DNA of 53,625 nucleotides from an uncultured Patescibacteria group bacterium. GTDB taxonomy: Bacteria; Patescibacteriota; Patescibacteriia; Veblenbacterales; UBA10138. Where the stretch lies: contig CALFUV010000003.1 in assembly GCA_937929825.1 (NCBI GenBank), forward strand, positions 1-53,625, in the 5' to 3' direction. The translations under genes were made by a program, and so were the position numbers. Below are positions 1 to 53,625 of this stretch, piece after piece. Position 1 is the stretch's first letter; every line of letters begins with the position of its first letter. The notes beneath the pieces are model-generated. The model did no database searches, had not been told where the DNA came from, and saw only the letters and a program-made list of their open reading frames with translations.

Positions 1-322
1 CCTTGCGCGTAGAGTTCAAATGCCCTGCGGATAATTGGCGCATGCTTTTTATCCACTATAACTTTTTATACGTTTGTCGTTAATATATCCCACCCGGAGC
101 AAGCGAGGGATATTCGCCCCGTTTTACTTTTTGGCGCAAACATCTTTTAGTATTTTCGGAAAGAGAATCCACATAGTATTTGCTTTGCCCGAAAACAATG
201 TTCAACATAAATTTTCCCTGTGGCGTATCTTCAAACCACAGCGTGGGAAATTTTAACGCCGCAATACGCCCGCAATCCAAAAGATAAATTATTTTCCCGC
301 CATCAACAGAATTACGCGCCAC
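1..322 (-). pseudogene. Decayed serine recombinase (resolvase / large serine recombinase family) fragment, runs off the left edge
   Basis: Minus frame 80-322 reads ...PQGKFMLNIVFGQSKYYVDSLSENTKRCLRQKVKRGEYPSLAPGGIY*. This is the end of a resolvase-type catalytic domain entering the recombinase domain. There is no ATG (track start is GTG) and the catalytic-Ser N-terminus is absent. TAA lies at 80-82. Homology resumes in another frame (65 to 1: KVIVDKKHAPIIRRAFELYAQG). The segment is GC-richer than the rest of the window. Confidence 0.6.
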
Positions 323-522
323 TTCTCTTTTTCAGAGATTTTTGATAAAATAGGTTCGAGAGGACTCATAAATATACTCCATTACAAAACAAGATGGTTT
401 TTTGAGAGCCAATTCGTGGGCGGCACTTCGTGCCGCCACCAATTTGTTGGCCTGGTAATTTTAAAAAATTTTCGGTAAAATAAATTCTAGCCTAATTACA
501 GAAATGATACATAATTTATTTA

Positions 523-598
523 GCCGACCTAGCTCAATTGGCAGAGCAACGGTATCGTAAACCGTAGGTTCCGGGTTCAATTCCCGGGGTCGGCTCCA
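523..598 (+). tRNA. tRNA-Thr (anticodon CGU), CCA encoded
   Basis: Cloverleaf read by eye. Acceptor GCCGACC/GGTCGGC, D arm GCTC-AATTGGC-AGAGC, anticodon arm ACGGT-ATCGTAA-ACCGT (CGT at positions 34-36). Variable loop AGGTT, T arm CCGGG-TTCAATT-CCCGG, discriminator T plus CCA. Total 76 nt. Confidence 0.93.
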
Positions 599-646
599 CT
601 ACCAAACAAAATAGCTTTTTGAGAGCTAATTTATTTGGTAGTGGAG
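594..646 (+). terminator. Long hairpin immediately after tRNA-Thr (possible terminator or processing structure)
   Basis: Perfect 13-bp stem CTCCACTACCAAA (594-606) / TTTGGTAGTGGAG (634-646). The 5' arm begins inside the tRNA 3' end. Inner TAGC/GCTA pairing occurs in the 27-nt loop. It is followed by TATTTAT rather than a clean U-run. Confidence 0.3.
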
Positions 647-663
647 TATTTATAAAACGAAGC

Positions 664-1836
664 TTAGATTTTAATGGGTATTAATTTAATAGTACGAGCT
701 TGTTTTTTTTGCTCTTCAAGCCAAGTGTTAAAATCAAGAGTTTTAATAAGAATATGAGAAACATGAACCGTTGTTTTATCTGAAAATTTATCTAAATTAT
801 CTTGTTCTAATAAGTCTTGATTTTCCCAATTATTTAAACGTATTAGATGATAACCTAATATAGTTTGTATTGGCTGACTAATTTCTCCGGGTTGTAAATT
901 TCGCAAAGCTAAGGCAAATTCAGGCAACATAGTATCAAAACTTAACCAGCCTATTTTTCCTCCTTCAGCGGCAGTTGTGGTATCTTGACTGTATTTTTGA
1001 GCTGCTTGTTCAAAAGTAATCTTATTACTCAAAATTTGCTGACGAATGTTTGCTGCCATATTTTGTGTTTGGGTTGTTAATTTTGGATCTTGAACCAAAT
1101 AATTATATAACAATCTTTTTTTTAAATAAGGTTTCAAGACGCGATTGGTTAATTCCTCCGGTTTTATATTAAAAGCTTGTTGTAAATAATCATAAAAAGC
1201 CTGCTCAGAGCCAAAATCCTTAGCCAAACGTGCCATTTCCTGTTTTAAGGTTACATCAGTTAAATGAAGATTTAAATTATTTAAATTAAGAGAAATTAAA
1301 CGTTCTTCCAATAAATGATTAAAAGCAATACTTTCTGCCTCTGGTACATTGTAAAATTTTTTAACAAAATTGGTTTCTTTTTTGAGCTCAGATGCCCAAA
1401 CAATTTGATTATTAATAATCACTGCCGGCCAAGGTAAATAGTCAGCTACTTGTGGCCAATGTTTATCTAAACGAAATAGATTATAAACAGCTAAAATTAA
1501 GATTATCAAAACAGGTGCTAATAACCAACGTTTTTTTCGACGCTGACGTTGACGCCAGCGCGCTACCAAATCTGGATTAGCACCAGTCGATTTTATTTCA
1601 GGTGTTTGAGTCAATTTAGTCACAGATCCACTTTCCTCTTGTTGGCTAATTTCTTTTAATAATTCTTCACGCCAAATTTTTTGTTTATCAGTTAAATTTT
1701 CTTGATCACTGGCAGTACTATGCTTTCCTAGTTTTATCAGCTCATTTACTTCTAGATTAAGTTTTTTCTTAAAATCCTGAGCTTGGATATGTTGTTTAGC
1801 ATTTTTTTTAAAAGATAGCTTCTTTTTACTTAACAT
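664..1836 (-). CDS. Membrane-anchored parvulin-type peptidyl-prolyl isomerase (PrsA/SurA-like)
   Basis: 390 aa. Charged N-terminus, then one TM segment (WLLAPVLIILILAVYNLF). C-terminal PpiC/rotamase signature GGKIGWLSFDTMLPEFALALRNLQPGEISQPIQTILGYHLIRL. Confidence 0.8.
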   Translation of the reverse strand: MLSKKKLSFKKNAKQHIQAQDFKKKLNLEVNELIKLGKHSTASDQENLTDKQKIWREELLKEISQQEESGSVTKLTQTPEIKSTGANPDLVARWRQRQRRKKRWLLAPVLIILILAVYNLFRLDKHWPQVADYLPWPAVIINNQIVWASELKKETNFVKKFYNVPEAESIAFNHLLEERLISLNLNNLNLHLTDVTLKQEMARLAKDFGSEQAFYDYLQQAFNIKPEELTNRVLKPYLKKRLLYNYLVQDPKLTTQTQNMAANIRQQILSNKITFEQAAQKYSQDTTTAAEGGKIGWLSFDTMLPEFALALRNLQPGEISQPIQTILGYHLIRLNNWENQDLLEQDNLDKFSDKTTVHVSHILIKTLDFNTWLEEQKKQARTIKLIPIKI

Positions 1837-1852
1837 ATATAGTTATATTAAT

Positions 1853-2224
1853 TTATTTAAAAAAGTACTCCCACCAGCGTTGCCAATTTGATTTAGTATT
1901 AGAAATTTCTGTTGTTATTTTATCTTCAGTTGATTGGTTTTGAATAACCACCACTGTCTCACCTGGTTTTTGTAAACCGAGTTGTACACGCGCTTGCCAT
2001 TCACGGTATTCCTCAGTCCCTAGTTTATCAAGTAGTTTGGTCAGTTGTTCGCTTTTGGAACGATGTTCGTTAATTTCCTCTTTAAGAATGGCTATTTCAC
2101 GTTCAATTTCAACTCGCCGGATAGTAGCTTTTACTAAACCATAACCCACCAACACAAAAGCTACTAGAGCGATTGATAAAAATAGACGAGAGGTAATTGT
2201 TGCCCACCAGTTCTTGCTTGTCAT
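1853..2224 (-). CDS. Septum formation initiator family protein (FtsB/DivIC-like)
   Basis: 123 aa with an N-terminal TM helix followed by a coiled coil (EIEREIAILKEEINEHRSKSEQLTKLL). Size and architecture are typical of FtsB/DivIC. It sits in an envelope/division gene neighbourhood. Confidence 0.55.
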   Translation of the reverse strand: MTSKNWWATITSRLFLSIALVAFVLVGYGLVKATIRRVEIEREIAILKEEINEHRSKSEQLTKLLDKLGTEEYREWQARVQLGLQKPGETVVVIQNQSTEDKITTEISNTKSNWQRWWEYFFK

Positions 2225-2286
2225 AGTAATTAAATTATATCATAAAGTTATAATTATATTACCTTATAACCTAATAATTCATATTT

Positions 2287-2385
2287 ATGTCTAAACGTCG
2301 AATAAAACGCTGGTTATGGATTGTGATTACAGTGATTGTTGGTTCAACACTGATTCTTTTTACGTCTCTACCGGCTTTTTTATAA
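2287..2385 (+). CDS. Possible 32-aa single-TM small protein (not in the ORF track)
   Basis: ATG 2287 to TAA 2383-2385 gives MSKRRIKRWLWIVITVIVGSTLILFTSLPAFL: a basic N-terminus plus one hydrophobic helix. It lies in the 164-bp gap between the FtsB-like gene and lepA. No clear SD or promoter was seen. Confidence 0.25.
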   Translation: MSKRRIKRWLWIVITVIVGSTLILFTSLPAFL

Positions 2386-2388
2386 AAA

Positions 2389-4182
2389 TTATTTTTCTTT
2401 GCTTACCAAAGCAATATAAGCTTCTGGTGGAATATCAACTCTGCCTGAAAGACGCATTCTTTTTTTGCCGGCTTTCTGTTTTTCCAATAATTTACGTTTG
2501 CGAGTTACGTCGCCTCCGTATAATTTAGCTGTGACATCTTTACGCAGAGCAGGTAATTTTTCCGAAGCTAAAATTCGTCCACCCACAGCTGCTTGAATTT
2601 TAACCTCAAATAATTGACGTGGTAAAAGATCCTTTAAACGACTAACAATACTACGAGCCCGATGATAAGCCTCATCTTCATAAACAATGGTAGCCAAAGA
2701 TTCAACCTCTTCATCTGCTACTAAAATATCTAATCTTTTTACACGACAAGGTCTGTAGCCAATGAAATCATAATTCAATGAAGCATAACCGGCGCTAACA
2801 CTTTTAATTCGGTCATAAAATTCCACTAAAATTGAATTTAAGGGCATTTCATAACGTAAAATAGCCCGACGACCTTCTTCTCGGGCCGCGCCTAAATAAT
2901 CAGTAGTTAAATATTGGCCGCGAAAATCTTGTGCGGTGGACATTAAACCACCCAAGTATTGTAATGGAGCCACTATATCAACACGTACAAATGGTTCACG
3001 AATTTCAATTATTTTATCAGGGGTAGGTAATTCCAAAGCACTGTGAATAGTTATAATTTCTTTATTTTTAAGCTCCACCTCATGAGCAACTGATGGTGTG
3101 GTGACTATAACATTTAGACCGTATTCACGTTTCAACCTTTCACGAGTTATATCAAGATGTAACAATCCTAAAAAACCGCAACGAAAACCATAACCTAGGG
3201 CTGGCGAATGTTCGCCTTCATAAGTTAAACTGGCATCATTTAAACTGAGTTTAGCCAAAGCATCACGTAAGCGAGCTGCTTCTTGTCCGCCTACCGGATA
3301 AAAACCAGCAAAAACCATGGATCTCACTTCTTTATAACCCGGTAAAGGTTTATGATTACTCCCATTTTTAGTTAAAGTATCACCCACCCTTACTTGACGA
3401 ATATCTTTTAAAGCTGTTATCACATAACCAATTGAGCCAGTGTTTAATTGGGCGCAAATCTTTGGTTTAGGGGTGAAAGTGCCAACTTCCAATAGCACAC
3501 CAGTTGCCCCGGTACCTAATAATTTATAATTAAGTCCGGGAGTCAATTGCCCATCAGTTACTCTAACAGCTGCTATCACTCCCCGATAATCATCATAACG
3601 TGAATCAAAAATTAAAGCGCAAGCGGCTGTAGTATTTCTTATAATTGGCGGAGGTATATCTGTAATAATTTTTTGTAAGACTTCATTAACGCCCACACCT
3701 GATTTGGCCGAAATACGTAAAATACTTCTTGAATCAATGTTTAATAACTGGGCCAATTGTTCAGCAGTCGTTTCAGGATTAGCAGCCGGTAAATCAATTT
3801 TATTGATAACGGGAATTATTTTTAAACCAACAGTTTGAGCTAATTCTAAATTGGCAATTGTCTGTGCTTGTACACCTTGTGTAGCATCAACTAATAATAT
3901 GGCGCCTTCTACACAAGCTAAAGAACGAGAGACTTCATAAGTAAAATCCACGTGTCCGGGGGTATCTATTAAATTTAATTCATAGCCATGCCAATGCATG
4001 GTAACTGGTTGAAGTTTAATGGTTATACCCCGTTCTCTTTCCAAATCCATTTGATCAAGTATTTGTTCCTGCATTTCTCTTTTTGCCACAGTACCGGTAA
4101 TTTCCAAAAAACGATCAGCTAAAGTTGATTTACCATGATCAATGTGAGCAATAATGCAAAAATTACGAATCTTAACACTCAT
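2389..4182 (-). CDS. lepA: Elongation factor 4 (LepA)
   Basis: 597 aa. GTPase motifs AHIDHGKST, DTPGH and NKID, with a LepA-type C-terminal domain. ATGA overlap with the murJ stop. Confidence 0.97.
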   Translation of the reverse strand: MSVKIRNFCIIAHIDHGKSTLADRFLEITGTVAKREMQEQILDQMDLERERGITIKLQPVTMHWHGYELNLIDTPGHVDFTYEVSRSLACVEGAILLVDATQGVQAQTIANLELAQTVGLKIIPVINKIDLPAANPETTAEQLAQLLNIDSRSILRISAKSGVGVNEVLQKIITDIPPPIIRNTTAACALIFDSRYDDYRGVIAAVRVTDGQLTPGLNYKLLGTGATGVLLEVGTFTPKPKICAQLNTGSIGYVITALKDIRQVRVGDTLTKNGSNHKPLPGYKEVRSMVFAGFYPVGGQEAARLRDALAKLSLNDASLTYEGEHSPALGYGFRCGFLGLLHLDITRERLKREYGLNVIVTTPSVAHEVELKNKEIITIHSALELPTPDKIIEIREPFVRVDIVAPLQYLGGLMSTAQDFRGQYLTTDYLGAAREEGRRAILRYEMPLNSILVEFYDRIKSVSAGYASLNYDFIGYRPCRVKRLDILVADEEVESLATIVYEDEAYHRARSIVSRLKDLLPRQLFEVKIQAAVGGRILASEKLPALRKDVTAKLYGGDVTRKRKLLEKQKAGKKRMRLSGRVDIPPEAYIALVSKEK

Positions 4183-5780
4183 ACGTTGGATGAATTATAA
4201 TTCTTGATTACTCGCCAAGCTGAAATTAACCAGCTGCGTACAAAATTAAGTTCTGACATACCTATAGCTAAACTCACCGCTAAATAACTAAAAATTCCCA
4301 CCAGACCAGCGCTTAACCCTTGAATAAAAATACCCCAAAAAGTATTCATATTAACAAATGGCTCTATCAAATAAAGAGTACCGTAGGCTGTGGCGGCAGC
4401 TGCTAAACTGCCCAATGACATTTGCCAAACTCCATTGATAATATGTTTAGAGCCTAAACTGCCTAAACGTTTACCAAGAAATATAATTAATACCAGTAAA
4501 TTAGTAAGACTGGAAAAAATATAGGCTAAACCTACACCAGCTAAACCATAAGATTTAAGTGTTATGAGTAAACCTAAATTAACAATTATACTTAAAAAAG
4601 CAGCTATCACAGGAGTTTTAGTATCTTGTAAAGCATAAAATGTCCGGGCCACTAAAGGTATTAAACTATCTGAAACAATTGCTAAAGCCAGAAAACCAAG
4701 TACCTGGGCGGTACGAATAGTATCATACCAATTAAAAGCACCACTGCCTAAAATAACTCGTACCAATTGTGCCCGTAGCACCAAAAAAAGCACGGATAAT
4801 GGAATAACATAAAAAAGCACTCGCCTGATATTTTGGCTAAAGTGATTTATAAATTCTTGGTGTTGACCAAGACTTCTGCTGCGACTAAGTAATGGAAAAA
4901 CAGCCACTGCTAAAGAAACTCCAAAAACATTAATTGGAAAACTATGTAAATTTAAAGCCAAACTATAGGCTGCTAAACTGCCCACTGTTAAGGCAGAAAT
5001 AAAACTTACTGTAACTATTTGATTAATTTGTGCTGCCATTAAACCCAAAGTTCTGGGACCTAGTAAACGCAAAAAATTAAAAACCGCTGAATCACCTAAA
5101 GGCCAAAGCGGATGCCAACGCCACCCCAAATGCCAGATTGACCATAATTGCAACAACATATGTAAGAAACTACCTAAAACTACCCCCCACGCTAAACCAA
5201 TTGCGCCTCCGCGTGGTACAAACCAGAATAAACCAGCTATAATACCTAAATTATAAAAAATAGGTGCGGCGGCAAAAGCAATTAAACGCTGTTGAGCTTG
5301 TAATAAACTGCCGAATAAGTTGGAAATACCAAAAATCACTACTGCCAATAGCATTATACGAGCAAGCTTAACCGTTAAAACTATATTAGCTAGATCAAAA
5401 CCGGGCGCAATTATTTTAACTAAATAAGGTGCCAACCCAATACCAATAATAACAAAAAAAACTAAAATTATAGTTAGTAAATTAAGTATCCTATTTCCCA
5501 GATCCCAAGCGGCTTTTAACCCCTGTTTTTCGCGGCGTTCAATAAAAATTGGTATTAAAGCCGTGGCCAAAGCACCTAAAACCAGAGTATTAAATATTAA
5601 ATCAGGCAGGCGAAAAGCGGCATAATAAGAATCCAAAATGTATCCAGCACCAAATGTTGAGGCTAGAAATCTATCGCGTAATACTCCTACCAACCGTGAA
5701 ATAACAGAAAAAACTGCTACAATAATGGCTCCCCGACTAACCTCATCCCCCCAGCCATTAAAAGTAATAAATTTGTTCAT
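4179..5780 (-). CDS. murJ: Lipid II flippase MurJ (MviN family, MOP superfamily)
   Basis: 533 aa polytopic membrane protein. N-terminus SRLVGVLRDRFLASTFGAG...DSYYAAFRLPD is typical of MurJ/MviN. Confidence 0.9.
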   Translation of the reverse strand: MNKFITFNGWGDEVSRGAIIVAVFSVISRLVGVLRDRFLASTFGAGYILDSYYAAFRLPDLIFNTLVLGALATALIPIFIERREKQGLKAAWDLGNRILNLLTIILVFFVIIGIGLAPYLVKIIAPGFDLANIVLTVKLARIMLLAVVIFGISNLFGSLLQAQQRLIAFAAAPIFYNLGIIAGLFWFVPRGGAIGLAWGVVLGSFLHMLLQLWSIWHLGWRWHPLWPLGDSAVFNFLRLLGPRTLGLMAAQINQIVTVSFISALTVGSLAAYSLALNLHSFPINVFGVSLAVAVFPLLSRSRSLGQHQEFINHFSQNIRRVLFYVIPLSVLFLVLRAQLVRVILGSGAFNWYDTIRTAQVLGFLALAIVSDSLIPLVARTFYALQDTKTPVIAAFLSIIVNLGLLITLKSYGLAGVGLAYIFSSLTNLLVLIIFLGKRLGSLGSKHIINGVWQMSLGSLAAAATAYGTLYLIEPFVNMNTFWGIFIQGLSAGLVGIFSYLAVSLAIGMSELNFVRSWLISAWRVIKNYNSSNV

Positions 5781-5798
5781 TTACAGCTATTAATTATT

Positions 5799-5965
5799 AA
5801 AAAAATAAGAGTTCTGTTTGGCTGGAGGTGAGAAGGCTTGAAGTGACCAAAATACTGGTATCCAAGCATGAAGGGTGTACAGCTCACACTAGTTAGCGTG
5901 CCCATACAGTCCTCCAGTTCATTCTCTAAACCCCCCAACCAAACAAAACTCTTGTTAAAAAGATA
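5799..5965 (-). ncRNA. Unclassified structured RNA (Y-shaped, about 150-170 nt): stable sRNA or murJ leader
   Basis: GC-enriched island in an AT-rich spacer. On the minus strand: 22-bp closing helix (5932-5953 with 5807-5828) and a 5-bp P2 (5922-5926 / 5830-5834). A tight three-way junction carries arms 5869-5921 and 5836-5867. At least five G.U pairs would be A.C mismatches on the plus strand. Flanked by a consensus promoter and a U7 run (5799-5805). Ends are approximate. Confidence 0.55.
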
Positions 5966-5971
5966 TCTTAA

Positions 5972-6000
5972 TTATTAGCATAATTATGTTTATTTGTCAA
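5972..6000 (-). promoter_or_regulatory. Sigma70-type promoter of the structured RNA
   Basis: Minus strand: TTGACA (5995-6000), a 17-nt spacer ending in TGC, then TAATAA (5972-5977). Same layout and TTGACAAAT-N11-TGCTAAT core as the rnpB promoter. Confidence 0.5.
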
Positions 6001-6027
6001 TATCTTATCTATTTAAATTTTTAAAAA

Positions 6028-8556
6028 TTACATCTTTTCTAATATAATTCCATAAAAATCATCTTGTTGCCAATCACTTCTAAATTCCATTTTATTATTG
6101 CTTAAATAAGGTTGGCGTGATGATTCTTGCCAACGTAAACGAAAATTTTCAGGCCAAGTAATTTCTGACACAAAATCAAGCGGTTTAACACCAGATTGCC
6201 GTTGGAATAGTACAGCATAACGACGTAAATCTTGCCAAGTTGGACCTGGTTTAAGTTTCCAAGGCAAACGATAAACTAATTCAACTGTTTTTTTTTCACC
6301 CGGAGAAACACTCAGCCAATTAGCAAAAACTGTTTTGCCAAATTCTTCTGTTATTCGTGTGCCGGAAAAAATATCATAAACAATCTCTTTTTCTATTAAT
6401 TTTAAATAAATATCATCTTCAGCTTCTTCAGGTATTGGCCGGTAATAATTAAGTGGTGGTGGCGTAAACCCTTGAGTAGCTAAAAGTTGTGAACCGGCAG
6501 GTACATAAAAACGCAAATAAGTTACATTGCGACGACTTTCAAAAGTATCTCTGGCCTCACCCTGATGCTGGCGGGTTAATGATAATCTCACAATTAGTTC
6601 ACCTGTGGGAGATATTTCTAAATGATGTCTGATTTTTTCCTTTATAACAGCATCAGTTTTTCCTCCCCCTATATTGGTCCTAACAATCGCTAAATAATCA
6701 GTCGGGGTTGTTTGTATTTCACCGGCCCAACCAAGTTTGATAAACTGGGCCTGAATATTAGGGTCAGTTGAATATAATTGTAAACCCCGATTTAATAAAC
6801 TAGCATTAACTAGAGCACTTAATTTAACTAAATCCCCACCCTCCAAGTTTAGTAGACGAATAAAGAGTTCAGGTGCTAAATCCGCTATAAATTGTTTGGG
6901 ACGATTGATATTACGATCGTATTCTATTTCTACAGCTGCTTGAGTTTCGCGCATAAAATTATCAGCTGTTAAAACTTTACCGTATTTAGACAACTCAATT
7001 GGACCAGTAATTTTTAACAATTCAATAACCACGTCAGAATTTAGGGCTACTAAACCATGGGTCTCTGGGCCACCTGATTCTTTAAGAAACCACATTATTT
7101 TACGAGCTGAAGTCGGAAAATCAAAAAACCAGTTAGCATCTTGCAATTGCCAAGTTCCGCGTACTAATCTAAGTGGTTCTGGTGGTCTAATAATTTTTGA
7201 CAATGAACCTTGAAAATCATAAGGTCCGCCTCCGGGTATATCTATTGAACGCACTTCTCCATTTTCTAAGGCAATTAAAGCCAAACTACCGGCAAATCCA
7301 CCTGTTGGTCTCAATTCACTTGTATTTTGAAAAATAATTACGTAAGTACGGAGCTCATTAGTAACTAATAATTGACGTAGTAGTTGTGGTACTGATAGTA
7401 TTGAATTCAAATTTACTTCCAACTCAGTTAATTGCTGACGTACGATAGTTAATGCTTTATTATAATCTGCCGGCAGGCTAGATACATCAACTTGATTTAG
7501 GTGTTGGCTGGCTTTACTAAGACGAAGTTTAATATCAGTCGTAGCTTGACTTAGAATATTTAAACTTGACGTCAGATTAAATATTCCATTTGTTTCAAGA
7601 TTATTCAATTCAGTCAAAGTATTTGCTGCTAATACCGCTGCTTCCGTTATTTCCTGACTGGCTGATATAATTAGACGGGCAGCCTCAAGTTTACCCGCTG
7701 CTAATGGTAATTTACCTATTAGACCGGATAATTCACCGTTTAACCCTTGAGCTGAAGCTTGTGCTTTTTCAAATGACTCTTTAGCCAATATTAATTGCTC
7801 TTGAGCTAATTGACTATTACCAGCAGCTATTAAACTGCCGGCCTTTTCCAGCCCCTGAAAACCACTATTGGTTAAATTAATTAATTCATAACCACGATTA
7901 TTTAAATTTTGCCAAGTGGCCACACCTTTAAGAGGTAAAATAACTACAAAAGCTAAAATCAAAAAAAATATTGCCTGCCGCCAAGCCGATAACTTGACTA
8001 AAGAGTTTTTATTGGCTATGGAAAAATATCGTTTGTATCTCTGACCTGTTTTAATCTTAATTAACAAAAAAGGAACCTGAATAACACTTTGTACTATATT
8101 AAAAAATAATTTAATATCCTGACCAACAGATCTCATAAGCCAACAAAATTCCTGATGTAATTTAAATAATAATGTTAAACCTAAAAGCCAGAATAAATCC
8201 ATTAACCAGATAATGATTTCTAAAACTAACCATAAACTTAAATCACGACCGGTAGGCCAAATTAAACCAAGTTTTTTAATAAAACCATAAAGAGAATAAT
8301 TATTTTTATCAAAAGGTTTAAGAAAATTAATCTCTGGCCTAGTATTAATTACTTCTTTAGATGATAATGAAGCAGAAGATGTTTTGCGCCTATCAATAGC
8401 AGACCGAAGATTAATTACGTGACGAGACAACTTCACTTGTTCGCGTCCACTTAATTTTATTTCACCTTCATCAATAAATAATTGCCACCAAGGCCAATGA
8501 ATATTATCTAATGGTTTATCAGTTTTTGATGATAATCTTTTCTTAGTTCTGGACAT
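6028..8556 (-). CDS. DUF4012 domain-containing envelope protein
   Basis: 842 aa. N-terminal cytoplasmic segment, TM helices, a long coiled-coil/Ala-Gln-rich region, then the DUF4012-like core (NTSELRPTGGFAGSLALI...GGGPYDF...ANWFFDFP). Family assignment is from memory of the motif. Confidence 0.7.
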   Translation of the reverse strand: MSRTKKRLSSKTDKPLDNIHWPWWQLFIDEGEIKLSGREQVKLSRHVINLRSAIDRRKTSSASLSSKEVINTRPEINFLKPFDKNNYSLYGFIKKLGLIWPTGRDLSLWLVLEIIIWLMDLFWLLGLTLLFKLHQEFCWLMRSVGQDIKLFFNIVQSVIQVPFLLIKIKTGQRYKRYFSIANKNSLVKLSAWRQAIFFLILAFVVILPLKGVATWQNLNNRGYELINLTNSGFQGLEKAGSLIAAGNSQLAQEQLILAKESFEKAQASAQGLNGELSGLIGKLPLAAGKLEAARLIISASQEITEAAVLAANTLTELNNLETNGIFNLTSSLNILSQATTDIKLRLSKASQHLNQVDVSSLPADYNKALTIVRQQLTELEVNLNSILSVPQLLRQLLVTNELRTYVIIFQNTSELRPTGGFAGSLALIALENGEVRSIDIPGGGPYDFQGSLSKIIRPPEPLRLVRGTWQLQDANWFFDFPTSARKIMWFLKESGGPETHGLVALNSDVVIELLKITGPIELSKYGKVLTADNFMRETQAAVEIEYDRNINRPKQFIADLAPELFIRLLNLEGGDLVKLSALVNASLLNRGLQLYSTDPNIQAQFIKLGWAGEIQTTPTDYLAIVRTNIGGGKTDAVIKEKIRHHLEISPTGELIVRLSLTRQHQGEARDTFESRRNVTYLRFYVPAGSQLLATQGFTPPPLNYYRPIPEEAEDDIYLKLIEKEIVYDIFSGTRITEEFGKTVFANWLSVSPGEKKTVELVYRLPWKLKPGPTWQDLRRYAVLFQRQSGVKPLDFVSEITWPENFRLRWQESSRQPYLSNNKMEFRSDWQQDDFYGIILEKM

Positions 8557-8563
8557 ATTCTTA

Positions 8564-8592
8564 AGTATAAGGAATCAGACAACTTTCATCAA
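8564..8592 (-). promoter_or_regulatory. Candidate promoter placed for a leaderless DUF4012 mRNA
   Basis: Minus strand: TTGATG (8587-8592), 17 nt, TATACT (8564-8569), then only 7 nt (TAAGAAT) before the ATG at 8556. Confidence 0.35.
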
Positions 8593-8625
8593 TTAATATT
8601 GAGTATACTTAAATTAGCTTGAAAA

Positions 8626-9738
8626 TTAATAACTTCTTAGTTTGTTTTGACAACTTTCATAAACTAATTTCGTTTGTTTAACTGTTTCTTGCCAAGAATA
8701 AGTTTTTAGTATTTTATTAGTCTGAAAACTTAATTCTTTTCGTATAGCCGGTAATAAAGATTTTTCTACAGCTTGAGCAATAGCCATAGGCTCTTCGGGT
8801 TTAGCATAAATAGCTGCTTGTCCTAAAATTTCTTTTAAAACTGGTATATCAGAAGCTACCACTATAGCTTGCTGGCTTAATGCTTCAACTGCTCCTAAAC
8901 CAAAACCTTCCTGAAAAGATAAAATAAGATAAACCAAACAACCTCGATAAAGACTAGCCAGCTCAGAGTCTGAAACGTCCGTTATTTGTTTAACCCATTT
9001 ATCATATCCGGCAACCTTAAGCTCAGTATTTAATCTTCGGCTAAAAAAATCTTCTTTACTTACTAACCATAGTTCTAAATCGGGTATTTTTTTTCTTAGT
9101 AAAGCCACTGCACGTACACAGTTTTCTATGTTTTTATGAGGATACATAGCCCCCACCATTAATAAATATGGTTTATCAGATTTAAATTTTTTAATTTTTG
9201 GTAATTTGGTTGGAGCTAATTTTATAACTTTTATTTTATCTTTACAATCAGGATAATATTGGCTAATATCATTAGCTACTGTCTGACTAACTGTAATAAT
9301 ACACGCAGCTTGTTTAGTTAAACGCCTAAGCAGTACACGATAAGCTAATATTTTACTCCAGTAAAAAGGTCCAGGTAGGGTTGAGGCTCGTTCCGTTGGC
9401 ATATGATGAAGAATAAGATCATGAATAGTAATAACAAATGGCCTTGGACAAAAAAATGGTGCGCTAAAATGAGGAAAATGAACAAGATCAGGTTTTAAAC
9501 GGTTAATCAAATTGGGTATTTCCCATTGTTCTTTAATACTATAAATACGAGCTTGGACTGGATAAGTGTTAAAAAATGATCCTATATTGGTAAATAAAGA
9601 CTGATCACCTTCTTGTACTAACAATGAATAGTGGTGTATTCCCGGGTCGGTAGCTAAACCGTGAACTAATTCCATTATATATCTACCTATACCGCGATGT
9701 TGAAGTCCGTAAAGTCGGGCATCAATTAAAATATTCAT
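8626..9738 (-). CDS. Glycosyltransferase family 4 (GT-B, Glycos_transf_1)
   Basis: 370 aa. C-terminal E-x7-E region EGFGLGAVEALSQQAIVVASDIPVLKEILG. ATGA overlap with the upstream GT. Confidence 0.85.
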   Translation of the reverse strand: MNILIDARLYGLQHRGIGRYIMELVHGLATDPGIHHYSLLVQEGDQSLFTNIGSFFNTYPVQARIYSIKEQWEIPNLINRLKPDLVHFPHFSAPFFCPRPFVITIHDLILHHMPTERASTLPGPFYWSKILAYRVLLRRLTKQAACIITVSQTVANDISQYYPDCKDKIKVIKLAPTKLPKIKKFKSDKPYLLMVGAMYPHKNIENCVRAVALLRKKIPDLELWLVSKEDFFSRRLNTELKVAGYDKWVKQITDVSDSELASLYRGCLVYLILSFQEGFGLGAVEALSQQAIVVASDIPVLKEILGQAAIYAKPEEPMAIAQAVEKSLLPAIRKELSFQTNKILKTYSWQETVKQTKLVYESCQNKLRSY

Positions 9739-10892
9739 GATAAATTTATTAATTCTTCAAAAAGAGTGTGATAGGCAGCTGTTGTTCTAGACCAAGAAAA
9801 TTTACTGGCTTGTTTTTTACCTAAAACTGATAATTTATTTTGTTCGGCATTATCCACCCACAACCAATTAATTGTTTGAGCCCAAGCAACTGGTAAATCT
9901 GGTGGCAACAGAATAGCCGATTCACCAAGAACCTCTGGTAAAGAAGAGGTATGGCTAGCAATTACCGGACAACCACTGGCCATAGCTTCTAGGGGTGGTA
10001 AACCTATGCCTTCATATAAAGATGGAAATAAAAAAATACTAGCCAACTGATAAAGAGCAGGCTTGTCATCATCAGCCACGTAACCAATGAATTTAATTTT
10101 ATTCTTAAATTGAGATTTTTCGTGTATTTTTTTAATTTTACTATATCGCCAACCCCAACCTCCGGCTATAATCAGTTCCGGAGTATTTGAATTTATACCA
10201 GCTAATATTTCATAAGCTCGTAACAAGGTTTGATAATTTTTTCTCGGCTCAACCGTACCTAAAGATAACAGGAATTTCTCCGGTAAATTATACTTTTTTT
10301 TGACACTGATTAACTTTTCTTTTGTTACTGGTATAAAATATTTTTCATTCAAACCTGGTGGTACTATGCGAATTTTTGACGCCAATTTAGGAAAAAACTG
10401 TTTAACATCAGCTGCTGTATGTTCAGATACACAGGCTATCAAGCTTCTCTCTGGTAATCCTGAGGATAAAAAACGACGTACTGCCGGAAAAAACCACCAC
10501 CTTCCTTTATGTGGAAAAAATTCTGGCCAATGAATAAATGAAATATCGTGAATAGTAAGCAGGGTGGGTATATTGCTTCTGATATTTACAAAACCAGGAT
10601 TAGGTAACCAAAGTAAATCGACTTTTCCAGAATGACTAGCTAATTCATCAAGCCCAGCCCCCCAGCGCCAAAAAAACTTAAGATTCATTAATTTATTAGG
10701 TATACGTCCCCGCGTTATCCTTAGAACATTATTTAAATCTTGGGGTAAATCAATCTGACCAATAGCATTTAAAAATCCGTTTATTTTTAAATCAGACCAA
10801 TTTTTTAACTGAGACAAAATCTGCCAAGTATATTCCCCTACTCCGGTTCTCCATTTATCCTGTAAACAACGTAAATCAATAACTACATTCAT
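9735..10892 (-). CDS. Glycosyltransferase family 4
   Basis: 385 aa with motif YEGIGLPPLEAMASGCPVIASHTSSLPEVLG. Confidence 0.85.
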   Translation of the reverse strand: MNVVIDLRCLQDKWRTGVGEYTWQILSQLKNWSDLKINGFLNAIGQIDLPQDLNNVLRITRGRIPNKLMNLKFFWRWGAGLDELASHSGKVDLLWLPNPGFVNIRSNIPTLLTIHDISFIHWPEFFPHKGRWWFFPAVRRFLSSGLPERSLIACVSEHTAADVKQFFPKLASKIRIVPPGLNEKYFIPVTKEKLISVKKKYNLPEKFLLSLGTVEPRKNYQTLLRAYEILAGINSNTPELIIAGGWGWRYSKIKKIHEKSQFKNKIKFIGYVADDDKPALYQLASIFLFPSLYEGIGLPPLEAMASGCPVIASHTSSLPEVLGESAILLPPDLPVAWAQTINWLWVDNAEQNKLSVLGKKQASKFSWSRTTAAYHTLFEELINLS

Positions 10893-10895
10893 AGG

Positions 10896-11981
10896 TTATT
10901 GAATTTTTAATTCTGACAAATAACTATACCAATTATCTCTAAATTTTTGTATAGAGAATTTTTCAGCTTGTTTCTGAATAGCTACCGGGTCGTATTGTTG
11001 ATAACGAAAATGGATAACCGCGTCAGCCAATGATTCCCAGCTTTGTTCAGAGAAAAAGCAACCACTGACATCAGGCTTAATTGTTTCTAAGGCTCCACCA
11101 GAACCATAAGCAATTACCGGGCGGCCGCAAGCATTAGCTTCAACAGCAGTAATACCAAAATCTTCCTCTTGGGGATGAATAAGAGCCTGACAACGGGATA
11201 AATAATAAAATTTTTCTTCATCTGATACATGACCTAAAAATTCAATATTACTTTTAGCCAGAGCTCGTAAACTAGCTTCTTGTTCTCCGGTGCCAATTAT
11301 TTTTAAGGGTATATTCATTTTATTAAAGGCCTTAATAGCTAAATCTACTCTTTTATATGGCCTTAATCTGGAAATTAGTAAAAAATAATCTTCAGGTTCT
11401 TGTAATTTAATTGATGGCATATAAACAGGCGGATAAATAACACGAGCTTGACGTTGATAATACTTTTGAATACGGCGAGCTACAAATTGGGAATTAGCCA
11501 CATAATAATCCACTCTTTGGGAAGCTACATAATCCCACTGCCGTAGATAATTAAGTATTAATGGTAAAAATTTTTTTATTAACTTTGGCTCTGGTAAATC
11601 AGAGGTATACTGATGAGAATCACTCCATAAATAACGAGTTGGTGTATGGCAATAACAAATATTTATGACTTCAGGCTTAACAATTAAACCTTTAATAAAC
11701 GCTGAGGCTGAAGTTATGACTAAATCATAACCTGATAAATCGAGTTGTTCTACAGCTGTGGGCATCAACCAAACATACCATTTAAACCAGCGTATGCCGC
11801 CGGGAAGTTTAGATAAAAAGGAAGTTTTAATGTCCCAATCACTAAAATAATTTCCTACCGCTGCCTGATCATAAAGTAAAGTAAAAACAGGAGCCTCAGG
11901 GTACATATTATGAAACTCAGACAAGACTCTTTCAGCCCCACCGATTTGATTTAAATGATCATGAGCTAAAGCCACTTTCAT
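10896..11981 (-). CDS. Glycosyltransferase family 4
   Basis: 361 aa with motif EEDFGITAVEANACGRPVIAYGSGGALETI. Confidence 0.85.
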   Translation of the reverse strand: MKVALAHDHLNQIGGAERVLSEFHNMYPEAPVFTLLYDQAAVGNYFSDWDIKTSFLSKLPGGIRWFKWYVWLMPTAVEQLDLSGYDLVITSASAFIKGLIVKPEVINICYCHTPTRYLWSDSHQYTSDLPEPKLIKKFLPLILNYLRQWDYVASQRVDYYVANSQFVARRIQKYYQRQARVIYPPVYMPSIKLQEPEDYFLLISRLRPYKRVDLAIKAFNKMNIPLKIIGTGEQEASLRALAKSNIEFLGHVSDEEKFYYLSRCQALIHPQEEDFGITAVEANACGRPVIAYGSGGALETIKPDVSGCFFSEQSWESLADAVIHFRYQQYDPVAIQKQAEKFSIQKFRDNWYSYLSELKIQ

Positions 11982-11984
11982 AAA

Positions 11985-13358
11985 TCAAATGCCGGCACTT
12001 TTTTGCCAAATAACTATTAATGTTTTCATAAGTATTAATATATCATGATTAATTGACCAATTTTCCACATAAAACATATCAAGCCTAACTTCTTCTTCCC
12101 AGCTTAAACCAGATCGCCCAGAAATTTGAGCCAGCCCAGTCATACCCGGTTTGATATTAAGCAATTTACGATGCCTTAATTCATATTTAGCTACCTCGTT
12201 TGGTTCATGGGGCCTAGGACCCACCAAAGACATTTGACCTTTTATTACATTCCAAAGTTGAGGAAGCTCATCAAAAGAGGTTCGTCTTAAAAATCGTCCA
12301 ACTCTAGTAATCCTAGGATCATTAGTCATTTTAAACAAAGGTCCATCGGATCTTTCATTATAAGGCATCAATTCAGCTTTCATAGCGGCAGCATTTTTGA
12401 TCATGGAACGAAATTTAAACATTTGAAATTTACTACCCGCTTCACCAACTCTTTCTAGTTTAACTAATATCGGGGGACCTGAATCAATGATAATTAATAT
12501 AGCCAGCAGTAATAGTAATGGACTTAATATAATTAACATTACTACAGCTATTATAATATCAAACAATCTTTTTAATACTCTACCCCAACCATCAAGAGCC
12601 GTACGTTTAATTTCAATTACCGGCAAACCGGCTAAAGTATGACTAACCACATTATGGCTTTGAGCTTCAAACATATCAGCTACATATTTAAAACCTAAAT
12701 GATTAGCTAAACAAAATTCCAGAATCTGTAAATTATTATTTCGATCTAAATTAATATCTCCCACTAAAACTTCATCTACGCCGATTGCATCACGAGCTAT
12801 ATCCAATTGAATAGGATCTACTCTCTTTACTATTTTAAAACCAAGTTGTGGTTTAGTAATAAAATATTTTTCTAATTCCAAAGTAGCCGCATCCTTACCT
12901 ATTAATAATACATTAATTACACCAATACCGCGTCGATATAAAGCAGTTCGGGTTAATCTTAAAATCAGTCTACCTAATGAAACTAATAAAATACTAAATA
13001 ACCAACCAGCCAAAACAATAAAGCGTGAATTAAATAAATTTGGATTAAAGAAAAACAGAATAATAATTAAAGCCAAACCGGCAGTACAGCTTAAAAATAT
13101 TTTACCCAACTCTTGTGAAAATTTTAATGGACGTTGGATATTATAAAGTCCGGCCACAGCAAATAAAATCAACCAAACAGCCGCCGTAATGGTTAAGGAA
13201 CGAATATAGCTATTTAATGGTAATTCAAATCTAACTGGCAAGCTAGTACTAATAAAAGATTCAAATCTTAATTCATAAGCCAGTAAACCAGCCCCCAGTA
13301 ACATAAAATAATCAATGGGCAAAGAAATAGTGGAAAAAATTAATTGGCTTCTTTTCAT
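11985..13358 (-). CDS. Polyprenyl-phosphate sugar-phosphate transferase (WbaP/WcaJ-type priming enzyme)
   Basis: N-terminal TM bundle plus a C-terminal bacterial sugar transferase domain (PLFKMTNDPRITRVGRFLRRTSFDELPQLWNV...GPRPHEP...KPGMTGLAQISGR). Track start 13382 is TTG; first ATG is at 13358 (MKRSQ...). TATAAT lies 12 nt upstream of that ATG. Confidence 0.88.
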   Translation of the reverse strand: MKRSQLIFSTISLPIDYFMLLGAGLLAYELRFESFISTSLPVRFELPLNSYIRSLTITAAVWLILFAVAGLYNIQRPLKFSQELGKIFLSCTAGLALIIILFFFNPNLFNSRFIVLAGWLFSILLVSLGRLILRLTRTALYRRGIGVINVLLIGKDAATLELEKYFITKPQLGFKIVKRVDPIQLDIARDAIGVDEVLVGDINLDRNNNLQILEFCLANHLGFKYVADMFEAQSHNVVSHTLAGLPVIEIKRTALDGWGRVLKRLFDIIIAVVMLIILSPLLLLLAILIIIDSGPPILVKLERVGEAGSKFQMFKFRSMIKNAAAMKAELMPYNERSDGPLFKMTNDPRITRVGRFLRRTSFDELPQLWNVIKGQMSLVGPRPHEPNEVAKYELRHRKLLNIKPGMTGLAQISGRSGLSWEEEVRLDMFYVENWSINHDILILMKTLIVIWQKSAGI

Positions 13359-13386
13359 AAAGGTATATTTATTATAGCGCAATTCA

Positions 13387-13415
13387 TTGACAAATCACGA
13401 ATCATGTGCTAATTT
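13387..13415 (+). promoter_or_regulatory. Sigma70-type promoter of rnpB
   Basis: TTGACA (13387-13392), 17-nt spacer AATCACGAATCATGTGC, then TAATTT (13410-13415). P1 of the RNase P RNA starts about 7 nt downstream. Confidence 0.55.
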
Positions 13416-13421
13416 TTTTAT

Positions 13422-13812
13422 GCTTGTCACCAATTTGGGCGATTGCTCTGGCTTTTGAGCCTGAGAGGAAAGTCCGAACACCATAGTGTTCCCGCTTTTT
13501 AAAAAGGGAAGGACAACTGCTAATAGCAGCCGTTGGCTTGAGAAATTAAGCCGCAGGACAAGTGCAACAGAAAATAGTCCCGCCTCACGATAGTGAGGTA
13601 AGGGGTGAAACGGTAAGGTAAAAGCTTACCAGCGCGGCTGGTAACAGTCGCGGCTAGGCAAACTCTGTCCGGTGCAATATCAAATAGGGTCCGATTTACG
13701 GACCGGGTTGATAGCTAGAGTTCCTTTGTGAAAAGGAACCAAGATAGATAATCGCCACTCTAAAAATTTTATATAGAGTACAGAATTCGGCTTACAAAAT
13801 TGGTACAAGCTA
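13422..13812 (+). ncRNA. rnpB: RNase P RNA (bacterial type)
   Basis: P1 pairs GCTTGTCACCAATTT (13422-13436) with AAAATTGGTACAAGC (13796-13810). P2 pairs GGCGATT with AATCGCC (about 13750-13756). Universal P4 strands GAGGAAAGTCCG (about 13464-13475) and ACAGAATTCGGCTTAC (about 13780-13795) are present. Ends are approximate. Confidence 0.92.
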
Positions 13813-13824
13813 CCGCATCAAAAA

Positions 13825-13850
13825 ACCCTCATTTTAAAGGGGGTTTTGTT
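13825..13850 (+). terminator. Intrinsic terminator after rnpB
   Basis: Stem ACCCTC / GGGGGT (6 bp including G.U), 8-nt loop, followed by TTTGTT. Confidence 0.45.
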
Positions 13851-13862
13851 ATACCTGATTTA

Positions 13863-13891
13863 TTGATTTATTATACTTTATATGCTAATAA
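13863..13891 (+). promoter_or_regulatory. Candidate promoter of the T9SS-CTD protein gene
   Basis: TTGATT (13863-13868), 17-nt spacer ending in TGC, then TAATAA (13886-13891). GGAG Shine-Dalgarno at 13921-13924, 7 nt before the ATG at 13932. Confidence 0.4.
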
Positions 13892-13931
13892 CAATTTATA
13901 AATAAAAATTCAAAAAATATGGAGTATAAAA

Positions 13932-15014
13932 ATGAAAACCTTAACAATTATTATAATTTTGAGTTTGTTGACTAAATTAACCCCACAAACTCATATAACT
14001 ATAACCGAAGTACAAAACGAAATAAAACAATTTAACAATTGCACAGAAAATTGGCCCGATGTCTGGCGTAAACATCAATTATGCACAGGTTATGAAGTTT
14101 ACCCTTGGCGCGATACTGTGATAATAAACACCAGATCATTATTACAAAATTGGAATACCTTTCCTTTTATATTTAGCGGTGTTTTAAAATACGTTATTCC
14201 ACCACCCAACGCTCTGGCTTTCAATTTAGTTATAATTAGTCCGCTTGGCGATACAGTTTATAATCGCATGGCCCATTATCAGATTATTGGAGAAAACTGG
14301 TCATTTTCCATTGGGTTCCTTCAGTATGTTTATACTGATGAAAATATAATTCTGTTAAATCCTGTTCCGGGATTATATTCCATCAAATCAATTATCAAAG
14401 CGACCCAATTCACTGACCATACTGTTAACTTAAACTTTTCTATTGACAATCCAGTGCCGGTTGAACTAACTAATTTTACCGGTAAAATAATTGGCCGCGA
14501 TATCGTATTAAACTGGACTACAATCACCGAAATTAACAATTATGGTTTTGAGATTGAAAGACAAATCGAAAATAATGGTTTTGAGATTATTGGTTTTGTA
14601 CCAGGAAACAATATCAGTAATTCGCCAAAATTTTATAATTTTGTGGACGCCAATGTTTTGCCGGGAAATTATTCATACCGACTCAAACAGATAGATACTG
14701 AGGGAGGTTATAAATATTCCGAAATAATTAGTATGTCTGTTCAACCACCAACAATATATGCTCTGGAACAAAACTACCCTAATTCTTTCAATTCAGTAAC
14801 AATAATTCGCTATCAGCTTCCTGAAGCATCTCAGGTTAAAATTACTGTTTATAACCTACTAGGACAAGAAGTTAAAAATTTAATTAATAAACATCAGTTT
14901 TCTGGTGTTTATGAAGTAAAATTTGATGCCAGTGATATGAATTCCGGAATTTACATATACCAGCTCCAAGCTGGTATATTCCAAGAAACTAAAAAAATGA
15001 TTCTTATAAAATAA
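13932..15014 (+). CDS. Secreted protein with a T9SS type A C-terminal sorting domain
   Basis: 360 aa with an N-terminal signal-like segment MKTLTIIIILSLLTKL. Middle module LTNFTGK...VLNWTTITEINNYGFEIER...YSYRLKQIDTEGGYKYS. C-terminus QNYPNSFNSVTIIRYQLPEASQVKITVYNLLGQEVKNL...SGIYIYQL is the classic Por/T9SS CTD pattern. Confidence 0.8.
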   Translation: MKTLTIIIILSLLTKLTPQTHITITEVQNEIKQFNNCTENWPDVWRKHQLCTGYEVYPWRDTVIINTRSLLQNWNTFPFIFSGVLKYVIPPPNALAFNLVIISPLGDTVYNRMAHYQIIGENWSFSIGFLQYVYTDENIILLNPVPGLYSIKSIIKATQFTDHTVNLNFSIDNPVPVELTNFTGKIIGRDIVLNWTTITEINNYGFEIERQIENNGFEIIGFVPGNNISNSPKFYNFVDANVLPGNYSYRLKQIDTEGGYKYSEIISMSVQPPTIYALEQNYPNSFNSVTIIRYQLPEASQVKITVYNLLGQEVKNLINKHQFSGVYEVKFDASDMNSGIYIYQLQAGIFQETKKMILIK

Positions 15015-15028
15015 ATTATATTAAACTT

Positions 15029-15064
15029 AAACGCAAGAACACCAAAGTCTTGCGTTTTTATTTT
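15029..15064. terminator. Bidirectional intrinsic terminator between convergent genes
   Basis: 10-bp stem AAACGCAAGA (15029-15038) / TCTTGCGTTT (15048-15057) with a 9-nt loop. T-run on the plus side (15055-15064) and an A-run on the other. Overlaps the rnhA stop codon. Confidence 0.7.
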
Positions 15065-15471
15065 GATATTTTTTTATCAAGCGCTTCATTTACCAATTTA
15101 TCAGCTTTTATATTTTTTTCACGCAAGATATGTCGCCAAGTTATAGACTTAAATTCTTGTGCCAGATTCCAGACTTTCATAAAAATAGGTGCCAATTCTT
15201 TGTTCTTAACCTTATACTCTAATTTAAGCTGTTTCACTACCAGTTCACTATCCAGGTAAATATCTAGAATTTTGCCACCTAAATTTTTAGCTTCTTTTAA
15301 GGCAGTATAAACAGCTTGATATTCTGCCTGATTATTAGTAGTTTGACCAATATAACGGCTAACGTTTAATAAAACCTCACCGGATTCATTTTCAATTACT
15401 ACTCCAATAGCTGCCGGGCCGGGGTTGCCGCGTGCACCTCCATCTGTATGAATGATTAATTTATCAGGCAT
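15058..15471 (-). CDS. rnhA: Ribonuclease HI
   Basis: Motifs TDGGARGNPGPAAIG, NNQAEYQAV and DSELVVKQ carry the DEDD catalytic residues. Track start 15489 is a TTG inside recJ; first ATG is at 15471 (MPDKLIIHTDGG). Confidence 0.85.
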   Translation of the reverse strand: MPDKLIIHTDGGARGNPGPAAIGVVIENESGEVLLNVSRYIGQTTNNQAEYQAVYTALKEAKNLGGKILDIYLDSELVVKQLKLEYKVKNKELAPIFMKVWNLAQEFKSITWRHILREKNIKADKLVNEALDKKISK

Positions 15472-15478
15472 ATATATA

Positions 15479-17203
15479 TTATGAATCAATTTTTCTAATA
15501 TCTACTATTTTTAGTTCCAATTGGCGTATGTCATTCCATTGATTAATACCAATTTCATAAGCCACATCAATTTTATTTCCGGCAAATAAAGTAATTTCTC
15601 TGTCAATAGCCCTAAACCAAATAAATTTTTGTTTTACACCATTTTGCTCAAGCTCTATTCGCCAATGTTGACCAAATCCACCAACTGGCTGCACATTAAT
15701 TACTTTGACGCCCAAACTGACAAATTTAGGCAAGGGATTGCCCTGACCAACAGGCTCCATTTGTAAAATTAATTCTGCCAATTCCCAAGTAATTTGACTA
15801 AAATGCAAAACTGCATCAATATCTAAAACCGGAGTTAAATCTTCCTGAATCAAATATTCAGCCGCAATATCTTGCATTTTAGCAATAAATAATTCAAAAT
15901 TTTCTTTTTTCAAAGAAAATCCAGCGGCCTCTTTATGTCCACCATAACTTATAAGAAGTTCGGAACATTTTTTTAAAGCTGCCGCTAAATCAAAGTTGCC
16001 TATACCAGCACGACCAGAGCCAGCAATTTTATCACCTGATTGGCACATAACTAAAGCCGGTCTGTTATAATATGATACTAATTTACCAGCCACTAAACCA
16101 ACTAAACCCAAAGGCCACCCTGGTTGAAAAGCTTGAACTAAATAAGATTTAGTTGGCGGCTCACCTATTTGTTCTATAGCCTGAGCTAGCATTGTTTCTG
16201 TTACTGTTTGTCGCTCGGTATTAGCCAAATTAATAGAGCGTGCCAATTCTGTTGCTTCTTGTTCATCTTCAGAAGTTAATAAGGCATAAGCAGCATTGGC
16301 ATGATCCATTCTTCCTGCCGCATTAATACGAGGCGCTAATTGCCAACTTATAGCCCATGAATCAATTTCGGAAAATCTTAAGCCTGCTATTTCCACTAAT
16401 TTTCGTAAACCTAATCTTTTTGTTTTCCTTAATACCTGCAAACCATACTTAGTTAAAGTTCTGTTCTCGCCAACGAGTTTAACCATATCAGCTATAGTGG
16501 ATATGGCTACTAATTCAGTTAACCATTTTTCATGAGCTTCTTTTTCTATCTCAGATAATTGACAACCCTCATAACGCAGTAAACCCTGCACTAATTTAAA
16601 AGCTACTCCTCCGCCCGAAAGTAATTTAAAAGGATAAGATTCCTTATGTAAACTGGGGTGTAAAATAGCTAAAGCTGGTGGAAACAAATCCGATGGTTGA
16701 TGATGATCAGTAACTATTGTTTGAATACCCAGCTTAAGAGCGTAATCAATTTGTTTTACATTGGTCACTCCACAATCACAGGTAATCATTAGTCTAATCT
16801 TTTTTTCTTGAAAATAACGTATAGCTTCTTCATTGAGACCGTAACCTTCTCTTTCACGATGTGGTAAATAAATTTCAATACTCGCACCTAATTTTCTTAA
16901 AGTTAAAACTAATATAACTGCCGCGCATACTCCATCAGCATCATAATCTCCAAAAACGCCAATTTTTTGATTGTCACCAATTATTTCATAAATACGCTCT
17001 ACCGCCTTTTTCATATCACGAAATAAAAAAGGATCGTGTATATCTTGTCCCCAATCTGGATTTAAAAACTCATCAATAGCTTCTTGGTTTGTTAAACCTC
17101 TATTCCACAAGAGCTGGAGTAAAACGGGGTTTAATTCTGGAAACCTGCTTAAAATATCATTATTAATTGAGGCGGCTATCTGCCATTTTTTAAGATTAGA
17201 CAT
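15479..17203 (-). CDS. recJ: Single-stranded-DNA-specific exonuclease RecJ
   Basis: 574 aa. DHH family motifs GDYDADG, DCG and VTDHHQP, followed by a DHHA1 region (GGHKEAAGF). Confidence 0.93.
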   Translation of the reverse strand: MSNLKKWQIAASINNDILSRFPELNPVLLQLLWNRGLTNQEAIDEFLNPDWGQDIHDPFLFRDMKKAVERIYEIIGDNQKIGVFGDYDADGVCAAVILVLTLRKLGASIEIYLPHREREGYGLNEEAIRYFQEKKIRLMITCDCGVTNVKQIDYALKLGIQTIVTDHHQPSDLFPPALAILHPSLHKESYPFKLLSGGGVAFKLVQGLLRYEGCQLSEIEKEAHEKWLTELVAISTIADMVKLVGENRTLTKYGLQVLRKTKRLGLRKLVEIAGLRFSEIDSWAISWQLAPRINAAGRMDHANAAYALLTSEDEQEATELARSINLANTERQTVTETMLAQAIEQIGEPPTKSYLVQAFQPGWPLGLVGLVAGKLVSYYNRPALVMCQSGDKIAGSGRAGIGNFDLAAALKKCSELLISYGGHKEAAGFSLKKENFELFIAKMQDIAAEYLIQEDLTPVLDIDAVLHFSQITWELAELILQMEPVGQGNPLPKFVSLGVKVINVQPVGGFGQHWRIELEQNGVKQKFIWFRAIDREITLFAGNKIDVAYEIGINQWNDIRQLELKIVDIRKIDS

Positions 17204-17212
17204 TTTATATAT

Positions 17213-18100
17213 CTAAGCCAATTTTTCTAATAATGGTTGAATATTTATATCATCAATTGATTGTTCAACTAATGCCTGATTTTGAAGTTGTGGTAATTGT
17301 GATTCATAAGTTGCTCGGTATTCCTGATAAAAAAGACCGGTGAAAATCTTATCAATTCTATTTTCATCTACAGATAATTGTGTGGGCCATTCCATTGCCC
17401 GGGCCCAAGCTTTGGCTTTATCAACAGGATTATGACCTTCCTTATCAAGTTCATAAATCCTTTGATAAAACCAGTGAAATGTATTAAGATGATTAAAAGT
17501 TATACAAGGTTGCATAACATCAATCAGCGCAAAACCTTTATGTTTCATAGCGCCAATAATTAATTCAGTTAATTGTTTAACATTACCAGAAAATCCTCTA
17601 GCCACATATGTCGCGCCCGTATCTATAGCTAACGCAATTGGATTAATTGGCATTTCAATAGCCCCGAAGGGTGTAGATTTAGTAACAACACCATGTTCAG
17701 TGGTGGGTGAAGTTTGTCCTTTAGTTAGTCCATAAATCTGGTTATTGTGAACCACATATGTTATATCCACGTTACGACGCATAGCATGAATTAAATGCCC
17801 TAAGCCAATACCATAACCATCACCATCGCCACCCACCGCCACTACAGGTAATTTATGGTTAGCTAATTTAATAGCTGTAGCCACTGGAATACTACGACCG
17901 TGTAATCCATGAAAACCGTAAACATTTAGAAAACTGGCCATATTACCCGAACAACCGATGCCAAATACTACACAAATTTGATAAGGCGCCAAACCTTGTT
18001 CAACAAAAGCATTTTTGAGAGCTGTCCAAATACCAAAGTCCCCACAACCCGGACACCAAGTGGGAAATTGACCAGTTTCAAAATCTTTACCCGTTGACAT
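17213..18100 (-). CDS. 2-oxoacid:ferredoxin oxidoreductase, beta (TPP-binding) subunit
   Basis: 295 aa. N-terminal WCPGCGDFG and TPP motif GGDGDGYGIG...N. Overlaps the alpha subunit gene by 14 nt. Confidence 0.9.
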   Translation of the reverse strand: MSTGKDFETGQFPTWCPGCGDFGIWTALKNAFVEQGLAPYQICVVFGIGCSGNMASFLNVYGFHGLHGRSIPVATAIKLANHKLPVVAVGGDGDGYGIGLGHLIHAMRRNVDITYVVHNNQIYGLTKGQTSPTTEHGVVTKSTPFGAIEMPINPIALAIDTGATYVARGFSGNVKQLTELIIGAMKHKGFALIDVMQPCITFNHLNTFHWFYQRIYELDKEGHNPVDKAKAWARAMEWPTQLSVDENRIDKIFTGLFYQEYRATYESQLPQLQNQALVEQSIDDINIQPLLEKLA

Positions 18101-19829
18101 AATTTATTATTTCTTCAGGATTAATTGGCCGACCATCATATTTTAAAATTTTTTCGGCAATATCAATACCGGTTTTCTCACGAATCAAGCCACCTAATTG
18201 CCCGGAATAATTATTTTCAATCAAAATCCTCTGTTTAGCTTGGCGTAAAACAGAATCAACCTCCTTAACTGGAAAAGGTTCAAAACACCGAACTTGCAAG
18301 AAATTAACTTGCTTACCTTCGCCTGTTAATGCTTTTATAGCTTCTAATATAGGGCCCTTAGTGCTTCCCCAACCAACTAAAGTAATATCGGCTCCCTCTA
18401 AACCATATAATTTTATTGGTTCTTTAATATATGCACGCAGTGACTGTATTTTTTTCATTCTTTTTTCCAATTGGATAGTTCTTACTTTAGCTTCCTCGTT
18501 AGCTAAACCTGTATCATCATGCTCATCACTATTGGCTGTAAAAATTCCACCAGCTTGACCAGGCAAAGAACGCGAACTCACGCCCGACATTGTTACAGCA
18601 TAACGTACGAATCTGGCATCTACTGCTAATCTATTCGTATCGGCTAACTCTCCCCGATCTATCCTTAAACTATCTTGATTAAATAACGGTACTGTTTGTC
18701 TGGCCTCAGCCAAATATTTATCAGTCAAGATAATCACTGGTAACTGATATTTATCAGCTATATTATGAGCTAAAAAAGTAAGCTCATAGCACTCTTCTGG
18801 ATCGCCCGGTGCTAAAACAACTCTCGGAAAATCTCCTTGGCCAGCGTGCAAAGCAAATCTTAAATCACCTTGTTCAGTCCAAGTAGGAAGCCCAGTAGCA
18901 GGGCCCGGGCGTTGAGCTATTACTACTACGGTACCACATTCAGTCATACCAGATAAACCTAAAGCTTCAGTCATTAAGGAAAAGCCTCCTCCAGAAGTTG
19001 CTGTCATACTCCTGACTCCAGCAAAACTAGCTCCTACTATCATATTTATAGCAGCAATCTCATCTTCAGTTTGTTTAACCACTAAATTGTAATTCCTTTC
19101 TTGTGCCACTAAATAATGTAATATAGAAGTGGCTGGTGTCATTGGATAAGCCGCATAAAATTTCATACCAGCTTTTATAGCCCCTAAAGCTATGGCTTCA
19201 TTACCATTAATTAATATTTTGGGGTTATTAATTCGACGAACTTTAAGTTTATATTCAAATTGACTGGAGTATTTATGATTAACATAATCATAACCAGCTT
19301 TAGCGGCTAATTGATTAAGTTCAATAATTTTAGAACCTTTTTTCTCAAAAAACCTAGCAATTAAATCAAACAAATAATTATAAGGGTAATTTATTAAACC
19401 AAAACTGCTACCCACCGCTACCATATTACGTATTACTTTTTGACCACCTGCTTGTTTAGCCAAATCCGCCATTGGTACAGCAAAGCAATTTTTTTGACGT
19501 GTAGCACAGGCATATTCTCGTAAAGTATTATCATTTTCGTCATAAATTAAGCCACCATCCGGCACCAATTCATGAAGATGTTTTTCTATTGTTTCTTTGT
19601 TTAAGGCTACTAATAAATCTATATGTGAACTATGTGATTGTACATTATCTTCGCGTACCCAAACTTGATAAGTATTATGACCTCCGCGTATCAGTGAAGG
19701 GTATTCCAAATAAGCAAAAGTTTCCAAACCGCCATGCAAACAGGCATAAGCAAAAATTTCTCCGGCTGAAAGTATGCCATAACCCGCTTCTCCACCAATT
19801 TTCCAGTTAAGTCTATTGATTTTGATCAT
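18087..19829 (-). CDS. 2-oxoacid:ferredoxin oxidoreductase, fused gamma-alpha subunit
   Basis: About 580 aa. The N-terminal gamma-like domain (GGEAGYGILSAGE) is fused to a POR/KOR alpha domain (YPMTPATSI...). Track start 19853 is TTG; first ATG is at 19829 (MIKINRLNW). Confidence 0.9.
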   Translation of the reverse strand: MIKINRLNWKIGGEAGYGILSAGEIFAYACLHGGLETFAYLEYPSLIRGGHNTYQVWVREDNVQSHSSHIDLLVALNKETIEKHLHELVPDGGLIYDENDNTLREYACATRQKNCFAVPMADLAKQAGGQKVIRNMVAVGSSFGLINYPYNYLFDLIARFFEKKGSKIIELNQLAAKAGYDYVNHKYSSQFEYKLKVRRINNPKILINGNEAIALGAIKAGMKFYAAYPMTPATSILHYLVAQERNYNLVVKQTEDEIAAINMIVGASFAGVRSMTATSGGGFSLMTEALGLSGMTECGTVVVIAQRPGPATGLPTWTEQGDLRFALHAGQGDFPRVVLAPGDPEECYELTFLAHNIADKYQLPVIILTDKYLAEARQTVPLFNQDSLRIDRGELADTNRLAVDARFVRYAVTMSGVSSRSLPGQAGGIFTANSDEHDDTGLANEEAKVRTIQLEKRMKKIQSLRAYIKEPIKLYGLEGADITLVGWGSTKGPILEAIKALTGEGKQVNFLQVRCFEPFPVKEVDSVLRQAKQRILIENNYSGQLGGLIREKTGIDIAEKILKYDGRPINPEEIINYVNG

Positions 19830-20091
19830 TTTCTTTAACTTTTTCAACAACAATTTGTTCTTTAACTTTATTAATCAAATCACTCAATCGCATAGTAATA
19901 ATTACCACTATAACAGTTATTAAAATGGCATAGATAAATTTAGCCCAAACTTCTGATTGTTGAGGAAAAATTAATTTAAATAAAGATTGAATCGCGTCAT
20001 TCCAAGCTAAGGCCGCTACTAAACCAAACCCCGCAGTAACCAGCTGTGACATTTTTTCTAAAATTTCAAGTTTTAAAGATTTTTGACCCAT
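19813..20091 (-). CDS. Small two-TM membrane protein (DUF5654-like, tentative)
   Basis: About 92 aa from the ATG at 20091 (track start 20106 is TTG). Core GFGLVAALAWNDAIQSLFKLIF plus a second TM helix. Family name is recalled from memory, not verified. Confidence 0.45.
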   Translation of the reverse strand: MGQKSLKLEILEKMSQLVTAGFGLVAALAWNDAIQSLFKLIFPQQSEVWAKFIYAILITVIVVIITMRLSDLINKVKEQIVVEKVKENDQNQ

Positions 20092-20144
20092 ATATATATT
20101 ATACAAAAATACCTATTTATTGCTATATATGATTATATAAAAAG

Positions 20145-21308
20145 TTATTTTTTAATTTCTAGAGCAACAGCTAACTCTTCATTAGTTGGTATAGTTAAAA
20201 CAGGAATATCTTTAAGTATTGGCAAACCACTCATAGTTAAATTACGAATTACTTCATTACGCTCGCCAATACCACCAGTAAAAACAATAGCATCTACACT
20301 TCCCAAAATAGCTGCATAAGCTCCAATATACTTTTGCAAACGATATAAATAAATCCTTAAAGCTTTGTGAGCGTTTTTTTGTTCATTTCTACTATATTTT
20401 TTTTGAATCTTAAAACCTAGTATTTCATAACCTGCCCGCATCATTACTTCTCTCATATCAGCTATTCCAGCTATCCCCTTAAGACCCGATTCATAATTAA
20501 GTATCTGTTCTAATTTCTTAATTGAAATACCTTTTTGTTGTAAAAGATACAAAATCAGACCAGGATCTAAATCACCGGCTCGAGTACACATAAGTACCCC
20601 TTCAAGCGGTGTAAAACCCATAGAGGTGTCAATTGGTTTACCGGCCCGAATAGCAGCTACACTACTACCGCTGCCCAAATGACAAGTAATTAAATTGAGT
20701 TGATTATGTGATTTATTTAAAATTTTACCTGCTTCTTTTGTAACATAACTGTGAGATAAACCATGAAAACCATATCTTTTTAGGCCATACTTTTGAGTTA
20801 ATACACGAGGTAATCCATAAATACGACTTTCTTCTGGTAAACCAGCAAACCAAGCAGTATCAAATACAGCTACCTGTTTAACTCCTACAAATAATTGAGC
20901 TGCTGCCCTGATGGTTGCTAATTGTAATGGATTATGAAGCGGCGCTAGATTATTTAAACCTTCCAGTAACTTAATATTTTTGAATGTCAGAGTAGTTGGT
21001 TTAATAAATAAACTACCGCCATGAACAATTCTATGACCTAATAAATTGATGTTTTTTAATAATTTATGCCAAGCTAACATTTTAGACACATAAGCTACAG
21101 CTTGTTGATGATTTTTAAATCTTAATTTTTTTATACCCAAGCGACCATATAATCGCCATTCAGCAAAACTATTTTTTTCACCAATTCTTTCTACTGTACC
21201 ACGACCAGTTTCAACCAAACTTTCAGACTGAAACAAAGCCCACTTTAAAGTAGCACTGCCTGCATTAAGGACTAAAATATTTTTTTCGTTTATTAACTTT
21301 GGAGGCAT
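20145..21308 (-). CDS. ackA: Acetate kinase
   Basis: 387 aa. ILVLNAGSATLKWALF N-terminus, HRIVHGG, and GFHGLSH...HLGSGSS motifs. Confidence 0.95.
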   Translation of the reverse strand: MPPKLINEKNILVLNAGSATLKWALFQSESLVETGRGTVERIGEKNSFAEWRLYGRLGIKKLRFKNHQQAVAYVSKMLAWHKLLKNINLLGHRIVHGGSLFIKPTTLTFKNIKLLEGLNNLAPLHNPLQLATIRAAAQLFVGVKQVAVFDTAWFAGLPEESRIYGLPRVLTQKYGLKRYGFHGLSHSYVTKEAGKILNKSHNQLNLITCHLGSGSSVAAIRAGKPIDTSMGFTPLEGVLMCTRAGDLDPGLILYLLQQKGISIKKLEQILNYESGLKGIAGIADMREVMMRAGYEILGFKIQKKYSRNEQKNAHKALRIYLYRLQKYIGAYAAILGSVDAIVFTGGIGERNEVIRNLTMSGLPILKDIPVLTIPTNEELAVALEIKK

Positions 21309-21311
21309 AAA

Positions 21312-21890
21312 CTATTTATTAATAATTACTCCTTGTTCACCGCCGGTCAAACCAGCTGCGTTAGCTTCATCGGTATCCAACATAAAAGACAACTCATCAA
21401 TCTTAGCCCGACTCTGTACATAAACATTATGCCAAGTAACTGATCTTAATCCTTTAGTCTTAATAGAAATAAGATCTCCATGTTTAAGATGATATTTCCT
21501 TGCCTGAATAGGAGAGATGTGTAAATGACGCTGAGCTACTATCACACCTCTCTTAAGATTGACGTTGCCGGCTGGTCCTCGTAAAATACATCCCGAGCTA
21601 CCTTTTAAATTACCAGAAACACTTAAAATTGGTTCAAGGCCTAATTGTCGGCAGTCTGTGATTGTTAGCTCTACCTGAGTATTTTTTCTAGTAGGTCCCA
21701 CTACTCTAACTTTTATTTTTCCGCGTTTGCCAACTATGGTTACAAATTCACGAGCCGCAAACTGTCCTGGTTGTGATATTTGACGATAAACTTTTAATTT
21801 ATACGACTTACCAAATAACTTTGCTAAATGCTTAGCTGACAAATGAATATGGCGAGCAGAAACTTCAATTGGTACGCTATTGTGGATCAT
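21312..21890 (-). CDS. pduL: Phosphate acyltransferase PduL (phosphate propanoyl/acetyltransferase)
   Basis: About 192 aa with the duplicated PduL signature (PIEVSARHIHLS and VIVAQRHLHISP). Track start 21899 is GTG; ATG is at 21890. Overlaps the end of the PfkB kinase gene. Confidence 0.85.
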   Translation of the reverse strand: MIHNSVPIEVSARHIHLSAKHLAKLFGKSYKLKVYRQISQPGQFAAREFVTIVGKRGKIKVRVVGPTRKNTQVELTITDCRQLGLEPILSVSGNLKGSSGCILRGPAGNVNLKRGVIVAQRHLHISPIQARKYHLKHGDLISIKTKGLRSVTWHNVYVQSRAKIDELSFMLDTDEANAAGLTGGEQGVIINK

Positions 21891-22866
21891 AAATAGCACG
21901 AAATTTTGGTAAAGTACTTAAACTTAATAATCCTTTTTGCGCTCCGGGATGCAAAATAACTGAATTTGAATTTAGCATACCCCATTGCATAGCTACTTTT
22001 AAATTATGCCCAGAAGCTAAATAACCTGCTAACCAACCAGAACCAAAAGCATCACCGGCACCAGTCGTATTCACAGGTTTAATTCCATAAATTGGCTGAT
22101 AAATAATCTTGTTGCCGTCATACAAATATGCTCCACCCCTTCCAGCCGTAATTAAAACCAATTCAGGTCCAAGAGAACGAATTTTTTTCAGTTGAATTGG
22201 TATTTTATGTTCCGCTTTTTGCTTCATGGCTTTTAATAAAATATTAGCCTCATCGTTATTTAAATCTAAAACAGTAACATACTTTAGTAAACTAATAATC
22301 TTGGTTGGTTCTGTTAATTGAGCGGAACCGGGGTTCCAAAATATATTTATTCCACGGGAATTTAAATAAGAAAAAAGTCGAATTAATTTTTTGTGCCAAT
22401 CAGGCATGATTAAAGCCGTAACATAAATCCACCGATACTTCTCAGATAATTTAGATGGTATGGTTAAATTTACTGAGGCTCCTCTGGCCACAAAAGCTAC
22501 ATGATCATGTCCTTGTCCGGCAGTAACAATAAAAGCTAGTGCTGTTTTTAAATGATTATCTTTCTGTACATTCTTAACATTAACTCCAAATTTACGCAGA
22601 TTTTTTATCACTTCATTACCCCGCCAATCACGACCCAGACGGGTAATAATATCTACTTCCACTCCCAAGTAAGATAAACCAACTGCCACATTTGCAGCCC
22701 CACCACCGAAACCATATATCACCTCTAAAGCATCAACTTTACCGCCATAAGGAAAGGCTAAAACTGGTTCAGTACGCCTGCCATGAACATTAATAATATC
22801 AGCCTGAGAAGTAGTAAAAAGTACATCCCAGGTAGCTCCACCGATAACACAGACTTTTTGTTCCAT
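21877..22866 (-). CDS. PfkB-family carbohydrate/nucleoside kinase (ribokinase-like)
   Basis: 329 aa. N-terminal GG dipeptide region (GFGGGAANVAVG) and C-terminal NTTGAGDAFGSG anion-hole motif. Substrate is not inferable. Confidence 0.85.
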   Translation of the reverse strand: MEQKVCVIGGATWDVLFTTSQADIINVHGRRTEPVLAFPYGGKVDALEVIYGFGGGAANVAVGLSYLGVEVDIITRLGRDWRGNEVIKNLRKFGVNVKNVQKDNHLKTALAFIVTAGQGHDHVAFVARGASVNLTIPSKLSEKYRWIYVTALIMPDWHKKLIRLFSYLNSRGINIFWNPGSAQLTEPTKIISLLKYVTVLDLNNDEANILLKAMKQKAEHKIPIQLKKIRSLGPELVLITAGRGGAYLYDGNKIIYQPIYGIKPVNTTGAGDAFGSGWLAGYLASGHNLKVAMQWGMLNSNSVILHPGAQKGLLSLSTLPKFRAIYDPQ

Positions 22867-22912
22867 ATTATAAATTGTAGCATAAAATTTTTATAACAAG
22901 TATACTAAACAT

Positions 22913-23266
22913 ATGGCTCGTTTAATATCTTTTATAATTGGGGTGATATTTACTAGTCTTGGTTTATTAGGGTTTTTTAAACCAAATTTAATGTATTTGG
23001 TTCAATTTGATTTATTCCAAAGTTTTTGTTATTTAGTAATTGGCGCTCTTGGTTTAAAAATCAGTCTAGATAAAGAACCTAAACAACTACAACTTAAAAA
23101 ATATTTAACCGTTGTAGCTGTTTTTAATTTAGTTTTAATGATGTTAGGTTTAATTTGGCCAAATTTAGGTGATATTTTTCATTTGGAAATACCTGAACAT
23201 TTCTTTCATGCCGGTGTTGGTTTAATTTCTGCTTTAACAGCTGATTATAGCCAAGATCTTAGTTAA
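22913..23266 (+). CDS. Small polytopic membrane protein (DUF4383-like, tentative)
   Basis: 117 aa with four hydrophobic segments and the pattern IGVIFTSLGLLGFF...HAGVGLISALTA. TATACT (22901-22906) lies 6 nt upstream of the ATG. Confidence 0.5.
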   Translation: MARLISFIIGVIFTSLGLLGFFKPNLMYLVQFDLFQSFCYLVIGALGLKISLDKEPKQLQLKKYLTVVAVFNLVLMMLGLIWPNLGDIFHLEIPEHFFHAGVGLISALTADYSQDLS

Positions 23267-23658
23267 TTTTCTGTTGTTTGTCCGTCAAAATGTTCTTCGT
23301 TTGCAAGCGCTTCTGTTTTAGTTCTTCTAATAACCTGATCTTTATGTTCTGGTGGACTATAAACAGTGTACAACTTCAAAGGATCTGTGCCGGTATTGAC
23401 AATATTATGTTTTAAACCAGCGGGCACCACTACGGCACTACCATCTAATAACTGATACTCACGGCCATTAAGGATCGCTAAACCTTGTCCGGATTCAATT
23501 CTAATAAATTGATCTAAATTATGAACTTCTTCACCTATATCTTCACCGGGTAACAAAGACATTAAAACTAGCTGGCTATTCTTGGCAGTATATAATACCT
23601 GTCTAAAATTTTGATTATCTAAAGTGGCTTTTTCTAAATTAATTATAAAACCTAACAT
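23263..23658 (-). CDS. Cupin domain protein
   Basis: 131 aa single cupin barrel: G-x5-H-x-H-like EEVHNLDQFIRIESGQG followed by VVVPAGLKHNIVN. Confidence 0.8.
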   Translation of the reverse strand: MLGFIINLEKATLDNQNFRQVLYTAKNSQLVLMSLLPGEDIGEEVHNLDQFIRIESGQGLAILNGREYQLLDGSAVVVPAGLKHNIVNTGTDPLKLYTVYSPPEHKDQVIRRTKTEALANEEHFDGQTTEN

Positions 23659-23670
23659 ATTATTTAATAG

Positions 23671-24033
23671 TTAATTATTAGTTAAAGCTTTTTTAAGAGC
23701 AATTAAAGGTAATAATACACATTTTAAGCGGCTAGGGCTTGGCTTTACCCCCAACTCACCTAAAAGCCATTCTTCATTAATAATTGAAACTTGATTTAGA
23801 GGTATTTTTTGTATATGTTCAGCAATAACATCAGCCGCTGCCAAGGAAAGTACACAACCCTCACCTTGCCAGACAGCTTGAATAATTTTTTTTCTTTTAA
23901 TACTTAACTGAAATTCTATTCTGTCACCACACAAAGAATTATTTTCTACGGAAATATGAGTTGGATTATTAATAGTACCACGATAACGAGGTTTTTTGTA
24001 ATGATCCATTATTTTTTGTTGATAAATATCCAT
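23671..24033 (-). CDS. sufU: Fe-S cluster scaffold, SufU/IscU (NifU N-terminal) type
   Basis: 120 aa. HYKKPRYRG, LCGD, GEGCVLSLAAAD and C-terminal RLKCVLLP conserved Cys/Asp ligands. Sits directly after sufS. Confidence 0.8.
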   Translation of the reverse strand: MDIYQQKIMDHYKKPRYRGTINNPTHISVENNSLCGDRIEFQLSIKRKKIIQAVWQGEGCVLSLAAADVIAEHIQKIPLNQVSIINEEWLLGELGVKPSPSRLKCVLLPLIALKKALTNN

Positions 24034-24036
24034 AAA

Positions 24037-25254
24037 TCAAGAAATAATTTGCCGGGCTTTATTTAAACCAAAAATTAAAGCCTGCATATCTTCCTCTCCA
24101 TTATAAATGGTAAAAGAAGCTCTGGCCGTGGCTGGTATGCCAAATTTACTATGTAATGGCATAACACAATGATGACCTGCTCTGATGGCTATTCCTATTG
24201 AATCTAAAATAGTAGCCAAATCATGAGGATGAAGACCATCAATCACAAAAGAAAAAATAGCCCCACGATTCTTATTGTCTTTAGGGCCTATAAGTTTAAG
24301 GTTTGGTATTTTGGTAAATTGTTCTAAACAATAAGCTGTAAGTTCTTTTTCGTAACTTTCAACTGTAGTCATTGATATTTGATTAATAAAATCAATTGCT
24401 GCTCCTAAACCAATAACCTCGGCTATTGGCGGGGTACCAGCTTCAAACTTATCAGGTATTGAAGCATAGCTGGCTGTTTGATAATTTACTTCTTTTATCA
24501 TATGCCCCCCATATTCAACAGGGGGCATTTTTTCTAATAATTCTTCTCGTCCCCACAAAATACCTAAACCTGAGGGGCCAAATAACTTATGGCTGGAAAA
24601 AGCTAATAAATCACAATTAATTTCTTGCACATCAATTTTTTTATGTTGTACTGCTTGGGCAGCGTCAATAATAGTAATAGCCCCAGCCTTTTTAGCCAGG
24701 TCAACTAACTCCTCAACTTCAGTCACCGTACCAGTAACATTAGACATAGCGGTCATAACTAATACTTTAGGTTTAGATTTTATTTGCTGGCGTGCCTTAT
24801 TAATATCCAAGCGACCATCTGGTGTCACTGGAATAAACTCGAGTTTTAAATTATGTCGATGTCCAGCTTCCTGCCAGGGCACCAAACTGGCATGATGTTC
24901 TAGTTCGGTCAGCAAAACTATATCACCGGCTCTAAAATCTATACTTAAACTACGTGCAGCTAAATTTAAAGCAGCTGTAGCGTTACGAGTAAATATTATT
25001 TCACGAGCTGAAGCGGCGTTTATAAAACGGGCAATTTTTTCTCTAGCATCTTCATATAAACTGGTAACTATTTCGGCTATATTATAAGAACCACGATGAA
25101 CATTGGCATAAAAATTCCGGTATAATTTATCCATAGCCTCCAACACTACTGCTGGTTTCTGACAAGAAGCAGCATTATCCAAAAAAACCAAATCCCGATT
25201 CTGGGTAAAAATTGGGAAGTCCTCTTTAAGCGCTGATCCAATTTTATATTTCAT
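24037..25254 (-). CDS. sufS: Cysteine desulfurase SufS (class V aminotransferase)
   Basis: 405 aa. PLP lysine context SSHKLFGPSG and catalytic loop RAGHHCVMPL. Confidence 0.93.
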   Translation of the reverse strand: MKYKIGSALKEDFPIFTQNRDLVFLDNAASCQKPAVVLEAMDKLYRNFYANVHRGSYNIAEIVTSLYEDAREKIARFINAASAREIIFTRNATAALNLAARSLSIDFRAGDIVLLTELEHHASLVPWQEAGHRHNLKLEFIPVTPDGRLDINKARQQIKSKPKVLVMTAMSNVTGTVTEVEELVDLAKKAGAITIIDAAQAVQHKKIDVQEINCDLLAFSSHKLFGPSGLGILWGREELLEKMPPVEYGGHMIKEVNYQTASYASIPDKFEAGTPPIAEVIGLGAAIDFINQISMTTVESYEKELTAYCLEQFTKIPNLKLIGPKDNKNRGAIFSFVIDGLHPHDLATILDSIGIAIRAGHHCVMPLHSKFGIPATARASFTIYNGEEDMQALIFGLNKARQIIS

Positions 25255-25996
25255 ACAAAAATTCTGTACTTATATCTAATGGTACACCAATTAATGCAGG
25301 ATTCAAGAAGGCTGATAATAATAACTTTTCTGATTTATTTTTTGTTAAGCCACGTGAACGTAGATAAAAAATTTCCTCAGCTGATAATTGTCCAATAGTT
25401 GCTCCATGGGAAGCTTTTACATCATTAGTTAAAATCTCCAACTCAGGTCTAGAAACTGCTTTAGCTAAATTGCCTAATAAAACTGTTTTATCTGATAAAT
25501 AAGCATCGGTATTTTTACCGTTCTCAGATATTAGTAATTTGCCAAGCAAATTACTAAAAGAAGAATCTTTTTGCACTCTTCTAGCAACTATTCGTCCTCG
25601 CGAATGGGCGTTTAAATGCTGTATAGTAAAATTTAAATCAGTTTGACTCTGCTTTGACATAATTAATGGTGCCTGCAAATTTACCTGTGAATTTGTACCA
25701 ATCAATTTAATTGAAACTTGTAACTCATATTTATAATGTTGTTTTAATTTTCCCAATAAAGTCACAGTAAATTGGCTATTAGATTCTACCTCTGCTGTAA
25801 TTTGTAAAGCCCTGTTTATCTCTGAGGTAATAAAATGCACACCTACACCCTTGCTAACATTAACTTTTAAATTACAAATATCTCCTTTACATCTTGCAAT
25901 TACCAAGCCAACAGATAACGGCTCCACTTGTACAACTTGATTGTGTTCTACAATTAATTCTTGTCGATTAAATTTTCCACTATAAATTTTTGTCAT
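25244..25996 (-). CDS. sufD: SufD-like Fe-S assembly protein (short form)
   Basis: 250 aa. C-terminal SufBD beta-helix region (ASHGATIGQLSAEEIFYLRSRGL). Positioned between sufB and sufS. Confidence 0.8.
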   Translation of the reverse strand: MTKIYSGKFNRQELIVEHNQVVQVEPLSVGLVIARCKGDICNLKVNVSKGVGVHFITSEINRALQITAEVESNSQFTVTLLGKLKQHYKYELQVSIKLIGTNSQVNLQAPLIMSKQSQTDLNFTIQHLNAHSRGRIVARRVQKDSSFSNLLGKLLISENGKNTDAYLSDKTVLLGNLAKAVSRPELEILTNDVKASHGATIGQLSAEEIFYLRSRGLTKNKSEKLLLSAFLNPALIGVPLDISTEFLYEI

Positions 25997-27396
25997 CCTA
26001 CACTACCTTCCATTTCTAATTCAATAAGTCGGTTTAGTTCAACTGCATATTCCATAGGTAGCTCACGAGCGATAGGTTCAATAAAACCGGAAACTATCAA
26101 ACCAGTAGCCTCATTTTCGCTTAAACCTCGTGATCGCAAATAAAATAGCTGCTCTTCACCTACCTTGGAAACAACCGCTTCATGTTCTACCTGAGCATCA
26201 CATGTTTTTATATCCATAGTAGGATAAGTATCGCTTCGTGATTGCGCATCCATTAATAAAGCATCACATTTCACTTTTGATTGGGCATTACTAGCTTGAG
26301 CTGCAATATGTAATAACCCTCTGTAAGTAGTGTGTCCCCCACCGCGGGAAATTGATTTGGAAACTATATTACTACTGGTATCCGTTGCCAAATGAACTGC
26401 TTTAGCACCAGCATCTTGGTGTTGTCCATTTCCAGCATAAGCCAAGGAAAGTACATCTGCCCTTGAGCCTCGACCTTTCATAAAAACACTCGGATATTTC
26501 ATAGTCACTTTACTGCCAAAATTTCCATCAATCCATTCAACAATTGCCCCCTCTTCGGCTATAGCGCGCTTGGTAACTAAATTATAAACATCATTACTCC
26601 AGTTTTGAATGGTTGTATAACGCACCCGGGAATAAGGTTTAGCTATTATTTCAACTACTGCACAATGCAAAGAATCTACCGCATATACAGGCGCAGTACA
26701 ACCCTCTACATAATTTACCACACTACCCTCCTCAGCAATTATCAAAGTTCGTTCAAATTGCCCCATATTTTGAGCATTAAGACGAAAATAAGCCTGAAGT
26801 GGTACTGTTACTTGCACACCACGCGGTACATATACAAAACTTCCTCCACTCCAAACAGAAGTATTAAGAGCAGCAAATTTATTATCATTTAAAGGCACAA
26901 CCGTGCCAAAATATTTTTTAACAATTTCTGGATAAGCACGCAAGCCTGAATCCATATCCAAAAATATTACACCTTGTTTTTTCCATTCTTCTTTTAAATT
27001 ATGATAAACAGCTTCGCTATCATACTGTGCACCAACACCGCTTAAAAACTTCTGTTCAGCCTGCGGAATGCCTAACCTATCAAAAGTCTTTTTAATTTTT
27101 TCCGGCACTTTTTCCCAAGTGCTTTCTTGGCGCTCTGATGGTTTAAGATAATAACAAATAGCTTGAAAATCTATACCCGATAAATCTGCTCCCCAATTTG
27201 GCACAATACGCTTATTAAACGCTGCTAAAGCCTTAAGCCTAAGTTTTCGCATCCAAACTGGTTCATTTTTAATAAATGATATTTCCTCCACCACCCTTGA
27301 AGATAAGCCCGGCGGAATACTATAAATAGGTTTTATGTCATCAAAAAAACCATAACTATATTGATTAATCATCTTAATATGATTATTCTTTAACAT
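25993..27396 (-). CDS. sufB: Fe-S cluster assembly protein SufB
   Basis: Strong SufB pattern (YSYGF..., ...HEAVVSKVGEEQLFYLRSRGLSE...). Track start 27408 is TTG. ATG candidates are 27396 (14-nt overlap with sufC) or 27372 (MINQYSYGF). Confidence 0.95.
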   Translation of the reverse strand: MLKNNHIKMINQYSYGFFDDIKPIYSIPPGLSSRVVEEISFIKNEPVWMRKLRLKALAAFNKRIVPNWGADLSGIDFQAICYYLKPSERQESTWEKVPEKIKKTFDRLGIPQAEQKFLSGVGAQYDSEAVYHNLKEEWKKQGVIFLDMDSGLRAYPEIVKKYFGTVVPLNDNKFAALNTSVWSGGSFVYVPRGVQVTVPLQAYFRLNAQNMGQFERTLIIAEEGSVVNYVEGCTAPVYAVDSLHCAVVEIIAKPYSRVRYTTIQNWSNDVYNLVTKRAIAEEGAIVEWIDGNFGSKVTMKYPSVFMKGRGSRADVLSLAYAGNGQHQDAGAKAVHLATDTSSNIVSKSISRGGGHTTYRGLLHIAAQASNAQSKVKCDALLMDAQSRSDTYPTMDIKTCDAQVEHEAVVSKVGEEQLFYLRSRGLSENEATGLIVSGFIEPIARELPMEYAVELNRLIELEMEGSVG

Positions 27397-28144
27397 TGTC
27401 AATTTCAAATTGTCTATACCCAGCCCGCTCTACTTTTTTAACCAAATTAATATTACCTGATTCAATTATTTTACCAGCTGTTAAAATATGCACATGGGTA
27501 GGTTTAATATAATGTAAAATCCTTTGATAATGGGTAATGACCAGCATAGCTATTTTAGTCTTTAATAAATGATTAACTGCTTTAGCTACCAGTTTCATAG
27601 CATCTACATCAAGACCTGAATCGGTCTCGTCTAAAATAGCCAATTTAGGCTTAAGTACTGTCAATTGTAGTATTTCTAAAAGCTTTTTCTCACCACCAGA
27701 AAAACCATCATTAAGAGAGCGATCCAAAAAATCATTTTTTATTTTTAACAATTCAAGTTCAGGCTGAATATATTGCCTAAACTCTTGAGGTTTTATAGTT
27801 TTTTCTCCTTTTTTATCGCGATGGGCATTAAATGCAGTGCGTAAAAAATGTTCAACTGTTAAACCAGGTACGGCTATTGGATACTGGAAAGCTAAAAAAA
27901 GACCGCAAAACGACCTTTCTTCAGGTTTTAATCGTAAAAGATCCTGACCACAAAACCAAATCCCACCCGATATTACTTCATAACCAAAATGACCCATTAA
28001 AACAGAGGCTAGAGTACTTTTACCAGAGCCATTAGGGCCCATAACTGCGTGAACTTCTCCTTGTTCAATTTTCAAATTTAACCCATTCAGTATGTTTTTA
28101 TTGTCTGCCTTAACACATAAATTATTTACTTCTAATAAGGACAT
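27383..28144 (-). CDS. sufC: Fe-S cluster assembly ATPase SufC
   Basis: 253 aa ABC ATPase. Walker A GPNGSGKST, signature FSGGEKK, Walker B LAILDETDSGLD. Confidence 0.95.
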   Translation of the reverse strand: MSLLEVNNLCVKADNKNILNGLNLKIEQGEVHAVMGPNGSGKSTLASVLMGHFGYEVISGGIWFCGQDLLRLKPEERSFCGLFLAFQYPIAVPGLTVEHFLRTAFNAHRDKKGEKTIKPQEFRQYIQPELELLKIKNDFLDRSLNDGFSGGEKKLLEILQLTVLKPKLAILDETDSGLDVDAMKLVAKAVNHLLKTKIAMLVITHYQRILHYIKPTHVHILTAGKIIESGNINLVKKVERAGYRQFEIDNVKE

Positions 28145-28145
28145 T

Positions 28146-28742
28146 TTATAATCTTTCTGATATTAACTCCCAATTAATAACATTCCACCATGCTTCTATG
28201 TATTCAGCACGACGGTTTTGATACTTTAAATAATAAGCATGTTCCCATACATCTAAACCTAATAAGGGCGTAAATCCTTGTGTTATTGGATTATCTTGAT
28301 TTGGTGTAGTTGTAATAACTAATTTGCGATTAGCATCTTTAACTAACCAAGCCCAACCACTCCCAAAAATACTTAATGAAGCATTAATAAACTGTTCTTT
28401 AAATTTAATAAAATCACCAAAATCAGCAGCAATTAACTCTCCTATTTTACCCTGTGGTTCACCGCCGCCTTGCGGACTTAAACTAGGCCAAAATAAAGAA
28501 TGATTCAAATGGCCGCCGCCATGATTACGCAAAGCTCCTCTTATATTTTCAGGGGCTGATTGATAATTTTTTACTATTTCTTCCAATTGTTTAGCTGCCC
28601 ACTCGACCGATTTCTCCAATGCTTCGTTAAGTTTAGTCACATAAGTAGCATGATGCTTGCTATAATGTATTTCCATAGTTTTGGCATCTATGTAAGGTTC
28701 TAGAGCATCAAATGAATATGGTAATTGTGGTAATTCAAACAT
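28146..28742 (-). CDS. Fe/Mn superoxide dismutase
   Basis: 198 aa. [19 protein letters not shown] and DVWEHAYYL motifs. The stop is 1 nt from the sufC start. Confidence 0.95.
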
Positions 28743-28862
28743 AATTTACTTAATAATTAATTAATAATTTTTATAAAGTCGGACAAACTTTTTATTTAAA
28801 AAATGTTAAAACCCATAATGTATGTCTATCAGCTAGTTTTTATATATATAAAAATTTCTTAA

Positions 28863-29966
28863 TTAAGCACCAAAGATATTTTGAAAAAAGCCGCTGGAAA
28901 TCCGCATAATATCACGATAAGTAATTAATATCACCAAAAACATCAAAAAAGCAAAACCAATATTATGTACTATAGCTTCGATTTTAACATCTGTTGGCTT
29001 ACGACGGATTTTTTCAATAATCACAAATAATACTCTGCCACCATCCAATGCCGGAAAAGGCAATATATTTATCAAAGCTAAATTAATTGATAATAACGCA
29101 GCGAACTGTAAAATATAAATAAAACCCATATCAACTACCTGACCGGTAATAATCGCTATGCCAACTGGTCCAGCCAAATCAACCGGTACCTGCCGAGATA
29201 CAAATAAACTACGAAATAATGAACCAAAAGATAAAACTATTTCTTTAGTTAAAACAACGGTAGCACGAGCCCCTTGCCAAATGGCTTCATACCAAGGGAA
29301 AGTCAAGATTCCGGTTTGGACTAAAGAAATACCCAATACCGGCCTATCGGCCACCTCAGGTAATAATACTGGCTGAACCTCGGTTGATATTTCACTATTA
29401 AAACGCTGTAATTTAATATTTATTGGCCTGTCTGAGTGTGAGGCAATATAGGCTTGTGTTTGTTCTAAATTAGAAAAAATTTCACCATCAAGACTTAAAA
29501 TAATATCTCCTACTTTTAAACCAGCTTCAGCAGCTGGTGATTTCGTGGAAACATAAGCAATTTGTATTTTTACATCATGCGCCCGGGCAACCTCTTCGTC
29601 AGTTAACGAAACCGGCACACCACTCATAAAACCTAAACTCAATAAAATAAAGGCTAGTATCATATTCATAGTGACTCCGGCCACTAGAACTATTGTTCGA
29701 CGCCATGGTTTTTGAGCGGCAAAACTATCTGGTTCACTGGCATCACCACTACTTTCTCCTTTAAGCTTTACAAAACCACCTAGGGGCAACCAATTAAAAG
29801 AATAACGAGTACCTTCTTTTTCTATTGATGCTAAGCGTGGCGGAAAACCAAAACCAAACTCTTCAACTTTGATGCCTAATTTTCGAGCAGCAAAAAAATG
29901 GCCCCATTCATGTGCTAAAACTAAAACCAACAAAATTATAAAGAAAGTAAGTATAGTAATAAACAT
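28863..29966 (-). CDS. rseP: Site-2 protease RseP (M50 zinc metalloprotease)
   Basis: 367 aa. HEWGH zinc motif, one PDZ domain, and NLALINILPFPALDGG. Confidence 0.9.
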   Translation of the reverse strand: MFITILTFFIILLVLVLAHEWGHFFAARKLGIKVEEFGFGFPPRLASIEKEGTRYSFNWLPLGGFVKLKGESSGDASEPDSFAAQKPWRRTIVLVAGVTMNMILAFILLSLGFMSGVPVSLTDEEVARAHDVKIQIAYVSTKSPAAEAGLKVGDIILSLDGEIFSNLEQTQAYIASHSDRPINIKLQRFNSEISTEVQPVLLPEVADRPVLGISLVQTGILTFPWYEAIWQGARATVVLTKEIVLSFGSLFRSLFVSRQVPVDLAGPVGIAIITGQVVDMGFIYILQFAALLSINLALINILPFPALDGGRVLFVIIEKIRRKPTDVKIEAIVHNIGFAFLMFLVILITYRDIMRISSGFFQNIFGA

Positions 29967-29980
29967 GATAATTTTAATTT

Positions 29981-30535
29981 TTAAATAGTCATTATCTCCT
30001 TTTCTTTTTCTTCACCCATTTTTTTTATAATTTCATTCTGATCATCTATGATTTTCTGTAATTCTTTCTGAGCAGCAAAAAAATCATCTTCACTTATTTC
30101 GCCTGTATTCTTTTTATCTTTAAAAGACTTTATTATTTCTTCTCTAATATTTCTAACTGCCACACGAGCCTCTTCCAATTTTGAGTTAACTATTTTGACT
30201 AATTCTTTACGACGCTCCTCAGTTAAAGCGGGAAAATTAAGTCTAATAACAACACCATCTACAACTGGTTGTGCTCCTAAATTAGACATCTGTAAGGCTT
30301 TTTCCACTTCTTTAATAATGCTTTTATCCCACGGACTAATTACTAAAATCCTAGGTTCAGGTGCAGTAATTCCAGCCAATTCTATTAATGGTGTCATAGT
30401 ACCATAGGCCTCAATCTTAATTTGTTCTACCAGTGCCGGCATGGCTCTACCAGAGCGAATAGCTGAGAGCTGTGTTTTTAAATGTTCTCGAACTTTATCA
30501 AACTTATCAAGCGCTTCAGTAAATAATTTTTTCAT
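29981..30535 (-). CDS. frr: Ribosome recycling factor
   Basis: 184 aa with typical RRF sequence (LSAIRSGRAMPALV..., ...LTEERRKELVK...). Confidence 0.95.
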   Translation of the reverse strand: MKKLFTEALDKFDKVREHLKTQLSAIRSGRAMPALVEQIKIEAYGTMTPLIELAGITAPEPRILVISPWDKSIIKEVEKALQMSNLGAQPVVDGVVIRLNFPALTEERRKELVKIVNSKLEEARVAVRNIREEIIKSFKDKKNTGEISEDDFFAAQKELQKIIDDQNEIIKKMGEEKEKEIMTI

Positions 30536-30560
30536 AAGGTATATAAAATAGTTAACAAAA

Positions 30561-31598
30561 TTATTTTACATTATTTAACTGTCCTTGAAAAGAGGTGTCT
30601 TTATTAAACAATAAAAAATTGTAACAGATCCATTCTAAAGTCAGTCTTATATTGGCGTTATTTAGAATTTTTTCTTGTGCCCGCTGTAAAAGTTTGCTAA
30701 TCAAATACATATCTAATAGCCTCAATTTATTTAATTTTTCATAATTTGATTTTAATGTTTGGTAAATAATATAATCATCAAGGCCCAACTTTTGAAAAAT
30801 AATATCTCTCACTACTGACTGCCACACTAAAATAAGCTGCTGAGCTTTTTGACGGTTTGTTGATTGATCACCAGTCTGTTCCTTAAATTCACTTTCTAAA
30901 TAGTTAACTACTAAATAATACTGATTGTTTTTTAAAAAATTCAATAATAAATCCGCACATTCTAAAGATTTATTAAGAATCTCCGGGTTGTTTATTAATC
31001 TTAATGCCTTGCCCGGACGACCACCACTCAAACTGGCAATTAATCTAATTTGGCTGGGTGATAAATATTTGGGTAGTAAATTTTCAATTTCTTTTTTCTT
31101 TACTAATCCAAGTTGTATAATAAAACACCTCGATTTAATAGTTGGTAACAAGGCGGTTGGATGCGAGGATAATAAAAAGAATATTACTTTATTAACCGGT
31201 TCCTCTAAAGATTTAAGTAGGGCATTGCTTGATTCCTGATTCAGGTAATGAGCTCCATCAATTATCACTACTCGCCAATTACCGGTTAAAGATCCTAAAT
31301 TAATAAATTTTTTTATAGCTCTAATTTGATTAATTGTTATATCTTGCTTATCAGGAGATTTTTCAATAACCAAAACATCACTGGATTGAGATAAGTTTAG
31401 GCTGCTACAGGATTGACAATATCCACAAGCCGAATTATTTTCACATAAAAGCCGACTAACAAACCAGTCAACCAATAATCTTTTTCCTACACCCTCTGGT
31501 CCAATTAACAAATAGGCGTGATTTAACAAACCTTTGGTCTGAGAGCAAATTAAATATTCCTTCACTTTATCGTGTCCAATAATTTTAATTTCCGGCAT
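30561..31598 (-). CDS. holB: DNA polymerase III delta-prime subunit
   Basis: 345 aa. HAYLLIGPEGVGK P-loop-like motif, Cys cluster CGYCQSC, SRC-type KSRC motif. Confidence 0.85.
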   Translation of the reverse strand: MPEIKIIGHDKVKEYLICSQTKGLLNHAYLLIGPEGVGKRLLVDWFVSRLLCENNSACGYCQSCSSLNLSQSSDVLVIEKSPDKQDITINQIRAIKKFINLGSLTGNWRVVIIDGAHYLNQESSNALLKSLEEPVNKVIFFLLSSHPTALLPTIKSRCFIIQLGLVKKKEIENLLPKYLSPSQIRLIASLSGGRPGKALRLINNPEILNKSLECADLLLNFLKNNQYYLVVNYLESEFKEQTGDQSTNRQKAQQLILVWQSVVRDIIFQKLGLDDYIIYQTLKSNYEKLNKLRLLDMYLISKLLQRAQEKILNNANIRLTLEWICYNFLLFNKDTSFQGQLNNVK

Positions 31599-32877
31599 AA
31601 TTAGTTGGTTGTATTGATTTAATTATATCTTGAGACCATGATGCTATAATAGGTAACCAAAATAAAACTGCCAAATCATTCCGCCACATAGTCGTATCTA
31701 AAATCCCATGTAGCAACTGAACAACTAAAACCGACCACCAAATAAGTTTAATATCACTATCTATTCTAATTAATACTTTAAAAAACAAAAACATTAATGC
31801 TAATAATCCCAAAAAACCTGTGGCTAACCAGGTTGTTAGCCATAAATTATGAGGGTACAAACTGGAATAATGAAGTTCAATGGCTAGTCCTGTGTTTTTT
31901 ATGCTTAACCAGCCTTTTTCTTTAGCTACTGATATAAATGCTGGTTGCCATTGTCCCAAACCAAGACCGGTAAACGGTTTTTGTTTTATAAAATCAAATG
32001 CCTGACTCCAAAATACCATCCTAACTTCACGGGAACTTATATTATAAATAGGGTTTATATGACCTGAGGGTAAATTATAAGGCCAAATTAAAACTAACCC
32101 AATAATTATTAAACCTGATAAAATTAAAGGCCAACTAAACCATTTAGCTAACGACGGTCGCCGCTGTAAAAAAACAACAAAACAAAGGGTTATTAAAACT
32201 GCACCCACAGCTGTTTGACTATTAGTTAATAAAACAGAAATAGCTAGTATTAAAATACCGCCCAGCCAAAAATATTTTTCTGCTGTGATCATTGTTTTAT
32301 GTTTTAAAAAAAACCAAACCGTAGCGGCTACTAATATAGGGTTTAAATACATAGCTAAAGTATTAGGTGAATCAAATCCACTTTGCAACCGCGGTAAATC
32401 AAGTAGCCAGCTTTGTAACCAAGCTAAAATAGAAGTACCAACTGCACCTAATAAAAGAGCTGCTATAACTTTTTTCCACCAAATATCATTATTATTGTTG
32501 TTTAAATAAAATGTAATTATCAAAAAATTAAACAATAAAGGCGTAATAATAAAACCTTTCCAAACTCCTAAGGCTAAACGAGTATCTGTGGCCACTATTA
32601 CACCAATAAAACAAGCTAGTAACCATAGGCATAATGGTAATAGCCATGATAAATATTTTCGATAATCTATTTTTTGCCATACTCGCCAATCACCACGCAG
32701 CAGCATAACTGCCAAAGTAAACCAAATACCAATTTCCAGCCAAGTGGTGGGAATAGAACCAATATTAAAACGAATTACATATGATGATAAAGCTGCCGCT
32801 AAAATCAAAATAGTTAAATCACGCCTCTGCCAGGTTAACCAGAATAATGGTAACAGTAATAACTGAAACAATAACAT
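31585..32877 (-). CDS. O-antigen ligase/polymerase family (Wzy_C) membrane protein
   Basis: 430 aa with about 10-12 TM segments and a periplasmic-loop region after a TNSQTAVGAVL-type helix, typical of Wzy_C proteins. Overlaps holB by 14 nt. Confidence 0.7.
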   Translation of the reverse strand: MLLFQLLLLPLFWLTWQRRDLTILILAAALSSYVIRFNIGSIPTTWLEIGIWFTLAVMLLRGDWRVWQKIDYRKYLSWLLPLCLWLLACFIGVIVATDTRLALGVWKGFIITPLLFNFLIITFYLNNNNNDIWWKKVIAALLLGAVGTSILAWLQSWLLDLPRLQSGFDSPNTLAMYLNPILVAATVWFFLKHKTMITAEKYFWLGGILILAISVLLTNSQTAVGAVLITLCFVVFLQRRPSLAKWFSWPLILSGLIIIGLVLIWPYNLPSGHINPIYNISSREVRMVFWSQAFDFIKQKPFTGLGLGQWQPAFISVAKEKGWLSIKNTGLAIELHYSSLYPHNLWLTTWLATGFLGLLALMFLFFKVLIRIDSDIKLIWWSVLVVQLLHGILDTTMWRNDLAVLFWLPIIASWSQDIIKSIQPTNYAGN

Positions 32878-32895
32878 GGCAACTAGTAAACTATG

Positions 32896-33903
32896 TTACT
32901 TAGCTGATAATATACTACGCTTATATGATTCAAGATTATCAAGCGCTACGCCAGTACCCTTAGCAACACAAAGTAAGGCTTCATCTGCCACAAAAGCTGT
33001 TACACCAGTAGCTTGCGTAAAAAGCTTGTCTATATTCCTTAATAAAGCAGTGCCACCCGACAAAACCATGCCTTTATCTATAACATCAGCCGATAATTCA
33101 GGTGGTGTTGATTGTAAAACAGTTTTAATAGCCTGAATGATTCCTTCCAACTCTGCGTGAATAGCTTCAGTTACATCATCAGAGGTTACGGTAATTGTTC
33201 GCGGCAAACCTGAAACCATATCCCGACCACGAACATCCATAGCTAATTTATCTTCTAAATACATAGCTGAACCAATTTTAATCTTAATTTGTTCAGCTGT
33301 TTGTTCACCAATAGCTAAACCATATTTTTTGCGAATAAAATCAGTGATGGCACTATCGAGTTTATTGCCGCCAATGCGTACAGAAGTATTAGCTACAATA
33401 CCACCTAAAGAAATTACTGCCACTTCACTAGTTCCACCACCCATATCTACTATCATATGTCCGGAAGCTGAACCTATAGGAATATTAGCACCAATAGCAG
33501 CGGCAATTGGTTCTTTAATAATATAAGCTTCTTTAGCTCCGGCCGCATTGGTAGCATCAATCACCGCCCTTCGCTCAGTGGAGGTTATACCAGCCGGCAC
33601 AGCTATCATAACTTCAGGTTTAAAAAAACGAATACCACCTAAAGCTTTATTTATAAAATACCTTAGCATTGCCTCAGTAGTGCGGTAATCAGCTATTACA
33701 CCGTCTTTTAAGGGTCTTAAAGCCACAATAGTATCAGGGGTACGACCAAGCATTTCCTTAGCCTCCTCACCCACTGCCAAAACACCACGATCAACAGTAG
33801 ACACAGCCACCACTGATGGCTCATTAATAACTATACCCCGATTCGGAACATGAACTAATGTATAAGTGGTACCTAAATCAATACCAATTTTCTTAATAAA
33901 CAT
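32896..33903 (-). CDS. mreB: Rod-shape determining actin homologue MreB
   Basis: 335 aa. IGIDLGTT, DMGGGTSEV and SGGTALLRNIDK motifs. Confidence 0.95.
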   Translation of the reverse strand: MFIKKIGIDLGTTYTLVHVPNRGIVINEPSVVAVSTVDRGVLAVGEEAKEMLGRTPDTIVALRPLKDGVIADYRTTEAMLRYFINKALGGIRFFKPEVMIAVPAGITSTERRAVIDATNAAGAKEAYIIKEPIAAAIGANIPIGSASGHMIVDMGGGTSEVAVISLGGIVANTSVRIGGNKLDSAITDFIRKKYGLAIGEQTAEQIKIKIGSAMYLEDKLAMDVRGRDMVSGLPRTITVTSDDVTEAIHAELEGIIQAIKTVLQSTPPELSADVIDKGMVLSGGTALLRNIDKLFTQATGVTAFVADEALLCVAKGTGVALDNLESYKRSILSAK

Positions 33904-34005
33904 AACGACTCAACTTTAACTAAAAAACAGTTCTTAGTCAATAAAAAATAAGCAATTAACTTTATTACCTAATAACGCTTACCAATAATTAGCTAATTTG
34001 GTTAT

Positions 34006-34497
34006 TTACTCAAATTTAACAGGAACAATCATCTCTGCATCAAATTCAGGTAAGCCAGAGGGATTATCTTTATGCAGAATTAATTTACCTTCAGCAGTAT
34101 TGGGTTTACTAAAAGTAACTGTAGTTTCAAAAGATATAAAATCAGTAGTCATCCAATCTTCATTTGTCATAATATATGATGGTTCTAAAATAACTTCATT
34201 ACCATTCGCATCCACCATGCTTATTGGGAAACTGGCTTCAAAAAACCAATTACCCCTAGCCTGACCTTTAATTTTAAGAGGACTAGCTATAATTTCATTG
34301 GGCAGAGGGGTTTCTAGTTTTATTAAATCTGACAAATTATTTTTTAAATTATCATCAATTTCTTTTGGTTTATTAACGCCTATAGCAGGGTAATAAGGAG
34401 TTTGAACTTTTTTATTAAGCAAACTCATTACTGAAAAAATTAATATAACGCTTATTGCAAGCATTAAACTAACTAACCAAATCAATTTTTTATTCAT
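34006..34497 (-). CDS. Gmad2 immunoglobulin-like domain protein, membrane anchored
   Basis: 163 aa. N-terminal TM anchor, then PLKIKGQARGNWFFEASFPISMVDANGNE, the Gmad2-type pattern. Confidence 0.65.
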   Translation of the reverse strand: MNKKLIWLVSLMLAISVILIFSVMSLLNKKVQTPYYPAIGVNKPKEIDDNLKNNLSDLIKLETPLPNEIIASPLKIKGQARGNWFFEASFPISMVDANGNEVILEPSYIMTNEDWMTTDFISFETTVTFSKPNTAEGKLILHKDNPSGLPEFDAEMIVPVKFE

Positions 34498-34519
34498 ATA
34501 ATTATGATTAAATAATTAA

Positions 34520-34942
34520 TTACTTAAGGGTTAATAAAATAGCACCAATGGTTATCAAAATAGCTCCTAAACCAGATTTCCAAGTAATACTTTCTGCCAA
34601 AAAAATAGCTGCCAAAATAATAACAAAAACAATACTTAGTCTATCCAAAGAGGCCACTCCGGCCGCCGGGCCTAATTTTAAAGCATAAAAATAAAATAAC
34701 CATGATAAAGCACCTGCTAAACCAGATAAAATTATAAATAGCAAGGCTTTATTATCAATAGTCGTTAAAAGTTTAAATTTACCCAAAATACCGGCCAAAC
34801 TAACTAAAAATAACATCATGATCACAGAACGAACTGCGGTAGCTAAAGTAGAATCAATATTATTTATACCAACCTTGCCAAAAATAGCGACCAAAGCAGC
34901 AGTCAGGGCCGATAACAAGGCAAATATAATCCACAAAGGCAT
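34520..34942 (-). CDS. EamA-family (DMT) small transporter
   Basis: 140 aa, 4-5 TM segments, single EamA repeat (ALLSALTAALVAIFGKVG...). Confidence 0.7.
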   Translation of the reverse strand: MPLWIIFALLSALTAALVAIFGKVGINNIDSTLATAVRSVIMMLFLVSLAGILGKFKLLTTIDNKALLFIILSGLAGALSWLFYFYALKLGPAAGVASLDRLSIVFVIILAAIFLAESITWKSGLGAILITIGAILLTLK

Positions 34943-34996
34943 AAATTAATAATTACTAGTAATTTTACATCATTTAATAATTTCAAAATTTATATT

Positions 34997-36136
34997 TTAG
35001 CCTATTAAATTAGTTAAATTCCATAATTCATAAATAATACCGCCAGCTAAAATAATTAAAAGCACACGACTCATAATAATTTTCCAAGATGTTGTTAGCA
35101 CATGCCTTTGGTACATAACCATTATAAATATTCCATCAACAGCTAACATAACCGCGCCCACAAAAGCAATTAACTCAATAAAATTTCTTACACCTAAATA
35201 ATAAAGCGTTAGTGGCACCAAAACTGTAATTGACCAAGACCAATCTCTTCTTAAACTAAAATCAAATTCCAATACCTGCCTTAATGTTAATCCTAGGGCA
35301 ATATACGAAGTAAAGGTGGTAATAAGTCCAAAAATTAATAATGGTATCTCAATACCATTACCTACTTTTTGTGCCAATCCGGGTAAGGCAGAGGTGGATG
35401 TTTCTGAGCCGCTTATAGCTAAAATAGCTGCGGTAAAAATTAAATATATCAATGCAGGCAATATAATAGATATTCCCACCACTCTTAACAATACTTTTTT
35501 GTTTTTGCCAAGCATTTCTTCAATTTGTGGAATTAAAGAAACCCCCCATAAAGAAAACATAACTACCCCGTAAGGTAAAAACCAATTAGCCGATTCAAAT
35601 GATCGGGCAGTTAAATTAAATAAACTAAATTCCGCTCTGCCAAGCCAAATAACCCCTAATAAGATAAATAAAAAAGCAACTAGTCCAAAAACTTGAATTT
35701 TTTCAATAGCTTTAATGCCAATCAAAAAAATAAACGCACCGGCTGATAAGTAAATAAGTGTATAAGTAGTTACACTACCTCCCAATTTATTAGCTAAAAG
35801 TGTATATAAAAATTCGCCGCCTACAATAATATAAGCAATTACTGCACCCAGTAAAGCTAATGAATGTGTAAATCGGCTTATTTTAGCCCACTTTGCTCCT
35901 AAATAATATTTAACAAAACCGGGCAATCTTTTGTGATCTGGTGTTATTAAAGCTAATTCAGCAAAAAATTTATGAATTAACCAGACAAAAAATCCCATCA
36001 CTATAAAATAAGTCAGCATCACGCCCCAACCTACACGTAAGGTTACATAGGGCAATGAAAACAAACCAACTCCAATAATAGTACCGGCCAATGTAGCTAC
36101 GGCGTAGCTAAAAAGTAAACTCTGACGACGTAACAT
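34997..36136 (-). CDS. Amino acid permease (aromatic amino acid/HAAAP-like family)
   Basis: 379 aa, about 11 TM segments. N-terminal GTIIGVGLFSLPY motif typical of Trp/Tyr-permease-type transporters. Substrate is unknown. Confidence 0.6.
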   Translation of the reverse strand: MLRRQSLLFSYAVATLAGTIIGVGLFSLPYVTLRVGWGVMLTYFIVMGFFVWLIHKFFAELALITPDHKRLPGFVKYYLGAKWAKISRFTHSLALLGAVIAYIIVGGEFLYTLLANKLGGSVTTYTLIYLSAGAFIFLIGIKAIEKIQVFGLVAFLFILLGVIWLGRAEFSLFNLTARSFESANWFLPYGVVMFSLWGVSLIPQIEEMLGKNKKVLLRVVGISIILPALIYLIFTAAILAISGSETSTSALPGLAQKVGNGIEIPLLIFGLITTFTSYIALGLTLRQVLEFDFSLRRDWSWSITVLVPLTLYYLGVRNFIELIAFVGAVMLAVDGIFIMVMYQRHVLTTSWKIIMSRVLLIILAGGIIYELWNLTNLIG

Positions 36137-36140
36137 ATAA

Positions 36141-36362
36141 TTAAAGTTTGGAAATCTCCTTTAAATCCTTATCTGGTAGATACAAAATAGCTAAACCTAA
36201 AGTAATACCGCCAAGCGCGCTCCAAGTATGATTGCCATTAAATAAAATAATATCTAAACCATCTAAAACATACCAGATGCCGCGCCAAATTAAAACCAAA
36301 CCAACCACGATTAATAAATTGCGTACAAAATAAGATAATAAATTTTGCTTGGAGGACAACAT
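36141..36362 (-). CDS. Small two-TM membrane protein, unknown function
   Basis: 73 aa with two hydrophobic helices. Tightly packed between the permease (4-nt gap) and the saccharopine-dehydrogenase-like gene. Confidence 0.4.
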   Translation of the reverse strand: MLSSKQNLLSYFVRNLLIVVGLVLIWRGIWYVLDGLDIILFNGNHTWSALGGITLGLAILYLPDKDLKEISKL

Positions 36363-36376
36363 AATTTAATTAAAAA

Positions 36377-37531
36377 TTAGTTTATAGTATTATTATCCTG
36401 ATAAACTGTCATACCCTTTCTCTTTATTTCAGTAAAAAATTCACTGGGCGGCACTACTCCATCTGGAGTAAAACTACCTCGTTTGGAAATTCTTCCATCT
36501 AAAATCATCTGAGCAATAATTGAAGCTGGAATACCAGTATCAATATTACAACCGGCATCTATCCAATCAGATAAAGTATAAACAATACATTCCATTTTCA
36601 TAATCTTAATAGCTCCATCCTTATCAGTACCGTGAATTTCAACCCATAAATTTTCTTTTTCTCTGTAATTCTCCGGGCGGGGCAATTGGCTTAAGATTCT
36701 AGAAAGTGCATCAATTGGTCTTATTTCAATATGCTCAAATTCTAATAAATTTTTATTACCTAAACCAAGCTCTATCAAATTTTTTATTATCTCCAAAGAA
36801 TGATCAGGAAAACCAGCATAAAACCTGACATTTTGCAAACCCAATTTTTTATAATCATTATAAAGAGTAAATGTTTCAGGGTGGCGTACTATATAGCTTC
36901 TTTGAGCACCAATTTCCCTAATTTCCTTAATCACCTCGGTATCCAAAGGATTTTTTTCTTTCCATTCACCTTGATCAACATAAGGCGCTGGCTCTGTTAA
37001 CTCTTCAATGACACTCTCAATAGAAAAAGGAACCATAAACTTCTTAAGATCAGAATCCCAAGCAAACCCCAGTTCAACGGTATTAATGGTTGAAAAAAAT
37101 TGAGTTGCATATTTAAACATTATATTATTTATACCAGGAGTTGACCCACAACCAGTAATAGCTGTTAAACCAGCTGTATAAAAAGCTTTGTTCATTCTAA
37201 GCTGAGTTTTGGTCATGGGTATATCAGAACCAAGATCAATCACATGTCTCCTCTCTTGTAAACAAACTCTATAAACATCATGATTCCAGTCTCCCTCAGC
37301 ACAATTAATTACAACTTTAGCTTTAACTCGCTTCATAAACCTCTCAAATTGGGAATACTTTCTCAGATCAATAAATGTAAATTGAGTACCGGGAAATTGT
37401 GATAATACCCTCTCTGATCCATCACGGTATAAATCAGCACAGTGAATTTTATAACCGGACTCTAGTAAATCTCGAGTGACAATTTGGCCCTGCAGCCCGC
37501 TAGAACCAATGACTAAAAAATCATATTTCAT
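36377..37531 (-). CDS. Saccharopine dehydrogenase-family NAD(P)-binding oxidoreductase
   Basis: 384 aa. N-terminal Rossmann motif FLVIGSSGLQG. Length and C-terminal domain layout resemble Sacchrp_dh_NADP/Sacchrp_dh_C proteins. Substrate is not inferable. Confidence 0.7.
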   Translation of the reverse strand: MKYDFLVIGSSGLQGQIVTRDLLESGYKIHCADLYRDGSERVLSQFPGTQFTFIDLRKYSQFERFMKRVKAKVVINCAEGDWNHDVYRVCLQERRHVIDLGSDIPMTKTQLRMNKAFYTAGLTAITGCGSTPGINNIMFKYATQFFSTINTVELGFAWDSDLKKFMVPFSIESVIEELTEPAPYVDQGEWKEKNPLDTEVIKEIREIGAQRSYIVRHPETFTLYNDYKKLGLQNVRFYAGFPDHSLEIIKNLIELGLGNKNLLEFEHIEIRPIDALSRILSQLPRPENYREKENLWVEIHGTDKDGAIKIMKMECIVYTLSDWIDAGCNIDTGIPASIIAQMILDGRISKRGSFTPDGVVPPSEFFTEIKRKGMTVYQDNNTIN

Positions 37532-37535
37532 ATAT

Positions 37536-38348
37536 TTATGATAACATATTATGTCGCGTTTTAATCGTACGCCACTTTTTAAAATATTTAAACCAAGAGG
37601 CTATATGTATCCAAGTTATTCTACTAAACAAAGCTGCTAAAAGAGGTTTCTGGGCTGAAAGTCGCTCGTGATAATGCACTAATTCAACTTCGGCTACATA
37701 CCACACTTCCCAACCTTTTGCCCAAAAACGACGACACCAATCTGTATCTTCAACATACAGAAAAAATCTTTCATCCATCAAGCCCACTTCTTTAATAGCC
37801 TGCCGACGAACTATTAAACAAGCTCCCAATAACCAATCAACTGGCCGGGAATCTTTATGATCCCACTCCATCATTTGATAACTTTTAAGCCATGAGGCAA
37901 GTGCCGGAATATTTCCCAATATAGTGCGCCGAAAGATTGGTAACCAAAAACTGGGAAATTTGTAAGCTGAATACTGTAACTGACCATTAGGATTTACTAA
38001 TCGCGGGCCAGCTAAACCGCATTTGGAATGCTTTTCCATAAAATCAACTAATTTCTCAATTTTGCCAGGTAAAATTGTTATATCAGGATTCAAAACTAAA
38101 ATATATTCACCTATTGCCTTTTTGATGCCAACATTATTACCAGCTGCATACCCTTTGTTATCCGGTAAGCTAATACCCTTAACTTGAGGATAATTTTCTT
38201 TTATCCACCCTAATAATCCATCAGCTGAGCTATTATCTACCACTATAATCTCATAAGTAAGCTTAGGCGCTGATTCAAAAATTCCTCTTATACATTGTCT
38301 AACTAATCCAGCTGATTTATAATTTAATATGATAATTGACAACTTCAT
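37536..38348 (-). CDS. Glycosyltransferase family 2
   Basis: 270 aa. LSIIILNYK...VVDNSSADG and the LNPD (DxD-type) motif. Confidence 0.88.
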   Translation of the reverse strand: MKLSIIILNYKSAGLVRQCIRGIFESAPKLTYEIIVVDNSSADGLLGWIKENYPQVKGISLPDNKGYAAGNNVGIKKAIGEYILVLNPDITILPGKIEKLVDFMEKHSKCGLAGPRLVNPNGQLQYSAYKFPSFWLPIFRRTILGNIPALASWLKSYQMMEWDHKDSRPVDWLLGACLIVRRQAIKEVGLMDERFFLYVEDTDWCRRFWAKGWEVWYVAEVELVHYHERLSAQKPLLAALFSRITWIHIASWFKYFKKWRTIKTRHNMLS

Positions 38349-39418
38349 ATATTATCATCCATAGATTTAACTCTACTCCACCAATAACGCAATTGGCTAT
38401 AGCTTATTTTATGAGTTACCTTAAGCATCTGCCTCTTTTTATAAAATTTACCTAATAAACTAAATAATCTTAATTTGCCTTTAATAAGGGTAAACGGATC
38501 TGTTAATAATAAAAATAAACCTTTAGTTATTTCATGAATAGCTATCCAAGGAAAGTCACGCCAAAAATTAATAAAGCCATCATTTTTTATCAAAACAGCC
38601 CAATGGTTTACCCAAGAATAAACCTTTAAATCACGAGGTCTTTGCTGTCTTAATTTATATTCGCTCTTCATATCAGATCCCGATGACAAACTACGGTCAT
38701 GATAAGCAATAACTGCTGGATCCAGCCAGGCCTCAAAACCAGCTAACTGGAGTCGCCACGCCAAATCTACGTCCTCTTTATATGATACAAAATCTTCATC
38801 AAACACCTGTCCATCCGGACTAACCGCCGCCAAGGCTCTGCGCCGATAAAGCGCGGCAGTGGCTGGTACGCCAAAAATTCTTTGTGGTATTTGAGATTTG
38901 TTATCATCCACTTGGCCTTGGGCTTTATTAATTACCTGCCGACTTCTTTTAATCATCAAACCCAACGAATCTATTATTTTTTCAGAATGATTATCAAAAT
39001 CTGAACTATGAAAAGTTTCAGATTGAAACTGCCATGATAACATTTTACCAGTCATAGCAGCGGCTCTCTCCTGATTATCCAAATCATCTGATAATCTGGC
39101 TAAATAATTTGAAGTTAAGTAAACATCTTGATTTAAAACTAATACATATTCACTTTCGGTCCAACTAATAGCCTGATTATGAGCGCGAGCAAAACCTAAA
39201 TTATTTTTATTTCTAATCAAACGCACTCGAGACAATATTTCCTTATGATTATTAAAGAAATCTAATACAATTTTATAAGAATTATCTATTGAGCCATTGT
39301 CAATAACAAGCAGAAAAAATTCTTTTTTGGTTTGATTATATAAAGATTCTAAACACCACGGTAACCAAGCGGCTCCATTATTTATGATTAAATGCACTGA
39401 AGTTTTATAGCGTTGCAT
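38345..39418 (-). CDS. Glycosyltransferase family 2
   Basis: About 357 aa. VIDNGSIDNS and LNQDV motifs. Track start 39427 is TTG; ATG is at 39418. Confidence 0.85.
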   Translation of the reverse strand: MQRYKTSVHLIINNGAAWLPWCLESLYNQTKKEFFLLVIDNGSIDNSYKIVLDFFNNHKEILSRVRLIRNKNNLGFARAHNQAISWTESEYVLVLNQDVYLTSNYLARLSDDLDNQERAAAMTGKMLSWQFQSETFHSSDFDNHSEKIIDSLGLMIKRSRQVINKAQGQVDDNKSQIPQRIFGVPATAALYRRRALAAVSPDGQVFDEDFVSYKEDVDLAWRLQLAGFEAWLDPAVIAYHDRSLSSGSDMKSEYKLRQQRPRDLKVYSWVNHWAVLIKNDGFINFWRDFPWIAIHEITKGLFLLLTDPFTLIKGKLRLFSLLGKFYKKRQMLKVTHKISYSQLRYWWSRVKSMDDNI

Positions 39419-39423
39419 AGATA

Positions 39424-40938
39424 TCAACTTTTTTGATCAGAAGAAAATATAATCGTACCAAGCGCCAAAACTGCACCCAAACCCAAAGGATGATTTAAAT
39501 AAGGCGTAGTGATATGCGTAATATACAAAGCTACTAATCCTAAAACCGCGGCTACGGCAGGAGTATTAATCAATAACTTTTTTCTGAACTTTAAAGCAGA
39601 CCAAAAAGGAATTATTAACCAAACCGTTAATAAAATAAAGCCAATTAAACCAAATTTATACATGAAATCTAACCAACCCCATTCCAAAGCATAAGTTGAA
39701 ATCAACCCAGAGCTACCGGCAGTAGATTGAACTGCCCGCGGGTCGGTGGAGAAATAAAGTATTTGAGCACCAAAACCACCACCCCAAACTAATTGACGTT
39801 TAATAGCATCAAGTAAATGAGGTAATAGATTCATTCTGGCTTGACCAGCCGGTTCAGAATAAAAGCGATCACTAAAAGCCTGAATTGATCCTGAACCTAA
39901 AGCTGTAAATGGCCAATTAATTTTACTAGTGATCATAACTAAACCAATTGCACCAGTTACAAGAATGAAAGATAATAATAAGTATTTTGAAGTTGTTATA
40001 ATTTTTTTAGAAGTACCTTGTATAAAAATTGACAAGAACCATGCTACCAAAGTACCAAGCCATAAACTACGCGACAAAGATACTACTAAAGCTATTAAAG
40101 GAATAAAAACATAAAAGATGCTTTGGACGACTGAAAATGAAGTTAATGGCAAATTACTGTTTAATTTATGTCGTAACCACACAAATCCAAAAACTGCGGC
40201 CAAGCTAGAATAAACATGACTTTGGGAAAAAATTCTAAAAAAACCGCCACCAGCTGCTGTAATCTCACCTAAGCCTAGATCGCGATACCAATGATATAAA
40301 AAGCTAATATAATCAATTTCAAAATGTGTGAATATATAAAGTAAAAATAACGTTCTAATAGTCAACCAAATAATTCCGGGCCATAAAAACAATTTTGTAT
40401 AATATAAAATTTTTTCTTGACCAAACTCAAAATAGGCTTCCAAAAACAAAGGTAAAAGCAAAATATATAAATAACCATTGGCATCTAAAACTATATCAGC
40501 TGTTGAATTCCAAAAATAATAACCACGACCAGCTGCCCATATTAAAGAAAATATAGCTGCCACAAACCACCAACGCCAAGGATGGCTAAAAATTATATGC
40601 TTTCTATTAGAAGCAATATGATATACCATTAATCCAAAAGCTGCTAAATAAAGAGCTAAACGTAAGTTTATTTCTAAAGAATCAATGTTTAAACTTACCA
40701 ATCTACCAAAACTTCCAATTACCAATTCCAATAATAAAAAAATAACTCCTAGGGCCAAATTTTTAGTAGCCGTAAATAACCACAAAACAACCAAAATAAT
40801 AGTTAATACCCCACCCAACAAAGGCTTGGTTAAAGATATATATGACAATAAATCAAAAGCTAATAGCCCTAAAAGAAATAAAGTCATTAAATAAAAATCA
40901 CTAAATTTTGTAAGTTTTTGGACAAAAGAAAAAATCAT
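39424..40938 (-). CDS. O-antigen ligase/polymerase-like (Wzy-type) polytopic membrane protein
   Basis: 504 aa with at least 12 TM segments. Helix-loop around SLSRSLWLGTLVAWFL resembles Wzy_C. Embedded between glycosyltransferases. Confidence 0.6.
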   Translation of the reverse strand: MIFSFVQKLTKFSDFYLMTLFLLGLLAFDLLSYISLTKPLLGGVLTIILVVLWLFTATKNLALGVIFLLLELVIGSFGRLVSLNIDSLEINLRLALYLAAFGLMVYHIASNRKHIIFSHPWRWWFVAAIFSLIWAAGRGYYFWNSTADIVLDANGYLYILLLPLFLEAYFEFGQEKILYYTKLFLWPGIIWLTIRTLFLLYIFTHFEIDYISFLYHWYRDLGLGEITAAGGGFFRIFSQSHVYSSLAAVFGFVWLRHKLNSNLPLTSFSVVQSIFYVFIPLIALVVSLSRSLWLGTLVAWFLSIFIQGTSKKIITTSKYLLLSFILVTGAIGLVMITSKINWPFTALGSGSIQAFSDRFYSEPAGQARMNLLPHLLDAIKRQLVWGGGFGAQILYFSTDPRAVQSTAGSSGLISTYALEWGWLDFMYKFGLIGFILLTVWLIIPFWSALKFRKKLLINTPAVAAVLGLVALYITHITTPYLNHPLGLGAVLALGTIIFSSDQKS

Positions 40939-41776
40939 ATATTTTTAAAAATATCCAAGATGGTTTAGCTAATAACCATACTATAACAGCAGATAATAAT
41001 CCTTTATGTTTTTTAAGATAATATACCAAACTAGAAATAAAAAGATTGTGCCTATCTGCTTTGCTTAATTTTGCAAAACTTACCCCCGCCTCATGACTAA
41101 CTATTATTTTTGGTTCATACCAAACTTCATAACCAATTTGCCACACTCTTTTACATAAATCAACTTCCTCAAACCACAAATAAAAAGATTCGTCAAAACC
41201 CCCTAATCGATGCCAAACATCGGTTCTAATAGCTAAACAAGCTCCCATAACTTGCTCCACCGGCTGTGGTTGCAAATAATCAAAATCTGGCAAAAAATAT
41301 TTTGGCGCCAACCTAGGCATTCTATCAAGTAACTTAAGCGCCAACAACAAGCCCACCCACATATTAGGGAAGCCTCTAACAGATCGTTGAGTTGTACCGT
41401 CAGGATTAATAATATGAGGACCAATTATAGCTATTTTCTTATTACGAATAAAACTTCTATACAAATCTGAAAAAAAACCAGCTGTAACTTGAGTATCTGG
41501 ATTTAGTAATAATATATATTCGGCCTCGGTACCCACAGCAGCTAAATTACAGGCTTTAGCAAAACCAATATTTTTTTTCTGAATTATTAATTTAACCCAA
41601 GGGAAAAAATTTTTAACCATCTCAACCGTACCATCTGACGAAGCATTATCAACTACTACCACTTCAAAAAAATAATCTTTATCAAAAGATAAGCTTGCTA
41701 AAGAGCGTAAACAGGAGGTTAATTGATTTTTAACATTCCAAGAAACAATTATTACTCTAAATAAAGGCTTTGACAT
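40901..41776 (-). CDS. Glycosyltransferase family 2
   Basis: 291 aa. VIIVSWN...VVDNASSDGT and LNPDT motifs. Confidence 0.88.
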   Translation of the reverse strand: MSKPLFRVIIVSWNVKNQLTSCLRSLASLSFDKDYFFEVVVVDNASSDGTVEMVKNFFPWVKLIIQKKNIGFAKACNLAAVGTEAEYILLLNPDTQVTAGFFSDLYRSFIRNKKIAIIGPHIINPDGTTQRSVRGFPNMWVGLLLALKLLDRMPRLAPKYFLPDFDYLQPQPVEQVMGACLAIRTDVWHRLGGFDESFYLWFEEVDLCKRVWQIGYEVWYEPKIIVSHEAGVSFAKLSKADRHNLFISSLVYYLKKHKGLLSAVIVWLLAKPSWIFLKIYDFFFCPKTYKI

Positions 41777-41781
41777 AAAAA

Positions 41782-43017
41782 CTATAATTGACTGATTATT
41801 TTTTCCATCATTAAATCAACTCGGTGTGACCAAGATTCCCTACTGGCCGTTTGTTTACGCTTAACAGCTAATTCAATACTATCTTCTTCCAAAGCGCGAA
41901 TTACAGCACGATTAAAATCTTCAGGTTTAGCGGCTAAATAAACAAAATTTTTATATTCATCTAAACCAGCACCTGGTGTAGCTACCACTGGTTTACCAGC
42001 TGCTAAATACTCATATAATTTCATCGGATTAGTATGACGATTAAATTCGTTTTGTAAATGAGGTATAATAGCCACATTAAACTCCTGAATATATTGAGGT
42101 GCTTCAAGAAACGATTTTCTTCCCAATAAATAAACATTCGGCAAACTCCTTAATTTGCTGGCAATTTGTTTTCTGACTCTAGGCCAAACACCACCAATTA
42201 AAACTATTGATTTATGGGGGTTGGCTCGAGCTACATAATTTATAAGATCAATATCAATCCTGTCTTCTTGAATGGTACCAACATAGCCAATTATCGGTCG
42301 GGGTAGTCTGGCAATATCTCGGCCAGTTAAACGAGGAGTATTATTAAAAATTTGAATATCTACGCCATTAGGTACAAAAAAACATTTTTCAGGCGAATCA
42401 AACAATTTAGCTAAATCTTGACTGGTGGTAAAAATAATATCAGCCTTAGACTTAATTGTTTGATAATTCAATTTTAAACGCTCTCTTATTTTAAAATAAG
42501 CTGAATGTTCAAGCCAATTATCAACCGCATCAAAAACAGCTAACTTTTCACCACAAGCGTCAAAATAATCTACAAAAGTCGGTAAATAAGACCATAAAAC
42601 AATATTTTTCATATTTAGGCGCTTAATTTCTTTAAATAACTGGCGATACATACTTTTTTCATGGCGCCAAGATAAAACTGTTGAGAAAATAAAAAGCTTA
42701 TGCTGAACATAATTAGAATTTTTAACATCTCCCCAAAAACCTATTTTTTCAAGTTCATAATTTTTTAAAGCAGTTAGCTTATACCCTATTCCTCTAGATA
42801 AAACCTGACCACTAGGACCACCTAACACATTTTGTAGCCATTCCCTAACTGTCCTTTTAAAAGTAAAAGGTAAATAATCAACGGCTAATATTTTACGCAC
42901 CCTGTCGTCACCAAGCAAACTACGTAATACGTACATATTACGATTAGCAATACCGTTTTGCCAATCGGTATAGGCAGACATATTAAACATAACAATATCT
43001 ATTGTTTTTGGTGACAT
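41782..43017 (-). CDS. Glycosyltransferase, GT1/GT4 clan (TuaH-like architecture)
   Basis: 411 aa. C-terminal Glycos_transf_1-type region (IGYVGTI...NPMKLYEYLAAGKPVVATPGAG). Confidence 0.75.
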   Translation of the reverse strand: MSPKTIDIVMFNMSAYTDWQNGIANRNMYVLRSLLGDDRVRKILAVDYLPFTFKRTVREWLQNVLGGPSGQVLSRGIGYKLTALKNYELEKIGFWGDVKNSNYVQHKLFIFSTVLSWRHEKSMYRQLFKEIKRLNMKNIVLWSYLPTFVDYFDACGEKLAVFDAVDNWLEHSAYFKIRERLKLNYQTIKSKADIIFTTSQDLAKLFDSPEKCFFVPNGVDIQIFNNTPRLTGRDIARLPRPIIGYVGTIQEDRIDIDLINYVARANPHKSIVLIGGVWPRVRKQIASKLRSLPNVYLLGRKSFLEAPQYIQEFNVAIIPHLQNEFNRHTNPMKLYEYLAAGKPVVATPGAGLDEYKNFVYLAAKPEDFNRAVIRALEEDSIELAVKRKQTASRESWSHRVDLMMEKIISQL

Positions 43018-43121
43018 AATTTGTAATCTTAACTTGTTTATTGTATCTTAATTTATTCAAATAAACAAAAATAGTTGAATAGAACTTATAATCTTATAAT
43101 AACTAATAAAAAAATAGGTCT

Positions 43122-44216
43122 TTATCCATTCCGAATGTTTATTTTTGCCATTAAATCAGAAAGAGTGTTGCTGGCTGTCTGATGATAAAAATGATTGTAA
43201 TTAGCCTTAGCTTTTTTCGCTAATGATTCTCGCAATTCATTATCTGTCAGAATTCTTTTTATGATTAGCGGAAGTTCTTCAGAAGATTTTATAAACCAAC
43301 CACCCTCACCCACAGCTTCTGGCACACCGCCTACGGCCCTAGCAATTACTGGTTTACCGAATTGTTGTGCTTCCAAATAAACAATACCAAAACCTTCCAC
43401 GTCAACTGGATCATCAATAGGTGTTAAGATAAAAATATCAGACAACTCATACCACGCCGCCAAGTCCTTATTAGACAAATTAGAACCGGTAAAAATTACA
43501 CTTGATTGACAACGAGTAGCTAGCTTTTCCAAATTTTCTCTTTCAGGTCCATCACCAATCACTACATAAATTATATTACTAAAATCATCTTTAATTTTAA
43601 GCACAGAATTAATTACTAAATCAATTGCTTTTCTTTTGACTAATCGACTAACTGTCAATAAAATAATTTTATTGCTCAATGAATATTTTTTTATTATTTC
43701 AGAAACTGTTGCTTGATCTGAAACAAGCCGACGGACTGGCGGATAAATTATTTCTATCCTTTTAAAATAACTTGCACAATTTTCAACTAAAGACCGGGTA
43801 AATTTACTGTTAACCACTATACATTCAGCGTATTTAATAATTTTTCTTGCCAAAAATTTTTTCCATTTATTTCGACAAGCCAACTGTATATCAAATCCAT
43901 GCACAAACACAATATACTGCCAACCAAAACATATTCTCATAAAAAGTAAAGCTGTACCAATGGGCAGTATTTCACCGGCGGCTAAATACCTAGCCTTAGT
44001 TTTAATTTTCCAAAAAGGTACTATCCATAATAAGGGAAACCACTTAGGCCATCCCGGCCACTGCCAGCTCGTTCTGATTATACGATCGTTAGACTCACCT
44101 CTTACGCTAGTTAACACCACCATCTGAGAATAATCATTATGCAGACCGGCATAATAATTAGCCACTCCACCATAACGAGGCGGATAATCAGCAGTTATTA
44201 AAAGCAAATTAGTCAT
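43122..44216 (-). CDS. Glycosyltransferase family 4
   Basis: 364 aa with motif VEGFGIVYLEAQQFGKPVIARAVGGVPEAVGEG. Confidence 0.85.
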   Translation of the reverse strand: MTNLLLITADYPPRYGGVANYYAGLHNDYSQMVVLTSVRGESNDRIIRTSWQWPGWPKWFPLLWIVPFWKIKTKARYLAAGEILPIGTALLFMRICFGWQYIVFVHGFDIQLACRNKWKKFLARKIIKYAECIVVNSKFTRSLVENCASYFKRIEIIYPPVRRLVSDQATVSEIIKKYSLSNKIILLTVSRLVKRKAIDLVINSVLKIKDDFSNIIYVVIGDGPERENLEKLATRCQSSVIFTGSNLSNKDLAAWYELSDIFILTPIDDPVDVEGFGIVYLEAQQFGKPVIARAVGGVPEAVGEGGWFIKSSEELPLIIKRILTDNELRESLAKKAKANYNHFYHQTASNTLSDLMAKINIRNG

Positions 44217-44217
44217 A

Positions 44218-45666
44218 TTACGCTACTTGACGCCTAAATATAACCTTAATTAATTGTTTTATTTCTTGCCAGGTTACACCACCTAAACTAACTAACAACA
44301 AAGTATATATAAAGGCTGAAAATATAATCACCAATAACAACCCTAAATAACCCTTAAACAGATTGGCAAATACAAACATAAAAAGCCCTGCTAAAATTAT
44401 TTTACTAATTCTGACATATAAAAATTTATGATCTATAGTAACTAAATTCTTGGCTACTAACCAACCGGCTATAAGTAAAATAACAGTTGAAAGTAAAGAA
44501 GCTGTGGCAGCTCCCACTGGTCCGAATAAGGGAATTAGAAATAGATTAAAAATCAAATTTGAACCAGCCGCCAAAGCTAAATTACCAGTTTGTCTTAATT
44601 GACGATCACAAGCCGGCAATAAAGCACCTAGAGGATAAGTCATAAACAGCCAAATTAAACTAAAAATAAGAATTTGTAAAGGTAAAATGGAATCTTTAAA
44701 TGCCGGGTAAACTACAGCGATCATTTCAGGCGCTATAGCGATTATACCTAATGAAATAGGAACAGAAATACCTGTTAAATAAACAAGTCCACGCATAAAA
44801 GTCTGCGATAATTTTTCATTTGATACCTGATAATAAAAGCTGAAACCCGGAAAAAGAGAAGCTGAAAAGGCAGCTGGAATAAACTGCAAAGCAAAAGTAA
44901 TTTTATATGCGACACTGTATATACCAACAGCTCTATCGCCTTGTAAAAGTGATAATATTATTGTATCAAGATAACCGTAAATTCTGGTTAAAATTGCAGC
45001 CAAAGCAAAAGGCCATGTTAATTTAGCAATAAATTTATAATCTACTTTATCCCATAAAGGTTTTAGGTTAATGTTATATCGCCAACGCAGTTGCCATAAA
45101 GAATAAAAGCAATTAACCAAAGCAGCTACACCTAAAGCCGCCATAAACCATCTTAAATCAAATGTAAAAAAAGATACTGTCACACCAACTCCAGCGAGCA
45201 CTACTTGCATAAGAACGGTACCAATGGATTCCCAACTTAAGTTATGTAAACCGCGTATAGTACTATAAGCAGTTAAGGTAAATGAATCCAATACCATAAT
45301 CACTGAAGCTATATAAACCAATTGACGTGTTAATATAGGATACCCCGCTAACCAAACAAAAACCACCGCTAAACCAACTACTGCTATCATAGCTGTTAAT
45401 TTAAACCCTATTACCAAGCGAACATATCTAGACGCCTGACTTGGTTCCCGCGCTACCTGTCTGGTTAACACATTAGATAAACCTAAATCAAGCAAAACAG
45501 AAAATAAGGTTGTCAAGGAAAGAGCAAACACATATCGACCAATTGATTCTGGCCCTAATAACCGAGCTAAAAAGGTAAAGTATAAAAAAGAAATCACCTT
45601 TTGTGCTACTAAGGCTAAAGTGAAATAACTGGTATTGCGAACTAAAACCGATGGCTCTGTTGACAT
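44218..45666 (-). CDS. Polysaccharide flippase (Wzx, MOP superfamily)
   Basis: 482 aa with about 14 TM segments and a polysaccharide-biosynthesis-protein pattern. First gene of the glycan cluster. TGCTATAAT lies 6 nt upstream of the ATG. Confidence 0.85.
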   Translation of the reverse strand: MSTEPSVLVRNTSYFTLALVAQKVISFLYFTFLARLLGPESIGRYVFALSLTTLFSVLLDLGLSNVLTRQVAREPSQASRYVRLVIGFKLTAMIAVVGLAVVFVWLAGYPILTRQLVYIASVIMVLDSFTLTAYSTIRGLHNLSWESIGTVLMQVVLAGVGVTVSFFTFDLRWFMAALGVAALVNCFYSLWQLRWRYNINLKPLWDKVDYKFIAKLTWPFALAAILTRIYGYLDTIILSLLQGDRAVGIYSVAYKITFALQFIPAAFSASLFPGFSFYYQVSNEKLSQTFMRGLVYLTGISVPISLGIIAIAPEMIAVVYPAFKDSILPLQILIFSLIWLFMTYPLGALLPACDRQLRQTGNLALAAGSNLIFNLFLIPLFGPVGAATASLLSTVILLIAGWLVAKNLVTIDHKFLYVRISKIILAGLFMFVFANLFKGYLGLLLVIIFSAFIYTLLLVSLGGVTWQEIKQLIKVIFRRQVA

Positions 45667-45680
45667 GAGCTAATTATAGC

Positions 45681-45707
45681 AAAACCCGCCAAATATGTAT
45701 GACGGGT
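45681..45707 (-). terminator. Intrinsic terminator after rpsI
   Basis: Minus-strand RNA ACCCGUCA-UACAUAUU-UGGCGGGU (8 bp including a G.U pair; arms at 45700-45707 and 45684-45691), followed by UUUUGCU. Confidence 0.55.
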
Positions 45708-45730
45708 AGTGCTGTAAATTATGCCAATGA

Positions 45731-46261
45731 TTACCTTTTGGAAAATTGAGGTGCTCGTCGTGCTCTTTTTAAACCAGGCTTTTTTCTTTCTTTTACACGA
45801 GCGTCTCGAGTTAAAAAACCTGACGGTCTCAACTGTTTACGATAATCTTCATTCAATAATACCAGCGCTCTGGCTATACCATGTCTAACAGCCACAGCTT
45901 GACCTGCCTTACCTCCACCAGTGACTTTAATTTTAAGGTCTAGAGTATTTTGCAAACCAAGCAAAAACAAGGGCTGTAAGGCGGTATTAACATATTCAGG
46001 CCATGAAAAATATTCAACAGGTGATACATTATTGATAATAATCTGTCCACTACCCCTACTAAATAAACGTACTCGGGCAATCACTGACTTTCGTCTGCCT
46101 ACAGCCGCAATATAATCTTTGCCAGCTCGCGTTACAATTTTAATCGGTGTTACAACTTTTTTTGTTTGGGAAACTGATTTTTTTCTGGCTGTTTGTCGAC
46201 TGGTTAATTTTTTATTCCCTGTTGGTTTAATAACTTGAGATTTTTTAGTAACTGAAACCAT
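45731..46261 (-). CDS. rpsI: 30S ribosomal protein S9 with a Lys-rich N-terminal extension
   Basis: 176 aa. Core from about residue 50 (YIAAVGRRKSVIARVRL...GGGKAGQAVAVRHGIARAL...KRARRAPQFSKR). Confidence 0.95.
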   Translation of the reverse strand: MVSVTKKSQVIKPTGNKKLTSRQTARKKSVSQTKKVVTPIKIVTRAGKDYIAAVGRRKSVIARVRLFSRGSGQIIINNVSPVEYFSWPEYVNTALQPLFLLGLQNTLDLKIKVTGGGKAGQAVAVRHGIARALVLLNEDYRKQLRPSGFLTRDARVKERKKPGLKRARRAPQFSKR

Positions 46262-46265
46262 AAAA

Positions 46266-46649
46266 TTATTCCGATTTAGAAATGGTTAAATTATTAATCA
46301 TAACCCGATTAAGACGATTTTTAGGCAACATATGCTCAACAGTCTTTCTCATTAAACGAATTGGATTTTTAGTAAATTCCTGTCTTAGATTAGATTTTTT
46401 TAAACCTCCCGGATAACCGGAAAAACGATAATAAATTTTATTTTCCAATTTATTACCGGTAAACCTAATTTTATCAACATTTATTACCTTTATCTGCAAA
46501 AGAGGCGCTTTATTACGTGCAAATGCAATTAAATGCTTGCCCTGCAATTTATGAGCAATTTCGCTTGCCACTCTACCCAAACTACGTCCAGTCGCATCAA
46601 TTACTATTATATTTGTATTATTCTTATTTTTTATACTGGTTTTAGGCAT
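46266..46649 (-). CDS. rplM: 50S ribosomal protein L13
   Basis: VIDATGRSLGRVASEIAHKLQGKH... is typical L13. Track start 46661 is TTG; ATG is at 46649 (MPKTS), just after the rplQ stop. Confidence 0.95.
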   Translation of the reverse strand: MPKTSIKNKNNTNIIVIDATGRSLGRVASEIAHKLQGKHLIAFARNKAPLLQIKVINVDKIRFTGNKLENKIYYRFSGYPGGLKKSNLRQEFTKNPIRLMRKTVEHMLPKNRLNRVMINNLTISKSE

Positions 46650-46653
46650 AAAC

Positions 46654-47004
46654 TCAAACAAATTCTATAATGGCCATTTTAGCTTTGTCACCTTGACGTG
46701 GTGACAGTTTAGTAATTCTTAAAAATCCACCCTTTCTCTCTTGATACTTAGGACCAATTACTTCAATCAACTTTCTAACAGGCCCTTCACTAGGTAAACG
46801 ACGAAGTAATATACGCCTATTAGCTAAAGTAGGGTTTTTAGCTAAAGTTACTAATTTTTCAACATACGGCCTAATGGCTTTGGCCTTAGCTTCTGTGGTT
46901 TTAACTTTTTCATACAAAACTACCATGGCGGCCAAATTTTTCTGTAAGGCCCGCCTCGGTCCTATTTTACGCCCCAAAATAACTCCTTTTTTTCTATGTC
47001 TCAT
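46654..47004 (-). CDS. rplQ: 50S ribosomal protein L17
   Basis: 116 aa: MRHRKKGVILGRKIGPRRALQKNLA...GDKAKMAIIEFV. Confidence 0.95.
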   Translation of the reverse strand: MRHRKKGVILGRKIGPRRALQKNLAAMVVLYEKVKTTEAKAKAIRPYVEKLVTLAKNPTLANRRILLRRLPSEGPVRKLIEVIGPKYQERKGGFLRITKLSPRQGDKAKMAIIEFV

Positions 47005-47021
47005 AATAACATAAATTATTT

Positions 47022-47819
47022 CTAAATATCTTTTCTGGGCCGACCGCGTTTTTTAACTACCTTAACATCATCAAATTCCTCTTCTCTGGGTGATTGTTCT
47101 GAAAATTGTTCAGAAAAATATTTATTTTCTGTAATAAAATCGCCAATTATTACTTGGAAATGATCAATTAAAATTCGACTGGCTTCCTTAACTGCTTCCA
47201 AAGGACTCAAACTACCATCTGTTTCCACATCCATAGTTAACTTTTCATAATTAGTCATTTGGCCAACGCGCACATTCTCCACCACATAACCAACTCTGAT
47301 AACTGGTGTATAAATAGCATCAATAGCAATAACACCAATATCCAACTTTTCTTTATCACGAGCTTCTACCGGCACATAACCACGACCAGATTGAGCAACA
47401 AACTCCATTTCTACACTAGCTTTTTTATCTGTTAAAGTCATTAATATTAAGTCAGGATTTAATATTTTAACATCGCTAGTTACACTTATATCACCAGCTG
47501 TTACTTTTTTCTCACCGCTAACTTTCAGATGAAGTTTAACTGGTTCGCTGGCATAAACTTTAAGTCTAATTTGTTTAATATTCAGGATTATATCCACCAT
47601 ATCTTCAACTACTCCAGGTAAAGTAGAAAATTCATGATCAACACCATTAACTTTAACAGCACTTATAGCCGAACCAGGTAATGAAGAAAGAAGTACTCGA
47701 CGCAGAGAATTCCCTAAAGTAGTGCCGTAACCGGGGTAACAGGGTTCTATCATTATTTTGGCACGATACTGGCCAGTTTCTTGGCTCGTAATATTTTTGG
47801 GTAATGGTATTTGTTCCAT
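47022..47819 (-). CDS. rpoA: DNA-directed RNA polymerase alpha subunit, NTD only plus a short basic tail
   Basis: 265 aa. The alpha-NTD is clear (GYGTTLGNSLRRVLLSSLPGSAI...). After about residue 230 only 35 aa remain (…SPREEEFDDVKVVKKRGRPRKDI), too short for an alpha-CTD. Confidence 0.93.
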   Translation of the reverse strand: MEQIPLPKNITSQETGQYRAKIMIEPCYPGYGTTLGNSLRRVLLSSLPGSAISAVKVNGVDHEFSTLPGVVEDMVDIILNIKQIRLKVYASEPVKLHLKVSGEKKVTAGDISVTSDVKILNPDLILMTLTDKKASVEMEFVAQSGRGYVPVEARDKEKLDIGVIAIDAIYTPVIRVGYVVENVRVGQMTNYEKLTMDVETDGSLSPLEAVKEASRILIDHFQVIIGDFITENKYFSEQFSEQSPREEEFDDVKVVKKRGRPRKDI

Positions 47820-47841
47820 AAAAATTTTAATAAAAATTTAC

Positions 47842-48456
47842 TTAGCGTGAATAATATTCAATGATTAGTTTAATATCAAAAGGTGGATTCACTTGTTCAG
47901 GCACTGGTTTACTAATAAGTTGTCCTTTAATTTCTCTATTATCGATCTGTAACCAATCCAAAGGCAGTGTTTGCTTGCCCCATGTTTTACTTAAATTTTG
48001 CCAATAACTTTTATTTAAATGATTAGGATTAACACTTATAGTTTCTCCGGGTTTTACCTGATAAGAAGGAATATCCACTTTTTTATTATTTACTAAAATA
48101 TGGCCATGATTCACTAATTGTCTGGCAGCAGCTCGGGTTTTAGCCATACCTAAACGATAAACAATATTATCAAGCCTCGTTTCCAATAGTTGTAATAAAA
48201 TAACATCATTAGCGCCTCTTTGCCTGATAGCTTTCTCATAATATCTACGAAACTGCCTTTCTAAAATACCATACAACCAACGGGCTTTTTGTTTTTCTCT
48301 TAATTGTAAACCAAAACCTGTTAATTTAGGGCGGCCCTTTGGTCCATGTACACCGGGTGGATAATTACGTTTAATAATAGGGCATTTATCAGAAGTGCAC
48401 ATTCTTTCACCCACCCGTCGACATAATTTGTGTTTTGGTCCTAAATATCTAGCCAT
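47842..48456 (-). CDS. rpsD: 30S ribosomal protein S4
   Basis: MARYLGPKHKLCRRVGE... is typical S4 with a Cys-rich N-terminus and an S4 RNA-binding domain. Track start 48492 is a TTG inside rpsK; ATG is at 48456. Confidence 0.95.
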   Translation of the reverse strand: MARYLGPKHKLCRRVGERMCTSDKCPIIKRNYPPGVHGPKGRPKLTGFGLQLREKQKARWLYGILERQFRRYYEKAIRQRGANDVILLQLLETRLDNIVYRLGMAKTRAAARQLVNHGHILVNNKKVDIPSYQVKPGETISVNPNHLNKSYWQNLSKTWGKQTLPLDWLQIDNREIKGQLISKPVPEQVNPPFDIKLIIEYYSR

Positions 48457-48461
48457 AAATT

Positions 48462-48908
48462 TTATACTCTTCGTGGACGGGGCGGACGGCAACCATTATG
48501 CGGTACCGGCGTCACATCCTTAATTGAAACTAAATTAAGTCCATTAGCATATAAAGCCCTTATTGCCGCTTCTCGGCCAACGCCTACCCCTTTTACAAAA
48601 ACTTCCACTTCCTTTAAACCATAATCACGAACTCTTTCCAAGGCAGTTTTAACAACTATACCAGCTGCGTACGGTGTTGATTTTTTAGGCCCCTTAAAGC
48701 CTACTTGACCGGCAGAACAGGTAACTAAAACATTTCCAGTCTGATCTGTTAGGGTAACAATAGTATTATTATAAGTAGCTAAAATATGAGCCTGGCCGCG
48801 TAGTACTAAGCGCTTTTTTTTACCACGCTTCTTCTTCGTAACCCCCTTAACAACATCAGTCTCAGCGGTAATTGTTTTATTATCTTGTTTTTCTTGATCT
48901 TCTGTCAT
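48462..48908 (-). CDS. rpsK: 30S ribosomal protein S11
   Basis: 148 aa. Core [18 protein letters not shown]...[13 protein letters not shown], with an acidic/basic N-terminal extension of about 20 aa. Confidence 0.95.
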
Positions 48909-48914
48909 ATATTA

Positions 48915-49304
48915 TTAGGTTTTTTGAGCCGGCGGCTTTCGTCCACTACCCATTGTTTTTCTTACATTACCTCGCACTGTACGAGTATTAGTTTTAGTGC
49001 GTTGACCACGAACTGGTAAATGTTTTGAGTGCCTATCACCTCTATAACAACCAATTTCCTTTAAACGTTTAATATTCATCATTACTTCGCGTCTTAAATC
49101 ACCCTCTACCCGATAACCTTTTTCAATAAATTCACGCAATTTATTAATCTGATCTTCAGTTAAATCATCTGTTCTGATATTCGGATCAATATTGGCTTGT
49201 TTTAATATTTTTTGTGATAAAGATAAGCCAATACCATAAAGATATGTTAAACCTATTTCAATCCTTTTATTCTTAGGAAGATTTACACCAGCAATACGCG
49301 CCAT
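48915..49304 (-). CDS. rpsM: 30S ribosomal protein S13
   Basis: 129 aa: [26 protein letters not shown]... Confidence 0.95.
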
Positions 49305-49309
49305 ATAAA

Positions 49310-49423
49310 TTATCCTTGTCTTTGCTTATGTTTAGGTGTTGAGCAAATAACCAACAAACGCTTACCACGACGAATAACCCGACACTTAGAGCAAATTTTT
49401 TTAACCGACGCTCTTACCTTCAT
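49310..49423 (-). CDS. rpmJ: 50S ribosomal protein L36 (absent from the ORF track)
   Basis: Hand translation of the minus strand from ATG 49423 to TAA 49310-49312 gives [37 protein letters not shown] (37 aa). Zinc-ribbon C-x2-C...C-x4-H pattern. Canonical position between infA and rpsM. Confidence 0.93.
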
Positions 49424-49434
49424 AAATTAATTAA

Positions 49435-49695
49435 TTAAAATCTATAAATAATACGTCCTTTACTAAGATCATAAGGGGTCATTTCAACTTTTACCCTATC
49501 TCCTGGTAATAATCTGATTTTAAACATTCTCATTTTACCAGAAAGATGGGCAAGTATTTCGTGTCCATTATCCAGCTTGACACGAAAATTAGCCGAAGGT
49601 AATAATTCTTCCACAACACCTTCGACTTCTAAAAAACCTTTGGCATTGTTCGATTTAACTGATTGATTTACATGGTCAGTTATATTATCATTCAT
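49435..49695 (-). CDS. infA: Translation initiation factor IF-1 with an N-terminal extension
   Basis: 86 aa. S1-like core [64 protein letters not shown], preceded by about 20 extra residues. Confidence 0.93.
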
Positions 49696-49897
49696 GCTTA
49701 TTTAAGTGTTCTCAATAAAATAAAGCTAAATAAATAATTATAAACAAAACATTTGATCTTAAAGTCAATACTTTAAGACAAATCAACAAATTATATAAAA
49801 TTATATATATTTTTTATATATATATTTAGTCTGCTACTAACAGACAAATAAATACACCCTGATTTTATATTAAGTGCTATTTTAGTATAGAAGTTTT

Positions 49898-50578
49898 CTA
49901 TTTTATGTCAAGAGCAAATCTTATCTCATTAACATTAGTTGGTAATTTTTCGCTAAGATTAGCAAAAAAAGATGGAAAATAAATAATACTTACTTCCTTT
50001 ACTCCGCTCTTAGCCAATAAAATTTCTCTGGCTATTTCTTTATCTAAACCACTAATTTCCCTGGACCACTTATTTGATTGTATAGGTTGATAATATTTAG
50101 CTCTAAAATATACCTGTCCCGAAAAAGTCCTGCCCGAAGGCCCTTTCATCCATTCATAGCTATTAAAGTCAATCTCAACTGGTAAAACAACTACTTCACC
50201 CGGTATTTTCTTTGAAAGTTCATTTACTAATATATCTTTTAGATGTGAGATATTTACAACTACTCTTTCACTAGGTATGGGCAACACAATATAACCAGAC
50301 TTAATTATTTCATTTAGTTCATCACCCACCATCATAGCTTTACCGGGTACGGTGTTGGTAGATAAGCTGATATTTTTTAAATCTAGATCAACTTTTATGT
50401 TAATTAACTGTTCAACTGGATAAAACTCCGGCAAAACTAAAATTGTAACAATTGGCCATATTTTAAATAAAACTAAACAAAACAAAAATAATACGCTGCT
50501 TAAAAAAATAAGCATTAGATAACGTCCTTTTTTTGATGTTTGTACAAGTTTGACAGGAATCACTCTTTCAACATCCAT
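49898..50578 (-). CDS. Hypothetical membrane-anchored protein
   Basis: About 226 aa from the ATG at 50578 (track start 50602 is a TTG overlapping alaS). One TM helix (YLMLIFLSSVLFLFCLVLF), then a beta-rich extracytoplasmic region. No family recognised. Confidence 0.5.
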   Translation of the reverse strand: MDVERVIPVKLVQTSKKGRYLMLIFLSSVLFLFCLVLFKIWPIVTILVLPEFYPVEQLINIKVDLDLKNISLSTNTVPGKAMMVGDELNEIIKSGYIVLPIPSERVVVNISHLKDILVNELSKKIPGEVVVLPVEIDFNSYEWMKGPSGRTFSGQVYFRAKYYQPIQSNKWSREISGLDKEIAREILLAKSGVKEVSIIYFPSFFANLSEKLPTNVNEIRFALDIK

Positions 50579-50594
50579 ATTGATATAAAAATGA

Positions 50595-52346
50595 TTACTC
50601 AACCACAGCTTTAATACGTCTAATGCCTGCCGCTACTGCTTCTTCTTTTAAGATTTTAAAATGACCAAGAACACCAGTATGCTCTACATGTGGACCGCCG
50701 CAAAATTCACAACTGATAACTTCACCGGTTTCCGGATCAAATACTTTATAAACTGAAACAATATCAGCATACTTTTCGCCAAAAACGCCTATGGCTTTCA
50801 ATTTCCTAGCCTCCTCTAGAGATAAAACTTCTCTTTTGACTTGTAAATCTCTGTCTATCCATTTATTAACCAACTCTTCTACCTTACTTTTTTGTTCCTC
50901 AGTCATTTTTTCTGGATGGGTAAAATCAAAGCGCGTACGTTCAGCTGTGATATTACTACCTTTTTGCCACACATGATCACCCAATACCTGCCGCAAAGCT
51001 GCGTTCATTAAATGGGTAGCGGTATGTAATCGCACTACCCGATCAGTATGATCAGCTAAACCACCTTTAAAAACACCAGCCGAAGCTGTTCTTGATAACT
51101 CTTGGTGTTTTTTAAATTCTTTTTCAAATTCATCTTTATTAATTATCTGACCCTTATCTTTAGCCAATTCTCTAGATAACTCCCAAGGGAAACCGTAAGT
51201 TTGATAAAGATTAAAAGCTATCTGCCCGTCAATCTTATTTAATTTAGCAAACTCTTTTAATCCTCTATCCAGAGTCAAAATAAATTTCTGAGTTTCCTCA
51301 TTAACTACTTTAATTATTAATTCACTCTGCAGATTTAATTCCGGATAAACATTGTTAAAAACAATCTGTAATTTTTGTAATAAACCAGTTATCCAAGAAG
51401 CCGGAATATCCATTTGTCTGGCATAAACAACCGCTCTTCTTAAAAGACGTCTTAAAATATAACCTCGATCCTTGTTACTAGGCTGAACACCGTCAGCAAC
51501 CATAAAATAAACCGCTCTCATATGATCAGTTATAATTTTTATTTTATATAAATCATATTTAAAATTAGTTTGAGATATTAAATAATCAAGTAATGGTTTA
51601 AATAAATCAGTTTCATAAACTGAACTAAAACCATTTAAAGCAACTAAAGTTCTTTCTAAACCCATACCGGTATCCACATTTTTATTTTTCAACGGCTCGT
51701 ATTTACCTTCATTTGTTTTGTTGTACTCCATAAAAACATTATTCCAAATCTCAAACCAGCGACGATCTTTGGGATCAAAAACCTTAGGAGCTGTTTCTTC
51801 TCCGATCCAATAAAATATTTCTGTATCAGGCCCACAAGGACCTGTTTGGCCTGCCGGACCCCACCAATTATCTTCTTTACCTAAAAAAGCAATCCTCTCA
51901 GTTTTTATACCAAGTTTTTGCCAAATTTTAAATGAATCACTATCTTGAGGAGCATCGGCATCACCGGCAAAACAAGTAATAGCTAATTTATCCGACGATA
52001 AACCTAACCATTTTTTATCTGTTAAAAATTCATAACTCCAAGTAATAGCCTCATTTTTCCAATAATCTCCTAAACTCCAATTACCAAGCATTTCAAAAAA
52101 TGTCAGATGAGTATTGTCTCCTACTTCTTCAATATCTCCTGTGCGAAGGCACTTCTGCACCGAAACTAAACGCTTACCTTGAGGATGTAATTCTCCTAAT
52201 AAATAAGGAACGAGTGGGTGCATACCGGCGGTGGTAAAAAGTACCGTAGGATCATTAGCTGGTACCAGCGGAGCTGAAGGAATAATTTTATGATCCTTAG
52301 ATTCAAAAAAATTCAAAAATTTTTGTCTAAGCTCTTGAGACGTCAT
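50595..52346 (-). CDS. alaS: Alanine--tRNA ligase, short form without the C-Ala domain
   Basis: 583 aa. Class II catalytic core (FTTAGMHPLVPY, RTGDIEEVG), tRNA-recognition region, and editing-domain metal ligands HTATH...CGGPHV. The protein ends about 35 aa after the CGGPHV metal-ligand motif. Confidence 0.93.
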   Translation of the reverse strand: MTSQELRQKFLNFFESKDHKIIPSAPLVPANDPTVLFTTAGMHPLVPYLLGELHPQGKRLVSVQKCLRTGDIEEVGDNTHLTFFEMLGNWSLGDYWKNEAITWSYEFLTDKKWLGLSSDKLAITCFAGDADAPQDSDSFKIWQKLGIKTERIAFLGKEDNWWGPAGQTGPCGPDTEIFYWIGEETAPKVFDPKDRRWFEIWNNVFMEYNKTNEGKYEPLKNKNVDTGMGLERTLVALNGFSSVYETDLFKPLLDYLISQTNFKYDLYKIKIITDHMRAVYFMVADGVQPSNKDRGYILRRLLRRAVVYARQMDIPASWITGLLQKLQIVFNNVYPELNLQSELIIKVVNEETQKFILTLDRGLKEFAKLNKIDGQIAFNLYQTYGFPWELSRELAKDKGQIINKDEFEKEFKKHQELSRTASAGVFKGGLADHTDRVVRLHTATHLMNAALRQVLGDHVWQKGSNITAERTRFDFTHPEKMTEEQKSKVEELVNKWIDRDLQVKREVLSLEEARKLKAIGVFGEKYADIVSVYKVFDPETGEVISCEFCGGPHVEHTGVLGHFKILKEEAVAAGIRRIKAVVE

Positions 52347-52359
52347 AGTGAAGCTAATT

Positions 52360-53475
52360 CTACCAATTAAATTTCATTTTTTCAACTTTAGCAATTACTC
52401 CTCCACCAACAACTGCTAATCCCTGATTTATTTTTTTATAAAGCACCGCTGATTGCCCCGGCGTAATAGCACGCTGTTTTTTAGTAAATTCAATTTTTAA
52501 ACCCTTACCATATTTAGATACCTTAGCCATAAAAACCGGATGACGATAGCGGTGTCGAATTAAAAATTTTGCTGGTAAATGAGGTTCTTCACCTATCCAA
52601 TGAGGTTTTTCTGTTATACATACTTTAGATAAAATAAACTTCTGCTGTGGCAAAGAACCAACGATTAATTTATTCTGTTGCCAATTTCTGCCTAAAATAT
52701 ACCAAGGACCACCAGAAAGACCAAGACCAGACCTCTGACCAATAGTATAAAAAGATAAACCCTTATGAGTGCCTAATGTATTACCCTTAATATCAACTAT
52801 TGGCCCTGGTTTCTCTGGTAAACGAGTACGCAAAAAATCAAAAATTTTAACTTCACCCACAAAACAAATTCCCACGCTATCTGCTTTTTCCGCTACCACT
52901 AGATTAAGCTTCTTAGCTAATTTTCTGACCTCAACTTTTGTTAATCCGCCAACCGGAAAAAGTAAATGCCTAAGTTGTTTTTGGTTAAGAGTATATAAAA
53001 AATATGATTGATCTTTAGTCTCATCTATGCCAGCTAATAAGTGATAACTTTCTGGTTTTGATTTCTGATTGTCAATTTTTAATTTTCTAACATAATGACC
53101 TGTGGCAACAAAATCTACACCTTTTTGAAGCGCTCGTTTTAATAATAATGGTATTTTAACAAATTGATTACACCTAATATCCGGATTGGGTGTACGGCCA
53201 CGGGCATATTCACGAAAAAAATAATCAATCACATATTGGTGATACTGTTTTTCAAAATCCCAAACTTCAAATGGAATTTTTAATTTACGCGCCACTGCTG
53301 CCGCATCGTCACGTTCACGCACCCAATTACACTCACCAGCCAAATTATCATGAGTACCGGTAAAATTCTTCATAAAAACTGCCCTGACTTCATAACCTTG
53401 CTTTTTTAATAAATATGCCGAAACAGCAGAATCAACCCCGCCCGAAAGAGCTATAATTACTTTTGATTTAATCAT
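52360..53475 (-). CDS. mnmA: tRNA 2-thiouridine(34) synthase MnmA
   Basis: 371 aa. PP-loop SGGVDSAV, catalytic Cys contexts (RCN, GICF), typical length. Confidence 0.95.
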   Translation of the reverse strand: MIKSKVIIALSGGVDSAVSAYLLKKQGYEVRAVFMKNFTGTHDNLAGECNWVRERDDAAAVARKLKIPFEVWDFEKQYHQYVIDYFFREYARGRTPNPDIRCNQFVKIPLLLKRALQKGVDFVATGHYVRKLKIDNQKSKPESYHLLAGIDETKDQSYFLYTLNQKQLRHLLFPVGGLTKVEVRKLAKKLNLVVAEKADSVGICFVGEVKIFDFLRTRLPEKPGPIVDIKGNTLGTHKGLSFYTIGQRSGLGLSGGPWYILGRNWQQNKLIVGSLPQQKFILSKVCITEKPHWIGEEPHLPAKFLIRHRYRHPVFMAKVSKYGKGLKIEFTKKQRAITPGQSAVLYKKINQGLAVVGGGVIAKVEKMKFNW

Positions 53476-53625
53476 ACTTCTTTACTCTAGAAAAATAACA
53501 TTTAGCCACAAAGAAAAACTATTTACAAAATAAATTTTAAAATCCAAATATCAAATAATAATTTCATAAATTAAAGTATTTCGTTTCAGACTTAAACAAT
53601 GGAAACATAAGATTAATAACTAATA

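Follow-up and report, generated by a model that had tools for sequence, protein, structure and literature searches.

Several well-described bacterial RNAs can be compared with a structured element that lies directly before a protein gene. In Escherichia coli, the 6S RNA gene (ssrS) precedes ygfA and is co-transcribed with it; 6S RNA itself is rod-like, a large single-stranded central bubble separating its closing stem from its terminal stem. Bacterial SRP RNA is recognised by its domain IV (helix 8), which bears a GNRA-type tetraloop alongside conserved symmetric and asymmetric loops. Genes for Y RNAs, the partners of Ro/Rsr, neighbour rsr (Ro60/TROVE), and these RNAs share a bulged, conserved helix to which Ro binds. 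The P1 helices of riboswitches usually comprise a few base pairs, whilst RNase III processes long stems such as those in the rnc and pnp leaders or around the rRNAs. The step carried out by MurJ, whose gene adjoins the element described here, is essential for the cell wall and represents an antibiotic target class.

The element was found in a stretch of 53,625 nucleotides from an uncultured Patescibacteria group bacterium (contig CALFUV010000003.1, hereafter the window). Like 6S RNA, it pairs its two ends in an extended closing stem, is served by a strong promoter of its own and falls within ∼150–200 nt, although these features are common to many stable RNAs and are not diagnostic. As with ssrS and ygfA, it stands directly 5′ of a co-oriented protein gene, into which read-through is here predicted. 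Identity with 6S RNA was rejected, as the tight three-way junction leaves no large single-stranded central bubble and RF00013 gave no hit at E ≤ 10 in four divergent members. SRP RNA was also rejected: there was no Rfam match at E ≤ 10, the tip of arm 2 is variable and the loop of arm 3 reads NNAUUUU. No Rfam match to Y RNA or YrlA was found, and the scanned neighbours (DUF4012, MurJ, LepA and one GT4 glycosyltransferase) are not Rsr. Rfam and inspection together ruled out tmRNA, T-boxes and any known riboswitch, and make a Y RNA improbable.

With attenuating leaders (riboswitches, T-boxes and ribosomal-protein leaders) the element shares a conserved structured domain that precedes, in the same orientation, a single class of gene, as well as covarying stems around an invariant junction and, in the window, a helix that runs into a U-tract shortly ahead of the ORF. 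It differs from them in its 22-bp P1, in having no conserved alternative pairing, in carrying the promoter within the conserved unit, in the second promoter-like site found downstream in several members, and in belonging to no Rfam family. As in RNase III stems, an unbroken duplex of at least 22 bp joins distant segments around a structured RNA in an operon, but here there is a conserved three-way-junction core and a dedicated promoter, and cleavage is putative. Like the orphan non-coding RNA motifs (raiA, OLE and the Weinberg and Breaker sets; PMC2864571, PMC8632094, PMC11109978), the element is clade-restricted, covarying and gene-associated, with promoter-like and terminator-like signals on its flanks; its fold and sequence differ from theirs, and its host clade is Patescibacteria (CPR). 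The words murJ, mviN, flippase, Patescibacteria and DUF4012 are absent from the main text of the two motif papers searched, and the literature full text yielded no description of a murJ- or mviN-associated RNA motif or of a CPR non-coding RNA of such a kind.

The sequence-only reading of this DNA had matched the element to no known family, and the Rfam comparison agrees, with nothing credible at E ≤ 10. At gathering score, Rfam 15 found only RNase P RNA and one tRNA in the whole window, and only noise in the three closest relatives (L001–L003). At E ≤ 10, positions 5700–6100 of the window and the divergent members L002, L088 and L099 gave noise (snoRNAs, an lncRNA and a frameshift element) with no recurring family. 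The element is a new orphan family of structured bacterial RNA, confined to one Patescibacteria clade and belonging to no catalogued family.

On the minus strand, positions 5806–5955 fold into a Y shape with a 22-bp P1, a 5-bp P2 and two arms (Table 1), with an RNAfold minimum free energy of −69.8 kcal/mol. In 200 dinucleotide shuffles the mean was −39.5 ± 3.8 kcal/mol, giving z = −7.9, and the plus-strand fold of the same segment is weaker (z = −4.15). The Y shape had been proposed from the letters alone, and each of its parts, P1, internal loop, P2 and arms, was found again in the same place. In P1, positions 5953–5932 pair with 5828–5807 at all 22 positions, three of the pairs being G·U. 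The consensus is a three-way junction with linkers of 5, 1 and 1 nt and no central bubble, and P1 and P2 clamp both ends of a structured core of ∼150 nt. The UG that follows GAGAA, part of a conserved ‘AUG’, belongs to the junction; the triplet is AUA in L097 and L099. G·U pairs are frequent in the alignment, with U·G at columns 18/175 in 12 of 18 rows and G·U at columns 127/153 in 13 of 18, and the window element scores 164 bits against its covariance model on the minus strand compared with 28 bits on the plus strand. The G·U pairs and this difference in score identify the minus strand as that of the RNA, and so the strand first proposed stands. From the position of the −10 element, transcription would start near 5965.

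Table 1. Features of the structured RNA, its flanking signals and the adjacent genes (window positions)
Feature	Coordinates	Strand	Description
GT4 glycosyltransferase	8626..9738	-	Pfam
DUF4012 gene	6028..8556	-	Pfam; usual, not obligatory, upstream neighbour
Sigma-70-type promoter	5971..6000	-	TTGACA (6000-5995), 17-nt spacer, TG at -15/-14, TAATAA(T)
Unpaired short 5′ tail	5954..5965	-	Tails of homologues differ in length; not conserved
P1, 5′ strand	5932..5953	-	AAGAGUUUUGUUUGGUUGGGGG, 22 nt; outer half covaries, inner half UGGUUGGRGG kept in sequence
Internal loop GUUUA, facing A5829	5927..5931	-	Fold and alignment
P2, 5′ strand GAGAA	5922..5926	-	100% paired across the alignment; two pairs with double changes
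Junction linker UGAAC and arm 2	5869..5921	-	Long, irregular; conserved base GRACUG-UAC / GUGCAC-YC, variable tip
Arm 3	5836..5867	-	GCUUGGAUACCA-loop-UGGUCACUUCAAGC; near-invariant, bulges and loop included
Linker C, P2 3′ strand UUCUC (5834-5830), bulged A5829	5829..5835	-	Alignment and sequence
P1, 3′ strand	5807..5828	-	CCUCCAGCCAAACAGAACUCUU; CCUCCAGCCA conserved, remainder covarying
U7 tract after P1 (A at 5806 between)	5799..5805	-	Terminator/attenuator-like 3′ end, from sequence
Spacer to murJ start	5781..5798	-	18 nt, AU-rich; without Shine-Dalgarno or good promoter
murJ (lipid II flippase, 533 aa)	4179..5780	-	PF03023, E = 2e-83; always the downstream gene
lepA (EF4)	2389..4182	-	Overlaps murJ stop by 4 nt; same operon

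Two alignments were used to assess the pairing. In the model-based alignment A4, of 18 distinct rows, standard pairs occupy 92.6% of cells, compared with 33–48% when the 3′ partners are slid by 1–3 columns, and double changes are seen in 39 of 59 pairs; none of 500 column shuffles matched A4 in any of five measures. Covariation in relatives had been named beforehand as a check on the fold, and these figures bear the fold out. By helix, double changes fall on 19 of the 22 pairs of P1, two of five in P2 and 17 of 20 in arm 2. The upper helix of arm 3 has one double-change pair, and its lower helix shows one-sided changes only, all of them compatible with pairing (G·U to A-U or G-C). Alignment A5 (MAFFT and RNAalifold, 19 sequences) was made without the model; it recovers P1, the base of arm 2 and arm 3, and adds a C-G to U-A exchange in arm 3 (L106). 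The structure is essentially proven by these comparative data, which show a genuine structured RNA, encoded on the minus (murJ-sense) strand and under purifying selection.

Conservation of sequence is concentrated in the inner P1 (UGGUUGGRGG / CCUCCAGCCA), P2 (GAGAA-UG / UUCUC), the base of arm 2 (GRACUG-UAC … GUGCAC-YC) and the whole of arm 3 (GCUUGGAUACCA-NNAUUUU-GGUCMCUUCAAGCC), whilst the outer half of P1 and the tip of arm 2 vary freely. The four conserved regions make up the functional core. Covarying helices surround an invariant junction and internal loops, a pattern resembling that of aptamers, and the likeliest task of the core is to bind a protein or a small ligand.

The 19 distinct homologues come from two sources: the neighbourhoods of DUF4012 and MurJ, and metagenomes scanned with a DNA pattern irrespective of context. 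The MurJ-based scan, with one genome per species, gave 80 loci, the closest of which are all Patescibacteria MAGs; some names of TPA records among these loci, such as ‘Gammaproteobacteria’, look wrong. Both nhmmer and blastn detected the element in only the three closest loci, L001–L003 (MurJ identity 50%). Tracing DUF4012 protein homologues to their contigs added L081–L088, L106 and L109. R1, a covariance model of the five closest sequences, hit every DUF4012-traced spacer with 94–164 bits, on the murJ strand, and L001–L003 with 42–62 bits. To escape context bias, the arm 3 DNA pattern GGCTTGAANNGACCN{5,13}TGGTRTNCAA was run on a metagenome collection. Thirteen of its 17 matches were hits of the covariance model, the remaining four being chance. 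Same-strand murJ lies directly downstream in 12 of the 13 hits, and lepA in all 10 with sufficient contig; the remaining hit, L102, has an RNA identical in sequence to that of L003 and lies on a short contig that stops before murJ.

A second covariance model (R2), built from 18 distinct sequences, found no further copy in the 53.6-kb window, and neither did the pattern search. R2 found no element at the other 77 Patescibacteria murJ loci, at two DUF4012 loci without an adjacent murJ (L107 and L108) or in the four chance matches to the arm 3 pattern. The absence of the RNA from other murJ loci, including DUF4012–murJ lineages, indicates an innovation of one clade, the reach of which extends down to ∼36% DUF4012 identity (L001, which holds P0043). 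One DUF4012 protein relative, P0018, bears the NCBI label ‘Candidatus Kerfeldbacteria’. When four of the longer murJ spacers from other lineages (L005, L007, L017 and L018) were folded, no motif in common was seen; those of L005 and L018 resemble a small ORF.

All 19 distinct homologues lie 5′ of murJ on the same strand, with lepA next wherever the contig reaches, and no element away from murJ or in the opposite orientation was found among these lineages. The identification of the DUF4012 gene and murJ as neighbours, made at first without database searches, was confirmed with Pfam, both genes being on the minus strand. In the loci traced via DUF4012 homologues the order is GT4-GT4-GT4-DUF4012-spacer-murJ-lepA(-divIC). 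As the upstream neighbour, DUF4012 is absent or displaced in L093, L097 and L099, and linkage to murJ is kept even though L093 has an unknown gene and Maf in that place and L097 an inserted Wzy_C. The surveyed contigs thus show strict 5′ linkage to murJ-lepA. The murJ-lepA arrangement itself is common (64 of the 80 MurJ-scan loci), and murJ spacers in other lineages mostly measure 0–120 nt. Three sister lineages without the RNA (L021, L027 and L035) have DUF4012-murJ-lepA with spacers of 40–63 nt.

A promoter of the form TTGACA-17-TAnnnT is present upstream of the element in all 19 distinct homologues (TTGACT once), so that the TTGACA-17-TAATAA of the sequence-only reading is both present and conserved; the extended −10 TG occurs in ∼12 of them. 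Our promoter scan lists the window site as TTGACA-18-AATAAT, an 11/12 match at 6000–5971 on the minus strand. Across homologues the −35 hexamer begins 35–57 nt ahead of the first model position, itself two nt 5′ of P1. A hairpin followed by a T-run lies 5′ of the RNA promoter in L093 (a reading by eye, unflagged by the tool).

The 3′ side is less uniform. In the window, the A–U7 run (5806–5799) and the 18 nt to the murJ ATG at 5780 are as first described; the U7 site went unflagged in the terminator scan because of the scan's loop limit of 8 nt. At least four U are found among the next 8 nt after P1 in 10 of the 19 homologues. The window subclade (the window and L081–L084) has U-rich tracts and a murJ ATG 12–28 nt past P1, with no promoter-like site between P1 and the ATG in any of its five members. 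UUUU(U) follows the GC-rich end of P1 directly in L087, L088, L093, L097, L098, L099 and L103, whilst L085, L086 and L096 have no U-tract after P1. In L088, L099 and L103 the promoter scan places a promoter-like TTGAAT/TTGATT-16/17-TATACT between the RNA and murJ, its −35 overlapping the post-P1 U-tract. L097 shares this sequence, L093 and L098 have TATACT there, and TATAAT is present in L002 and L106.

A second RNA (RNA2), unrelated to the first, ∼190 nt long and with z = −9 to −10, follows the element in L001, L002, L003 and L106. It ends in a stem and U-run, the element itself being without a U-tract in these four loci, and RNA2 has no match in Rfam. In L003 an ORF of 215 aa, without a Pfam match, lies between RNA2 with its terminator and murJ. 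An RNA2-like pattern match in L020 proved to be chance. The claim of a U-run after P1 therefore holds for the window and is not universal, failing in L085, L086 and L096 and passing to RNA2 in L001–L003 and L106.

Two readings, a small RNA with read-through into murJ and a murJ leader or attenuator, were proposed from the outset and still lead. We slightly favour the second, and tentatively, as its chances fall a little short of even: the element may be a leader/attenuator of murJ-lepA whose invariant junction core binds an effector. Transcription would proceed from the conserved sigma-70-type promoter on the murJ-sense strand. Since P1 runs straight into a U-tract, many transcripts should terminate at P1/U7, yielding a discrete RNA of perhaps ∼165–175 nt, and polymerases reading through would proceed into murJ-lepA. 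In the window lineage, no promoter fits in the 18 nt between the U-run and the ATG; the element would then be the obligatory 5′ leader of murJ-lepA as well as its attenuation point, and read-through the only source of murJ-lepA mRNA from the element's promoter. The effector, if there is one, is more likely to be a protein than a metabolite.

Other subclades fit this leader arrangement less well. The statement that murJ has no room for a promoter of its own stands for the window subclade with its short gaps; it does not carry over to L088, L099 and L103, with their promoter-like site, or to L097. The second site in these four loci, and the TATACT of L093 and L098, would make expression of murJ independent of read-through possible there. 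Also against attenuation are a 22-bp P1 that forms with or without an effector, the lack of a conserved mutually exclusive structure, and a near-consensus promoter and clamped ends of the sort typical of stable stand-alone RNAs. L003 interposes RNA2, with its terminator, and the 215-aa ORF before murJ, and L085, L086 and L096 are without the U-tract.

These last points lead to the closest competitor, a reading with a substantial chance of being right, albeit a lesser one: the element may be an abundant stand-alone small RNA, trans-acting or part of an RNP, whose position before murJ reflects inherited synteny with incidental read-through, much as ssrS stands before ygfA and is transcribed along with it in E. 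coli. Its near-consensus promoter in 19 of 19 homologues, the clamping of its 5′ and 3′ ends by a helix of 22–27 bp, the U-tract after P1 in 10 of 19 (at least four U in 8 nt) and a P1 too long for switching are what such a gene would have. A second promoter-like site or RNA2 before murJ in other subclades points the same way, to an independent small-RNA gene; the sites are those of L088, L099 and L103, the same sequence in L097, TATACT in L093 and L098 and TATAAT in L002 and L106. So does the unrelated ORF between the RNA and murJ in L003, and the hairpin with a T-run ahead of the RNA promoter in L093 would also suit a separate unit. The sister lineages L021, L027 and L035, with DUF4012-murJ-lepA and no RNA, indicate that murJ does not need the RNA. 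Against this, the element is never apart from murJ or reversed in 19 distinct lineages, the context-free hits included. Five lineages leave 12–28 nt before the ATG, which makes the element physically the murJ 5′ UTR there. Three members lack any U-tract. Most of the conserved positions belong to helices or the junction and do not form the accessible single-stranded seed of a base-pairing small RNA.

A more specific form of our preferred leader reading would have the core, in an episymbiotic CPR lineage, sense a cell-envelope signal, which could be a precursor (peptidoglycan or lipid II) or a protein that reports on it, and set the expression of MurJ (and LepA) by controlling how transcripts terminate or are processed at P1. 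We consider this rather unlikely; if true, lipid II flipping would for the first time be linked to an RNA sensor.

Improbable as the main function is a role for the element as a processing or stability module, in which RNase III would cut P1, free the RNA from a GT4-DUF4012-murJ-lepA transcript and set the 5′ end and half-life of murJ mRNA. P1 is indeed an unbroken 22-bp duplex whose outer half conserves length and pairing and not sequence, and the window shows no terminator-like site from DUF4012 to the RNA, which operon transcripts would therefore include. Cleavage of P1, however, leaves unexplained the ∼50 invariant nucleotides in arm 3, P2 and the junction, and likewise the dedicated conserved promoter. 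Such processing could be an extra layer, coexisting with action as a leader or as a small RNA.

Marginally less probable again is a conventional metabolite riboswitch, in which a ligand in the junction would toggle a terminator or the murJ ribosome-binding site. The covarying stems, the invariant junction and internal loops and the co-oriented position 5′ of one gene class would suit such a switch, and in GC-rich members the 3′ strand of P1 can refold as a local hairpin with the U-tract. This local alternative is missing, however, from the window subclade, and a 22-bp P1 is too stable to be switched by a ligand, which makes the conventional riboswitch the less likely cis-acting form of the original proposal. 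No conserved anti-terminator or pairing that sequesters a Shine-Dalgarno was found, and no mutually exclusive fold overlapping the core is conserved; P1 persists in the extended fold. Several members carry the second promoter-like site downstream, and no similarity to Rfam riboswitches was seen. Pairing with the start of murJ was considered as well, on account of a UGGCUGGGGGG repeat in codons 8–12 of the window murJ, and was rejected: the repeat is missing in relatives and P1 wins in the extended fold.

That there is no RNA element at all, but a chance hairpin, a MITE, a DNA operator or a small protein gene (a 53-aa ORF at 5777–5938), is effectively refuted and very improbable: the long inverted repeat in a GC-rich island could suggest a MITE, and an ORF and a GGAGG-8/10-AUG arrangement are present, but the G·U pairs and covariation are specific to one strand, the supposed repeat has one copy in the window and is syntenic before murJ, and a leader peptide is rejected since L097 and L099 have AUA in place of the AUG and no peptide is conserved (frames from the AUG range from 2 to more than 40 codons, with 2 in L083 and L084, 9 in the window and a long frame in L085).

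Patescibacteria (CPR) are a vast, mainly uncultured radiation with reduced genomes, and Rfam-based annotation of the window shows only RNase P RNA and one tRNA, the element being absent from Rfam. Its size of ∼150 nt suits straightforward biochemistry. If its action is in cis, peptidoglycan export would gain a new regulatory RNA; if in trans, CPR bacteria would gain a new stable RNA or RNP. In both cases it is a family for annotators to add, for which alignments A4 and A5 are model-ready.

Two known RNAs, listed in the table with the other features described here, were the sole matches to Rfam or by ARAGORN over the whole 53.6-kb window. In one subclade, a second structured RNA of ∼190 nt (RNA2), unrelated to the Y-shaped RNA and not present in the window, lies between the Y-shaped RNA and the lipid II flippase gene murJ. 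A long stem (CAGGCUACC.../...GGUAGCCUG) closes RNA2, the tip of which is branched; AACUCUCUYCYC is conserved and single-stranded, a U-run is present, and folding z-scores are −9 to −10. RNA2 had no match in Rfam and looks like another uncatalogued RNA. Two loci lacking the Y-shaped RNA (L005 and L018) have spacers of ∼265 nt 5′ of murJ with a common sequence beginning AUGGAA; these look like an unannotated small ORF and not an RNA.

Downstream, murJ and lepA (the EF4 gene) overlap by 4 nt in the window (2389-5780, minus strand), and the order murJ then lepA was seen in 64 of the 80 Patescibacteria loci from the MurJ-based scan. For a flippase gene and a translation-GTPase gene, this is an unusually stable pairing. 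Several loci of the Patescibacteria type (DUF4012-murJ-lepA), L001, L004, L008 and L010 among them, belong to MAGs whose TPA records bear the title ‘uncultured Gammaproteobacteria/Bdellovibrionales bacterium’; these titles look like mislabels.

In the outer part of P1, the closing helix of the Y-shaped RNA, GC-rich members consistently have C-rich sequence on the 5′ side and G-rich sequence on the 3′ side. In these members the P1 3′ strand is able to pair internally (CCUCC against the G-rich outer strand), giving a short hairpin followed by UUUU that the scan tool classed as terminator-like. This could be an alternative fold in these members; the window's subclade does not have it. Within murJ of the window, UGGCUGGGGGG (5747-5757, minus strand; codons 8-12) is a near-repeat of the inner 5′ strand of P1 (UGGUUGGGGGG) and perfectly complementary to CCUCCAGCCA of the 3′ strand. 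P1 was still dominant in an extended fold of the window, and the murJ-internal copy was not found in relatives.

Features in the window and at related loci
Feature	Locus	Positions	Strand	Score
RNase P RNA, bacterial class A	window	13427-13810	+	234 bits
tRNA-Thr(CGU)	window	523-598	+	
RNA2	L001	3728-3925		
RNA2	L002	3300-3500		
RNA2	L003	2778-2972		
RNA2	L106	6257-6431		
Pre-murJ spacer	L005	3719-3985		
Pre-murJ spacer	L018	2884-3155		
Self-folded P1 3′-strand hairpin	L088	6509-6527		
Self-folded P1 3′-strand hairpin	L103	288-306		
Second promoter-like site	L088	6530-6557		
Second promoter-like site	L099	737-765		
Second promoter-like site	L103	309-337		

Three loci have a second promoter-like site (TTGAAT/TTGATT-16/17-TATACT) located 3′ of the Y-shaped RNA and ahead of the murJ start; its −35 overlaps the U-tract 3′ of P1. 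An identical sequence is found in L097, and the TATACT also in L093 and L098. The site implies that in these lineages murJ transcripts with a short leader would be made without need of the Y-shaped RNA's promoter.
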